Source: Hyphomonas sp. (GTDB taxonomy: Bacteria; Pseudomonadota; Alphaproteobacteria; Caulobacterales; Hyphomonadaceae). From it: a stretch of DNA of 64,000 nt. The position numbers and the translations under genes were made by a program. The notes below the pieces were generated by a model. The model was not told where the DNA came from. It was given only the letters and a program-made list of their open reading frames with translations, and ran no database searches. This document shows positions 1 through 64,000 of the stretch, piece after piece. How positions within the stretch are numbered: the stretch's first letter is position 1; each line of letters begins with the position of its first letter. The stretch spans positions 16,852 through 80,851 of the forward strand of contig JAWKUR010000015.1 of the NCBI GenBank assembly GCA_041398445.1, read 5' to 3'.

Positions 1-920
1 CCTTCTTCGACGCCATTGCGCCGATCGTCTATTTCGACAGCATCGACATGTCGAAAGCCTGGCGCCAGAGCCGCTATGACAAGCCCGGCCCCGGCGGCGA
101 CACGGCGGCCTATATCAACTGTCCGCTGACGGAAGAGCAGTACAACGCCTTCATCGACGCGCTGATCGCAGGCGAGAAGACCGAGTTCCGCGACTGGGAA
201 AAGGACACGCCTTACTTCGAAGGCTGCCTGCCTATCGAGGTGATGGCGGAACGTGGCCGCGAGACGCTGCGCTTCGGCCCGATGAAGCCGGTCGGCCTGA
301 CCAATCCGCACCAGCCGGACGTGAAGGCCCACGCCATCGTCCAGCTGCGGCAGGACAATGCCCTCGGCACGCTGTGGAACATGGTCGGCTTCCAGACCAA
401 GCTGAAATACGGCGCCCAGACGGACATCTTCCGCATGATCCCCGGCCTTGAGAAGGCTGAGTTCGCGCGCCTCGGCGGCATCCACCGCAACACGTTCCTG
501 AACTCACCGAAACTGCTGGACGCGCAGCTGCGCATGAAGTCCATGCCGCGCCTGCGCTTTGCTGGTCAGGTGACGGGCGTGGAAGGCTATGTCGAAAGCG
601 CAGCCATGGGCCTGCTCGCCGGGCGCTTTGCGGCCGCCGAACGCCTTGGCCGCACACTGGACGCTCCGCCGCCTACGACAGCGCTCGGCGCCCTCGTCAC
701 ACACATCACCGGCGGCCACCTTGAAGGCGGCCAGACCTTCCAGCCGATGAACGTGAATTTCGGCCTCTTCCCGGACATCGAGGATTTCCCGAAGAAGGAC
801 GAAAACGGCAAACGCCTGCGTGGCAAGGCCAAGGGCCGCTCCAAGAAAGGCGCCCAGGCCGCGCGGGCGCTGCAGGACATTGATGCCTGGCTGGCGGCGC
901 AAGTGGCCGTCCCGGTTTAG
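1..920 (+). CDS. trmFO: Folate/FAD-dependent tRNA m5U54 methyltransferase TrmFO (Gid), 5'-truncated by window edge
   Basis: Motifs [49 protein letters not shown]; reading frame is open from the window start. Confidence 0.96.
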
Positions 921-980
921 TCGTTGCACCGCAATTTCATTGACTTGATTGTCCACTGATGAGACCCTCAAAAGGGGAAA

Positions 981-1703
981 ATGGTGGACCACATGCAACT
1001 TCTAAGAGTGCAAAACCCGGAAGAATTTGATGAGAATCCGGAAGCCGCTATGGGACTTCAGTTTGGACGAGATGTTCAGAATGGTGATCTGTATTTTGTG
1101 ATCGGAAGCGTTGTCGCATTCACCGCCCTCCCGGATGAATTTGAAGAAATTGGTCCTTCAATCAGGAATTACTTACAACAGGAATGGCACAATCAGTCCC
1201 TTCCTCAAGACACCCGTGGCGAGAGTTTCGGGATGTGGCTTGCAAATCTGCCCAAAGCTCCAACACTGGATTATTATCGCCTCAGCCCGCGGGGCATTTT
1301 CCGCTCACCACCTTGGCGGCCCTCCACTGTATATGGCCATCTCCCATTCGAGACGGTGTCGTCGGATACTTCCGTTTTTTATCGCTGGGAGCCGTTTCCC
1401 GTCAGCCGCAGAATTACGCGCACTGCAAAAGGTGCCGACATTGCGCCGGGCACCTTTGGCGGCCCGCCCTCGGAAGTGTCGTTTAATCCCACCGGCCTCT
1501 GCGCCGTCGCACGTTTTGCCCTTCCAAATCTGATGCCTGCCTCCTATCGCTGGGAGATTCAGCCGCAGGCTGGCACTGTAATCTATTGCGGCGCAAGCGT
1601 TCCCCTCTATGGCCAGTCAGGCGGCGGCGTGGAGGTGATGTTCCCCGACCTCAGCCACAATCGCTGCCCAATTGCAGACCCAGTGGTTCTTCCCCATCTC
1701 TGA
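981..1703 (+). CDS. Hypothetical protein with C-terminal TNT/ADP-ribosyltransferase-like motif set
   Basis: AAGGGG RBS before ATG; AT-richer than neighbours; motifs FYRW, GTF, RFALP, VPLYGQSGGGVEV. Confidence 0.6.
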   Translation: MVDHMQLLRVQNPEEFDENPEAAMGLQFGRDVQNGDLYFVIGSVVAFTALPDEFEEIGPSIRNYLQQEWHNQSLPQDTRGESFGMWLANLPKAPTLDYYRLSPRGIFRSPPWRPSTVYGHLPFETVSSDTSVFYRWEPFPVSRRITRTAKGADIAPGTFGGPPSEVSFNPTGLCAVARFALPNLMPASYRWEIQPQAGTVIYCGASVPLYGQSGGGVEVMFPDLSHNRCPIADPVVLPHL

Positions 1704-1714
1704 AGATTGGCTGT

Positions 1715-2365
1715 CTAAACCTGCCCCGTGCGGATGGCTTTCAGGATGCTGAGGCGTTTGGTGACGGCGTCCGGTTCGCCCTTTTCGCTGTAATGCTTGC
1801 GCAGGCGGTAATGGGCGACAGCCGGGCGGATCGATTTCGGCACAGGCTTCACATGAGGGCCGAACGCCTTCGTCTCTGACCGGCGCAGCGCAGCATAGGC
1901 CGGGGCGACATCGCGGATTTCCTCAGCCCAGTCATGGTGGCTGGTCAACAGGCTGGCCGCGATCAGGGCCAGCCAGGCTTCCGGCTCCTTGCTGCGGTCT
2001 TCCGCCACAAACGCCGCCTCATACCCATCGACCAGCCTTTGCAGCGCGCCGGGTTTCAGTCGGCCGGCAGCCGTTTCCTCCGCCAGGGCGAGGCAGACGT
2101 CATGCTCGCGCGGGGGCTGGCCCGCTTCCAGCTCGTTCAGCGCCTCGCGCCACCACTGGAAACGGATCAGGCCCAGCGTCTCTTCCGAGACAGCCAGCCG
2201 GACACGGGCCAGCTCATAGGCCAGTGCATATAGCGCCGTCAGTGTCTGGCGCTGGGCGGCCGGGGCATAGCGGCTGGAGATCCAGCGGTCCTCGTCCACC
2301 TTGCGGACCCGCTTGTCGATTGCGGCCCACTGTGTTTTGGAAAGGGGGGTGGTCTTGTTCGGCAT
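1715..2365 (-). CDS. Squalene/phytoene synthase family protein (NDUFAF6-like); start uncertain (2365 or 2374)
   Basis: DRWISSRYAP...LYALAYELARV...SEETLGLIRFQWWREAL signature. Confidence 0.8.
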   Translation of the reverse strand: MPNKTTPLSKTQWAAIDKRVRKVDEDRWISSRYAPAAQRQTLTALYALAYELARVRLAVSEETLGLIRFQWWREALNELEAGQPPREHDVCLALAEETAAGRLKPGALQRLVDGYEAAFVAEDRSKEPEAWLALIAASLLTSHHDWAEEIRDVAPAYAALRRSETKAFGPHVKPVPKSIRPAVAHYRLRKHYSEKGEPDAVTKRLSILKAIRTGQV

Positions 2366-2429
2366 GGAACCCATATGTCGGATGACGCGCTTCTCTACCA
2401 GATACCTACCTGCATGAAAGGATTTCCAG

Positions 2430-3038
2430 ATGGCATTCACACTTCCCGATCTTCCCTATGGGCGTGACGCACTGGCACCGCACATTTCCGAACAGACCCT
2501 GAACTTCCACCATGGCAAGCACCATCAGGCCTATGTCACCAACCTGAACGGCCTGATCGAAGGCACTGACCTGGCCGGCAAGTCGCTGGAAGAGATCGTG
2601 AAGATCTCCGGCGCCGACAAGTCCAAGGCCGGGATCTTCAACAATGCCGCGCAGGTGTGGAACCACACCTTCTACTGGCATTCGATGAAGCCGGGTGGCG
2701 GCGGCAAGCCGCATGGCAAAGTGGCTGAGCTGATCGACCGCGACCTCGGCGGCTATGACGAATTCGCCAAGGCATTCAAGGCGGCTGGCGGCACGCAGTT
2801 CGGCTCCGGCTGGGCCTGGCTGATCCTGAAGGACGGCAAACTGGCCATCACCAAGACGCCGAACGCTGAAACCCCGCTGACCGATGAGGGCGCCACGCCG
2901 CTCATGACCATGGATGTGTGGGAACACGCCTATTACCTCGACTACCAGAACTCCCGCCCTGGCTACATGGACACGTTCCTGAACAGCCTGGTGAACTGGG
3001 ACTTCGTGAACCAGAACCTCGCTGACGCGGGCGCCTGA
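2430..3038 (+). CDS. sodB: Fe superoxide dismutase
   Basis: HHGKHH, NNAAQVWNH, QFGSGWAW, DVWEHAYY. Confidence 0.95.
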   Translation: MAFTLPDLPYGRDALAPHISEQTLNFHHGKHHQAYVTNLNGLIEGTDLAGKSLEEIVKISGADKSKAGIFNNAAQVWNHTFYWHSMKPGGGGKPHGKVAELIDRDLGGYDEFAKAFKAAGGTQFGSGWAWLILKDGKLAITKTPNAETPLTDEGATPLMTMDVWEHAYYLDYQNSRPGYMDTFLNSLVNWDFVNQNLADAGA

Positions 3039-3080
3039 TTGGGTTAGGGTCCCTGCGATTCATGTCGTGGGGACCCGACC

Positions 3081-3743
3081 ATGTTTTGTACCCAGTGCGG
3101 CCGGCAATTCGGCGAGACTGACAATTTCTGCGCCGGATGCGGCGCCCCGCGCAGCAGCGCAACTTCGCCGCCACCCGAGGAAACAGATCCCGGTATCGAC
3201 TGGCGCGCCTCTACCGATCCACGCCTGATCATGAATCACCCCGAGGTCCGGGCCCGGGTTGAGAAAGTCACCGGCGCGAACCCGCAGGGCATGACGGCAG
3301 AACGGTTCTACGAACTTGCCCGCCCGGTCATGATGATTACGGGCGCAGGCCCCACACCGCCGCTGAAACTGCTGAAGGATGTGGCCCTGCCGCTCTATGC
3401 GAAGTTCGGCGTGAAATCCCATACCGAGCTTTCGCAGGGGTTCCGCAACTCGTTCGGCGAGACTTTGGCCGCCGTCTTCTGCTCCCTCGCCAGCCGAAGC
3501 CAGCCTGTCGAAGACATTGCCGATGCCACCGATGGCTGCGTGGTCACGTCGAAGATGGCCTCCTCCATCTGGTCATGGGAAGGCAAGATGGTCATCACGC
3601 TGGAGGCCCGCCCGGAAGGAACGCTGCTGAAAGGCGCGATCACCGTGCCGGGACAGACGTCAGACTGGGGCAAGGCGAAGCGCGTGCTGCAGGACCTGAT
3701 CGATGATGTGGGCAAGTACCGGGACACGCCCGCCGCCGGCTGA
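3081..3743 (+). CDS. Zinc-ribbon domain protein
   Basis: N-terminal MFCTQCG...NFCAGCG (two CxxC pairs); remainder unassigned. Confidence 0.7.
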   Translation: MFCTQCGRQFGETDNFCAGCGAPRSSATSPPPEETDPGIDWRASTDPRLIMNHPEVRARVEKVTGANPQGMTAERFYELARPVMMITGAGPTPPLKLLKDVALPLYAKFGVKSHTELSQGFRNSFGETLAAVFCSLASRSQPVEDIADATDGCVVTSKMASSIWSWEGKMVITLEARPEGTLLKGAITVPGQTSDWGKAKRVLQDLIDDVGKYRDTPAAG

Positions 3744-3925
3744 CTCCTGCTCCTGAACGCAGCCCCTTCACGTTCGCCCCGAAATACACTATGTGCACCG
3801 CACAAGACGCTCCGGGCATGGAAAGCGCCCGGTCCGTGGAACGCACACTGGAGTGCGGGAAGCGGAAAGTTGGCGGCCATGTGGGCCGCACCGGGTAACA
3901 ATTTCCATCTCAGGAACGACAGACA

Positions 3926-5488
3926 TTGACTGAAAAAACATTCGCCGACCTCGGGCTTAGCCCCGACATTCTCAAGGCACTGGACGAAGCAGGCTACAAG
4001 ACGCCAACCCCGATCCAGTCCGAAGCCATCCCCAACGTGATCGCAGGCAATGACGTGACCGGTATTGCCCAGACCGGCACCGGCAAGACGGCAGCCTTCG
4101 TGCTGCCCATGATCCACCGCCTGGCCCGTGGCCGCGCCCGTGCCCGTATGCCGCGGTGCCTGATTCTCTGCCCGACGCGCGAACTCGCTGCGCAGGTTGC
4201 CGAGAACTTCGAGAAATATGGCAAGTACCTGAAGCTTACCATGGCGCTGCTGATCGGTGGCGTCAGTTTCAAGGAGCAGGAAGTCCTGCTGCAGCGCGGC
4301 GTCGACGTGCTGATCGCAACGCCGGGCCGCCTGCTCGACCAGTTCGACCGCGGCAAGCTGCTGCTGATGGGCGTGGAATACTTCATCATCGACGAAGCCG
4401 ACCGCATGCTCGACATGGGCTTCATCCCGGACATCGAGAAGATCTGCTCCAAGCTGCCGGCCAAGCGCCAGACGCTGCTGTTCTCCGCCACCTTCCCGAC
4501 GGACATTCAGCGCCTCGCGAAAACCTTCCAGCGCGATCCCGTGAAGATCGAAGTGGCCCGTCCGACCGATACGGCCTCCACGATCACGCAGTATGTCGTG
4601 CACCTGCCGACCAACGATGCCAAAGCGAAGCGCACGGCGCTGCGCCGCGTGATCGAGTCCTGCGACGTGAAGAACGGCATCGTCTTCTGTAACCGCAAGG
4701 TCGAAGTGGACATCGTTGCCGCCTCGCTCAGCAAGCATGGCCATGATGCCGCGCCGATCCATGGCGATCTTCCGCAATCGGTGCGTTCCGAAACGCTGCA
4801 GAAGTTCCGCGATGGCGACCTGAAGCTTCTGGTCGCTTCTGACGTCGCAGCCCGTGGCCTCGACATTCCGGATGTCGGTCACGTCTTCAACTATGCCCCG
4901 CCGCCGAAGGATGAAGACTACATCCACCGCATCGGCCGTACCGGCCGGGCCGGGCGCACGGGTGAAAGCTACACGCTGGTTTCCCCGGCCGATGAGAAAT
5001 CCTGGGGCTTCGTCCTCAAGATGATCAAGAAAGACGTCGAAGAGTTCATGCCGGAAGGCCTGCTCGAAGAAATCGCCAACCTGCCGCCGGAAGAAAAATC
5101 CGGACGCGGACGGCGTGGCAGCCGGGACCGCGACAGCAGCCGCAGCCGTGGTGGCCGTGGCGAACGCTCGCGCGGCAGCCGTAACCGCAGCCGCGAGGAC
5201 GCACCGGAAACCGAGAACGATGTTGCCGTCGTCGAGGTGCAGGAAGACATCCGCGAGGAAGCCCCGGCCAAGGCAGAGAAACCTGAAAAGGCGGAGAAGC
5301 CTGAGAAGGCCGAAAAGCCGAAGCGCGAGCGCGCTGAACGTCCGGAACGGGCTGAGCGCAAGACCACCGAGCGCAAGGAAAAGCCGAAGCGGGACTACAA
5401 GCGCAAGGATGACGACCTGATCCTTGAGCCGGCCCCGGACAATGTGAAAGGCTTCGGCAACGACATACCAGCCTTCCTGAAACGCTAA
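3926..5488 (+). CDS. DEAD-box RNA helicase (TTG start)
   Basis: Q-motif, AQTGTGKT, PTRELA, DEAD, SAT, HRIGRTGR; charged low-complexity C-terminal tail. Confidence 0.96.
   Translation: MTEKTFADLGLSPDILKALDEAGYKTPTPIQSEAIPNVIAGNDVTGIAQTGTGKTAAFVLPMIHRLARGRARARMPRCLILCPTRELAAQVAENFEKYGKYLKLTMALLIGGVSFKEQEVLLQRGVDVLIATPGRLLDQFDRGKLLLMGVEYFIIDEADRMLDMGFIPDIEKICSKLPAKRQTLLFSATFPTDIQRLAKTFQRDPVKIEVARPTDTASTITQYVVHLPTNDAKAKRTALRRVIESCDVKNGIVFCNRKVEVDIVAASLSKHGHDAAPIHGDLPQSVRSETLQKFRDGDLKLLVASDVAARGLDIPDVGHVFNYAPPPKDEDYIHRIGRTGRAGRTGESYTLVSPADEKSWGFVLKMIKKDVEEFMPEGLLEEIANLPPEEKSGRGRRGSRDRDSSRSRGGRGERSRGSRNRSREDAPETENDVAVVEVQEDIREEAPAKAEKPEKAEKPEKAEKPKRERAERPERAERKTTERKEKPKRDYKRKDDDLILEPAPDNVKGFGNDIPAFLKR
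5270..5320 (+). repeat. Degenerate 18-bp coding tandem repeat, approximately (KAEKPE)x3, in helicase tail
   Basis: aaggcagagaaacctgaa aaggcggagaagcctgag aaggccgaaaagccg. Confidence 0.8.
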
Positions 5489-5507
5489 GGCGTCAGGACA
5501 GGACCAG

Positions 5508-5547
5508 AAAAAAGCCCCTCATCCGGCGGATGAGGGGCTTTTCTTTT
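5508..5547. terminator. Bidirectional intrinsic terminator between convergent genes
   Basis: aaagcccctcatcc-ggc-ggatgaggggcttt with A/T tracts on both sides. Confidence 0.9.
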
Positions 5548-5562
5548 CGGGGCAGGCGCGCT

Positions 5563-6999
5563 TCAGCGCTTCAGCCTGCCCTGCACTTGTTTGCGGAATT
5601 TCTCGCCATATGGCGGGCGGATCATTGAGATCAGCTCGCTACCGGTCTGCGTGAAGACAGCCTTCTTGTGGCTGAATTCCAGGAAGCCTTCGCGGCCATG
5701 ATAGGACCCCATGCCCGACGGACCGACACCGCCAAAGGGCAGGTCTTCCTGGCCGACATGCATGACCACGTCATTCACGGTCACGCCGCCTGACGTGGTG
5801 TTGTTCAGCACGAAATCCTTTTCCGCCGCATCCTCACCGAAATAGTAGAGGCCGAGCGGACGGTCATGCGCGTTGATATAATCCACCGCCTGCTTCGTGT
5901 CGGCATAGGACTTGATCGGCAGGATCGGCCCGAAGATCTCATCCTGCATCACTTTCAGGTCGTCGGACGGATCGACGATGATGTGCGGCGGAATCTTGTG
6001 GTGCGGCTGCTGGGAGAAATTCTCCCCGGTCGGATTGATCTCGACGACCTGCGCGCCCTTGGATTTTGCTTCCTCGATATAGCCCATCAGACGGTCGTAA
6101 TGGCGCTGGTTCACGATGGAGGTGTAGTCCTCATTGTCCTTGAGACCGCTCGGATACATCGTTTCGATGGCCTTGGTCGCCGCGGCAACGAACTCTGACG
6201 TCTTCTCCTGCGGGACAAAAGCATAGTCAGGTGCAAGACAGATCTGCCCGGCATTCAACGCCTTGCCCGCCATGATACGCGTGGCGGCCTTCTGCAGGTC
6301 TGCCGACCGGCCGAGGACAACCGGGCTCTTACCGCCAAGCTCCAGCGTAAGAGGAACAAGATTGTCTGCGGCGGCGCGCATGACGTGGTGGGCGATGGAG
6401 GTAGCGCCGGTGAAGAGGATGTGGTCGAACGCCAGTTTCGTGAACTCGGCGCCGACTTCCGGCCCGCCCGTGATCACGGCGACTTCTTCCTCGTCGTAGT
6501 ATTGGGCGATCGCCTTTTTCATCACTTCCGAGGTGACCTCGGTAAATTCGGATGGCTTGATCATGCAGCGATTGCCCGCGGCGAAGACACCGGCCAGCGG
6601 CGTGAAGGTCAGGTTGACCGGGAAGTTCCACGGGCTGATGACGCCGATCACGCCTTTCGGCTGGAACTGAAGTTCGGCCTTCGCGCCGAGCAGTCCGAGC
6701 GGGAATTCAGGTTTGCGCTTTTCCGGACGCATCCATTTGGCGGTGTGCTTCTTCGCGTGCTTCAGCGCACCGATGGAACCTGCAATGTCGGTGAAGGCGG
6801 ACTGGTCCTTCGAGCGGTGCCCGAAGTCCTGGCACATCGCATCGACCAGCTCGTCATTATAAGTGATCAAGAGGTCGATGGCCTTGTCCAGCCACTCGAT
6901 CCGCTTGGCCGCAGACGGGATACCGTCGCGGATATGAGCGGCCTTCTGCCGGGCGAGAATGCCGGCCATGCCGGTGGCGGGGGCGCTATCAAGTGCCAT
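5563..6999 (-). CDS. Coniferyl aldehyde dehydrogenase-type ALDH (CalB-like)
   Basis: SPWNFP, KPSE, FTGA, LELGGKSP, NAGQICLAPDY, EIFGP, PFGGVGPSGMG. Confidence 0.9.
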   Translation of the reverse strand: MALDSAPATGMAGILARQKAAHIRDGIPSAAKRIEWLDKAIDLLITYNDELVDAMCQDFGHRSKDQSAFTDIAGSIGALKHAKKHTAKWMRPEKRKPEFPLGLLGAKAELQFQPKGVIGVISPWNFPVNLTFTPLAGVFAAGNRCMIKPSEFTEVTSEVMKKAIAQYYDEEEVAVITGGPEVGAEFTKLAFDHILFTGATSIAHHVMRAAADNLVPLTLELGGKSPVVLGRSADLQKAATRIMAGKALNAGQICLAPDYAFVPQEKTSEFVAAATKAIETMYPSGLKDNEDYTSIVNQRHYDRLMGYIEEAKSKGAQVVEINPTGENFSQQPHHKIPPHIIVDPSDDLKVMQDEIFGPILPIKSYADTKQAVDYINAHDRPLGLYYFGEDAAEKDFVLNNTTSGGVTVNDVVMHVGQEDLPFGGVGPSGMGSYHGREGFLEFSHKKAVFTQTGSELISMIRPPYGEKFRKQVQGRLKR

Positions 7000-7159
7000 A
7001 GATCCGATCTCCCTGAATATCGGTTGCGCTGAACAGTTTAGCGCACGTTCAGCGCTTCACAATGGTCTTGTCGGCTTGCCGCCGGGTGAGGCGTTCACAA
7101 GCTGTGGAAGCCGATTAGATTGCAGGCCAAATATAGATCCACGCCGAAGGGAGGGCGAC

Positions 7160-7954
7160 ATGAGCTACGAGCTGATTTCCTATGAACTGAAGGGCAAAAC
7201 GGCCGTTATCGCCTTCAATGATCCGAAAACGATGAATGCCTGCGGCGTCGACACAGCGCAGGAAATGCTCCACGCTCTGGAAAAGGCTGCCGGCGAAGCC
7301 CGCTGCACCATCATCACCGGCAATGGCCGCGGCTTCTGCTCCGGCGCCAATCTCGGCAAGGTCTCGGGCCCCTCGCTCAGCCATCCGGGCTCCAAGCCCG
7401 ATGCCGGCCGCCCGCTGGATACCCATTACAACCCGATGATCATTGCCATCCGCGAACACCCCCATCCGGTGATCACCGCCGTGAACGGGGCTGCAGCGGG
7501 CGTCGGCTGCTCGATTGGCCTGATGGGTGACTTGGTTGTCGCTGCGAAAAGCGCCTACTTCCTGCAGGCCTTCCGCCGCATTGGCCTGGTGCCGGATGGC
7601 GGTTCAACCTGGCTTCTGGCCCGCACAGTGGGCCGGGTCCGCGCGATGGAGATGGCCCTGTTTGGCGAAAAACTCCCTGCAGACAAGGCACTGGAGTGGG
7701 GCATGATCAACAAGGTCGTCGAGGACGATGCTCTGATGACGACCGCAATGGAATGGGCTGAAACCCTGTCGACCGGCCCGACCGTAGCGTTGGCTGGCAT
7801 GCGCAAGCTGATCTGGGACGCGACTGAAACCGGCTTCGGCGATGCGCTGCACGCCGAACGGATTGCCCAGCGCAAGGCAGGGCGGACGGCGGACTTCGCT
7901 GAAGGCGTGAAAGCCTTCCTCGAGAAACGCCCCGCAGAATTCCAGGGAAAGTAA
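7160..7954 (+). CDS. Enoyl-CoA hydratase/isomerase (PaaG-like)
   Basis: GRGFCSGANL, AVNGAAAGVG, IGLVPDGG; GGAGG RBS before ATG 7160. Confidence 0.9.
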   Translation: MSYELISYELKGKTAVIAFNDPKTMNACGVDTAQEMLHALEKAAGEARCTIITGNGRGFCSGANLGKVSGPSLSHPGSKPDAGRPLDTHYNPMIIAIREHPHPVITAVNGAAAGVGCSIGLMGDLVVAAKSAYFLQAFRRIGLVPDGGSTWLLARTVGRVRAMEMALFGEKLPADKALEWGMINKVVEDDALMTTAMEWAETLSTGPTVALAGMRKLIWDATETGFGDALHAERIAQRKAGRTADFAEGVKAFLEKRPAEFQGK

Positions 7955-8038
7955 CCTAAGATTTATGACGCTTGCCCACGCACCTTTAAGAATAGGGTAA
8001 TTCCTTGGAGTTATCTCCTGCCAATCAGGAGGCTGGGG

Positions 8039-8527
8039 ATGGATTATCGCCTTATACATTTCAACTGTGCGCGCCCAATTGGGGCGTTCAGCCTTGAAAA
8101 TGAATTTATACGTGTGTTCGTAAGCATCATGCCGCGCGTTTTTGCGGATGCTGTCGCATTTGAAGGTCTGCATTTTCACAGCCATGGCGTACGCCGTCCG
8201 GATGGAATCTGGATGCCGCTGGACGGGATTTTCCCTTATCCGGAAGGCATGGACGCGCCGGATGTTTCGACCATGGGTGGCTGGGAGTCGCTGGAGCGTC
8301 TCCGGGAATTTTCCTATTCCGGCCGCACCCATCCGCCCAGCATGCGGCGTCTGGCAGCCGAGATCGACCGTTCACAAGGCCCCGGCTTTGTGATGTGGTG
8401 GGCCCCGAAAAGCCAGAAAGTGACGCTGGAAGACGGATGGAACAAGCTACAGCACCTGAGACAGTACGGCTCAACGCCGGAAGCCTTCTCTCTGGACGAT
8501 CCGATGGATCGCCCCGTCGCCGCATGA
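8039..8527 (+). CDS. DUF3291-like protein (ABM-type fold)
   Basis: HFNCAR..., WESLERLREFSYSG..H, VMWW, L.HLRQYGSTPEAF. Confidence 0.7.
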   Translation: MDYRLIHFNCARPIGAFSLENEFIRVFVSIMPRVFADAVAFEGLHFHSHGVRRPDGIWMPLDGIFPYPEGMDAPDVSTMGGWESLERLREFSYSGRTHPPSMRRLAAEIDRSQGPGFVMWWAPKSQKVTLEDGWNKLQHLRQYGSTPEAFSLDDPMDRPVAA

Positions 8528-9027
8528 CCCTGACACGCCGCGGCGCCATCGCCGCCTTGTCTTTCCTGGCCCTTGGCGCCTGCGCCACCTCTTCGGCCCC
8601 GCCCGAAACGACGATCTACCTGGTCCGCCACGCGGAAAAGCTGTCCGGTGACAATCCGGACCTGACCGTCGTCGGCCGGGCGCGCGCCGATATTCTTGCG
8701 AACGAACTGGCCGGCGCCGGCCTGACCGAGATCTGGTCCACCGACACGATCCGCACGATCGAGACCGCCAAACCGACCGCTAACCGCACCGGCCTGCCCG
8801 TCCAGATCTATGATGCGGGCCGTCAGCCGGCCTTTGCCAAGCGCCTGAAGGCCACCCCTGGCGCCATTCTTGTCGTTGGCCACTCCAACACGATCCCGGA
8901 CCTTGTGGGCCTTCTGGGCGGCAAGCCGGGGGCGCCGATTGTCGAGGCGACAGAGTATGACCGGCTCTATGTCGTGACGGTCACCAAAGGCCGGGCGAAG
9001 AGCGAGCTGCGCCGCTTCGGGGAATAA
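8524..9027 (+). CDS. Histidine phosphatase family (SixA/PGM-like) lipoprotein
   Basis: TRRGA twin-Arg plus LGAC lipobox; LVRHAE, RTIETA, VGHSNT; ATGA overlap with upstream stop. Confidence 0.85.
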   Translation: MTLTRRGAIAALSFLALGACATSSAPPETTIYLVRHAEKLSGDNPDLTVVGRARADILANELAGAGLTEIWSTDTIRTIETAKPTANRTGLPVQIYDAGRQPAFAKRLKATPGAILVVGHSNTIPDLVGLLGGKPGAPIVEATEYDRLYVVTVTKGRAKSELRRFGE

Positions 9028-9082
9028 AATATTCTCTACCACAGAGAGAATTCAGGTGTTGGATAAGCGGCCCTTCAGACCG

Positions 9083-9110
9083 TGTAAACACCATGTAAAC
9101 ACCATGTATA
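9083..9110. repeat. 11-bp tandem direct repeat (tgtaaacacca x2 plus partial copy)
   Basis: tgtaaacacca tgtaaacacca tgtata in intergenic space. Confidence 0.75.
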
Positions 9111-9138
9111 CGCCATATATAGCGGCGCCTGAGGCGCC

Positions 9139-9492
9139 CTATTTGTGCTTTTTCGCCTTCGCGGCCAGCGCCACGGCGAACGCCTTGCGGCCCCACTCGC
9201 TGGCAAGGTCTGACTCGTCCATCGCATCCGGCGGCAGGCTGACATAGCCCATGTCCGTCTGCTTGCCATCGCTCGGCCGTGTCCAGATGAAGGGTTCGCA
9301 GCCTTCAGCCTCCAGCTCTGCGCGCAGGGCCGCGTCGGTTTTCAGGTAAATCACGTCATCGGCCAGCAGGCCGAACATGAGTCCATCCTTGAAAACCCCG
9401 GCCCCGCCGAACATGCGCCGGACGCTGACCGGCCCCATCGGCGCGAACAGCTCCATGACGAACTCGTGGAAAGGGTCCGGCGGCTTCGCCAT
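9139..9492 (-). CDS. TfoX/Sxy N-terminal domain protein
   Basis: VRRMFGGAGVF.DGLMFGL...VIYLK. Confidence 0.85.
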   Translation of the reverse strand: MAKPPDPFHEFVMELFAPMGPVSVRRMFGGAGVFKDGLMFGLLADDVIYLKTDAALRAELEAEGCEPFIWTRPSDGKQTDMGYVSLPPDAMDESDLASEWGRKAFAVALAAKAKKHK

Positions 9493-9505
9493 CAGACGTC
9501 TGCCA

Positions 9506-9766
9506 TCAAGCCGCGGCAGGACGCCCGAGGCGGTAGACGCCCTTGAAAGCGTCCGGATCCTCTACCGGCTTGCCTTTGCGATAGATCAGGACCGTGCCTT
9601 CCTTGTGCAGGCGGATCGCCTCGGCGCGCACATCCTTCAGGACGCGCTGGAAGTTCTTGTCGCTGACAGCCCGGGCCGCCTGTTCGGCACTGATGGACTT
9701 GCCGGGACCGGCCGCAGCCGTCAGCTCAAGAATCGCCTCGCGGACGGGATTGACGGGATCGCTCAC
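9506..9766 (-). CDS. DUF3253 family small protein (GTG start overlapping upstream stop)
   Basis: GKSISAEQAARA...RKGKPVEDP..FKGVYRL. Confidence 0.75.
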   Translation of the reverse strand: MSDPVNPVREAILELTAAAGPGKSISAEQAARAVSDKNFQRVLKDVRAEAIRLHKEGTVLIYRKGKPVEDPDAFKGVYRLGRPAAA

Positions 9767-10998
9767 CAGTCGATCGCCGCGTAAGCGAGTTGCTGGAATT
9801 GCGGCCGCATCGGATAGGTCGAGGACGGCATCAGCTGGGTCATCTGGATGCCGATGATCTCTTCTTCCGGGTCGATCCAGAAGAAGGTGGAGGCAAGGCC
9901 GCCCCAGCTGAACGTGCCTTCGCTGCCCGGTTGCTGGGTGTCCACCACATCGGTAACGACCGAACCGCCGAGACCAAAGCCTGTGCCGCCGGTGATGACC
10001 TCGCTGAACAGGGAGCGGCCCATGTCGCGGATCGTCTGCCCGCCTGGCAGATGGTTCTGGCGCATGAACTCCCACGTCTTGGGGCTGATGATCCGCTCAC
10101 CTTCCAGCGTGCCGCCGCGCAGCAGCATGAGGCAGAAGCGGTGATAGTCCCGCACCGTGGAGACGAGGCCGCCGCCACCGTTCAACAGGGTCGGGCGTTT
10201 CGCATAGGCTTTCGAGGCCGCACCCGCACCGTCCGAGAGTTTCACCTCGCCGGTGATCGCGTTCTTCTCATAGCAGGCCATGAGGCGGCCGATCTTGTCT
10301 TCCGGAACCCAGAAGTCGGTATCCACCATGCCCAGCGGGCCCGTAATCCGCTTGCGGAAGAATTCGTCCAGCTCCATGCCGGAGACGATTTCGACAATCG
10401 CACCCAGCACGTCGGTCGAGTGGCTGTACCACCATTCCGTGCCCGGCGAGCATTCCAGCGGCAGTTTGGCAAGGCGTTTCGCCATCTGCTGCAGCGTCTC
10501 ATCCGGACGGCCGATCTTTTCCTTGCGGTAAAGTGCATCGACTTCCGACTGCATCATGAAGCCGTAGGTGAGGCCGGACGTGTGGGTGAACAGGTCCAGC
10601 ACCTTCATCGGCCGGTCAGGCTTGCGCGTCTTGTAGTCTTCGCGGCTGCCGCTTTCGAAAACTTCGACATCGGCAAATTCGGGAATGTAGCGGGCGACGT
10701 CATGGTCGAGGCGCAGCTTGCCTTCCTCGAACAGCATCATCGCGGCGAGCGACGTGATCGGCTTCGTCATCGAATAGATACGGAAGATCGTTTCAGGGCC
10801 GATGGGCGTGCCGCCGCCGAGTTCCGTCGTGCCGGTATAGTCCTCCAGCGCGACTTCGCCATTGCGCGAGATCAGCGTCGCCATGCAGGGCAGCTTGCCC
10901 GTGTCGAGATAATGCGCCTTGAAGAAGGCCGGAACCGCTGCGAGGCGATCTGCATTGAGGCCAACTTCGTGCGGGTCTGTTGGGTCGTGTTCGAACAT
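9763..10998 (-). CDS. Serine hydrolase, beta-lactamase/esterase family VIII
   Basis: SMTK (SxxK), LFTHTSGL, WWYSH, WGG. Confidence 0.9.
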   Translation of the reverse strand: MFEHDPTDPHEVGLNADRLAAVPAFFKAHYLDTGKLPCMATLISRNGEVALEDYTGTTELGGGTPIGPETIFRIYSMTKPITSLAAMMLFEEGKLRLDHDVARYIPEFADVEVFESGSREDYKTRKPDRPMKVLDLFTHTSGLTYGFMMQSEVDALYRKEKIGRPDETLQQMAKRLAKLPLECSPGTEWWYSHSTDVLGAIVEIVSGMELDEFFRKRITGPLGMVDTDFWVPEDKIGRLMACYEKNAITGEVKLSDGAGAASKAYAKRPTLLNGGGGLVSTVRDYHRFCLMLLRGGTLEGERIISPKTWEFMRQNHLPGGQTIRDMGRSLFSEVITGGTGFGLGGSVVTDVVDTQQPGSEGTFSWGGLASTFFWIDPEEEIIGIQMTQLMPSSTYPMRPQFQQLAYAAIDW

Positions 10999-11433
10999 TT
11001 ATTGGTCTCCCTGCGCGATCTGCGCAAACATTGTGACAACTTCTGCAAGTGAAATCGTGAATATTCCCGCCCGGCCAGCTTCGACGGCTTCTTTCCAGGT
11101 TGTATAGCCATCGGCATACCCGTCCAGCATGGGCCGGTCCTCCGCAACAAGCTCCACCAGGGACGCCCTCAATGCGGCTTCGCTAAACGGGACGTGGTCA
11201 GCAGTTCCGTTCAGCGTATGGCCGTTCGCTAACTGCACCCTCGGCATACCGGTGATCGAGACACTGACGGCAACGTCATCATCGAAAGGCTCAATGTCTC
11301 CGATGATGACGCGAGTCTCCTCCGAAGGGGCATCCTTGAACGTCCAGACTTGACCGCGCTCCAGCGCCACGGGTTCGGCATTCGCCAGACCGATACCGAA
11401 CAGAGCAAGGAAAGCCAGCAGCCCACGTTTCAT
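10999..11433 (-). CDS. Secreted hypothetical protein
   Basis: Signal peptide MKRGLLAFLALFGIGLANA; GQVW, HVPFS, GYTTW motifs. Confidence 0.7.
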   Translation of the reverse strand: MKRGLLAFLALFGIGLANAEPVALERGQVWTFKDAPSEETRVIIGDIEPFDDDVAVSVSITGMPRVQLANGHTLNGTADHVPFSEAALRASLVELVAEDRPMLDGYADGYTTWKEAVEAGRAGIFTISLAEVVTMFAQIAQGDQ

Positions 11434-11443
11434 TGCCTGACCC

Positions 11444-12604
11444 CTAAAGCTTCCCTGACTTCGCCGCACGCGCCAGTTCGCGGGCGATGATGATCTGCTG
11501 GATCTGGCTGGTGCCTTCATAAAGGCGGAAGATGCGCACATCGCGGTAGAAGCGCTCAATGCCATAGTCGGAGACATAGCCTGCGCCGCCGAACACCTGC
11601 ACCGCGCGATCAGCCACGCGGCCGCACGCCTCAGTGGCGAACAGTTTCGTGGAGGAGGCGAGCAGGGTGACGTCCTCACCCGCATCGCGGCGGCGGGCAG
11701 CATCCATGATCATGCACTCGGCCGCATAGGTCTCGGCCTGGCTGTCGGCAATCATTGCCTGGATCAGCTGGTGTTCCATGATCGGCTTGCCGAACTGCTT
11801 GCGCTCCAGCGCATAGTTCACCATCTCGCGGATCAGGCGCTTGGACACACCCGTTGCCACGGCGGAGATGTGCAGGCGGCCTTTATCCAGCACGCTCATC
11901 GCCACCTTGAAGCCCTCGCCTTCCTTGCCAATCATGTTGGCTGCCGGCACGCGGGCGTTGTCGAAGATCACGTCACAGATATGGGCGCCCTGCTGGCCCA
12001 TCTTCTTCTCCGGCACGCCGACGGAGACGCCGGGCGTGTTCCGCTCGACCACGAAAGCCGAAACGCCCTTCGCACCGGGCGTGTCCGGATCGGTCCGGGC
12101 CATGGCGGTGAAGATGTCCGCCTTGTTGGCATTGGTGATGAACCGCTTGGTGCCGTTGAAGACATAGTGATCGCCATCGCGGATGGCTTTGGTGGTCAGG
12201 CCGCCTGCGTCTGAGCCGGCTTCTGGCTCGGTCAGGGCGAAACTGGCGATCAGGTCACCGGAGGCGACGCCGGGCAGCCAGCGCTGCTTCTGCTCCTCGG
12301 TGCCGAACAGGACCAGCGCCTGGGAACCGATGCCAATATTGGTGCCCGCGACGGAGCGGAAGGCCGGGGAGGTCTGGCCAAGCTCGAGCGCGACTAGGCA
12401 CTCGGTTTCCATGTCCAGCTGCAGGCCGCCATATTCCTCCGGTACGGCAATGCCGAACAGGCCGAGATTTTTCATCTCGTCGACAATCTCCTGCGGCACC
12501 TCGTCCTTCTCTGCGACTTCGGCCTCAGCCGGCACGCATTTCTCGGTCACGAAGCGGCGCACCTGCTCGATCAGCGCATCGCGAATCTCGGCATCGAACG
12601 GCAT
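11444..12604 (-). CDS. Acyl-CoA dehydrogenase
   Basis: FALTEPEAGSD, GTKRFITN, RKQFG, YEGTSQIQ. Confidence 0.95.
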   Translation of the reverse strand: MPFDAEIRDALIEQVRRFVTEKCVPAEAEVAEKDEVPQEIVDEMKNLGLFGIAVPEEYGGLQLDMETECLVALELGQTSPAFRSVAGTNIGIGSQALVLFGTEEQKQRWLPGVASGDLIASFALTEPEAGSDAGGLTTKAIRDGDHYVFNGTKRFITNANKADIFTAMARTDPDTPGAKGVSAFVVERNTPGVSVGVPEKKMGQQGAHICDVIFDNARVPAANMIGKEGEGFKVAMSVLDKGRLHISAVATGVSKRLIREMVNYALERKQFGKPIMEHQLIQAMIADSQAETYAAECMIMDAARRRDAGEDVTLLASSTKLFATEACGRVADRAVQVFGGAGYVSDYGIERFYRDVRIFRLYEGTSQIQQIIIARELARAAKSGKL

Positions 12605-12711
12605 TCTTGGCCTCCCTTTCAATCTGTTTGCCGGGGCAATCTATTCCCCAACGACACGCTTGTCGAAGGGTAACCGTGCGGTATCGTGCCGCCGAAATGC
12701 AGGGAGCAGAT

Positions 12712-13143
12712 GTGACCAAGACGATTGAGACTTCAGGAGAATTCGCGGGCTGGACCACCTGGGTGGAGGAGCCGTTCGAATATGAGACGGCCGGACCGTT
12801 CTATTTCACCGTTGACGAGCAGGGCGCCGTCGCCGCCTTCCGCGTGCAACGCAAGCACATGAATGCCGGCGGCGTCGTGCACGGCGGCTGCCTGATGAGC
12901 TTTGCCGATTTCTCCCTGTTCGCCATCGGTCATGAGGCCATGGAGGGCGCGTACGGCGTGACCGTCGCCTTCACTGCGGAATTCATCGACGGCGCGCTGG
13001 AGGGTGAACGGCTGGAAGCGCGCGGCGACGTGCTGCGCAAGGGCGGCTCGCTCAGCTTCGTGCGCGGCATCGTCACCGGCGAGGATGGCCGCCCTGTCCT
13101 GAATTTCTCCGGCACAATCAAGAAAAAGAGGAAACAGCCATGA
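12712..13143 (+). CDS. PaaI-family thioesterase (GTG start; ATG 12697 alternative)
   Basis: HMNAGGVVHGG.LMSFAD hotdog motif; GGGAG RBS. Confidence 0.88.
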   Translation: MTKTIETSGEFAGWTTWVEEPFEYETAGPFYFTVDEQGAVAAFRVQRKHMNAGGVVHGGCLMSFADFSLFAIGHEAMEGAYGVTVAFTAEFIDGALEGERLEARGDVLRKGGSLSFVRGIVTGEDGRPVLNFSGTIKKKRKQP

Positions 13144-13928
13144 GCCAGCCCCCCTATGAAGCGCTGTCGCGTTCCATCAAAGGCAAGACCGCCCTCATCA
13201 CCGGCGCCGCCAGCGGCATGGGCCGCGCGACGGCGCACCTGTTCGCCCGCGAAGGCGCGAATGTCGCCGTCACCGACCTGAAGCAGGAAGCCGTCGACGC
13301 GGTGGTGGCCGAGATCAAGGCCGCCGGGATCGACCATGTGAAGGGCTGGGCGATGGACGTGTCCGACGCCGCCACGATCAAACGCGTGGTCGACGAAGCG
13401 GCGGCGCATTTCGGCGGGCTGGAAATCCTGGTCAACAATGCCGGTTTCGCCATCCCGGCAAACATTGCCGAGGAAAGCTATGAAGACAGCTGGGGCCCCA
13501 CGATCAATGTGATGCTGACCGCCCACCAGCGCGCCATCCGTGCGGCGCTGCCTTATATGCGCGAGGCCGGTTATGGCCGGATCGTGAATGTGGCGTCCAC
13601 GGAAGGCCTCGGCGCGACGCCCGGCAACTCGCCTTATGTCGCCGCCAAGCACGGCGTGATCGGCCTCACCCGCGGCCTGGCCGTGGACCTTGGCCGCGAA
13701 GGCATCACGGTGAACTGTATCTGCCCCGGCCCGATCCTGACCGGCATCACGGCGGGCATCCCGGACGAGCACAAGGAAATCTACGCCAAGCGCCGCGTGC
13801 CGCTGCGCCGGTATGGCATTCCGGAAGAGGTGGCGAACATCACCCTGTCCTGCGTGCTGCCGGCGGCGAGCTTCATGACCGGGGTTCACATCCCGGTGGA
13901 TGGCGGCCTGACGATAAAGAACGCTTAG
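13140..13928 (+). CDS. SDR family oxidoreductase
   Basis: TGAASGMG, NNAG, YVAAK. Confidence 0.92.
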   Translation: MSQPPYEALSRSIKGKTALITGAASGMGRATAHLFAREGANVAVTDLKQEAVDAVVAEIKAAGIDHVKGWAMDVSDAATIKRVVDEAAAHFGGLEILVNNAGFAIPANIAEESYEDSWGPTINVMLTAHQRAIRAALPYMREAGYGRIVNVASTEGLGATPGNSPYVAAKHGVIGLTRGLAVDLGREGITVNCICPGPILTGITAGIPDEHKEIYAKRRVPLRRYGIPEEVANITLSCVLPAASFMTGVHIPVDGGLTIKNA

Positions 13929-15121
13929 GGCGCGCAACGCTCTTTCATTATGGCGGCGGTGCGGGCAACCAGTGCATCCGCCGCCGCATCGTCCATCGGG
14001 CCGGTGAGCACATGCGCCCCCAGGGAATGACCGAGGCCGGGCAGGATGTGGATTTCCGCCCGGCTGCCTAGCAGGCTTTCCGCGACCGGCTGCTGGAACT
14101 CGTAACGGACCTGGGAATCCCGGTCGCCATAATAGAGCAGAAACGGCACATCCCAGGCCGCGAGCTTGTCCGCGATGGGAGCTTCGTCCGTATACCAGTT
14201 TTTCCACCAGCTGTATTCGGCCATCGGCGTATCCACGTTTGGATAAGGCGCCTCGTCGTCCATTGCCAACGCTTCCGCCCGGGCCTGTTCATAATGCTGT
14301 GTCTGTGCCGCCACCACATTGTCGATGTCCTCAGACGTCCACCGGCCGGATGGGTGACGAAAGGGCTCTACCATGTCGAATACGGCTGAAGGCGTTTCGC
14401 GCCATCCGCGCTCCACCTCACGCGTCGTGACAATGCCATCAGCATTCTCGTCCATCATGCGGAGCGAAAAGGCATCGCGTCCCGTCAGCTGCCACTTGAA
14501 TACGTCTGCGGGAGCCTGAAGGGGTGCACCGATCCCAACGACCAGATCCGGCGTAGGCGCACCTGCCGCGGCAAGATTGGCAATGTGCTGTATGCCTTCG
14601 GAATGGCCGAGCAGGGCGATGCAAGCCGCCTGCCCGCCGAATTCTTCCTGCGCCAGCGCATAGACGGCGCCGAGATCGTCGCGCTGGCTTTCCACCGTAG
14701 ACGTTCCGGACACGGCCTTGTCCAGCACCTGCCCGTCTGCTGGCCGGTAGCGGACGCCGCGCCGGTCATACCGGACGACGGCAATTCCCGCTTGCGTGAA
14801 CCGGCGCGCCAGATCGGCAAAAATCGCATCACGTTCCGTGCCGGAATTGCTGAGCCGTTCGTCCCGGTCGAAAAGGCCGGTGCCCGCCGACAGGACAATG
14901 ACCGGCTCACGCCCATCGGCGCCGAAGGGCTCATCCACCTGCCCGGTTATCTGCGTGCCGTCCGCCGAGGCAACCGAGAAAACCCGGCTGTTTGCGCCGA
15001 CATCCGACAGGACAGGCAATGGCTCTGCGGCTGGTTCAGGCACAGGCGACTCAGCCTTCCGCGAACATCCCGCCGCCAGCAGCAGAGCTGCGGCAAGCGG
15101 GATGAGCGCAAAGCGGTGCAT
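13925..15121 (-). CDS. Alpha/beta hydrolase lipoprotein
   Basis: LAAGC lipobox; YDRRG, GHSEG nucleophile elbow, GDRD, GLGH. Confidence 0.82.
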   Translation of the reverse strand: MHRFALIPLAAALLLAAGCSRKAESPVPEPAAEPLPVLSDVGANSRVFSVASADGTQITGQVDEPFGADGREPVIVLSAGTGLFDRDERLSNSGTERDAIFADLARRFTQAGIAVVRYDRRGVRYRPADGQVLDKAVSGTSTVESQRDDLGAVYALAQEEFGGQAACIALLGHSEGIQHIANLAAAGAPTPDLVVGIGAPLQAPADVFKWQLTGRDAFSLRMMDENADGIVTTREVERGWRETPSAVFDMVEPFRHPSGRWTSEDIDNVVAAQTQHYEQARAEALAMDDEAPYPNVDTPMAEYSWWKNWYTDEAPIADKLAAWDVPFLLYYGDRDSQVRYEFQQPVAESLLGSRAEIHILPGLGHSLGAHVLTGPMDDAAADALVARTAAIMKERCAP

Positions 15122-17799
15122 CAGGGCACGGACGCAAAGGCGGCTTCCAGGTCTGCCTGTGTCGCCTTTTTCTGCGCCATGCAGAGATTGATGGTTTCGC
15201 GTGTCTGCAACAGGACGCGCTCATGCCCTTCGGCCAGACTGCCATATTCGTCGAACAGGGCATTCATCCGGTCCAATCCTTCGCTATCGCAGAAATACCC
15301 GGCGAGCCCCGGCGTGCGGCGTTGCCACTGTGTCGGCACCGCCTTCAGGAAAGCCGGGAAGTTGGCCTCAAGGAAGGCCCACATCGCTTCGCGTGTCTGC
15401 GGCGACTTCATCTGCAGCTGCGCCATCATGTAGGTCTCACGCGGGCCAAGCTCTGCTGTGCCGATCAGCGCCCGCGTGCGTGCGGCCTGCTCCGGGTCGG
15501 TCACACTGCCCAGCGCGGCAGCCACAGCCTGGCCGAATGCCGGATCGTCGACCTCATTATATGCCTTCAGCACACGGTCATACGCAGCCTGCCCGCCTTC
15601 ATCGAGAAGCACGCTGAGGCCGGAAGCGTAAAGATCGCTGGAGAGCTTCACATCCGGCGACGCAGGATCCGTCAGCCATTTGTCCATTTCGGCACCGAGG
15701 CTCTGGCGGGCATCTTCCCGCTTCAGGATCGTCGCGTCGAACTCGGTGAGGCTCGCTTCCAGTTCGGCATCGCCGCCATCTTCTGTCAGCAAGGTCCGCA
15801 GCCGGTCGGAGGCCGCCAGTGCATCAGCACGTAAGCCTTCCGCCGCCGAGCCCTCAAGACGCTCCATCAGGTCTTCATAAATGCTGAGCACAGCCGAAGC
15901 GACCGCCGCATCCTCATGCTTTGCCCCGGCGGCGAGCAGCTGGCGCAGCGTGACCGCATCCATCTCTCCTGCGTCGAAATCCGCTTCGCCGCTGTCGATG
16001 GCAGTCAGGGCTTCCGTCGCGCTGAGCCCCGGCAAGGCCAGGATCATCCGCGCCCAGCCATCGCCCGCCATGTTGAAGCGGTAATAGCCGGTGCCATTGG
16101 CATTCGGATGATAAAGGTCCGGACAGCTTGCGCCCTCCAGCGGCATCACCTGACGGCGCGCCCGCATCAGCGTGCAGGACCGGCCCGTCTCGTCGCCTTC
16201 CTGCCAGGATACGCAGACCGGGATGATCCAGCGGCGGTCAGGATCCGCATCCGAGCCGAGCGGACGATAGCGGCTCTGCTCCAGAACGACCTTGGCACCA
16301 ATGTCCGAGCACTGAAGCTCTGTCTGGAGCAGTGGCACGCCGTTCTGCTTCACGAAGGTCCTGAGGGAGCGGCCAATGTCCGGATTGCCGGTCGCCTTGC
16401 CGACGCTCTCGAAGAACTCCTCGCTGTCGGCGGCCTTGTCGGCGTATTCGGCGATATACTTGCCGAGCGCCGGGCGGAATTGCTCCGGCCCGAACCAGGC
16501 ATCGACCATGCTGAGCACGGCCTGGCCCTTGTTGTAGGTGATCGCGTCATAGGCGTTTCGGATGTCCGCATTCTGCGTGACTGGCTGGGCCACGGCGCGA
16601 GCGCTGGCCAGGCTGTCGAGGCGCATGGCCGAGATCGCATCGGCAACGGCCTGAATGCCGTGCCCGCCATCCGGCTCAAGGAAGCCCAGCACGGCAGGCT
16701 CGGCCCAGCTGGCGATGCCTTCCTTCAGCCAGAGGTCGTTCCACCAGGGCGGGGTGACGAGATCGCCGAACCACATGTGCGACAGCTCATGCGCGTGCAC
16801 GCCCTTCATCGAGCGCAGGAACATCGCGCCCGACTTCTCGTTCGCAAGAATACGGCTTTCGCGATAGGTGATCGCGGCGGCGAGTTCGGTGGCGCCCGAC
16901 GGCCATTGTGGCGCGGCGATGATGTCCAGCTTCTCATAGGGATAGGGCTGTTCCAGCGCCTCTTCGAAAAACTCCACCATGGCGGGCGTGCTCGAAAGGA
17001 TCGCCTCCAGCTGGTCGCCCTTGCCGGAACGGGCATAGCCGGTCAGCGGGATGGGCCAGTCACGCCACGCATTCGGCGGGATCGCCCCGGCAGACACCTT
17101 GTCGAAATTGCCGACAGCGACCGACAGGAGATAGGTCGACAGCGGGCGCGTGGGCAGGAAGGTGATGCGGTCAAAACCGGGGCGGGCCTGAACACGCGAG
17201 GCCACCGGCGTGTTGCCGATCGCCAGCATGTCTTCCGGCACAATCAGCGTCATCTCGAACGGCGCCTTGAAGCCCGGTTCGTCAAAGCTCGGCAGGAAGC
17301 GGCGCGCCTGAATGCTTTCGGACTTGGCGAGGGCATAAGCCTGCCCCTGTTCCTCAACCCGGAACAGGCCAGCCAGGTTCACATCGAAGGCAGCGGTATA
17401 GTCGATGCTGAGCGTCACGCCGCCAGCATGGACACGGTTCGGAAAACCGACCCAGACCACGCCGGTCGGGTCCACTTCCGTCCAGGTGGCCGGACGGGTT
17501 TCGCCCGCTGCCGTCACCGTGACGGAGGAAACGTCGAGATCCGCCCCGTGCATCCAGATGCCGGTGGCGGAGGTGGCGAGGTTCACGTCGATCTCGACAT
17601 GGCCGGAGAAGGCCGCCTCTCGCGGGTCGACCGTCATCTCCACCCGGTAGGCCACCGGCTCGGCGACGCCTGAGAGCTTCCCGGCGGGCGCTGCGGAAGC
17701 CAGCTGGTCCAGGGGCACGGCCCGGACTTCGGGGCCGAACGCCGAAGGCTGCACGCAGGCCCCCAGCAGGAGAAGAAGGCACGCCGCCAGTTTCCGCAT
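15121..17799 (-). CDS. M1 family aminopeptidase lipoprotein with ERAP1-like C-terminus
   Basis: LGAC lipobox; ARRFLPSFDEP, HELSH...WLKEG, YNKG. Confidence 0.92.
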   Translation of the reverse strand: MRKLAACLLLLLGACVQPSAFGPEVRAVPLDQLASAAPAGKLSGVAEPVAYRVEMTVDPREAAFSGHVEIDVNLATSATGIWMHGADLDVSSVTVTAAGETRPATWTEVDPTGVVWVGFPNRVHAGGVTLSIDYTAAFDVNLAGLFRVEEQGQAYALAKSESIQARRFLPSFDEPGFKAPFEMTLIVPEDMLAIGNTPVASRVQARPGFDRITFLPTRPLSTYLLSVAVGNFDKVSAGAIPPNAWRDWPIPLTGYARSGKGDQLEAILSSTPAMVEFFEEALEQPYPYEKLDIIAAPQWPSGATELAAAITYRESRILANEKSGAMFLRSMKGVHAHELSHMWFGDLVTPPWWNDLWLKEGIASWAEPAVLGFLEPDGGHGIQAVADAISAMRLDSLASARAVAQPVTQNADIRNAYDAITYNKGQAVLSMVDAWFGPEQFRPALGKYIAEYADKAADSEEFFESVGKATGNPDIGRSLRTFVKQNGVPLLQTELQCSDIGAKVVLEQSRYRPLGSDADPDRRWIIPVCVSWQEGDETGRSCTLMRARRQVMPLEGASCPDLYHPNANGTGYYRFNMAGDGWARMILALPGLSATEALTAIDSGEADFDAGEMDAVTLRQLLAAGAKHEDAAVASAVLSIYEDLMERLEGSAAEGLRADALAASDRLRTLLTEDGGDAELEASLTEFDATILKREDARQSLGAEMDKWLTDPASPDVKLSSDLYASGLSVLLDEGGQAAYDRVLKAYNEVDDPAFGQAVAAALGSVTDPEQAARTRALIGTAELGPRETYMMAQLQMKSPQTREAMWAFLEANFPAFLKAVPTQWQRRTPGLAGYFCDSEGLDRMNALFDEYGSLAEGHERVLLQTRETINLCMAQKKATQADLEAAFASVP

Positions 17800-17923
17800 C
17801 AATCGCTTCCTTGTCTTGCTATCAGCCCCATGCATAGCGCATCAGGGCGGCCATGAAACCCACCCTGTCGATACCCGATCCCCGGCCGGTATTCGAGAGG
17901 CAGACCGCCGCAGACGCGGTAGC

Positions 17924-18538
17924 CTAGCCTGCGAAGCCGCGCGCCTTCATCGCGTCATACCAGCGGCCGAGATTGGCGTGTTCCTTGTGGGGCGCCCACT
18001 TCATCACGCGGCAGAAGCCGCAGGCCACGAACAGCGTGATGTCCGCGATGGAGAAGCGATCCGCAGCGAGGAACTCATGATCTGCGAGGTGGGCATCGAA
18101 GCGCTCCGCCATCTTGCGCGCGGCCTTCTCGCCCTTGGCGGCAGCCTCTGCGCTTTGCGGCACTTCCAGCGGCGCCATGGCCGGATGTGAGTTGCGGAAC
18201 CAGGTGGCGAACTGGATGAAGAACATCAGCTCCACGCGGCGGTCCCACATTTCGATCAATGCCTTTTCCTTCGGCTCTGCGCCCATCAGGTTCGGCTCCG
18301 GGAAGATGCCTTCGAAATAGGTGCAGATGGCGCGGCTCTCGGTGATCTTCGTGCCATCGTCCAGCACCAGCGCCGGAACCTGCGAGAAGGGCGAGACTTC
18401 GCGGTATTCCGCCGTCTTGTGCTCCTGCTGCATGATGGAAACCTCTTCGAGATCGACCGCATCCAGCTTGCCCTTGGCGCGCAGGAAATAGACGACCCGG
18501 TCGGGGTTTGGCGCCTGAGGGCTGTGATAGAGCTTCAT
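17924..18538 (-). CDS. Glutathione S-transferase family protein
   Basis: APNP, QVPAL.LDDG..ITESRAI, FSIADI. Confidence 0.9.
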   Translation of the reverse strand: MKLYHSPQAPNPDRVVYFLRAKGKLDAVDLEEVSIMQQEHKTAEYREVSPFSQVPALVLDDGTKITESRAICTYFEGIFPEPNLMGAEPKEKALIEMWDRRVELMFFIQFATWFRNSHPAMAPLEVPQSAEAAAKGEKAARKMAERFDAHLADHEFLAADRFSIADITLFVACGFCRVMKWAPHKEHANLGRWYDAMKARGFAG

Positions 18539-18571
18539 GGGTTCCTCCTCGTTATATCCGGCCTGTTTTCT

Positions 18572-20761
18572 CTAGAATGTCCGGCTGATGCCGATTGTGG
18601 CATTCACAGGCTCGCCGGGGAAGTAGCGCGGCGTGCCGAAGGAGACATCGACCCGGTCGGCATAGCGCTCGTCCGTCAGGTTGCGGATATTGATCCAGAC
18701 CGTGTGCGTGTCCGTCCAGGCCCAGGCCGCGCGGGCGCCGAGCAGCGTATGCCCCGGATAGCTGAACTGGTTGCCAGGGTCGGTGAAGTATTCGCCGACA
18801 TGTTCGAGGTTCAGCGACAGGCTCAGCCGGTCTGTCGCCTGCCAGTCGAGACGCGCATTGGCGAGCCATTCCGGCGCCGTGTCGATCTCGTTGCCGTCGA
18901 GGATCGTGTTTGAGGCAGAGCCCGCGATCACACGGTCAAACGTATAGGTCTGGTCCGACCAGGACACATTGCCGGAGAGAGACAGCGTGCCGGTAATGTC
19001 ATAGGCGGCGGAGACTTCGACGCCCTTGTGCTCTGTCGAGCCATTGGTGACGTTCAGGCCATCGGAGTCACGGAAGAAGAAATTCTCCTTGTCCATCCAG
19101 TAGGCGGAGACATCGAAAACCAGTCGTCCATCAAGGGTCGCGCCACGGGCACCTATTTCCACGCTGTCCAGTGTTTCCGTGTCGATCTGGCCGACCACCT
19201 GCAGGCTTTGCAGGCGGTAAAGGTCCGACACCTGCGGCGCACGGGCACCGCGCGCATAGTTGGCATAGAGATCGACACTGTTCGAAACGGACCAGACCGC
19301 GCCGAGCTTCGGCGTCAGGAACTCATAGGAATCCGAGCGGTCTGCTGGCACATTGAAGCGACCATTGATGCCGACCGGCGCCTTGGTCGTGTAGTCATAG
19401 TCATGGCTCTCGCCGCGCAGACCGGCGAGGATGCGGAATGTGTCAGACACCGACCATTCCAGTTCGGTCCACAGCGCCGCGACCGTCGTGTCGACGTCGT
19501 AGTCATAATGGACACCTTGCGGGAAACGGGAGTCGCCGGGGAAGAAGCCGAACGGGTCCGGCTGAATCTCGCGGAGATAGCCTGTTGCCACGTCCAGATC
19601 CGTTCCGACGCGCCACGCCACCCGATATGCGATAGGTTTTTCAAAGCGAGCCATCACGCCGCCGCCGGTGTGGCCGTTTTTCTCCACGCCGCCATTCGGC
19701 AGGAAGTGCTGTGAAAAGATCATCGCCTGAGAATGCGCATAGGGCATCAGCACCAGGGTGCCATCGAACAGGGGCCGTTCGAGGCGCGCACCGGCGCGGG
19801 CAGACCACGCATTGCGGTAGGCATCCGGATCAGGATTGGTCTTCGCGACATCCTCATCCTTGTAGGCATCTGCGCCGGTGATATAGCCGCCGGACTCCTG
19901 CTCCAGATTCTGGCCGGACAGCCAGACGGTCGCGTCCCACAGGCCCGGATTGAACTTGCCGACGACGGAAAGCTTCTGCTGGTTCACATCCGTATTGTCA
20001 CGCCAGCCATTATCCTTCTGCAGGGAGAGGTTCACCAGCCAGTGCTCACCCTCGTCCAATTTCATGTCCGTGCGCCAGCGGCCGAGCGTGCCATAGGAGG
20101 CGCGCACTTCGCTGCCCTCGCCCGGCTCCGGCAGGATGACATTGATCAGTCCGTGTACAGCGTTCGAGCCGTATTTCGCACTGCCCGGCCCACGCACGAC
20201 CTCAATCGCGTCGGCGATTTCATGGTGCGGCTCGATCAGGGAATTGACGTTGCCGAAAGCAGGGGAGCGGGTGGGGACACCATTTTCGAGGATCAGGAAG
20301 CTGCCCTGCCCGGCCCCGCCCGTCAGCACTGGCGAACGGATGGCGATCAGGTGTTCCTGCCCGGAATTCATCTGCACGTTCACGCCGGGCAGCTGGTTCA
20401 GGATTTCGGCGGGGTGGTCTGCGGCGGTGGCGTCGATTTCGGCGGCATCGAGCGCAGAGTAGCTTCCCGGATCGTCTTGCTTCCGGTCGCCCCAAACCAA
20501 GATCGGATCGGCACGCAGCAGATAGATGCCGACACGATCAATCACGTCTCCATTCTCCAACCTGCACAACCCAGTTTCCGGTGCCAGCTTTTTGCATGTC
20601 GGAAGTGCTGCAATTTGCTCGTCGGTGAGTTCGGACGCCCCTTCCGGCTGCGCGACAGCAACTCCGGCAGATAGGGCCATGCCGGCCACAGCAAAGAGAG
20701 TTGAGTTCCGGAATAAACGCTTCGTGTTCCCGTGAATGATACGGCCTTTACGACTCTGCAT
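18572..20761 (-). CDS. TonB-dependent receptor; start uncertain
   Basis: Plug motifs LNQLPGV, IEVVRGPGSAKYG; C-terminal NLTDERY...RTF with terminal Phe. Confidence 0.92.
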   Translation of the reverse strand: MQSRKGRIIHGNTKRLFRNSTLFAVAGMALSAGVAVAQPEGASELTDEQIAALPTCKKLAPETGLCRLENGDVIDRVGIYLLRADPILVWGDRKQDDPGSYSALDAAEIDATAADHPAEILNQLPGVNVQMNSGQEHLIAIRSPVLTGGAGQGSFLILENGVPTRSPAFGNVNSLIEPHHEIADAIEVVRGPGSAKYGSNAVHGLINVILPEPGEGSEVRASYGTLGRWRTDMKLDEGEHWLVNLSLQKDNGWRDNTDVNQQKLSVVGKFNPGLWDATVWLSGQNLEQESGGYITGADAYKDEDVAKTNPDPDAYRNAWSARAGARLERPLFDGTLVLMPYAHSQAMIFSQHFLPNGGVEKNGHTGGGVMARFEKPIAYRVAWRVGTDLDVATGYLREIQPDPFGFFPGDSRFPQGVHYDYDVDTTVAALWTELEWSVSDTFRILAGLRGESHDYDYTTKAPVGINGRFNVPADRSDSYEFLTPKLGAVWSVSNSVDLYANYARGARAPQVSDLYRLQSLQVVGQIDTETLDSVEIGARGATLDGRLVFDVSAYWMDKENFFFRDSDGLNVTNGSTEHKGVEVSAAYDITGTLSLSGNVSWSDQTYTFDRVIAGSASNTILDGNEIDTAPEWLANARLDWQATDRLSLSLNLEHVGEYFTDPGNQFSYPGHTLLGARAAWAWTDTHTVWINIRNLTDERYADRVDVSFGTPRYFPGEPVNATIGISRTF

Positions 20762-20861
20762 GAACGCTTCCTCCCAAGCGGAAGCCTTGTGTTTCGTACG
20801 TGCCGCAGCGGTACGCAAGGGCCACTCGGTCACGCCTGCGTGTCAGGCTTTTGTCAGCAGA

Positions 20862-22160
20862 TCAGCCCGCATGACCGGCAAACAGCTGGTAAGGCAACGC
20901 GCCGACGACGGCCGCCGACAGGCAGGTCGCGAACGTGCCCGCCACCAGCGTGCGCCAGGACAGGGAGAGGAAGTCATCCCGGCGGCTCGGCTCGATGATC
21001 GAGAGGCCGCCGATCAGGATGCCCATGGAGCCGAAGTTCGCAAAACCGCAAACCGCGTGGGCGGTGATCATGCGGGTGCGCGGGTCCATCGCTTCCGGCG
21101 GCACTTCAGCCAGCTGCAGGAAGGCGACAAACTCAGTCAGCACCGTCTTCACGCCCATCAGGGAGCCTGACTTAGCCGCCTCCTCCATCGGCACGCCGAC
21201 CATGTACATGAGCGGTGCAAAGATCCAGCCGAGCACGCGCTCAATCGAGAGCGGCGCACCGGCGACTTCAGGGAAGAGGCCCAGCCCGGCATTCACCAGC
21301 CAGAGCAGAGCCAGCGCCGCGATCAGCATGGTCGCAATATTGAACACGATCTGCAGGCCATCCGTCGCGCCGCGCGAGAAAGCGTCCATGGTGGAAGCGT
21401 AGTTGAAGTCCGGTTCCTTCATCCGCTCGGTCGCGGGCGTGGTTTCCGGGATCATGGTGAGCGCGACGGCAACGGCGGCAGGCGCGGCCATGATGGAGGC
21501 CGTCAGCAGCTGGGCCAGCGGGTTCGCCATCTTGCCTTCCAGGAAGGAGCCGTAAACGACAAGGACGGAGCCCGCGATGGTGGCGAAACCCGCCGTCATC
21601 ATGATCAGCAGTTCCGAACGCGTCATGCCCTTGATGTACGGACGGATGAGGACAGGCGCCTCGGTCATGCCCATGAAGACGTTGGCGGACACGGCCAGCG
21701 AGGTCGCCCCGCCAAGGCCCATGCCCCGTCGAAACACGAAGGCAAAGCCGTTGGTTACCCATTTCAGGATGCCCCAGTGCCACAGCATGGCCGACAGGGC
21801 CGCCACGACGATCACGATGGGCAGGATCTGGAAGAAGAAGAGTGGCGGGGGCGTCCCCTCCATCAATTCAGCGCCGGCGACATTGTCCCCGACATAGCCG
21901 AACACGAAGCCGGTGCCGGCACGGGTCGCCGCCTGCAGGCCATCGACGACGTCATTGGCATGGAACAGGATCGAGCGGATGAAAGGAATACCGAACAGGA
22001 TCAGCGCGAATACGAACTGCATCACGGTGGCGCCGATGACGACTTTCCAGGGGAACAGCTTGCGCTTTTCAGACCAGGCCCAGCAGATGCCATAGATCAG
22101 GGCAATGCCGAGAAGCGCGCGGGCGTTATCCCAGCCCCATTCGTAACCCATAATGTTCAT
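20862..22160 (-). CDS. Concentrative nucleoside transporter (NupC/CNT family)
   Basis: FVFG, NVFMGMTEAP, GFATIAGS, TEFVAF, CGFANFGS. Confidence 0.92.
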   Translation of the reverse strand: MNIMGYEWGWDNARALLGIALIYGICWAWSEKRKLFPWKVVIGATVMQFVFALILFGIPFIRSILFHANDVVDGLQAATRAGTGFVFGYVGDNVAGAELMEGTPPPLFFFQILPIVIVVAALSAMLWHWGILKWVTNGFAFVFRRGMGLGGATSLAVSANVFMGMTEAPVLIRPYIKGMTRSELLIMMTAGFATIAGSVLVVYGSFLEGKMANPLAQLLTASIMAAPAAVAVALTMIPETTPATERMKEPDFNYASTMDAFSRGATDGLQIVFNIATMLIAALALLWLVNAGLGLFPEVAGAPLSIERVLGWIFAPLMYMVGVPMEEAAKSGSLMGVKTVLTEFVAFLQLAEVPPEAMDPRTRMITAHAVCGFANFGSMGILIGGLSIIEPSRRDDFLSLSWRTLVAGTFATCLSAAVVGALPYQLFAGHAG

Positions 22161-22422
22161 CCCGGCCCTGTCTCCCTGCCCCGAAGATATAAGCCATATG
22201 GATTAAACGTGACATCGCCGCAGGGGAAGCGCTCATATGCGCGGCTTGTGTATTGCGCCCGCTGCAGCCTCCATAGCGGGCACAGCCCTTGTGCTGCATG
22301 CGCGGCAAATCGGCCGTTTGACGCAGCCCCCTCCGATGGATAGGTTTTCGCCTTAATATTCAGGCCATTGGCGCCGTCTCCTGAGAGACCACCCCGCCAT
22401 GTGCCGAGGAGATCAGACCCAT

Positions 22423-23961
22423 ATGAAACTGCGCGCCCTTCTCATGGCTGCCCTTATGGCCATGACCGCCCCCGCCTTTGCCGACACGGACAAGACCGAG
22501 GCCGCCAAGGAAACCGAAGCCAAACCTGTGTCCGAACCGGTCATGTTCGAAAGCCGCCATTCCGGCACGTTCGGCCGCCAGAAGGTGAACTACAAGGTCG
22601 AGGCGGGCGAGACGCAGATCAAGAATGAAGACGGCAACCCGGCGGCCAGCCTGTTCACAATCTCCTACATTCAGGAAAATGCCGGAGCGAACCGCCCGGT
22701 GACCTTCGTGTTCAATGGCGGCCCCGGCTCTGCCTCTGTCTGGCTACACCTTGGCCTGCTCGGTCCGAAGCGCGCCGTGGTGGCCAGCGATGCCGACGAA
22801 GACGATGGCGCCGCCCCCTACCGGATGGAAGACAATCCGCTCTCCATCCTCGACCTGACAGACCTTGTCTTCATTGACCCTGTCGGCACCGGCTTCAGCC
22901 AGGCCATCGGCGAAGGTGAGAACAAGGATTACTGGGGCGAGGCTGGCGACAAGGAGTCGATCTCGGAGTTCATCCGCATCTGGATCACCAAGCACAAACG
23001 CTGGAACGCCCCGAAATACCTGATTGGCGAAAGCTTCGGCACGACGCGCGCGGCCTATCTCGCCAATGAGCTGACAGTGGGCGACGTGGACATTGCCCTG
23101 AACGGCATCGTCTTCATCTCGCAGGCGCTGGACTATGAAGGCTCGACCTCCGTCCATGACAATGTCTATTCCTATGTCACCTACCTGCCCTCCATGGCAG
23201 CCACGGCGCAGTATCATGGCAAGGCTGGTATCGGCGTACCGCAGGCGCAATTCCTGGCCGAGGCGCGCGCCTTCGCCCGCGAAGAATACGGCCCGGCCCT
23301 TTGGAAAGGCGACCGTCTGAGCCCGGAGGAGCGCGCCTATATCCGCGACAAGCTCGTCTATTTCACCGGGCTCGACCCGCAATATATCGAGACCTCGAAC
23401 CTGCGCATCCTGATGCACCGCTTCCAGAAGGAGCTGCTGCGCGACAAAGGCGTGGCGCTCGGCCGCCTCGATGGGCGTTACCTCGGCGACGAGGCGGACG
23501 ACATCGCCGAAGGCCCGGAAGACGATGTCTCCTCCTATGCGGTCAGCTCGGCCTATTCGGCGCTGATGAACCAGTATCTCGCCAGCGATCTCGGTGTTGA
23601 GATGGACCGGCCCTACATGGTCTCCAGCCCGGATGCGGGCGAACAATGGAACTTCCGCGACGTGCCGGAAGGCCAGTACTGGGAGCCGCACTATGTAAAT
23701 GCCGGGCGCAAGCTGACCACCGCGATGCGCCACAATACCGGCCTGAAAGTCATGGTCGCCAGCGGATATTACGACCTGATCTGCCCCTTCTTCGACGCGG
23801 AAATCACCTTCGCCCGCTACGGCATCCCGCAGGACCAGGTGGCCATGACCTATTATCAGGGCGGCCACATGATGTACCTCAACGAAGGCGCCCTGGACGC
23901 CCTCAGCAAGGACATCCGCGCCTTCTACGCCGGTCAGCTTCAGGACCAGCGGCCGGACTAG
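22423..23961 (+). CDS. S10 family serine carboxypeptidase, secreted
   Basis: Signal peptide; FNGGPGS, IDPVGTGFS, GESFG, GYYDL, GGHMMY. Confidence 0.92.
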   Translation: MKLRALLMAALMAMTAPAFADTDKTEAAKETEAKPVSEPVMFESRHSGTFGRQKVNYKVEAGETQIKNEDGNPAASLFTISYIQENAGANRPVTFVFNGGPGSASVWLHLGLLGPKRAVVASDADEDDGAAPYRMEDNPLSILDLTDLVFIDPVGTGFSQAIGEGENKDYWGEAGDKESISEFIRIWITKHKRWNAPKYLIGESFGTTRAAYLANELTVGDVDIALNGIVFISQALDYEGSTSVHDNVYSYVTYLPSMAATAQYHGKAGIGVPQAQFLAEARAFAREEYGPALWKGDRLSPEERAYIRDKLVYFTGLDPQYIETSNLRILMHRFQKELLRDKGVALGRLDGRYLGDEADDIAEGPEDDVSSYAVSSAYSALMNQYLASDLGVEMDRPYMVSSPDAGEQWNFRDVPEGQYWEPHYVNAGRKLTTAMRHNTGLKVMVASGYYDLICPFFDAEITFARYGIPQDQVAMTYYQGGHMMYLNEGALDALSKDIRAFYAGQLQDQRPD

Positions 23962-23970
23962 GTCCCAATG

Positions 23971-23998
23971 AAAACACCCCCGTCACATGACGGGGGTG
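23971..23998. terminator. Intrinsic terminator between convergent genes
   Basis: aaaa-cacccccgtca-ca-tgacgggggtg. Confidence 0.8.
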
Positions 23999-24018
23999 CC
24001 TATCATTTACAGACCTGA

Positions 24019-24387
24019 TCAGCCCAGCTTGCAGACGCAGATCTTGTTGCCGTCGGGGTCGCGGAAGTAGGCGCCGTAGAAGGTGGGCATGCGCTGGCCG
24101 GGGGCGCCTTCATCGACCGCACCCAGCTCGATGGCCTTGTTGTAGACCTTGTCGACCGTTTCCTTGTCCGGCGCAGCGATGGCCGGCATCACGCCATTGC
24201 CACAACTGGCGGCCTTCTCGTCGTACGGGCCACCAATCGCCAGCATGGGCGCGCCCGGCCCCGTGCCATAGAAATGGAGACGTCCATTGTTGAAGACCTG
24301 TTTGGCTCCCATTTCGCCGAGAACCGCGTCATAAAAAGCGCAGGCCTTGGCCGTGTCATTCGAGCCGAGCGTGACATAAGCGAGCAT
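24019..24387 (-). CDS. VOC/glyoxalase family protein
   Basis: YVTLGSND...FYDAVL, GNG, DEGAPG.R, YFRDPDGNK; GAGGA RBS. Confidence 0.9.
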   Translation of the reverse strand: MLAYVTLGSNDTAKACAFYDAVLGEMGAKQVFNNGRLHFYGTGPGAPMLAIGGPYDEKAASCGNGVMPAIAAPDKETVDKVYNKAIELGAVDEGAPGQRMPTFYGAYFRDPDGNKICVCKLG

Positions 24388-24526
24388 GTTGTTTCCTCCT
24401 CTGGTGCATTCCAGAAAGGAACGGATACACGCCGCGACAACACGCGCAAGGGCTGACGCAGGGGATGTGCTTGACGTTGACGTGAGCGTCTGGTCTGAAA
24501 CCCCCAAACTTTTCAGGAGAAAGCCC

Positions 24527-25450
24527 ATGTCTGACATCCGTTTTGACGGTCGTGTTGCCATTGTTACAGGTGCTGGTGGTGGTCTTGGCCGCTGCCACGC
24601 CCTCGAACTCGCCCGTCGCGGCGCAAAAGTCGTGATCAACGACCTTGGCGCATCCATGGACGGCTCGGGCGGCAGCTCTGAAGCAGCCGAAGCCGTGGTC
24701 AAGGAAATCGAGGCCATGGGCGGCGAAGCCATCTCCAACGGATCGTCCGTCGCTGACGAGGCCGGCGTGAAGAAAATGATCGACGACACCATGGAAAAAT
24801 GGGGCCGTATCGACATCATCATCGCCAATGCCGGCATCTTGCGCGACAAGTCGTTCTCGAAAATGACGACCCAGGACATCGACCTGGTCCTCGCCGTTCA
24901 CCTGCGCGGCACGTTCCTGCCGGTCCACGCCGCATGGGACATTATGAAGGCGCAGAACTACGGCCGTATCGTCGTGACCACCTCCTCCACCGGTCTCTAT
25001 GGCAACTTTGGCCAGGCCAACTATGGCGCAGGCAAGCTGGGCGTGGTCGGTATGATGAACACGCTGAAAATCGAAGGCGCGAAAAACGACATCAAAATCA
25101 ACGCCGTCTGCCCGGTTGCTGCAACCCGTATGACCGAAGGCCTGATGCCGCCGGAAGCGCTTGAGCAGCTGAAACCGGAATACGTCACGCCGGGCGTGAT
25201 GAACCTCGTGAAAGACGACGCCCCGACCGGCATGATCCTGTCGGCTGGCGCTGGCGCCTTCTCGATGGCCCGCATCGTCGAAACCCGCGGCGCCTATGTT
25301 GGCCAGGGCGAAGAACTCACCGCCGAAGCCGTTGCCGCCAAGTGGGACGAGATCACCGACACCAGCAAGACGCTGCCGGCCTTCACCTCCGGCGGCCAGC
25401 ACGGCGCGAACATGTTCTCGCTCGTCGCTGAAGGCAAAAGCAAGGGCTGA
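24527..25450 (+). CDS. SDR, 3-hydroxyacyl-CoA dehydrogenase (MFE-2-like)
   Basis: TGAGGGLG, INDLG, NAGILRD, YGNFGQANYGAGK. Confidence 0.92.
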   Translation: MSDIRFDGRVAIVTGAGGGLGRCHALELARRGAKVVINDLGASMDGSGGSSEAAEAVVKEIEAMGGEAISNGSSVADEAGVKKMIDDTMEKWGRIDIIIANAGILRDKSFSKMTTQDIDLVLAVHLRGTFLPVHAAWDIMKAQNYGRIVVTTSSTGLYGNFGQANYGAGKLGVVGMMNTLKIEGAKNDIKINAVCPVAATRMTEGLMPPEALEQLKPEYVTPGVMNLVKDDAPTGMILSAGAGAFSMARIVETRGAYVGQGEELTAEAVAAKWDEITDTSKTLPAFTSGGQHGANMFSLVAEGKSKG

Positions 25451-25529
25451 AACAAGGGCTGATGCCCGGCCTCAGGCTTGCCAAATATGACGGCGAGGCG
25501 CAGGTTGTTCTCCTGAAAGGAGAACTTCC

Positions 25530-25931
25530 ATGCGCCTCGCCGTTCTTTTGTTTTTCCCAATATTTCTAACCGGTTGCGCCTGGTTTCTCGAACCCGGGGC
25601 CGTGCCGGATTCGACAGGCCCCGAAGGTACGCTCGCCCCGGTAGAAGCAGAGCCTGCGCCAACCGGCCCACCGCTCGCCGCGGAAGGCGCCATGTGCAGT
25701 GGCATTGCAGCCATTCAGTGTGAAGACGGTCTCACCTGCATCTATGATGACGGTGTCTGCCACTCCATTGCGGACGCCGCAGGCACCTGCAAGAAGGCTG
25801 GCCCGTTCTGCACGAAGGAATACCGCCCGGTATGCGGCTGTGACGGGAAAACATATGGCAATCGCTGCGAGGCCTACGCCGCCGGTGTCAGCGTCGCCAT
25901 CCCCGGAGAATGCGACGTGCAGGGCAGCTGA
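25530..25931 (+). CDS. Kazal-type protease inhibitor domain lipoprotein
   Basis: LTGC lipobox; CTKEYRPVCGCDGKTYGNRC...GEC. Confidence 0.88.
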   Translation: MRLAVLLFFPIFLTGCAWFLEPGAVPDSTGPEGTLAPVEAEPAPTGPPLAAEGAMCSGIAAIQCEDGLTCIYDDGVCHSIADAAGTCKKAGPFCTKEYRPVCGCDGKTYGNRCEAYAAGVSVAIPGECDVQGS

Positions 25932-25959
25932 GTCACAGACATCCGTTTCCTGAATGAAG

Positions 25960-25995
25960 AATGGCCCGTAACTCTCTGGATACGGGCCATTTTTC
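25960..25995. terminator. Intrinsic terminator between convergent genes
   Basis: aatggcccgta-N10-tacgggccattttt. Confidence 0.8.
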
Positions 25996-26012
25996 AGAGA
26001 TCCGCCTACAGG

Positions 26013-26615
26013 TTACTCAGCGTTCTGCATGGCCTTCAGGTACATGGAGTTCTTCGGCCTGGAGAAGACCCGCTCCACCATCGGCTCAAAGAATTCCAAA
26101 GGCTCGCTTTCATAGTCCGGATCGAAGGCGGCCTGGTCGTATTTATGACAGAACTCGGCACAGCGCTGATAGTGCGGGCTGTCCTTGAACTGCTCGCGCA
26201 TGTTCTTGTCGAGGCCAAGATACTCAAAGAAGTAATAGCCCTGGAACGCCCCATGATTGGCGACCATCCAGAGGTTTTCCTCGGAAACGAAGGGCTTGAG
26301 GATCGCCGCGGCGACGTCCGGGTGGTTCATGCTGCCCAGCGTATCGCCAATATCGTGCAGCAAGGCGCAGACGACATATTCCTCATCCCGCCCGTCCCGA
26401 TGGGCGCGTGTTGCGGTCTGCAGGGAATGTTGCAGGCGGTCGATCGGAAAGCCGCCGAAATCGCCGTCCAGCAGGCGTAGATGATCCAGGACGCGCTTGG
26501 CGAGCCCCTTGTTGAAGATGCGGGAATTCTCCTTGATGATGTCCCAGTCTTCCTGCGTACCTTCAAGCATCTCGCGAAATTTCGCGCGCTCGCCTCCTGC
26601 GTGTCCGTCAGCCAT
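26013..26615 (-). CDS. HD-domain metal-dependent phosphohydrolase/oxygenase
   Basis: HSLQTA, LLHDIG, NH, WMVANHG, YDQ. Confidence 0.88.
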   Translation of the reverse strand: MADGHAGGERAKFREMLEGTQEDWDIIKENSRIFNKGLAKRVLDHLRLLDGDFGGFPIDRLQHSLQTATRAHRDGRDEEYVVCALLHDIGDTLGSMNHPDVAAAILKPFVSEENLWMVANHGAFQGYYFFEYLGLDKNMREQFKDSPHYQRCAEFCHKYDQAAFDPDYESEPLEFFEPMVERVFSRPKNSMYLKAMQNAE

Positions 26616-26696
26616 GTCTCGTTTCCTCCTGTCTTGTTTTATCAGGCGGCAGGATCGCCCCGCCGCCTGTTGTTCTTGTTCTCTGTCCTGCCCCGA

Positions 26697-28277
26697 TCAG
26701 ATCGGCGGAACAGCCGTCGGCGGCACGTCCTGATCTTCCTCGTGCACCTCAATCAGGCCGCGGCCGACATGGCTGCGCTTGCGGCTATAGAAGAAGTAGA
26801 TGAGCAGGCCGATTGCCCCCCATACAGGCAGCACCATCTTCGCGACGAAAGGCAGGTTCAGGTACAGAGCGAGACAGCCAACCGCCGCGATCGGCGCAAT
26901 GACCCAAACCAAAGGCGTGCGGAACGGCCGGAAGCGGCCCGGATCCGTCCGGCGCAGCATCATCACTGCAATGGCCACCATGAAGAAAGCGAAGAGCGTG
27001 CCGGAGTTCGAGATATCCGCCAGCTGCCCCACCGGGAAGAAAGCCGCCGCGATGGCAACGCAGATACCGGTAAAGATGGTCATCTTCCACGGCGTTTTGA
27101 ATTTCGGGTGCACATCGGCGAGCTTTTCCGGCAGCAGGCCATCACGCGCCATGACGAAGAAGATCCGCGTCTGGCCATAGATCATCATCAGGATCACGGA
27201 AGGCAGCGCAATGGAGGCCGCAAGCCCTACAAGGTTGCCGATAACCGGGAAGCCGATGATGCGAAGAGTTTCAGCCAGCGCCTCATTGGAACAGACGATC
27301 GGCGCCTGATCCAGCGCCGCAAGTTCAGCACATCGCTGGGCAAAGCCCACCCCATCCGGCGGCAGGACCGCGCCGGCTGCATCGCGCAGGGGCTGGGCCC
27401 CGACAGTGCCGACCACGCCAGCAGCAACGAGAAAATAGAACACCGTACAGATTGCCAGAGACCCCAGCAGGCCGATGGGCACGTTGCGTTGCGGGTTCTT
27501 GGTTTCCTCCGCCGCTGTCGAAACCGCATCGAAGCCAACATAGGCGAAGAAGATTGTCGCCGCCGCGCCGACCACACCCAATCCGTCATGTCCAAGCAGG
27601 CCCGTCGGCATGAGGGGCGTGAAATTCTCCCCTTTCAGGATAGGCAGGCTCAGCACGATGAAAGCCGTCAGGGCGACGACCTTGATCGCCACAAGCACAG
27701 CATTCACTGAAGCGCTTTCACTGGTGCCAATCACGAGCAGCCAGGTCACCACCGCCGCAACGATAATCGCTGGCAGGTTCACCACGCCGTGGCTGAAATC
27801 GACTGATGGAATACCGCCTGCGAAGCCCCAGGCCGGGCCACTACTGAGCGCGCCGGGTAATGTAAATCCGGTCAAGTTCTCGACGAGGCCCATGACATAA
27901 CCCGACCAGCCCACACAGACCGCAGAGGCGGCAACGGCATATTCCAGGATCAGTGCCCAACCCACCATCCAGGCCAGCAACTCCCCCATCACCGCGTATG
28001 TATATGTGTAGGCAGACCCCGATACCGGCACCATGGACGCAAGCTCTGAATAACAGAGCGCCGCCACCGCGCAGACAAAACCGGCAATCACAAAGGAGAA
28101 CATCATCCCCGGTCCGGCCTTCTGGGCCGCTGCAGCGGTGAGAACGAAAATACCCGTGCCGATAACGGCGCCGATGCCAAGCATGGTCAACTGAAAGGCA
28201 CCCAGGGACCGGTGCAGGGACTTCTTCTCCGCCGTCGCCAGAATAGCGTCGAGCGGCTTGATGCGGTCGAAAATCAT
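26697..28277 (-). CDS. APC-family amino acid permease
   Basis: GIGAVIGTGIF, GSAYTY, FFAYVGFD, AEETKNP. Confidence 0.93.
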   Translation of the reverse strand: MIFDRIKPLDAILATAEKKSLHRSLGAFQLTMLGIGAVIGTGIFVLTAAAAQKAGPGMMFSFVIAGFVCAVAALCYSELASMVPVSGSAYTYTYAVMGELLAWMVGWALILEYAVAASAVCVGWSGYVMGLVENLTGFTLPGALSSGPAWGFAGGIPSVDFSHGVVNLPAIIVAAVVTWLLVIGTSESASVNAVLVAIKVVALTAFIVLSLPILKGENFTPLMPTGLLGHDGLGVVGAAATIFFAYVGFDAVSTAAEETKNPQRNVPIGLLGSLAICTVFYFLVAAGVVGTVGAQPLRDAAGAVLPPDGVGFAQRCAELAALDQAPIVCSNEALAETLRIIGFPVIGNLVGLAASIALPSVILMMIYGQTRIFFVMARDGLLPEKLADVHPKFKTPWKMTIFTGICVAIAAAFFPVGQLADISNSGTLFAFFMVAIAVMMLRRTDPGRFRPFRTPLVWVIAPIAAVGCLALYLNLPFVAKMVLPVWGAIGLLIYFFYSRKRSHVGRGLIEVHEEDQDVPPTAVPPI

Positions 28278-28405
28278 GGGGAATGGCTCCGATATGGACG
28301 TCAGAGCCTATCCTTAATTACGGAGTGTACAAGACACTTCCCAAAGGAAGGCGCCTTCCCGTCTACAGGAAGGCGCCCACCTGGGCAGGATACGGAAGGC
28401 CGGGA

Positions 28406-29467
28406 TTAATCCCAGAGCGCTCCCAGCATCAGCTGTTCGGCCCATGTTTCCCGCTGGGGCGAATATGCGGGTCCGCACCGGTCACAGACATGCTCGTGCA
28501 GCCTGCGCGCCAGCTGCCAGCTGGACTCCCCGGTCCGGCCACCGGCCTGCTCGACCGCCCCGACAATGAAGCGGAGCGTTTCTTCGTGCAGGTCGGCATT
28601 ATCCTTGCCTTTGGCTTCAGCAAGGCGCCAGCCGGCAGGATCCTGACGCAAGGCCAGCACCGCCCGTTCCACACCATCGCGCAGGACGTAAACCGCCATC
28701 CGGCCCGCCGCGATGTCTGCCGTGAAGTCTCGCAGGCAGTTACGGAACTCCAGTGCGACCTGGTCCAGCGTCTTCCGGTCCATAACCCGAAAGAAAGCCG
28801 GCGGCAGATCCGGAGGTGCCAGCATGTCCCCGAAACGGAGAGGCTGCAGGTCCTCAGCGGCCATGTCGAACAGACGCACGGAAGAAACAGCCCGCTCCCA
28901 CCGGCGTGCGATGGAAGCCGCCTGATCGATCCCACGCATACGAATGCTCAACCGGAAGGCATCAGCAAGATCATCCGCAGCCCCCTGTCGCGCAGGAATA
29001 TGCCGAATGATCCTCGGCACCCGGAGCAATAACGGGAGACGGCGGAGAAGCTGGAGCTGGTCCGGCCGGAGATCCTCGGAGTGCCGTAACACCTGAGCCG
29101 TGCTCTCATCAGAAAAGAGAGACAGGAACAGGTCGTAGTCCGCCGCGTCCCAAAGGAGTTCCCCAAGCCGTGCAAGCACCTTCAGCAACCCGCCCGGCGC
29201 TTGCCCATGCATGAGCCACTTCGCAACGTCGCTGTCCTTGCCGTATTCAACGACACGGACGATGTCTTCCACATCCATGTCCCGTGCGAGCAGGATCGCC
29301 GCTGCGTGACGACGCGCTGCCGGCAAGGCCAGAAAGCCAGCATGTGGCGCAGGCCATACCATGGCGAGCGCCTCAGCATGGTTCCCGGCCAGGAACCGGA
29401 GCAAGGGCGTCATGGCGCCGGAACGGCCATGCGGCCGCACAAGACGCCGGGTCATGGGATTGCCCAT
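28406..29467 (-). CDS. Hypothetical protein with C-terminal PcfJ-like domain
   Basis: GGAGGT RBS; C-terminal L..VALEFRNCLRDF...G.MAVYVLR...W.LAEAKG.DN pattern resembles PcfJ; terminal HEHVCDRC. Confidence 0.65.
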   Translation of the reverse strand: MGNPMTRRLVRPHGRSGAMTPLLRFLAGNHAEALAMVWPAPHAGFLALPAARRHAAAILLARDMDVEDIVRVVEYGKDSDVAKWLMHGQAPGGLLKVLARLGELLWDAADYDLFLSLFSDESTAQVLRHSEDLRPDQLQLLRRLPLLLRVPRIIRHIPARQGAADDLADAFRLSIRMRGIDQAASIARRWERAVSSVRLFDMAAEDLQPLRFGDMLAPPDLPPAFFRVMDRKTLDQVALEFRNCLRDFTADIAAGRMAVYVLRDGVERAVLALRQDPAGWRLAEAKGKDNADLHEETLRFIVGAVEQAGGRTGESSWQLARRLHEHVCDRCGPAYSPQRETWAEQLMLGALWD

Positions 29468-29542
29468 GATCCACCTCCATTCGAATCGGCCAGACAGGAG
29501 AAATCTGTCTGTAGCCTGATTGAAATCAGATTTTCTGTGAGG

Positions 29543-29632
29543 TCAGACGTCCACCGGCAAACGCGCGGGGGACGCTGACAGCGCTCCCCATCGACTGAGG
29601 AGCAGGTTTGTGGCTTCACAACCGTGCTTCAT
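29543..29632 (-). CDS. Putative 29-aa leader uORF (MKHGCEATNLLLSRWGALSASPARLPVDV) upstream of the PcfJ-like gene
   Basis: ATG at 29632 to TGA at 29543, read by hand; weak GGA RBS; lies between promoter and gene. Confidence 0.35.
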   Translation of the reverse strand: MKHGCEATNLLLSRWGALSASPARLPVDV

Positions 29633-29698
29633 CTGCTTGATCCGTTGGTTAGCTCAGACAGATATCCGAATACGGAAGACTGGCTGAAGAGAAATTGG

Positions 29699-29728
29699 CG
29701 TATAAGGCGTATGCGGGGCGGGCGTCAA
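29699..29728 (-). promoter_or_regulatory. Sigma70-type promoter for the PcfJ-like gene
   Basis: TTGACG-N18-TATACG on minus strand; same -35 as the ribosomal promoters in this window. Confidence 0.6.
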
Positions 29729-29789
29729 GGAAAAATCGGGATTTCCGATCTCCCCCTGGCTGCCGCGCTGCCGATCGGCTTAGCGTGCC

Positions 29790-29880
29790 CGCCCTCACCG
29801 CGTGGCGGTGAGGCGTTCGAGGCTCAAATCGATCCACTGGATCGATTTGCCGTACGTCACACGGACGCCTCTCACCCCTT
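29790..29880 (-). repeat. REP-like multi-hairpin palindromic element abutting the rtcB stop
   Basis: caaatcgatcc-act-ggatcgatttg, cctcaccgc-gtg-gcggtgagg, ccgt-N7-acgg. Confidence 0.55.
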
Positions 29881-31083
29881 CACGCACACAACCTGTTTTA
29901 GCGTGTGGACAATCTCCACAAGGTCTGACTGCGCAGCCATGACGGCGTCGATGTCCTTGTAGGCCATCGGCGTTTCATCGATGACGCCAGCATCCTTGCG
30001 GCATTCCACACCCGCCGTTGCGGCGAGATGGTCCTCCACCGTGAAGGTGCGCTTGGCTTCACTGCGGGACATCGTCCGCCCTGCCCCGTGCGAGCACGAG
30101 CAGAAAGAGTCCGCATGCCCCTTTCCACGCACGATGAAGGATTTCGCCCCCATCGAACCCGGAATGATGCCCAGCTCACCCACCTTGGCGCTGACGGCAC
30201 CCTTACGGGTAACCCAGACATTGGCACCGAAGTGGTGTTCCCGCTCGACGTAGTTGTGGTGGCAATTCACCGCCATCTTGTCGAGCGCGAAAGCCGGAAA
30301 ATGATCACGCAAAGCAATCAGTACCCGGTCCATCATCACTTCGCGGTTGAGGCGCGCATAGTCCTGCGCCCAGCCGACAGCCATCACATAGTCGTCGAAC
30401 AATTCCTCCCCTTCCATAAAGAAGGCGAGATCCTTGTCCGGCACATGATAGCCGAGAACCCGCTTCTCCAAAGCCTCACGGGCTTCCTGGATGAAGTAGG
30501 TCCCGAGGATGTTGCCCGTTCCGCGCGAACCGGAATGGAGCATCACCCAGACGCGATCCTCCTCATCGAGACAAAGCTCAATGAAGTGGTTCCCGCCCCC
30601 AAGCGTGCCGAGCTGTTTGGCAAACGCTGTGCGCTGGATACGCTTGTGCTTGCCGGTAATCAGTTCCAGCCGCTCATTGAGGCCTGAGGCACGCAAGGCC
30701 GTGGTGGCGCGCGTGGGGGCTTCCTTGTGGTTGCCACCGCGCCCGTTTCCCACCGGCACCTTCCGTTCAATCTCGTCGCGGACGGCGGCCAGGCTGTCCG
30801 GCAACTGGGGCGCCGTCAGGCTGGTGCGTACCGCCATCATGCCGCAACCGATGTCGACACCGACAGCAGCCGGAATGATCGCCCCCTTGGTCGGGATCAC
30901 CGATCCAACAGTCGCGCCGCGCCCGAAATGCACGTCCGGCATCACGGCGAGGTGGGAATGCACGAACGGCAGGCCGGCAACATTCTCCAGCTGCTCGCGC
31001 GCGGCATCTTCCACCGGCACACCTTTCACCCAGGCCTTGATGCGGCCCCCGGCAAAGGTTTCGAACGCTTCAAATTCACTCAT
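29872..31083 (-). CDS. rtcB: RNA-splicing/repair ligase RtcB
   Basis: MPDVH, VGVDIGCG, GTLGGGNHF, LHSGSRG, HHNY, RKGA, PGSMG, SHGAGR, DETPMAYK. Confidence 0.96.
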   Translation of the reverse strand: MSEFEAFETFAGGRIKAWVKGVPVEDAAREQLENVAGLPFVHSHLAVMPDVHFGRGATVGSVIPTKGAIIPAAVGVDIGCGMMAVRTSLTAPQLPDSLAAVRDEIERKVPVGNGRGGNHKEAPTRATTALRASGLNERLELITGKHKRIQRTAFAKQLGTLGGGNHFIELCLDEEDRVWVMLHSGSRGTGNILGTYFIQEAREALEKRVLGYHVPDKDLAFFMEGEELFDDYVMAVGWAQDYARLNREVMMDRVLIALRDHFPAFALDKMAVNCHHNYVEREHHFGANVWVTRKGAVSAKVGELGIIPGSMGAKSFIVRGKGHADSFCSCSHGAGRTMSRSEAKRTFTVEDHLAATAGVECRKDAGVIDETPMAYKDIDAVMAAQSDLVEIVHTLKQVVCVKG

Positions 31084-31155
31084 CGTCTTTTGGTCTGGGG
31101 ATACAGACCCCTCCTTATCTAGCCCGCCGCGCGGCCCCTTCGGATTTCAGACAAG

Positions 31156-31186
31156 AAAAAACCCTCCGGGCGTTACGCGCGGAGGG
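31156..31186 (-). terminator. Intrinsic terminator (attenuator) inside the rtcB leader
   Basis: Minus strand CCCTCCG-cgcgtaacgcc-CGGAGGG-TTTTTT, located between promoter and rtcB start. Confidence 0.8.
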
Positions 31187-31228
31187 CGGCAAAAGACCCT
31201 TCCAGGTCCCGGGACTGACTGTCAGCCC

Positions 31229-31315
31229 CTATCCAGCAACCTCCATGCAGAATCGCTCGCTGCCCTCGTACAGGGCTGCGTCGTTCCTTGGTTGATTGAG
31301 ATACCGATTGGTCAT
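31229..31315 (-). CDS. Putative 28-aa rtcB leader peptide MTNRYLNQPRNDAALYEGSERFCMEVAG
   Basis: GGAG RBS upstream of ATG 31315; TAG at 31231-31229; lies between promoter and terminator. Confidence 0.6.
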   Translation of the reverse strand: MTNRYLNQPRNDAALYEGSERFCMEVAG

Positions 31316-31344
31316 CGGGGGTCTCCGTTGCTGAATGGAGGCGC

Positions 31345-31373
31345 CGTATGATGGAACGCGCCGCATGCGTCAA
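31345..31373 (-). promoter_or_regulatory. Sigma70-type promoter of rtcB
   Basis: TTGACG-N17-CATACG immediately after the rplQ terminator. Confidence 0.65.
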
Positions 31374-31383
31374 CCGAAAAAAT

Positions 31384-31416
31384 AAAGAACCCCGGAGCGA
31401 AACTCCGGGGTTCTTT
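31384..31416 (-). terminator. Alpha-operon (rplQ) terminator
   Basis: aaagaaccccggag-cgaaa-ctccggggttcttt with A-rich flank. Confidence 0.9.
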
Positions 31417-31446
31417 GATTTCCTTGCGGAAAAATCTCTGCTCGGA

Positions 31447-31866
31447 TTATTCGCCGGCTTCGAGTTCAGCCTCGTGGCGTGCCTTGTCAGCGGCGCCCTT
31501 GGCAGACTCGTCACGATCAACGAGTTCCAGAACAGCAACCGGTGCGTTGTCGCCATGGCGGAAGCCGGCTTTCAGCACGCGGGTGTAGCCGCCATTACGG
31601 TCCTTGTAACGCTCGCCGAACACGTCGAACAGCTTGCGGACAGCGTCTTCGTTGCGGACCTTGGAGAGGGCCTGACGACGGGCAGCCAGGTCACCCTTCT
31701 TGGCGAGGGTCACCAGCTTGTCCATCAGCGGGGCCATTTCCTTGGCCTTCGGCAGAGTCGTAACGATCTGCTCGTGCTCGATCAGGCTTGCGGCCATGTT
31801 GGCGAACATCGCCTTCCGGTGGGAAGTCGATTTGTTCAGAATTCTGTGTCCGAGGCGATGGCGCAT
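31447..31866 (-). CDS. rplQ: 50S ribosomal protein L17
   Basis: MRHR...TTLPKAKE...GGYTRVLK. Confidence 0.98.
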
Positions 31867-31915
31867 TGTGCTTATCCTTCAGGAGGTGGTCAGGCCCCCG
31901 TCTGAGTTTCGGGTC

Positions 31916-32953
31916 CTATAGGTGGTCGTCGTATTTCTTGGCAAGGCCTTCGATGTCTTCAGGCGGCCAATCCGGCACTTCCATGCCGAGGTGGAGGCCA
32001 AGACCAGCGAGGACTTCCTTGATCTCGTTCAGCGACTTGCGGCCGAAGTTCGGAGTGCGAAGCATTTCCGCTTCCGACTTCTGGATCAGGTCGCCAATGT
32101 AAACGATGTTGTCGTTCTTCAGGCAGTTTGCCGAACGCACGGAGAGTTCCAGCTCGTCCACCTTCTTGAGGAGGACCGGGTTGAAGCCGAGGTCGGTTTC
32201 TTCCGTCTGGGTGCCGGCTTCCAGCGTCGGTTCTTCGAAATTGATGAAGAGCTGCAGCTGGTCTTGCAGGATACGTGCGGCATAAGCCACAGCGTCTTCC
32301 GGCGTCACAGAACCATCGGTTTCGATGTCGAGGGTCAGCTTATCGAAGTCGAGCTTCGTGCCTTCACGGGTGTCTTCCACCTGATAGCCAACACGGCGCA
32401 CAGGCGAATAGATCGCGTCGATCGGGATATAGCCGATCGGTGCATCTTCCGGACGGTGTGCATCTGCCGGGACATAGCCCTTGCCGGTCGCAATGGTGAA
32501 TTCCATGCGCACTTCAGCGCCCTCATCGAGGGTACAGATGACGTGGTCAGGATTGAGGATCTTGGTATCGCCGGAAGCTTCGATCTGGCCAGCTTTCACT
32601 TCGCCAGGACCGGTTGCCTTCAGCACCATGCGCTTCGGCGTGTCGCTCTCCATGAAGATTGCGACCTGCTTCAGGTTCAGGACGATCGTGGTGACGTCTT
32701 CACGCACGCCCGGAATAGCGGAGAATTCGTGAACGACGTTGTCGATCTGGACGCCGATGATGGCAGCGCCCTGCAGAGAAGAGAGCAGCACGCGGCGCAG
32801 GGCGTTGCCCAGCGTCGTACCATAGCCACGCTCCAGCGGCTCGATGACGAGCTTCGCCTTGCGCTTCGGGTCGTATCCAGCCTGAACCACCGGGCGATTC
32901 GGGCGGATCAGCTCTTTCCAGTTACGGTCGTTGACGGCGGTGTTCTCTGCCAT
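31916..32953 (-). CDS. rpoA: RNA polymerase alpha subunit
   Basis: [22 protein letters not shown]; [11 protein letters not shown]. Confidence 0.98.
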
Positions 32954-33020
32954 GTGTGGCGATCCTCAAAAATCGGATGGCGGCGCGATATGGTCGCGCC
33001 ACCGGGAAAATTCAATCCGT

Positions 33021-33410
33021 TTAGACGCGGCGGCGCTTCGGCGGGCGGCAGCCATTGTGCGGGATCGGCGTGGTGTCGCTGATCGCCGTCACAGTGAGGC
33101 CGGCAGCCTGAAGGGCACGCAGGGCGCTCTCACGGCCCGAACCCGGACCACGCACCAGAACCTCAACGGTCTGCAGGCCGTGTTCCATTGCTTTCTTGGC
33201 AGCATCTTCAGCAGCCATCTGGGCAGCATACGGGGTCGATTTACGCGAACCCTTGAAGCCCATCGTGCCCGAGGACGACCAGGAAATCGTGTTTCCCTGT
33301 GCGTCGGTGATGGTCACCATGGTGTTGTTGAAGCTGGAGTTCACATGAACAACACCCGAAGTGATGTTCTTGCGCTCTTTGCGGCGGACGCGGGTCGTCT
33401 CACGAGCCAT
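33021..33410 (-). CDS. rpsK: 30S ribosomal protein S11
   Basis: [13 protein letters not shown]; [13 protein letters not shown]. Confidence 0.98.
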
Positions 33411-33422
33411 TTCGAACTACCC

Positions 33423-33791
33423 TTACTTCTTCTTGCCGGCGATCGGCTTGGCCGGGCCCTTGCGGGTACGGGCGTTGGTGTGCGTACGCTGGCCGCGAAC
33501 CGGCAGCTTGCGGCGATGACGCAGGCCACGATAGCAGCCGAGATCCATCAGGCGTTTGATGTTCATCGAAGTCTCACGACGCAGGTCACCTTCGACCATG
33601 TAATCGGAGTCGATGGTTTCACGGATCTTGATGACTTCAGCGTCGGTCAGCTCGTTCACGCGGCGCGTCTCATCAACGCCCACCTTGTCGCAGATTTCCT
33701 TCGCGAAAGCCGGACCAATGCCATGGATGTACCGCAGCGCAATAACGACGCGCTTATTGGTCGGGATGTTTACGCCTGCAATACGGGCCAA
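33423..33791 (-). CDS. rpsM: 30S ribosomal protein S13
   Basis: MARIAGV...[17 protein letters not shown]. Confidence 0.98.
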
Positions 33792-33895
33792 AGCCGGTTC
33801 TCCTCAAGCGGACTGTTCAAACATTAAAAGCGCGCCGAGCCGGAAATCGGTCCGCCTCGCGCGCCGGCGATTAAGCCTTAAGCTAAGAATGGAGG

Positions 33896-33923
33896 CTTAT
33901 AACTGCGGAAATTAACGCGTCAA
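33896..33923 (-). promoter_or_regulatory. Alpha-operon promoter
   Basis: TTGACG-N16-TATAAG upstream of rpsM. Confidence 0.6.
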
Positions 33924-33939
33924 CAGCGGAATCCCAGCT

Positions 33940-34509
33940 TTATGCCGTCTCTTTCAGCGCATTGTCGATCTGTGTCGCGACAGCCTCAATCGCAGCCATT
34001 CCATCGACTTCCGTGAGGATGCCACGCTCTGCATAGATCGGCACCAGCGGAGCGGTATCCTCGTAATACTTCTCAAGACGTTTCGAGAAGGTTGCCGGAT
34101 TGTCGTCCTTACGTCCCTGCTCTTCAAAACGCTTGGTCACACGCTCCAGAAGCTGCTCGTCATCGACCACCAGGCGGATGACACGGTGAACTTCCGAGCT
34201 ACGCGACTTCAGAAGCTCGTCCAGAGCTGCCGCCTGCCCGACCGTACGGGGAAAGCCATCGAAGATGAAACCCGCAGCGCCCTTGTGAGCGGTGAGCTGT
34301 TCGTCGATGAGGGCGATCACGATCTCGTCGGAGACAAGACCACCTTCATCCATGATGGTGGCGACACGCTGGCCAAGCTCAGAGCCGGACGCGCGCGCAG
34401 CGCGCAACATGTCTCCGGTGGAGAGCTGGATAAAGCCACGCTCCTCAACCAGGCGTTTTGCCTGCGTGCCCTTCCCGGCCGCAGGCGGCCCGAACAGAAT
34501 TAGGTTCAT
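33940..34509 (-). CDS. adk: Adenylate kinase (short, LID-less form)
   Basis: GPPAAGKGTQ, STGDMLR, DGFPRT, GRKDD. Confidence 0.96.
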   Translation of the reverse strand: MNLILFGPPAAGKGTQAKRLVEERGFIQLSTGDMLRAARASGSELGQRVATIMDEGGLVSDEIVIALIDEQLTAHKGAAGFIFDGFPRTVGQAAALDELLKSRSSEVHRVIRLVVDDEQLLERVTKRFEEQGRKDDNPATFSKRLEKYYEDTAPLVPIYAERGILTEVDGMAAIEAVATQIDNALKETA

Positions 34510-35864
34510 CTTTTACGGCCCCCGAGCTTCGACTTCTTGATCATGCCTTCATATTGATGCGCAATCAAATGCGACTGTATCTGCGTCACGGTGTCCATTG
34601 TCACCGACACCACGATCAGCAGCGACGTCCCCCCGATATAGAATGGGATCTCGGGAAAATACCGCCGAAGCAGTTCGGGCAGAACACAGACAAAGGTCAG
34701 ATAAAGCGCACCGATAACGGTAAGGCGAGTCAGCACATAGTCGAAGTAGGCTGCCGTATTCGAGCCAGGACGAATCCCCGGGATAAAACCGCCATATTTC
34801 CGGAGGTTATCTGCCGTTTCCTCGGGATTAAACATGATCGAGGTGTAGAAGAAGGTAAAGAAGATCACCAGCACACAATAGGAAATGATGTGCGTCCACG
34901 TGCCGGCAGAGAAGTTGGCCGCCAGCCAGGACAGAGCACCGTTGACCTCGCCATCACCTGCCGCGCCAGCTGCATTCCCGCCCATGAAACCAACAATGGT
35001 CAGGGGCAGCATCAGCAGTGCCGACGCGAAGATTGGGGGAATCACGCCAGCCGTGTTGATCTTCAGCGGCAGGAAGCTCTTCTGTCCCTGCGCAAAACCA
35101 TGCGCCTGCTGGCGCTTCGGATACTGGATCAGCAGCCTGCGCTGCGAGCGTTCCATGAACACGATAAACACAACCAGTGCGATCACCATGGCGGCGATGG
35201 CGATGACGAACACAATGTTCACCGATGTCGCGCGCGCCTGGCTAATCAGGTTCACAATTGCTTTCGGCAGTTCTGCAACGATACCGGAGAAGATGATCAG
35301 TGAGACACCGTTGCCAATGCCTCGTGCCGTGATCTGCTCCCCCATCCACATCAGCAGCATCGTGCCGCCCGTCAGGGTGACAACACCGGTAAGGATGAAG
35401 AACGGCCCGGAAATGCCGTCGATCCGGACATGCGAGAGGCCGGACGCTATTGCGAAAGACTGAACCAGCGCGAAAGCAAGCGTCAGATAGCGAGTATACT
35501 GGTTGATCTGCTTGCGGCCCGCCTCGCCTTCCTTCTTCAGCTTTTCAAGCGTCGGAGAGGCCTGGGTCATCATCTGGATGATGATGGATGCCGTGATGTA
35601 AGGCATCACATTCAGGGCGAAGATCCCCATCCGCTCCACAGCACCACCGGCAAACATGTTCATGTTGCCCAGCAGGCCGCCAGCCTGGCTTTCAAAGATC
35701 GAAGCGTAAGCGACCGGATCAAGCCCCGGAATCGGGACGAACGTACCGAGCCGGAAGAGCAGCAACATGCCCAGAGTAAACAGGATGCGATTCTGGAGAT
35801 CCTTGGCCTTGGCGAAGGTTCCCAGATTTACATTGCGAGCCATCTGTTCTGCGGCATTGGCCAT
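34506..35864 (-). CDS. secY: Preprotein translocase SecY
   Basis: PYITASII, GIGNGVSL, FIPGIRPG, GGTSLLI. Confidence 0.98.
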   Translation of the reverse strand: MANAAEQMARNVNLGTFAKAKDLQNRILFTLGMLLLFRLGTFVPIPGLDPVAYASIFESQAGGLLGNMNMFAGGAVERMGIFALNVMPYITASIIIQMMTQASPTLEKLKKEGEAGRKQINQYTRYLTLAFALVQSFAIASGLSHVRIDGISGPFFILTGVVTLTGGTMLLMWMGEQITARGIGNGVSLIIFSGIVAELPKAIVNLISQARATSVNIVFVIAIAAMVIALVVFIVFMERSQRRLLIQYPKRQQAHGFAQGQKSFLPLKINTAGVIPPIFASALLMLPLTIVGFMGGNAAGAAGDGEVNGALSWLAANFSAGTWTHIISYCVLVIFFTFFYTSIMFNPEETADNLRKYGGFIPGIRPGSNTAAYFDYVLTRLTVIGALYLTFVCVLPELLRRYFPEIPFYIGGTSLLIVVSVTMDTVTQIQSHLIAHQYEGMIKKSKLGGRKR

Positions 35865-35952
35865 CGACGCTCGATCTCCCTGAAAATGCGTGCGCCGCCA
35901 AAATCGGCGGCGTCACGGTGTTTGTGAAGGGGTTCCGGGTAAAAACCGCTGT

Positions 35953-36432
35953 TTATTCTGCAGCCGTGTCTTTCGAGGCACCCGTAACCGTCACCTTGCC
36001 GCCAGCCTTTTCAACGGCTTCGATGGCAGCCTTGGAGGCACCGGTCACTGTGATGTTGAGGTTTTTCGGCGCCGGCCCCTTGGCCAGCAGGCGAACGCCG
36101 TCGCGGACGTTGCGCACGAGGCCGGAAGCGACCAGCGTCTCTTCGGTCACGTTCGACGCGTCCAGCTTGCCAGCTTCAACAGCCTTGGTAACGCGGCCCA
36201 GGTTGACCCAGGACATCGTCTTCTGGCCGCGCGGCGTGAAGCCACGCTTCGGCAGGCGCATGTAGATTGGCATCTGGCCGCCTTCGAAGCCATTGATGGC
36301 AACGCCGGAACGGGCCTTCTGACCTTTGACACCGCGGCCACCCGTCTTGCCCTTGCCCGAGCCGACGCCGCGGCCGATGCGCATGCGCTGCTTGGTGGAG
36401 CCTTCAGCGGGGGACAGTTCGTTGAGTTTCAT
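35953..36432 (-). CDS. rplO: 50S ribosomal protein L15
   Basis: MKLNEL...[11 protein letters not shown]...FEGGQMP. Confidence 0.97.
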
Positions 36433-36489
36433 CGTTCTATCTTCCGATACGTCTTGATGGTTGGGGCGGCGGCGATGCGGCACGAGGCC

Positions 36490-36675
36490 TTATTCGCCGA
36501 CCACCTCGACCAGGTGGGCCACTTTGCGGATCATGCCGCGCACGGCCGGAGTGTCTTCGAGTTCCTTGGTCCGGCCGACCTTGTTCAGGCCGAGGCCGAC
36601 CAGCGTCTGGCGCTGTTCAGGCTTGCGGCCGATCGGGCTGCCGGTCTGGCGGACGGTAAGCTTGGCTTTCGACAT
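36490..36675 (-). CDS. rpmD: 50S ribosomal protein L30
   Basis: QTGSPIGR...GLGL...[11 protein letters not shown]. Confidence 0.97.
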
Positions 36676-36695
36676 GTCGTTACCCTTCCCTAGGC

Positions 36696-37271
36696 TCAGG
36701 CTTCAACGACGCCGGCTTCCGACGCACCATCGGTGCGGCGGCCAACCACGTCCTGGACTTTCAGGCCACGCTTGGAAGCGACGGAACGCGGGCTGGCCTG
36801 TTCCTTCAGAGCGTCAAAGGTAGCACGGACCATGTTGTACGGGTTCGAGGAGCCGATCGACTTGCCGACGACGTCATGGACACCCAGCACTTCCATAACG
36901 GCACGCATCGGACCGCCAGCGATCACACCGGTACCGGGAGGTGCTGCGCGCAGCACGACCTTGCCAGCGCCCCAACGGCCTTTGCCGTCATGGTGCAGCG
37001 TGCGGCCTTCGCGCAGCGGGATGCGAACCATGTTGCGCTTGGCTTCTTCCGTCGCCTTGCGGATCGCTTCCGGAACTTCGCGGGCTTTACCCTTGCCGAA
37101 GCCGGCACGGCCCTTCTGGTCACCAACCACGACGAGGGCTGCGAAACCGAAGTTCTTACCACCCTTCACGGTCTTGGCGACGCGGTTGATGCCAACCAGC
37201 TTGTCGACGAATTCAGACTGCTCCTCGTCGCGATCGCGATTCCGGCGGCCTCTTCCTCTTTCTTCAGCCAT
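36696..37271 (-). CDS. rpsE: 30S ribosomal protein S5
   Basis: [29 protein letters not shown]. Confidence 0.98.
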
Positions 37272-37282
37272 AGGGCCTCTCC

Positions 37283-37645
37283 TTAGAATTTGAGACCGCC
37301 CTCACGGGCGGCGTCTGCCAGGGCTTTCACCCGGCCGTGGAACATGTAGCCGCCGCGGTCGAAGACAACGTCTTCAACACCGGCTTTCTTGGCGCGCTCT
37401 GCCAGGATCTTGCCGACCTGAGCAGCCGCGGACGTGTCAGCGCCGGTCTTGGAACCACCGAGAATGTCCTTTTCCAGCGTCGAAGCCGAAGCGAGCGTGA
37501 TGCCCTTCTCGTCGTCGATGATCTGGGCGGAGATGTTCTTGTGGCTGCGCGCAACCGACAGGCGCGGACGGCCTTCGGCGACCTTCCGGAGCTTGGTACG
37601 GACGCGCTGTGCGCGGCGCTGCATCTTTTCGCGTGAGCTTTTCAT
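37283..37645 (-). CDS. rplR: 50S ribosomal protein L18
   Basis: [23 protein letters not shown]. Confidence 0.97.
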
Positions 37646-37649
37646 GGCG

Positions 37650-38261
37650 TTACTTCTTCTTACCTTCCTTACGGCGGACGTATTCGCCCGCGTAACGGAT
37701 ACCCTTGCCTTTATAAGGCTCCGGCGAACGGTACTTGCGGATTTCGGAGGCGACCTGGCCGACCACCTGCTTGTCAGCGCCCGTGATGACGACTTCCGTC
37801 GGCTTGGACGATGCCAGTGTGATGCCTTCCGGCGCCGCATAGACCACATCGTGCGAGAAGCCGAGGGCCAGTTTCACATCCTTGCCCTGCATCTGGGCAC
37901 GATAACCGACGCCGACCAGTTCGAGCGTCTTCTCGTAACCCTTGGACACGCCTTCAATCATGTTGGCGGCGCGCGAACGGGCCGTGCCCCACTGCGTGCG
38001 GGCAACCGGATCGAGGGCCTGAGCCAGCGTCGGAGGACGCTTGCCACGGGCTTTCTCGGCTTCGATGCGATCGTTTGCAGCCTTCATGATGTCTTCGCGC
38101 GGCGAGACGGAAAGCTCATTGCCTTCCAGTTTCGGCGTGATGACTTCAACAACCGTCAGGGAGAGTTCACCCTTCGGGCCTTTGGCCTTGATCGTCTGTC
38201 CTTCGACCGTCACCGTGGTGCCGGCAGGGATCTCAATCGGGAGTTTTCCAATACGTGACAT
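37650..38261 (-). CDS. rplF: 50S ribosomal protein L6 (with internal insertion)
   Basis: [23 protein letters not shown]. Confidence 0.97.
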
Positions 38262-38270
38262 GGTGTTCTC

Positions 38271-38666
38271 CTAGAAGACCCGGCAGAGCACTTCGCCGCC
38301 GACATTCTCGGCGCGGGCAACGTTATCGGACATCACACCTTTCGAAGTCGAAAGGATGGAGATGCCGAGGCCGTTACGCACCAGCGGGATGTCGGAGACC
38401 GAAGAGTACACGCGGCGGCCGGGTTTGGAGACGCGTTTGATCTCCGAGATGACCGGCTGGCCTTCGTAATACTTGAGCTCGATTTCCAGGTTCTTGTGAC
38501 CGTCTTTTTCAATCTCGGTGTAGCCGCGGATGTAGCCCTCGGACATGAGGACCTCCAGAACGCGACCCCGGAGCTTCGAAGCCGGAGTGACAACTGTAGA
38601 CATGCCGCGCATCTGAGCGTTGCGGATGCGGGTCAGCATATCGCCGAGGGGATCGGAAATGTTCAT
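38271..38666 (-). CDS. rpsH: 30S ribosomal protein S8
   Basis: [22 protein letters not shown]. Confidence 0.98.
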
Positions 38667-38681
38667 GTGTACCCTCCTCTC

Positions 38682-38987
38682 TTACCAGCTGGACTTCACG
38701 AGGCCGGGGATCTGACCGTTCGAGCCAAGCTCGCGCAGCGCGATCCGCGACATTTTGAGTTTGCGATAGTAGCCGCGCGGACGCCCGGACACTTCACAGC
38801 GATTACGCACACGGTTCGGCGCGGAATTACGCGGCAGCTCAGCCAGTTTCAGGCGGGCCTTGTAGCGCTCTTCCAGCGACAGGTTCTCATCCATCGCCGC
38901 CGCTTTCAGCTTCTCGCGCTTTGCAGCATAGCGCTCCACCAGCTTCTGGCGTTTCGCGTTTTTCTCGATTGCGCTCTTCTTTGCCAT
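38682..38987 (-). CDS. rpsN: 30S ribosomal protein S14 (long, Zn-free type)
   Basis: MAKKS...[12 protein letters not shown]...PGLVKSSW. Confidence 0.97.
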
Positions 38988-39006
38988 ATCAGCAGTCTCC
39001 TGGGCG

Positions 39007-39561
39007 CTAGTTGCGGAACGGGAAGCCACACTCGGCGAGGAGTGCCTTGGCTTCTTCGTTCGTTGCGGCGGTGGTGCAGACGATGATGTCCATACCGCGG
39101 ATGTCATCGACCTCGTCGTAATTGATCTCCGGGAACACGATGTGTTCCTTCAGACCCATGGCGTAGTTGCCACGGCCATCGAAGCTCTTGCCGTTCAGAC
39201 CACGGAAGTCTTTCACGCGCGGCAGGGCGATGTTGGTCAGACGATCGAGGAACTCGTACATGCGGTCGCGGCGCAGGGTCACCTTGCAGCCGATCAGCAT
39301 GCCTTCGCGGAGCTTGAAGCCTGCGATCGATTTGCGGGCCTTCGTAGCGACCGGCTTCTGGCCGGCGATCCGCTCAAGCTCGGCCAGGGCCGACTTGATC
39401 TTCTTGGAGTCCGCGACAGCTTCGCCGACGCCCATGTTGATCACGACCTTGTCCAGTTTCGGGATCATCATCGGGTTCGAGTAGTTGAACTGATCCTGCA
39501 GCTTGGTGCGGATCTGCTCGCGGTACTTCGTCTTCAGACGGGGTTCGTATGCCTCAGACAT
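39007..39561 (-). CDS. rplE: 50S ribosomal protein L5
   Basis: [22 protein letters not shown]. Confidence 0.98.
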
Positions 39562-39871
39562 CGATGGATTCCCCAGAGCGTTTGGCATAGCGCGTCTTGC
39601 GACCATGCTCGTCGGTTTTGAAACCCACGCGGACAGCTTTGCCATCGCGCGGATCGGTGAGCGCCACGTTCGAGACGTGAAGCGGTGCTTCGAACGTCTT
39701 CAGACCGCCTGCATCCATCTGGGTCGGCTTCTGGTGACGTTTCACAACGTTCACGCCGCGTACGACGACGCGGTTCTCATCCGGGATCACCTTCAGGACT
39801 TCGCCCTTGGTGCCCTTGTCGCGGCCGGCGATCACGACAACCGTGTCGCCCTTCTTGATCTTCGCAGCCAT
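39554..39871 (-). CDS. rplX: 50S ribosomal protein L24
   Basis: [17 protein letters not shown]. Confidence 0.97.
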
Positions 39872-39872
39872 G

Positions 39873-40241
39873 TTACAGGACCTCCGGGGCCATGTTGGCG
39901 ATCTTGACCTGGTTCTTGCCGCGCAGTTCACGCGGAACCGGGCCGAACACGCGGGTGCCGATCGGCTCGCCATTGTTGTTGATCAGAACGGCGGCGTTCG
40001 TATCGAAACGAATGGTTGAGCCGTCCGGGCGGTTGATGTCCTTTGCGACGCGAACGACAACGGCCTTGCGGACATCACCCTTCTTGACGCGGCCGGTCGG
40101 GATCGCTTCCTTGATGGAGACCACGATCACGTCACCAACGGAGGCATAACGACGGCCTGCGCCACCCAGCACCTTGATGCACTGGACGCGGCGCGCGCCG
40201 GAGTTGTCAGCCACCCGCAGGTTGCTCTGCATCTGGATCAT
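39873..40241 (-). CDS. rplN: 50S ribosomal protein L14
   Basis: MIQ...VADNSGA...GTRVFGPV. Confidence 0.98.
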
Positions 40242-40483
40242 GCGTCACTCCCTTCACCGGTAACGAGTTCCCAACGCTTCAGTTTGGACTTCGGCGTGCA
40301 CTCTTGAATGGTGACCGTCTGCCCCTCGACGGCGACATTGCCTTCGTCGTGAGCGTGGTACTTCTTCGAGCGGCGAACGATCTTTTTCATCACCGGGTGG
40401 GTGAAGGTCCGTTCGACGCGAACGATTGCGGTCTTGTTCTGCTTGGCGGAGACCACGACGCCTTCCATGATACGCTTGGGCAT
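40238..40483 (-). CDS. rpsQ: 30S ribosomal protein S17
   Basis: GVVVS...HP...KKYHAHDE. Confidence 0.97.
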
Positions 40484-40494
40484 GATCCCTCTCC

Positions 40495-40713
40495 TTACGC
40501 CTTGCCTGCCTGGGCCTTCTCGCGCATCAGAGTCTTCACGCGAGCAATGTCGCGGCGGACTTCAGAAACGCTGGAAGTCTTTTCCAGCTGGCCGGTGGCC
40601 GCCTGGAAACGCAGGTTGAACTGTTCCTTCTTCAGCCGAACCAGGTCTTCCTTGAGCTGGTCAGCCGACTTCGCCTTCAAGTCTTCGAGGCGTGCTTTGG
40701 TCTTGCGAGCCAT
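40495..40713 (-). CDS. rpmC: 50S ribosomal protein L29
   Basis: KEQFNLRFQ...RRDIARVKT. Confidence 0.97.
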
Positions 40714-40715
40714 GA

Positions 40716-41132
40716 TCAGATCCCCTCGATACGCTTGATGATTTTGGTTTTGATCGGAAGCTTGGCAGCGCCGAGGCGCAGGGCTTCACGGGCAATGTCT
40801 TCCGGCACGCCGTCGATTTCGAACAGGATGCGGCCCGGAGCAACGCGCGAGACCCAACGGTCCACGGAGCCCTTACCCTTACCCATACGAACTTCGATCG
40901 GCTTGGCCGACACCGGCACATCCGGGAATACGCGGATCCACACTTTACCCTGACGCTTCATCTCGCGGGTAATGGCACGGCGGGTCGCTTCGATCTGGCG
41001 CGCGGTGACGCGTTCCGGCTCGAGCGCCTTCAGGCCGAACTCGCCGAATGCCAGCGAGAAACCAGCCTTGGAATTCCCGCGGATCTGGCCCTTGAAGGCC
41101 TTGCGGAATTTGGTTCGCTTCGGTTGACGCAT
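40716..41132 (-). CDS. rplP: 50S ribosomal protein L16
   Basis: [21 protein letters not shown]. Confidence 0.98.
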
Positions 41133-41135
41133 CTC

Positions 41136-41872
<737 letters not shown>

Positions 41873-41873
<1 letters not shown>

Positions 41874-42262
41874 CAGGCAGCCTCCGCTTCCATGCTCGTG
41901 TCACGCAGCACAATGGTGAGCTGCGCGAAGGGTTTCTGGATCGGTGCAGCGCGACCGCGGGCGCGGGCCCGGATACGCTTCATCACCAGGTTCTTGCCAA
42001 CGTGGGCCTCAGCAACGACCAGGCTGTCGATGTCGAGGTTGTGGTTGTTCTCAGCGTTCGCGATGGCGCTCTGCAGCAGTTTGCGAACATCCTTGGCCGG
42101 ACGTTTCGGCGAGAACTGCAGCTCAGCCAGAGCCCGCTCGACCGGAAGGCCGCGGATCTGCTGCGCCAGCAGGTTCAGCTTCTGCGGGCTGGAACGGTAC
42201 ATGCGCAGGACGGCGCGCGATTCGTTCGATGCCTGCTTCGGAGGATTCTTGGCCTTACCCAT
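41873..42262 (-). CDS. rplV: 50S ribosomal protein L22
   Basis: [20 protein letters not shown]. Confidence 0.97.
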
Positions 42263-42265
42263 GGC

Positions 42266-42544
42266 TTACTTCCTCTTCGCTTTCTTGTCCGCGCCGTGGC
42301 CGTAGTAGGTGCGGGTCGGGGCGAATTCGCCGAACTTGTGACCCACCATCTCTTCCGACACGGTGACGGGGATGAACTTGTTGCCATTGTGGACCTGGAA
42401 ATTCAGGCCAACGAATTGCGGCATGATCGTCGAGCGGCGCGACCAGGTCTTGATCACGGTACGTTTCTCGGCGGAACGAGCTTCCTCTGCTTTCTTCAGC
42501 AGGTAGCCGTCGACGAACGGGCCTTTCCAGACAGAACGGGGCAT
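42266..42544 (-). CDS. rpsS: 30S ribosomal protein S19
   Basis: [21 protein letters not shown]. Confidence 0.98.
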
Positions 42545-42559
42545 GTCTCGTGGCTCCTG

Positions 42560-43390
42560 TTAGCGTTTCGCGTTACGGCGACGGATGATCAGACGATCCG
42601 TAGCCTTGTTCTTGCGGGTCTTGGGACCACGGGTCTTCTTACCCCACGGCGTCACCGGGTGACGGCCGCCGGACGATTTACCTTCACCACCACCGTGCGG
42701 GTGGTCGACCGGGTTCATCACAACACCGCGGACAGATGGGCGCTTGCCGAGGTGGCGCTTGCGGCCGGCCTTGGAGAGCACCTGGTTCATGTTGTCCGGG
42801 TTGGACACAGCGCCGACCGTGGCCAGGCAGCTGTCCATCACCATGCGCAGTTCGCCCGAAGCGAGCTTGATCTGCGCATAGCCACCATCGCGGCCGACGA
42901 GCTGGGCGTAGGTACCGGCAGAGCGGACCATCTGAGCGCCCTTCTGCGGCTTCATCTCGATGTTGTGGATGATGGTACCGACCGGGATGTTCTTGAGCGG
43001 CAGCGTGTTGCCCGGCTTGATGTCAGCCGTTGCGGAAGTGATGACGGTGTCGCCGACTTCCAGGCGCTGCGGCGCGATGATGTAGGACAGCTGGCCGTCC
43101 TCATACTTGATCAGCGCGATGAAGGCCGTGCGGTTCGGATCGTACTCAAGGCGTTCGACGGTTGCCGGAACGTCCCAGCGGTTACGCTTGAAGTCGACCT
43201 TGCGGTACAGCTTCTTCGCGCCACCGCCGATACGGCGTGCCGTGATGCGGCCTTTATTGTTGCGTCCGCCCTTCTTGGTCAGGCCTTCGGTGAGCGCCTT
43301 GACCGGCTTGCCCTTGTGAAGCTCTGAACGGTCGACCAGCACGAGCTGGCGGCGGCCGGGCGAAGTCGGGTTGAATGTCTTCAGTGCCAT
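42560..43390 (-). CDS. rplB: 50S ribosomal protein L2
   Basis: [19 protein letters not shown]. Confidence 0.98.
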
Positions 43391-43408
43391 AATATTCGTC
43401 CTTCCCGC

Positions 43409-43708
43409 TTACAGGCCCGTCGTGATGTCGACAGACTGGCCTTCAGCAAGCGTCACAATGGCTTTCTTGATGTCGTTGCGACGACCAGCATAGCCACGGA
43501 AGCGCTTGGTCTTGCCCTTCTGGAGGATCGTGTTGACCTTGGTCACGTCGACCTTGAACAGGGCTTCGACAGCGTCCTTGATCTGCTTCTTGTCGGCATC
43601 GATGGCGACTTCGAATACGATCTTGTTGTGCTCAGCGACCAGTGTCGACTTCTCGGTGATGAGAGGACGGCGCAGGACGTCATAGTGGTGGGGTTGCACG
43701 TCAGCCAT
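43409..43708 (-). CDS. rplW: 50S ribosomal protein L23
   Basis: PLITEK...KKAIVTL. Confidence 0.97.
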
Positions 43709-43713
43709 GACGA

Positions 43714-44352
43714 TCAGGCCTCCTTCGATCCGTCGAAGCGCGCCTGGATACCCTCGGCAGCTTCCTTGGTGATGACCAGCGTCTTGCGGCGCAGAATGTC
43801 GTAAACGTTCAGGCCGGCGACCGGCAGCACGTCGATGTTCGGGATGTTGCGAGCCGCTTTGGCGAAGTTCTCGTCAACGGCAGCGCCCGAAATGATCAGT
43901 GCGTTCTCGATGCCGAGACCTGCGAACTGGCCAACCAGCTCCTTCGTCTTGGCGGAGGTCAGAACAGCTTCGTCCAGAACGAGGATCGCATCACCCTTCA
44001 CTTTCGAAGAGAGCGCGTGGGCCAGAGCCATCTTGCGGACCTTCTTCGGCAGGTCGTGGGCGTGGCTGCGAACGCGCGGGCCGTGGGCGATACCGCCACC
44101 GACGAAGATCGGAGCGTTACGCGAACCATGACGTGCGCCGCCGGAGCCTTTCTGGCGGATGTACTTCTTGGTCGTGCGGTTCACTTCACCGCGCGACTTG
44201 GTCTTGTGCGTACCGGCCTGACGGCGCGCGAGCTGCCAGCGAACGGTGCGCTGCAGGATGTCGTCGCGGATCTCGTCGATACCGAAGATCGCATCGTCGA
44301 CCGTGATATTGCCGGCAGCTTTGCCAGCCAGGGTTTTGACTGCGAGTTCCAT
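43714..44352 (-). CDS. rplD: 50S ribosomal protein L4
   Basis: [25 protein letters not shown]. Confidence 0.97.
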
Positions 44353-45113
44353 TATTCGGCGCTCTCTTGCTTGGTGGTGCCTTCAGGGGCCTTGAACGAA
44401 CCGGCTGCCGGCGTGTCGGCATGCGGCGCCTTCTTCACAGCGTCGCGGAGTTCCACGAAGGCGCCATTGTGACCGGGGACTGCGCCCTTCACGAGGATCA
44501 GGCCACGATCGACGTCCGTACGGACGACTTCGATGTTCTGAGTGGTCACGCGCTCAACGCCGTAGTGACCGGCCATCTTCTTTCCTTTCCACACGCGGCC
44601 CGGATCCTGGTTTGCACCAGTCGAACCGTGGGAACGGTGAGAGATCGACACACCGTGCGTGGCGCGGAGACCGCCAAAGTTCCAGCGCTTCATGGCACCG
44701 GAGAAACCTTTACCGATCGTCAGGGCAGCAACGTCGACTTTCTGACCAACAGCAAAGTGGTCAGCCAGGACAGTCGCGCCCACTTCCGGCAGGTCGCCAG
44801 AGACGCGGAATTCTTTCAGCTTGCGCTTCGGCGCAACGCCGGCTTTCGCGAACTGGCCACGCATCGCCTTGGACGTGCGCTTGGCCTTCTTCTCGCCGAC
44901 ACCCATGATGACAGCCTTGTAACCGTCAGTGCGGGTGACTTCGCCGCCTTTCTTGGTGGTGACGGTGCGCTCGTCTTCCGTGCGCACGCCGACGACCTGA
45001 CAGCCGTCAAGCGACAGAACGGTCACCGGAACGTGACGACCTTCGTCATCGAATACGCGCGTCATGCCGACTTTGCGGGCAAGCACGCCGGTACGGGCTG
45101 CTGGCAGAGCCAT
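44352..45113 (-). CDS. rplC: 50S ribosomal protein L3
   Basis: KVGMT, GKGF.G.MKRW, GKKMAG. Confidence 0.97.
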
Positions 45114-45433
45114 TAACGGCCTCCCTCAAGCTTGATTTCGATGCCGACGCCGGACGACAGGTCGAGCTTCATGAGCGCGTCCACGGTCTGCGGGGTCGGG
45201 TCCACGATGTCGAGGATGCGCTTGTGCGTGCGGATCTCGAACTGTTCGCGGGATTTCTTGTCGATGTGGGGCGAGCGGTTCACGGTGAAGCGCTCGATAC
45301 GTGTTGGCAGCGGGATCGGGCCTTTCACTTCAGCGCCCGTGCGCTTTGCCGTGTTCACGATCTCTTTCGCCGACATGTCGAGGGCGCGGTGATCGAAGGC
45401 TTTCAGCCTGATCCGGATATTTTGTCGTTCCAT
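45113..45433 (-). CDS. rpsJ: 30S ribosomal protein S10
   Basis: [27 protein letters not shown]. Confidence 0.98.
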
Positions 45434-45569
45434 CGTCTCGGTCCGTCCGCACAAAACACATCTGCCCGTGGGCAAATCAGCATGCGCCCGGGCGTCCGTG
45501 GGATTGAATTGTCTGTTTCGAGGGAGCGTTCGCTGTATAAAAAAGCGCTGCCATCCCGGCGAAGTGGGC

Positions 45570-45598
45570 GGTTTATGGGATCGGGGAGCCCACGTCAA
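45570..45598 (-). promoter_or_regulatory. S10-operon promoter
   Basis: TTGACG followed by CATAAA -10-like hexamer upstream of the rpsJ leader. Confidence 0.5.
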
Positions 45599-45770
45599 CC
45601 GACTCGCACAATGAATCTGCAGATATAACGGTGCTTCAGCGCAGCAGGCCGCAGTAGAGAGGCCGGTTTCCTGCCCCCTACCCCGTTGGATATGCCCAGT
45701 TCATCAAGAAATCGCTTCTCAGGTGAGATTCCGAACGTAATTCCTGAGGTTAACTCACCTTTATCGCAAC

Positions 45771-45800
45771 AAAAAAGGCCGCCCTTATGGGCGGCCTTTT
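45771..45800 (-). terminator. tuf terminator
   Basis: aaaaaaggccgccc-ttat-gggcggcctttt. Confidence 0.9.
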
Positions 45801-45833
45801 CGATTCTCTTGGGCCTTGAGAGCCCGGAAGGAC

Positions 45834-47024
<1,191 letters not shown>

Positions 47025-47074
47025 CGGGCCTCTCCTTCATTCAAACTGTTGGCCGGAACTCCGACCGGATTTCC

Positions 47075-49198
<2,124 letters not shown>

Positions 49199-49288
49199 TT
49201 TGGTCAACCTTCGTGTTTGCTTTCCGGGTAGGAAAAGGGGCGATTTGCGGGCGCGTTACCCGTTATCGCCCCGGAATGCCAGTGGTGA

Positions 49289-50142
<854 letters not shown>

Positions 50143-50319
50143 TCGGGCCTTCTGTCTCTTCTAACTCTGGCCCGATGGGCCGCTAACGTAATGATGCCCC
50201 GAATGCCCCCTAAGGGCTTCCGGAACGGGCGAAAACTTGGGAGCCAGATTGGCCGGATCAGACTAAATCCGGTACGGCGAAAGGACTTTCATCCCGCAGC
50301 CTCTCTGACGATGCGTGGC

Positions 50320-50347
50320 GTGTAAGCCTCTCGGGCGTCTGCGTCAA
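50320..50347 (-). promoter_or_regulatory. str-operon promoter
   Basis: TTGACG ... TTACAC upstream of rpsL. Confidence 0.55.
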
Positions 50348-50360
50348 GGGTCGGAAGCTG

Positions 50361-50579
50361 TCATGGAACAGCTAGTTTTCCTTTGTCACCGGCACTTTCC
50401 GGCGCTTCAGACATCTCGCCTGCTCCGGCGAGACCGAACCGTCCTCCCCTGCTCCGCATCTCGCTCAGGATTTCCTGACACCGCGTAATCGCCCAGCTGT
50501 CGAGAGAAAGCCAGACAATCAGGCAGAGCGCCAGCCCTGCACAGATGCCACCAAACAGGTCCGAACGTGCCAGCTGCAT
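50361..50579 (-). CDS. Small putative single-pass membrane protein (72 aa)
   Basis: GGAGGAGG RBS before ATG 50579; hydrophobic LFGGICAGLALCLIVWL segment. Confidence 0.5.
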   Translation of the reverse strand: MQLARSDLFGGICAGLALCLIVWLSLDSWAITRCQEILSEMRSRGGRFGLAGAGEMSEAPESAGDKGKLAVP

Positions 50580-50603
50580 GAGGTGCGACCTCCTCCGGAA
50601 ACA

Positions 50604-50633
50604 GAAAAGCCTGCCGAAGCTGGCAGGCTTTTC
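50604..50633 (-). terminator. rpoC terminator
   Basis: gaaaagcctgcc-gaagct-ggcaggcttttc. Confidence 0.88.
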
Positions 50634-50669
50634 CAGTTGGTTCAAGGGCTTGCGCCCGGATGTTCGAGC

Positions 50670-53600
50670 CTATTCCTCGACCGATGCCTTGTCCGGAGCC
50701 GGCAGGCCGGTAAGGGCGACGCCCTCTTCGGTTGCCTTCTGGACAGCAGCGGCGCGCTTGGCCTTCAGCTTCTGGTCGCGATCGGCTGCGATACGGCGGT
50801 AGGCACGGATGCCCGAACCGGTACCTGCCGGAATGAGGCGGCCGACGATGACGTTCTCCTTGAGACCTTCCAGCGTATCCACCTTGCCCTGGATGGCAGC
50901 TTCGGTGAGCACGCGGGTCGTCTCCTGGAAGGAGGCAGCCGAGATGAAGGACCGGGTCTGCAGCGAGGCCTTGGTGATACCGAGCAGAAGCGGCATGCCC
51001 TTGGCTTCCTGCTGGTCCTTTTTGCGGGACCGGCGGACCGCCTCGTTGGCTTCCTCGAACTCGATCAGGTCGACATGCTCGCCCGTGATCAGGCCCGTGT
51101 CGCCCGGATCGGTCACTTCGATCTTCTGCAGCATCTGGCGAACGATCACTTCGATGTGCTTGTCGTTGATCGGCACGCCCTGCAGACGATAGACCTTCTG
51201 GACTTCGTCGATCAGGTAGTTGGCAAGCGCCTCCACGCCCAGCGTCGACAGGATGTCCTGCGGTGCCGGGTTACCGTCCATCAGGTACTCACCACGCTTG
51301 ATGAAGTCACCGTCCTGAACGGCAAGGTGTTTGCCCTTCGGCACCAGATAGTCGATCTGCTCGCGGCCCTCTTCAAGCGGCACGATGGAAACGCGGCGCT
51401 TGTTCTTGTAGTCGCGGCCATACACGACCTTGCCGTCCATTTCGGCGATGATCGCGTGATCCTTCGGACGACGGGCTTCGAAGAGTTCGGCAACACGCGG
51501 CAGACCACCGGTGATGTCCTTCGTCTTCGCACCACCTGTCGAGACACGCGCGAGCGTGTCGCCGGCCTCGATCTTGTCGCCATCAGCGATCGACAGGATT
51601 GCGCCCACCGAGAGGAGGTACACAGCATCCGAGCCGTTCGGCAGTTTGACGGGGTTGCCATCCTTGCCGACGATCTGAACCGACGGCTTGATGTCTGCCG
51701 CCTTGGTGGCCGAACGCCAGTCGATGATGACGCGCGAGGAGATACCCGTGGCTTCGTCAGTTTCTTCACGAACCGACACGCCATCGATCACGTCGACGAG
51801 TTTCACCTCACCGGAAACCTCCGACACGATCGGCTGTGCGAACGGATCCCAATCAGCCAGCAGCGTTCCCGGCGTAACCTTCGCAGCATCCTTGACCATC
51901 AGGCGCGTACCATAGGCCGGACGGAAGGACTGGCGGGTGCGGCCGTCGGCATCGACGATTTCGACCTGCATGCGGCGGCCAACGACGACGATCGTCTTGT
52001 CCTTGCGGGTAACGAACTCGGCATCCCTGAACCGGACCGTGCCTTCGAAGCTGGCTTCGACAGACGACTGGTCGGCCACCTGAGCTGCACCACCAATGTG
52101 GAATGTCCGCATGGTAAGCTGGGTACCCGGCTCACCGATGGACTGAGCCGCGATGACACCGACCGCTTCGCCGCGGTTGACCGGCGTACCGCGCGCGAGG
52201 TCGCGGCCGTAACACTGGGCACAAATGCCGTTCTTGGTTTCGCAGGTCAGCGGCGAGCGGGCCTTGATCACATCGACACCGGCCTTTTCGATCGCGTCGG
52301 CCAGGTCTTCGTCGATATAGGTGTTGGACACTGCAACCAGCTTGCCGTCGACGCTCTTCACGTCTTCTGCCGTCACACGGCCGAGGATGCGCTCGCTGAT
52401 CGAAACCACGACATCGGCGCCTTCCATGACGGCCGAGATGTCGATGCCCTTTTCGGTACCGCAATCATCTTCATTGATGATGCAGTCCTGAGCGACGTCG
52501 ACGAGACGGCGGGTCAGGTAACCCGAGTTCGCTGTCTTCAGAGCCGTATCGGCCAGACCCTTACGGGCACCGTGGGTCGAGTTGAAGTACTCGAGAACGG
52601 TCAGGCCTTCCTTGAAGTTCGAGATGATCGGCGTCTCGATGATCTCGCCCGACGGCTTGGCCATCAGGCCGCGCATACCGGCCAGCTGCTTCATCTGGTT
52701 CTTCGAACCACGGGCGCCGGAGTCGGCCATCATGAAGATCGAGTTGACCTGAGCCTTGCGGACACCCTTGGCAGCCTGGTTCTTCGAGGCGGCGTCCATC
52801 ATGGCGTCTGCAACCTTGTCGGTACAGCTCGACCAGGCGTCGACCACCTTGTTGTACTTCTCGCCGCGGGTGATGAGGCCGTCTGCATACTGACGCTCGT
52901 ATTCGGAGACCTGCTCCTTCGTTGCGTCAACCAGCTTCTGCTTGGCTTCCGGGATGACCATATCATCCTTGCCGAAGGAGATACCGGCCTTGCAGGCTTC
53001 CTTGAAGCCGAGTTCCATCATCTTGTCACAGAAGATGACCGTCGCCTTCTGGCCGCAGAGACGATAGACCTCGTCGATGATCTTGCCGATCGTCTTCTTG
53101 GTCATCGTGGTGTTCACTAGATCCGGCTGGATGCCCTTCATGCGCGGCAGGATATTGGCCACCATGTAGCGGCCCGGCGTCGTGTCGATGATCCAGCGAC
53201 GCGGATTACCTTCCTCGTCCACGCCCTCGTACATCGCCTTGATCTTCGAGTGCAGCGTGATGAAGCCGGAATCGAGCGCCTGCTCGATCTCTGCGAGTTC
53301 GGAGAACACCATGCCCTCGCCCACCTGTTCGTCACGATCGAGCGACAGGTAGTAGAGACCCAGAACAATGTCCTGAGACGGAACGATGATCGGTTTGCCG
53401 TTCGCCGGCGAGAGGATGTTGTTGGTCGACATCATCAGCACGCGGGCTTCCAGCTGGGCCTCAAGGCTCAGCGGAACGTGCACGGCCATCTGGTCACCGT
53501 CGAAGTCGGCGTTGAACGCCGCACAGACGAGCGGGTGAAGCTGGATGGCTTTACCTTCGATCAGCTTAGGCTCGAACGCCTGGATGCCAAGGCGGTGCAG

Positions 53601-54890
53601 CGTCGGCGCGCGGTTCAGGAGAACCGGGTGCTCGCGGATAACCTCGTCCAGGATATCCCAGACTTCCGGCTTTTCCTTTTCGACCAGCTTCTTCGCTGCC
53701 TTCACCGTGCCGGCGAGGCCCTTGGCGTCGAGGCGGGCGTAGATGAACGGCTTGAACAGTTCGAGCGCCATCTTCTTCGGCAGGCCGCACTCGTGCAGCT
53801 TGAGGCTCGGGCCGACCACAATGACCGAACGGCCGGAATAGTCGACGCGCTTGCCGAGCAGGTTCTGACGGAAGCGGCCCTGCTTGCCTTTCAGCATGTC
53901 GGAGATCGACTTCAGCGGACGCTTGTTGGTGCCCGTGATCGTGCGGCCACGGCGGCCGTTGTCGAACAAGGCGTCGACAGATTCCTGCAGCATCCGCTTT
54001 TCGTTCCGGATGATGATGTCCGGCGCGCGAAGCTCCATCAGGCGCTTCAGGCGGTTGTTCCGGTTGATCACACGGCGATAGAGGTCGTTGAGGTCAGATG
54101 TCGCGAAACGGCCGCCATCCAGCGGGACCAGCGGGCGCAGGTCTGGCGGGATGACCGGGATGACCGTCAGGATCATCCATTCCGGCTTGGCGCGGGACTG
54201 GAGGAAGGATTCAACGACTTTCAGGCGCTTGGAGACTTTCTTGGTCTTCAGCTCGGACGTCGACTCCTTGAGGTCTTCGCGCAGGGTTTCCGCCAGAGTC
54301 GGCAGGTCCAGCGACATGAGGATCTCGCGGATCGCTTCAGCACCGATCATGGCAGTGAAGGCGTCCTCACCCAGATTGTCCTGGGCGTCCATGTATTCCT
54401 CTTCCGTCAGGAGCTGCTTCGGCTCCAGTTCGGTGAGGCCCGGTTCGATCACGATGTAGCTCTCGAAGTAGAGCACGCGCTCCACGTCCTTCAGCGCCAT
54501 GTCGAGCAGCGCCGCAATCCGGGACGGAAGCGATTTCAGGAACCAGATGTGAGCGACCGGTGCAGCCAGGTCGATGTGGCCCATGCGCTCGCGGCGAACG
54601 CGGGCCAGCGTGACTTCCACGCCGCACTTCTCGCAGGTGATGCCGCGATACTTGATGCGCTTGTATTTGCCGCAAAGGCATTCGTAGTCCTTCTGCGGGC
54701 CGAAGATGCGCGAGCAGAACAGGCCGTCGCGTTCCGGCTTGAAGGTACGATAGTTGATGGTTTCGGGCTTCTTGATTTCGCCCGAGGACCACGACCGGAT
54801 CTTTTCGGGGCTCGCAATCGAGATGCGGATTGCCTCGAAAGTCGGGGCCGGTGTGTTGGGGTTAAAGATGCTGGCGACGTCCTGGCGCAT
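50670..54890 (-). CDS. rpoC: RNA polymerase beta' subunit
   Basis: [14 protein letters not shown]...[12 protein letters not shown]. Confidence 0.99.
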
Positions 54891-55018
54891 TCGGGTCTGC
54901 TCCTTGGGTGGGCTTTTTCCGGGGACTGAAGGGCCCCTGCCCTGGGTAAAATCTCGTTCGGCTCGGAAGGTCCCGCCAGGCCGGTGGCCCGGCGAGGTCT
55001 TCCAGTCAGGTCTTCACG

Positions 55019-59167
<4,149 letters not shown>

Positions 59168-59319
59168 CCCAGGATCCCAATTTTGTCGCCGCGGCCACCT
59201 TGGCCACGACCTTATCGCCAGAACGCGAGTACGCGGCAGCCCCAAATGGAACCGCCGCGCAGGTCTCTAGAAGGGTAGCGCCTCGCGCGAACGCCACCCG
59301 AATGTGAAGCCGCCGGAGC

Positions 59320-59700
59320 TTACTTGAGCTCGACTTTGGCGCCAGCTGCTTCGAACTTCTTCTTGATCTCTTCGGCTTCTGCTTTTGCAGCAGCTTCTTT
59401 GATCGGCTTCGGAGCGCCTTCGACGAGCTCCTTGGCTTCTTTCAGGCCGAGCGACGGAACGATTTCGCGGACCAGTTTGATCACTTCGATCTTCTTGGCG
59501 CCAGCGTCCGTCAGGATCACGTCGAATTCGGTTTTCTCTTCAGCAGCAGCGGCCGGAGCGTCGCCACCGGCAACAGCTGCGACTGCGACCGGAGCAGCGG
59601 CGGAAACGCCCCACTTCTCTTCGAGAAGTTTTGCGAGTTCAGCGGCTTCGAGAACGGTGAGGGCCGACAGGTCGTCGACGAGTTTTTCAAGGTCTGCCAT
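59320..59700 (-). CDS. rplL: 50S ribosomal protein L7/L12
   Basis: [25 protein letters not shown]. Confidence 0.98.
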
Positions 59701-59757
59701 TTTGGTAATTCCTGTTTGGTTCGGTTGATTGGGTCTTCAGTTTCCGGAAACGATGGC

Positions 59758-60273
59758 TCAGGCTGCGTCTTTGTTGGCGTAGGCCGAAACCACACGAGCG
59801 AGTTGGCCAGCCGGGGCCTGCACGACGCCAGCGACTTTCGTTGCCGGTGCCTGGATGAGGCCAATGAGCTTGCCACGAAGCTGGTCGAGAGACGGGAGCT
59901 TTGCCAGAGCTTCGACACCTTTGGCATCGAGCACCTGGTCGCCCATCACGCCGCCGATGATCACGAGTTTCGGATTTTGCTTCGAGAACTCGTCAGCCGC
60001 TTTCGCAGCCGCCACCGGATCGGGCGAGAAAGCGATAGCAACCGGGCCCTGGAACATGTCCTTGGCTTCGTCGCCACCCTTACCCTCAAGCGCGATCTGC
60101 GCCAGGGTATTCTTGACCACCTTCAGCTGCGCACCGTCCTTGCGGAGCATGCCACGCAGCTTCGTCATTTCCGCAACAGACAGACCGGTATAGTGGGTCA
60201 CGATGACCGCACCGGACTCTTCGAAAACCCCTTTCAGGGATTCAAGAGCCGCAATTTTTCCAGCTTTATCCAT
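59758..60273 (-). CDS. rplJ: 50S ribosomal protein L10
   Basis: HYTGLSV..M..LR, VVKNTL, LAKLPS. Confidence 0.97.
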   Translation of the reverse strand: MDKAGKIAALESLKGVFEESGAVIVTHYTGLSVAEMTKLRGMLRKDGAQLKVVKNTLAQIALEGKGGDEAKDMFQGPVAIAFSPDPVAAAKAADEFSKQNPKLVIIGGVMGDQVLDAKGVEALAKLPSLDQLRGKLIGLIQAPATKVAGVVQAPAGQLARVVSAYANKDAA

Positions 60274-60429
60274 AGCGGGTCTCCATTGAGGCGCCCGGAC
60301 CATCCGGCCGCCCTGGTAATCGCCTTCTGGCCGGATGGCCTTCCAGCGCCTGCCCAGGGATTGGCCGCTTGCCCCGGTAAGCCAAAAACAGGTCAGCCCT
60401 GTTTTTCCGAACCGAATCAACGCCTCACC

Positions 60430-60490
60430 CCGTCTGCATAGGTGGCCCGGAAGCCGTTATCGCGTATAAATACGTGACCTATGGTCTAGG
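60430..60490 (-). promoter_or_regulatory. L10 leader autoregulatory RNA element
   Basis: Minus strand CCTAGACCATAGG...CCTATGCAGACGG matches the L10-leader kink-turn pattern upstream of rplJ. Confidence 0.75.
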
Positions 60491-60649
60491 ACAGGAAAAC
60501 GGGAGGCCGCCGAATGCACATCGGAGAACTCCCGTCAAGAGCGGGGTGTTAACGCTTTATCCCCAAGCCCGCAACCCCCCTTTGTGAGAAAATGTCAACC
60601 CCGGGCCATTCCGGAGTCCACACATCCGCAACCCTGCCTCCGTCCGGCC

Positions 60650-62647
60650 TCAGAAGCACTCGAAGCCTTGTGTGCCGACAGGGCGGCACCGGTCCGGCCA
60701 GCCATATTCACGCCAGTAGGATGGTAGCTGCAGGTCAGCCATCAGGGCCGCGAAGCCCGGCAAGCGGCGCATGTCCGAATAGACCGGACCCCAAACCCGC
60801 ATTAACCGCAGCCGCGTCCCGCCCAGCTCATGCTGCCAGATAAGCAATGCAAGCTCCGGATCGTCCAGTTGCGCCGCAATCGTCGCCAGGATTTCAAACC
60901 GGTTCGGATGCGTCCCTGCCCCGCTTTCGAATTGCTCCCTGACCGCCTCGCGGGCCGCCGGCTCATCCGGCAGTGCCGCAAGGATGGGCGCGAGCAGCGG
61001 CCGCAGGGATGGATCCGTTTGTATCAGCCGCTCGCAAAGAGCGGCCAGGCTGTCCATAGTCTGCGGGGCCTGCATCTCTATGGTCCAGGCATAGGCATCC
61101 CATCCACCGGCTGGGACCTGCAGCGACCAGTAATGCTCCAGCGCCGCGCCCGCCGCCTCATGCCGCCCCAGTACGGCATATGCCATGGCAAGCGTTGCAG
61201 CGCGGTCAGGGTTCAGCGGATCGGCCGTCTGCCCCCGCTGGGCAATGCTGAGCGCCTCTTCAACCCGGCCCGCGCGCATGAGGAAGATGGTCTGCTCATG
61301 GAGGACACGCAGATTGGGCGACCGCTCCAGCGCAGCCCGGTTGTCCTCGCCCGCCTCCAGCCAGTCATTATCCAGCGCCTGGAAGTTCGCTAAAGCCGTA
61401 TAGGCCTGCGCCAGATCCGGATTGAGGCGGACAGCCTCCTCCGCCATTGCCCTGCCCTGCGCCAGATAGGCCTGCGCCTCAGCCGGCGTCGATGCACTCC
61501 ATGCCTGCGCCCCGATATTGGAGGCAAGCAGAACCCGCGCGGCGCCATAATCCGGGTCGAGCTCAAGCGCCTTTCCAAGAAGGGCAATCAGCTCGCTACG
61601 GTCACCCATGCCAAAGACATCCGCCTCCCTGGCGCTCAGGAAGTAGTTATAGGCCTCCAGATTATCGGTATCGGAGCCCAGGATCCGGTTCGGCTCCTGA
61701 ACGTGCAGCGAAATACTGAGCGCCCCGGCGACATCGGTGGCGAGATCCTTCTGCAGATCGAACAGGCTCTGCGCGCTCAACAGCCTGTCATAGCTGTGTG
61801 ACCAGACCTGATACCCGCTATCGGTATCGATCAGTTCGGCAGACACCTTGATCCGGTCATTCTCAGACCGGATGCTGCCGGTCAGAACATGCGAAACGCG
61901 TAACTTCCGGCCCAATGCCGTGGCATCAAGCCCCTCCGCCGCACTCACTGAAGGCGGCGCGCGCCCGGCGACCTTGAGATCGTCCAGCTGGGTGAGCAGC
62001 GACCGGATCTCCTCCGAAAGGCCGCGGGAGAAATAGTCCTGCTCCGCATTCCCGCTCAAATTCTCAAATGGCAGAACGGCAATCGACTTTTCCGGCACGA
62101 CGACAGCAGAGCTGGACGACCGGCCAATCCAGACCCCAGTGAACAGCATGATGGCCGCCAGCACGACCAGCGCGGAAAAATAACGGACCGGGCTGATCTC
62201 CGCGTCGCGGCGCCAGGGTTCACGCACGAAGGGCGCCGCCGGCTCGGACGGAGTTGCCTCATCCTGTGGACCTGGTGTCGCCCTTTCCTTTTCCACATCG
62301 GAAATCTGCGCTGCCAGCCTGTAGCCTCGCTTCGGAATGGTCTCGATCACGGAGTGGCGGTCGTCACCTGCATTCAGAACACTGCGCAGCAAGGACACAG
62401 CCCGGGTCAGGCTTTCATCGGCGCCATGCTCGACGCCCCAGACCTGGTCGATCAGTTCCTGCCGGGAGATGACCTCTCCCGGCCGTCCGGCCAGGACGCA
62501 CAGCACCTCCATGACCTTCGGCTCAAGCCTGCGGCGCTCTTTTCCATCCGAGATGCTGTTCTGATCCGGCTCGACAATCAGGGTTCCGATCCGGAAATCG
62601 GACCGCTCCCGTTCTGCCTCCATGCCTGATCCGAACGTGTCTGCCAT
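60650..62647 (-). CDS. CadC/ToxR-like protein: winged-helix domain, TM segment, TolB-like domain, TPR repeats
   Basis: LEPKVMEVL...SRQELIDQVW...IETIPKRGYRL; one hydrophobic helix; SIAVLPFENLS...DYFS.GLSEE; TPR-like helices. Confidence 0.88.
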   Translation of the reverse strand: MADTFGSGMEAERERSDFRIGTLIVEPDQNSISDGKERRRLEPKVMEVLCVLAGRPGEVISRQELIDQVWGVEHGADESLTRAVSLLRSVLNAGDDRHSVIETIPKRGYRLAAQISDVEKERATPGPQDEATPSEPAAPFVREPWRRDAEISPVRYFSALVVLAAIMLFTGVWIGRSSSSAVVVPEKSIAVLPFENLSGNAEQDYFSRGLSEEIRSLLTQLDDLKVAGRAPPSVSAAEGLDATALGRKLRVSHVLTGSIRSENDRIKVSAELIDTDSGYQVWSHSYDRLLSAQSLFDLQKDLATDVAGALSISLHVQEPNRILGSDTDNLEAYNYFLSAREADVFGMGDRSELIALLGKALELDPDYGAARVLLASNIGAQAWSASTPAEAQAYLAQGRAMAEEAVRLNPDLAQAYTALANFQALDNDWLEAGEDNRAALERSPNLRVLHEQTIFLMRAGRVEEALSIAQRGQTADPLNPDRAATLAMAYAVLGRHEAAGAALEHYWSLQVPAGGWDAYAWTIEMQAPQTMDSLAALCERLIQTDPSLRPLLAPILAALPDEPAAREAVREQFESGAGTHPNRFEILATIAAQLDDPELALLIWQHELGGTRLRLMRVWGPVYSDMRRLPGFAALMADLQLPSYWREYGWPDRCRPVGTQGFECF

Positions 62648-62871
62648 CTCTGTGTCGCTGCCCGACAATGCTTCTTTGCAAAGGATATCCCAACTGGATT
62701 GGAAAGTCCGAAGCAATCAGGTCAGATTTATCCTTTTGTTTCCAAGGCCTAATGTAAACATCAGGTTTTCCTAAGCCCCACCACAGGACCGAAACACCCG
62801 GTGTGAACGAATGTCATGCGCAATGACCGGGTCAATTGAGACCCCGTCCCTTCCAGATGAGAGGTCCTGAC

Positions 62872-63237
62872 ATGAATTTCCACCGCTTCCGCTTCGCAAT
62901 CGCCGCCATTCCGTTCGCTGTTGCCGGATTCGGCATGACCGCCACCGCACAAACAGGTGATGACGCCACCATCAGCTACAAGCGCGGCGCGACCCCGGCT
63001 GAGACCTACGCCTCGATCGAAAAATCCGCCCACGACTACTGCCGCAGCATTTACGACAACTCCAGCGCCATCGCCGGCATCTGGCCGACGGCTGTTTCCA
63101 ACTGCGCTGCCGAAGTTGTCGATCGTACGGTCACCCAGGTGCAGAGCGCCGAGCTGACCCGCTACCACGTCGCGGTCACCCGTTCGGTCCAGCCGGCCGA
63201 GGATTCCGTGATCATTGTGACGGCCGACAACAACTGA
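62872..63237 (+). CDS. UrcA-family periplasmic protein
   Basis: Signal peptide; Y..IE..A..YC ... C....V...V..V.S..LT two-Cys pattern; GAGG RBS. Confidence 0.7.
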   Translation: MNFHRFRFAIAAIPFAVAGFGMTATAQTGDDATISYKRGATPAETYASIEKSAHDYCRSIYDNSSAIAGIWPTAVSNCAAEVVDRTVTQVQSAELTRYHVAVTRSVQPAEDSVIIVTADNN

Positions 63238-63273
63238 TCCGGCCGCTTCAGATATCCCCTGCCCCAAAAGAAG

Positions 63274-63304
63274 AAGCCCGGCACCGCAAGGCGCCGGGCT
63301 TTTT
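63274..63304. terminator. Bidirectional terminator between the UrcA-like gene and rplA
   Basis: aagcccggc-accgcaaggc-gccgggcttttt. Confidence 0.85.
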
Positions 63305-63330
63305 CTGTTCGGTCGTCTGTCAGCTCAGGC

Positions 63331-64000
63331 TTACTGAGAGATCTCGGACGTATCGATCGTGACGCCAGCGCCCATGGTGGACGACAGCGAGATCTTGCGG
63401 ACGAACGTGCCCTTCGCGCCAGACGGACGAGCCTTCACGAGCGCGTTCAGGAAAGCCTTGATGTTGCTTTCAATGTCGCCTTCGGAGAAGGAAGCCTTGC
63501 CGACGCCAGCATGAACAATACCGGCTTTTTCCACGCGGAACTCGACCGAGCCGGATTTCGCGTCTTTGACAGCCTGAGCAACGTTCGGGGTCACGGTGCC
63601 GACTTTCGGGTTCGGCATCAGGCCGCGCGGGCCCAGCACCTTACCGAGACGGCCGACAACGGCCATCATGTCCGGCGATGCGATGACACGGTCGAAGTCC
63701 ATGAAGCCGCCCTGGATTTTCTCCATCAGGTCTTCAGCGCCGACGATGTCAGCACCGGCAGCCGTGGCTTCTTCTGCCTTCTTGTCCTTCGCGAACACGG
63801 CGACGCGGACGTCTTTGCCCGTGCCGGCCGGCAGGTTGACCACGCCGCGGACCATCTGGTCAGCGTATTTCGGGTCAACGCCGAGGTTCACGGCGATCTC
63901 GACGGTTTCGTCGAACTTTGCCTTGGCGTTCGACTTCACCAGCGCCACAGCGTCAGCGACGGTGTAGGCTTTGTTCTTGTCGACGGTTTCTGCAATTGCG
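63331..64000 (-). CDS. rplA: 50S ribosomal protein L1, 5'-truncated by window edge
   Basis: [26 protein letters not shown]. Confidence 0.98.

What the first reader, a model, noticed from the sequence alone, without database searches (positions are those of the whole stretch)
31141..31373. Leader-peptide transcriptional attenuator controlling rtcB: candidate ribosome-stalling or tRNA-damage sensor
Seen on the minus strand, in order: promoter TTGACG-N17-CATACG (31373-31345); GGAG RBS; 28-codon uORF MTNRYLNQPRNDAALYEGSERFCMEVAG (31315-31229); intrinsic terminator (31186-31156); rtcB. Four segments can pair in mutually exclusive ways. Segment 1 GCCCU (31276-31272) pairs with segment 2 AGGGC. Segment 2 GAGGGCAGC (31267-31259) pairs 8 of 9 with segment 3 GCCGCCCUC (31190-31182). 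Segment 3 pairs with segment 4 to form the terminator. The three Arg codons are CGG, AGG and CGA, whereas the adjacent ribosomal genes mostly use CGC/CGT. CCA-AGG (codons 9-10, AGG at 31288-31286) sits where a stalled ribosome would mask segment 1 and free segment 2. Established: this is trp-type attenuator geometry, and E. coli/Salmonella rtcBA is instead controlled by RtcR and sigma54. Inference: the RNA ligase is induced when translation stalls (cleaved or depleted tRNA, damaged ribosomes, antibiotics). I do not recognise this RtcR-independent mechanism as described.
Basis: partly seen in the sequence, partly recalled or inferred. Interest (0 to 1): 0.88.

Follow-up and report, generated by a model that had tools for sequence, protein, structure and literature searches.

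The report
Ribosome-sensing attenuator replaces RtcR at rtcB
In front of this bacterium's RNA-repair ligase gene rtcB lies a short reading frame followed by a terminator-shaped hairpin, a layout kept in 122 of 124 related copies that lack the usual protein activator RtcR, and it likely turns the gene on when ribosomes stall, as already known for a related Pseudomonas gene.

Summary
The layout is conserved across five Caulobacterales families: 122 of 124 rtcB copies without a neighbouring rtcR carry it, against 0 of 13 copies with rtcR. Four helices covary, and the leader occurs only at rtcB. So an RtcR-independent, ribosome-coupled attenuator is well supported, though untested at the bench.

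The conserved antiterminator candidate is a GGAGG run in the last uORF codons (strong partner in 89 of 100 leaders, versus 14 of 100 for segment 2). It is read in all three frames and is masked by a ribosome reaching the stop. It shows no covariation. Rare Arg codons are largely limited to this genus, so a general translation-stall sensor is more likely than an AGG sensor.

The principle is not new: Pseudomonas PA5471.1 attenuates the RtcB-like armZ, and whiB7 works similarly. This scan noted similar rtcB leaders in at least eight other genomes. New here: a distinct leader on stand-alone rtcB, alternating with RtcR.

The parts
31384..31416 (-). Terminator-like hairpin ending the upstream rpoA-rplQ operon; separates it from the rtcB unit
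   Evidence: 15-bp stem with T-run
31345..31373 (-). Predicted sigma70-type promoter lacking T at -7, followed by a GC-rich stretch
   Evidence: Sequence; TTGA(C/T) at this place in 53 of 54 family leaders; missing -7T is common in alphaproteobacteria (PMC7703639, abstract start in listing)
31327..31336 (-). 5' strand of helix P1, which closes around the whole uORF when it is not being initiated
   Evidence: Pairs with 31240-31231; 5 of 10 pairs with two-sided changes, 91% paired in 35 sequences; found unprompted by RNAalifold
31323..31326 (-). Shine-Dalgarno-like GGAG of the uORF
   Evidence: Sequence; conserved in alignment A1
31229..31315 (-). Leader uORF, 28 codons; length conserved, peptide sequence not
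   Evidence: 25-35 codons in 99 of 100 non-redundant leaders, stop 25-48 nt before the terminator; pN/pS 0.61-0.74 within three genera
31259..31279 (-).
   Evidence: All 7 pairs tested show two-sided changes, 78% paired; z below -1 in 76 of 100 leaders; 2:3 pairing not conserved
31240..31248 (-). Predicted main antiterminator (GCAUGGAGG, codons 23-26), complementary to the terminator 5' arm
   Evidence: Best partner of the arm lies here in 89 of 100 leaders; 84% paired but no covariation; read in three frames 62/24/9
31231..31240 (-). 3' strand of helix P1 (last uORF codons and stop)
31193..31230 (-). Two spacer hairpins that bring the antiterminator close to the terminator arm
   Evidence: First one 100% paired, 4 of 5 pairs with two-sided changes; second variable
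31156..31186 (-). Predicted intrinsic terminator (5' arm 31186-31177, 3' arm 31171-31162, U6)
   Evidence: 95% paired, one pair with a two-sided change in 9 of 35 sequences
31122..31133 (-). Post-terminator segment D, a near-perfect complement of the terminator 5' arm; can pair only after read-through; role unexplained
   Evidence: 95% paired, 4 of 12 pairs with two-sided changes, 0-1 of 500 shuffles as high; also seen in Caulobacter/Brevundimonas leaders
31092..31115 (-). rtcB Shine-Dalgarno AGGAGG (31115-31110) and a hairpin between it and the ATG
   Evidence: Sequence; hairpin kept with different letters in relatives
29872..31083 (-). rtcB, 403 aa, stand-alone RtcB-family RNA ligase gene
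   Evidence: PF01139 E 2.5e-128 over the full profile; below the cut-off of the prfH-linked family TIGR03073 (138.8 vs 271.8); only copy in the genome, no prfH over cut-off

Best explanation
The leader holds a conserved short reading frame, alternative helices and a terminator-shaped hairpin, and it likely works as a ribosome-coupled transcription attenuator that would let rtcB be transcribed when translation of the frame stalls for any reason. Predicted steps: (1) a constitutive promoter starts the leader. (2) A ribosome that runs to the stop codon covers the GGAGG segment in the last codons, so the terminator forms. (3) In this genus an untranslated leader also terminates, because helix P1 ties the 5' end to the uORF end. 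(4) A ribosome held at the start or in the first two thirds of the frame, or a queue of ribosomes, opens P1 but leaves GGAGG free to capture the terminator 5' arm before the 3' arm is made, so polymerase reads into rtcB. In this strain the 3' arm of the internal hairpin is a predicted second antiterminator for stalls at codons 10-12. The leader does the job that RtcR and sigma54 do at other rtcB copies. Shown: anatomy, conservation, covariation of four helices, alternation with rtcR. Inferred: transcription start, translation, termination, induction and the stimulus.
For: Leader at 82 of 83 Hyphomonadaceae and 40 of 41 other Caulobacterales rtcB copies without adjacent rtcR, and at 0 of 9 and 0 of 4 copies with rtcR. 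The pattern is found only beside rtcB: 79 of 250 genomes, none among the 137 without rtcB. P1, internal hairpin, spacer hairpin and terminator: 90.7% paired, 17 of 31 pairs with two-sided changes, 0 of 500 shuffles as high, slid controls 32-50%. The last-codon zone pairs with the arm at -12 kcal/mol or better in 89 of 100 leaders, the segment-2 zone in 14, a control zone in 0. GGAGG is kept as nucleotides in three reading frames and lies 2-18 nt before the stop. Folding with a masked footprint gives mean arm capture of 0.57-0.69 for a ribosome 17-27 codons before the stop and 0.1 or less within 7 codons of it (the drop follows from the masking). Nine Vitreimonas/Terricaulis-type loci carry extra tRNA genes on the same strand beside this rtcB. 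Two RNA-run contigs from one study span the terminator. Precedent: PA5471.1-armZ (PMC12057347, PMC13041342) and whiB7 (10.1101/2023.06.02.543512).
Against: No experiment: no 3' end, ribosome footprint or induction data were available. The GGAGG:arm helix shows no covariation, and leaders pair no better with their own arm than with other clades' arms (-16.49 vs -16.51). It is weak, and the complete terminator wins in every equilibrium fold (P=1.0), so the switch must be kinetic. In this strain single ribosomes at codons 15 or 20, or at 5+15, are predicted not to antiterminate. The no-ribosome default differs between clades (arm capture 0.13, 0.29, 0.86, 0.36). Relatives are not independent samples.
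Confidence: 0.72

Rival explanations
1. One reading: stalling at CCA-AGG (codons 9-10), caused by loss of a rare tRNA-Arg, frees segment 2, which is the antiterminator.
For: In this strain 2:3 forms with P 0.5-1.0 when codons 10-12 are masked. AGG is rare in the genome (2.4 per 1000) yet sits at codon 10 in 12 of 21 same-genus leaders, and the segment-2 zone is a strong partner in 9 of 21. My alternative reason for keeping AGG, pairing with the antiterminator flank, was not supported. In PA5471.1 particular codons do matter (PMC13041342 abstract).
Against: 2:3 pairing equals shuffles in 35 sequences. Outside this genus the segment-2 zone is strong in 5 of 79 leaders and a rare Arg codon at 8-12 occurs in 4 of 79. 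Shared ancestry can explain AGG within the genus. None of the tRNA genes found beside rtcB reads AGG or AGA.
Confidence: 0.1
2. GGAGG is kept mainly as an internal Shine-Dalgarno-like anchor that makes the ribosome dwell at the end of the uORF, and control comes from transcription-translation coupling or P1 opening rather than from a GGAGG:arm helix.
For: GGAGG matches the anti-SD (recalled), lies 8 nt before the stop in 41 of the 91 leaders scored, and does not coevolve with the arm.
Against: Spacing to the stop ranges from 2 to 18 nt. The terminator arm is invariantly the complement CCUCC, and several clades extend the pairing on the other side (examples). The two roles are not exclusive.
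Confidence: 0.1
3. The leader is a fixed dampener, or a protein- or ligand-binding RNA switch; the uORF is incidental or acts in trans.
For: RNA contigs span the terminator in one study; segment D is strongly conserved without an obvious role; weak purifying selection on the peptide.
Against: SD, start codon and length are kept while the peptide diverges; the arm's partner is always inside the last codons; no Rfam family reaches its cut-off.
Confidence: 0.08

Closest known systems
PA5471.1 leader peptide - armZ (PA5471) attenuator, Pseudomonas aeruginosa (PMC12057347 passages; PMC13041342 abstract, section 8 and discussion)
   Same: Constitutive promoter, leader ORF and terminator in front of an RtcB-family gene; full translation terminates, stalling (antibiotics, loss of tRNA CCA repair) reads through.
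   Different: ArmZ is an RtcB-like anti-repressor of MexZ in an operon with PA5470 (a prfH homologue, recalled). Here rtcB stands alone, scores below the prfH-linked family cut-off and has no prfH. PA5471.1 is 13 codons (recalled) against 25-35 here. Sequence homology of the two leaders was not tested.
whiB7/wblC uORF attenuator of Actinomycetota (10.1101/2023.06.02.543512, passages)
   Same: Long, sequence-diverse uORF sensing many kinds of translation stress through antiterminator versus intrinsic terminator.
   Different: Controls a transcription factor and is Ala-enriched. These uORFs are not (Ala 11.0% vs 12.0% in the genome). Different phylum.
RtcR/sigma54 RNA-repair operon of E. coli and Salmonella (PMC7790460, summary and one passage)
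   Same: Controls an RtcB ligase in response to damage to the translation apparatus; some loci of both kinds carry extra tRNA genes.
   Different: Protein activator sensing tRNA fragments. Here no rtcR was found, and leader and rtcR never sit at the same rtcB copy (0 of 13).
trp/his-type amino-acid attenuators (established knowledge)
   Same: Leader ORF and competing helices; predicted termination when untranslated, in this genus.
   Different: No run of control codons; the antiterminator lies inside the last codons.

Membership tests
Ribosome-dependent transcription attenuators (PA5471.1/whiB7 type) | Conserved uORF with ribosome-binding site in the leader | tested here: met
   25-35 codons in 99 of 100 leaders
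Ribosome-dependent transcription attenuators (PA5471.1/whiB7 type) | Intrinsic terminator between uORF and gene | tested here: met
   Sequence form conserved, 95% paired; actual termination not measured
Ribosome-dependent transcription attenuators (PA5471.1/whiB7 type) | Antiterminator exclusive with the terminator and overlapped by the ribosome's path | tested here: inconclusive
   Position conserved in 89 of 100; no covariation
Ribosome-dependent transcription attenuators (PA5471.1/whiB7 type) | Read-through depends on uORF translation and rises on stalling | not testable with these tools
   Only contigs, no raw reads or drug conditions
PA5471.1-armZ-PA5470 system itself | Controlled gene is the prfH-linked RtcB type in an operon with prfH | tested here: not met
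   TIGR03073 138.8 vs cut-off 271.8; no prfH over cut-off; next gene has its own promoter and leader
Codon-specific (trp/his-type) attenuators | Conserved control codons at the stall position | tested here: not met
   73 of 100 uORFs lack rare Arg codons in the core; no conserved residue at codons 8-14
RtcR/sigma54 rtc operon | Adjacent rtcR and a -24/-12 promoter | tested here: not met
   No PF06956 hit in the genome; sigma54-like box near 1 of 100 leaders
Curated RNA families (Rfam 15) | Match above gathering score | tested here: not met

The most novel reading that the evidence does not exclude
Bacteria control rtcB in two interchangeable ways: RtcR sensing cut tRNA, or a peptide-blind ribosome gauge built of RNA. 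In Caulobacterales the RNA gauge is the main mode. Its GGAGG run would do double duty, anchoring a healthy terminating ribosome through the anti-SD and acting as antiterminator when no ribosome arrives. Segment D would latch the read-through transcript. In one clade the same switch would release spare tRNAs with the ligase, closing a feedback loop in which repair restores termination.
Probability: 0.25. Interest if true: 0.72.

Novelty: new variant of a known kind. Interest (0 to 1): 0.52.

Why it matters
The signal and substrates of bacterial RtcB are still debated, and the studied control route (RtcR) is missing from most rtcB loci in this order (13 of 137 copies examined have it). A 260-nt leader that can be fused to a reporter would show directly which insults (antibiotics, tRNA cleavage, rRNA damage) call for RtcB, and would extend the Pseudomonas armZ principle to a stand-alone ligase gene. 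The mechanism class itself is known, which caps the surprise.

Tried and rejected
Rare-Arg sensing as a general cue: rejected. My idea that CCA-AGG is kept because it pairs with the antiterminator flank: 57% paired, equal to shuffles. Coevolution of antiterminator and arm: none. Stop counts in the other two frames (116 and 64; open in 21 and 50 of 100) are weak evidence, because frame 0 was selected as open. Other copies of the leader in the genome: none. RNA runs: four runs of one study, contigs only; none covers 31340-31426 and coverage elsewhere is patchy, which proves nothing about starts, ends or levels. The primary PA5471.1 paper (Morita 2009) was not held, so its mutant data come second-hand. 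PMC8297930 and PMC12218461 do not mention armZ and rtcB respectively; their supplements were not read. Rows dropped before the 100-leader counts: 15 parsed loci with doubtful or partial uORF calls (L021, L030, L031, L054, L171, L205, L230-L237, L257), 42 near-duplicates above 85% identity, and leaders the parser missed (L122, L134, L137, L139, L140, L145, L149, L152, L165, L166, L169, L189, L190), which were counted by eye only in the presence tally.

Full report
Observation. The minus strand reads rpoA, rplQ, a strong hairpin terminator (31416-31384), the leader, then rtcB (31083-29872). Named records with 87-91% identical RtcB are Hyphomonas, so the window is likely from that genus. The gene is the only rtcB in the 88%-complete genome; neither RtcR nor a prfH above cut-off was found. 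No Rfam family reaches its cut-off.

Distribution. RtcB was found in 113 of 250 family genomes and 65 of 201 order genomes. I read the upstream DNA of 92 family copies and 45 of 46 copies from the other families. Strong RtcR hits occur in 9 of 250 family genomes (a tenth hit is weak) and 4 further order genomes, each within 4 kb of a divergent rtcB of 58-64% identity. None of these 13 copies has the leader. Of the other 124 copies, 122 have the terminator with a G-rich partner upstream (exceptions L154 and L254; L171 has lost the 5' part; the uORF of L235 was not parsed). G226 and G395 carry one copy of each kind. A pattern spanning GGAGG to the terminator hits 79 of 250 family genomes, once each, always beside rtcB, and none of the 137 without rtcB. 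The upstream neighbour varies, so the leader travels with rtcB, not with rplQ. In a class-wide sample only 25 of 401 genomes had rtcB; a parser-grade leader was seen at L202-L206 and L221. Kin are not independent, so these are descriptive counts.

What is conserved. After dropping 15 doubtful parses and near-duplicates, 100 leaders remained. The uORF is 25-35 codons in 99 and stops 25-48 nt before the terminator. The peptide is not conserved across clades; within genera pN/pS is 0.61-0.74. A segment after the U-run also covaries with the terminator 5' arm; it can pair only after read-through and I cannot explain it.

Which segment antiterminates. The best upstream partner of the terminator 5' arm starts 14-31 nt before the uORF end in 89 of 100 leaders. 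Its GGAGG core is read in three frames (62/24/9), so it is kept as RNA. Against this: it is invariant and shows no covariation, leaders pair no better with their own arm than with others, and energies are barely above shuffles. In this strain, however, it is nearly as stable as the GGAGG helix (-13.0 vs -13.8) and forms when codons 10-12 are masked, so it may be a genus-level addition.

The cue. AGG is at codon 10 in 12 of 21 same-genus leaders and in none of the other 79; 73 of 100 uORFs have no AGG, AGA or CGA in the core. A general stall sensor fits better than an Arg-specific one, though a local role for CCA-AGG is not excluded (one search failed to give it a structural reason). Nine Vitreimonas/Terricaulis-type loci (L022-L025, L028, L198-L201), L030 and L181 have tRNA genes on the same strand next to rtcB, up to six, of mixed identity (63 leader-bearing loci scanned). 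This fits a response to general tRNA or translation damage but is circumstantial.

Model. Folding the transcript up to the emergence of the 5' arm, with a 26-nt footprint forced single-stranded, gives for this strain: no capture without a ribosome (P1 0.99); GGAGG capture of 0.73-0.95 with a ribosome at codon 1 or 6, or a pair at 8 and 18; segment-2 capture at codons 10-12; little or none at 15, 5+15, 20, 24 or 28. Over 100 leaders mean capture is 0.57-0.69 for early positions and 0.1 or less near the stop. Once the full terminator is present it always wins, so the switch would be kinetic. These are equilibrium models with an assumed start site and footprint. Two RNA-run contigs from one wastewater study span the terminator, a weak hint that read-through RNA exists.

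Prior knowledge. A review lists ArmZ as RtcB-like and PA5471.1 as a leader attenuating it on ribosome stalling (PMC12057347, passages). Loss of the tRNA CCA-adding enzyme raises armZ through stalling on PA5471.1 (PMC13041342, abstract, section 8 and discussion). whiB7 uses a sequence-diverse uORF the same way (10.1101/2023.06.02.543512, passages). RtcR senses tRNA fragments (PMC7790460, summary and one passage). Six full-text searches combining rtcB with attenuation, leader peptide, attenuator, uORF, Caulobacter or Term-seq showed no paper describing this leader; subscription papers and supplements of genome-wide riboregulator or RNA-motif surveys were not seen and could list it. After I had formed my reading, the scan's index showed eight unchecked notes of similar leaders in other genomes, most of them at rtcB, none with look-alike sequence.

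Verdict. A real, conserved cis-regulatory leader; most likely a general ribosome-stall attenuator standing in for RtcR. It works like PA5471.1 and whiB7 leaders but is not a member of the armZ-prfH system. New variant of a known kind; interest 0.52.

Noticed in passing
window 29632-29543 (-), leader of the gene at 29467-28406: The next gene (353 aa, PcfJ-like by Atlas features only, family on 37% of one cluster's members; no Pfam hit) has its own TTGACG promoter and a second uORF of 29 codons with hairpins but no U-run. Its 3' part is conserved in the 16 same-genus loci looked at. Possibly a second translation-sensing leader.
   Followed up: partly
window 31133-31122 (-): Segment D after the terminator covaries with the terminator 5' arm across families; it could latch the read-through RNA, shield the rtcB ribosome-binding site from the anti-SD-like arm, or form a processing stem.
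   Followed up: partly
window 31109-31092 (-): A hairpin with variable sequence sits between or over the rtcB Shine-Dalgarno and the ATG in most family members; it may set spacing or add translational control.
   Followed up: no
L025:2395-2469 and 3837-4397; L024, L199, L200, L201: tRNA gene arrays (Tyr, Asp, Gln, Glu, Pro, Met, Lys, Arg, Gly, Ala) on the same strand directly around attenuator-led rtcB in the Vitreimonas/Terricaulis-type clade; one tRNA-Gly lies between terminator and rtcB.
   Followed up: partly
L024, L028, L198, L200, L201, L228 between terminator and rtcB: An unknown ORF of about 75 aa is inserted behind the attenuator and in front of rtcB.
   Followed up: no
L192:1008-1457 (-), L194:2742-3212 (+): A 150-157 aa basic protein without Pfam match follows rtcB closely in another family of the order.
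   Followed up: partly
L154 (G048), L254 (G390), L171/L021: Two rtcB copies have neither rtcR nor leader, and one has lost the 5' part of the leader: natural variants predicted to be unregulated.
   Followed up: no
L156, L160-L163, L252: rtcR-linked rtcB copies are preceded by arrays of tRNA or tRNA-like repeats (ARAGORN called 1 in L156, 2 in L163, 0 in L252).
   Followed up: partly
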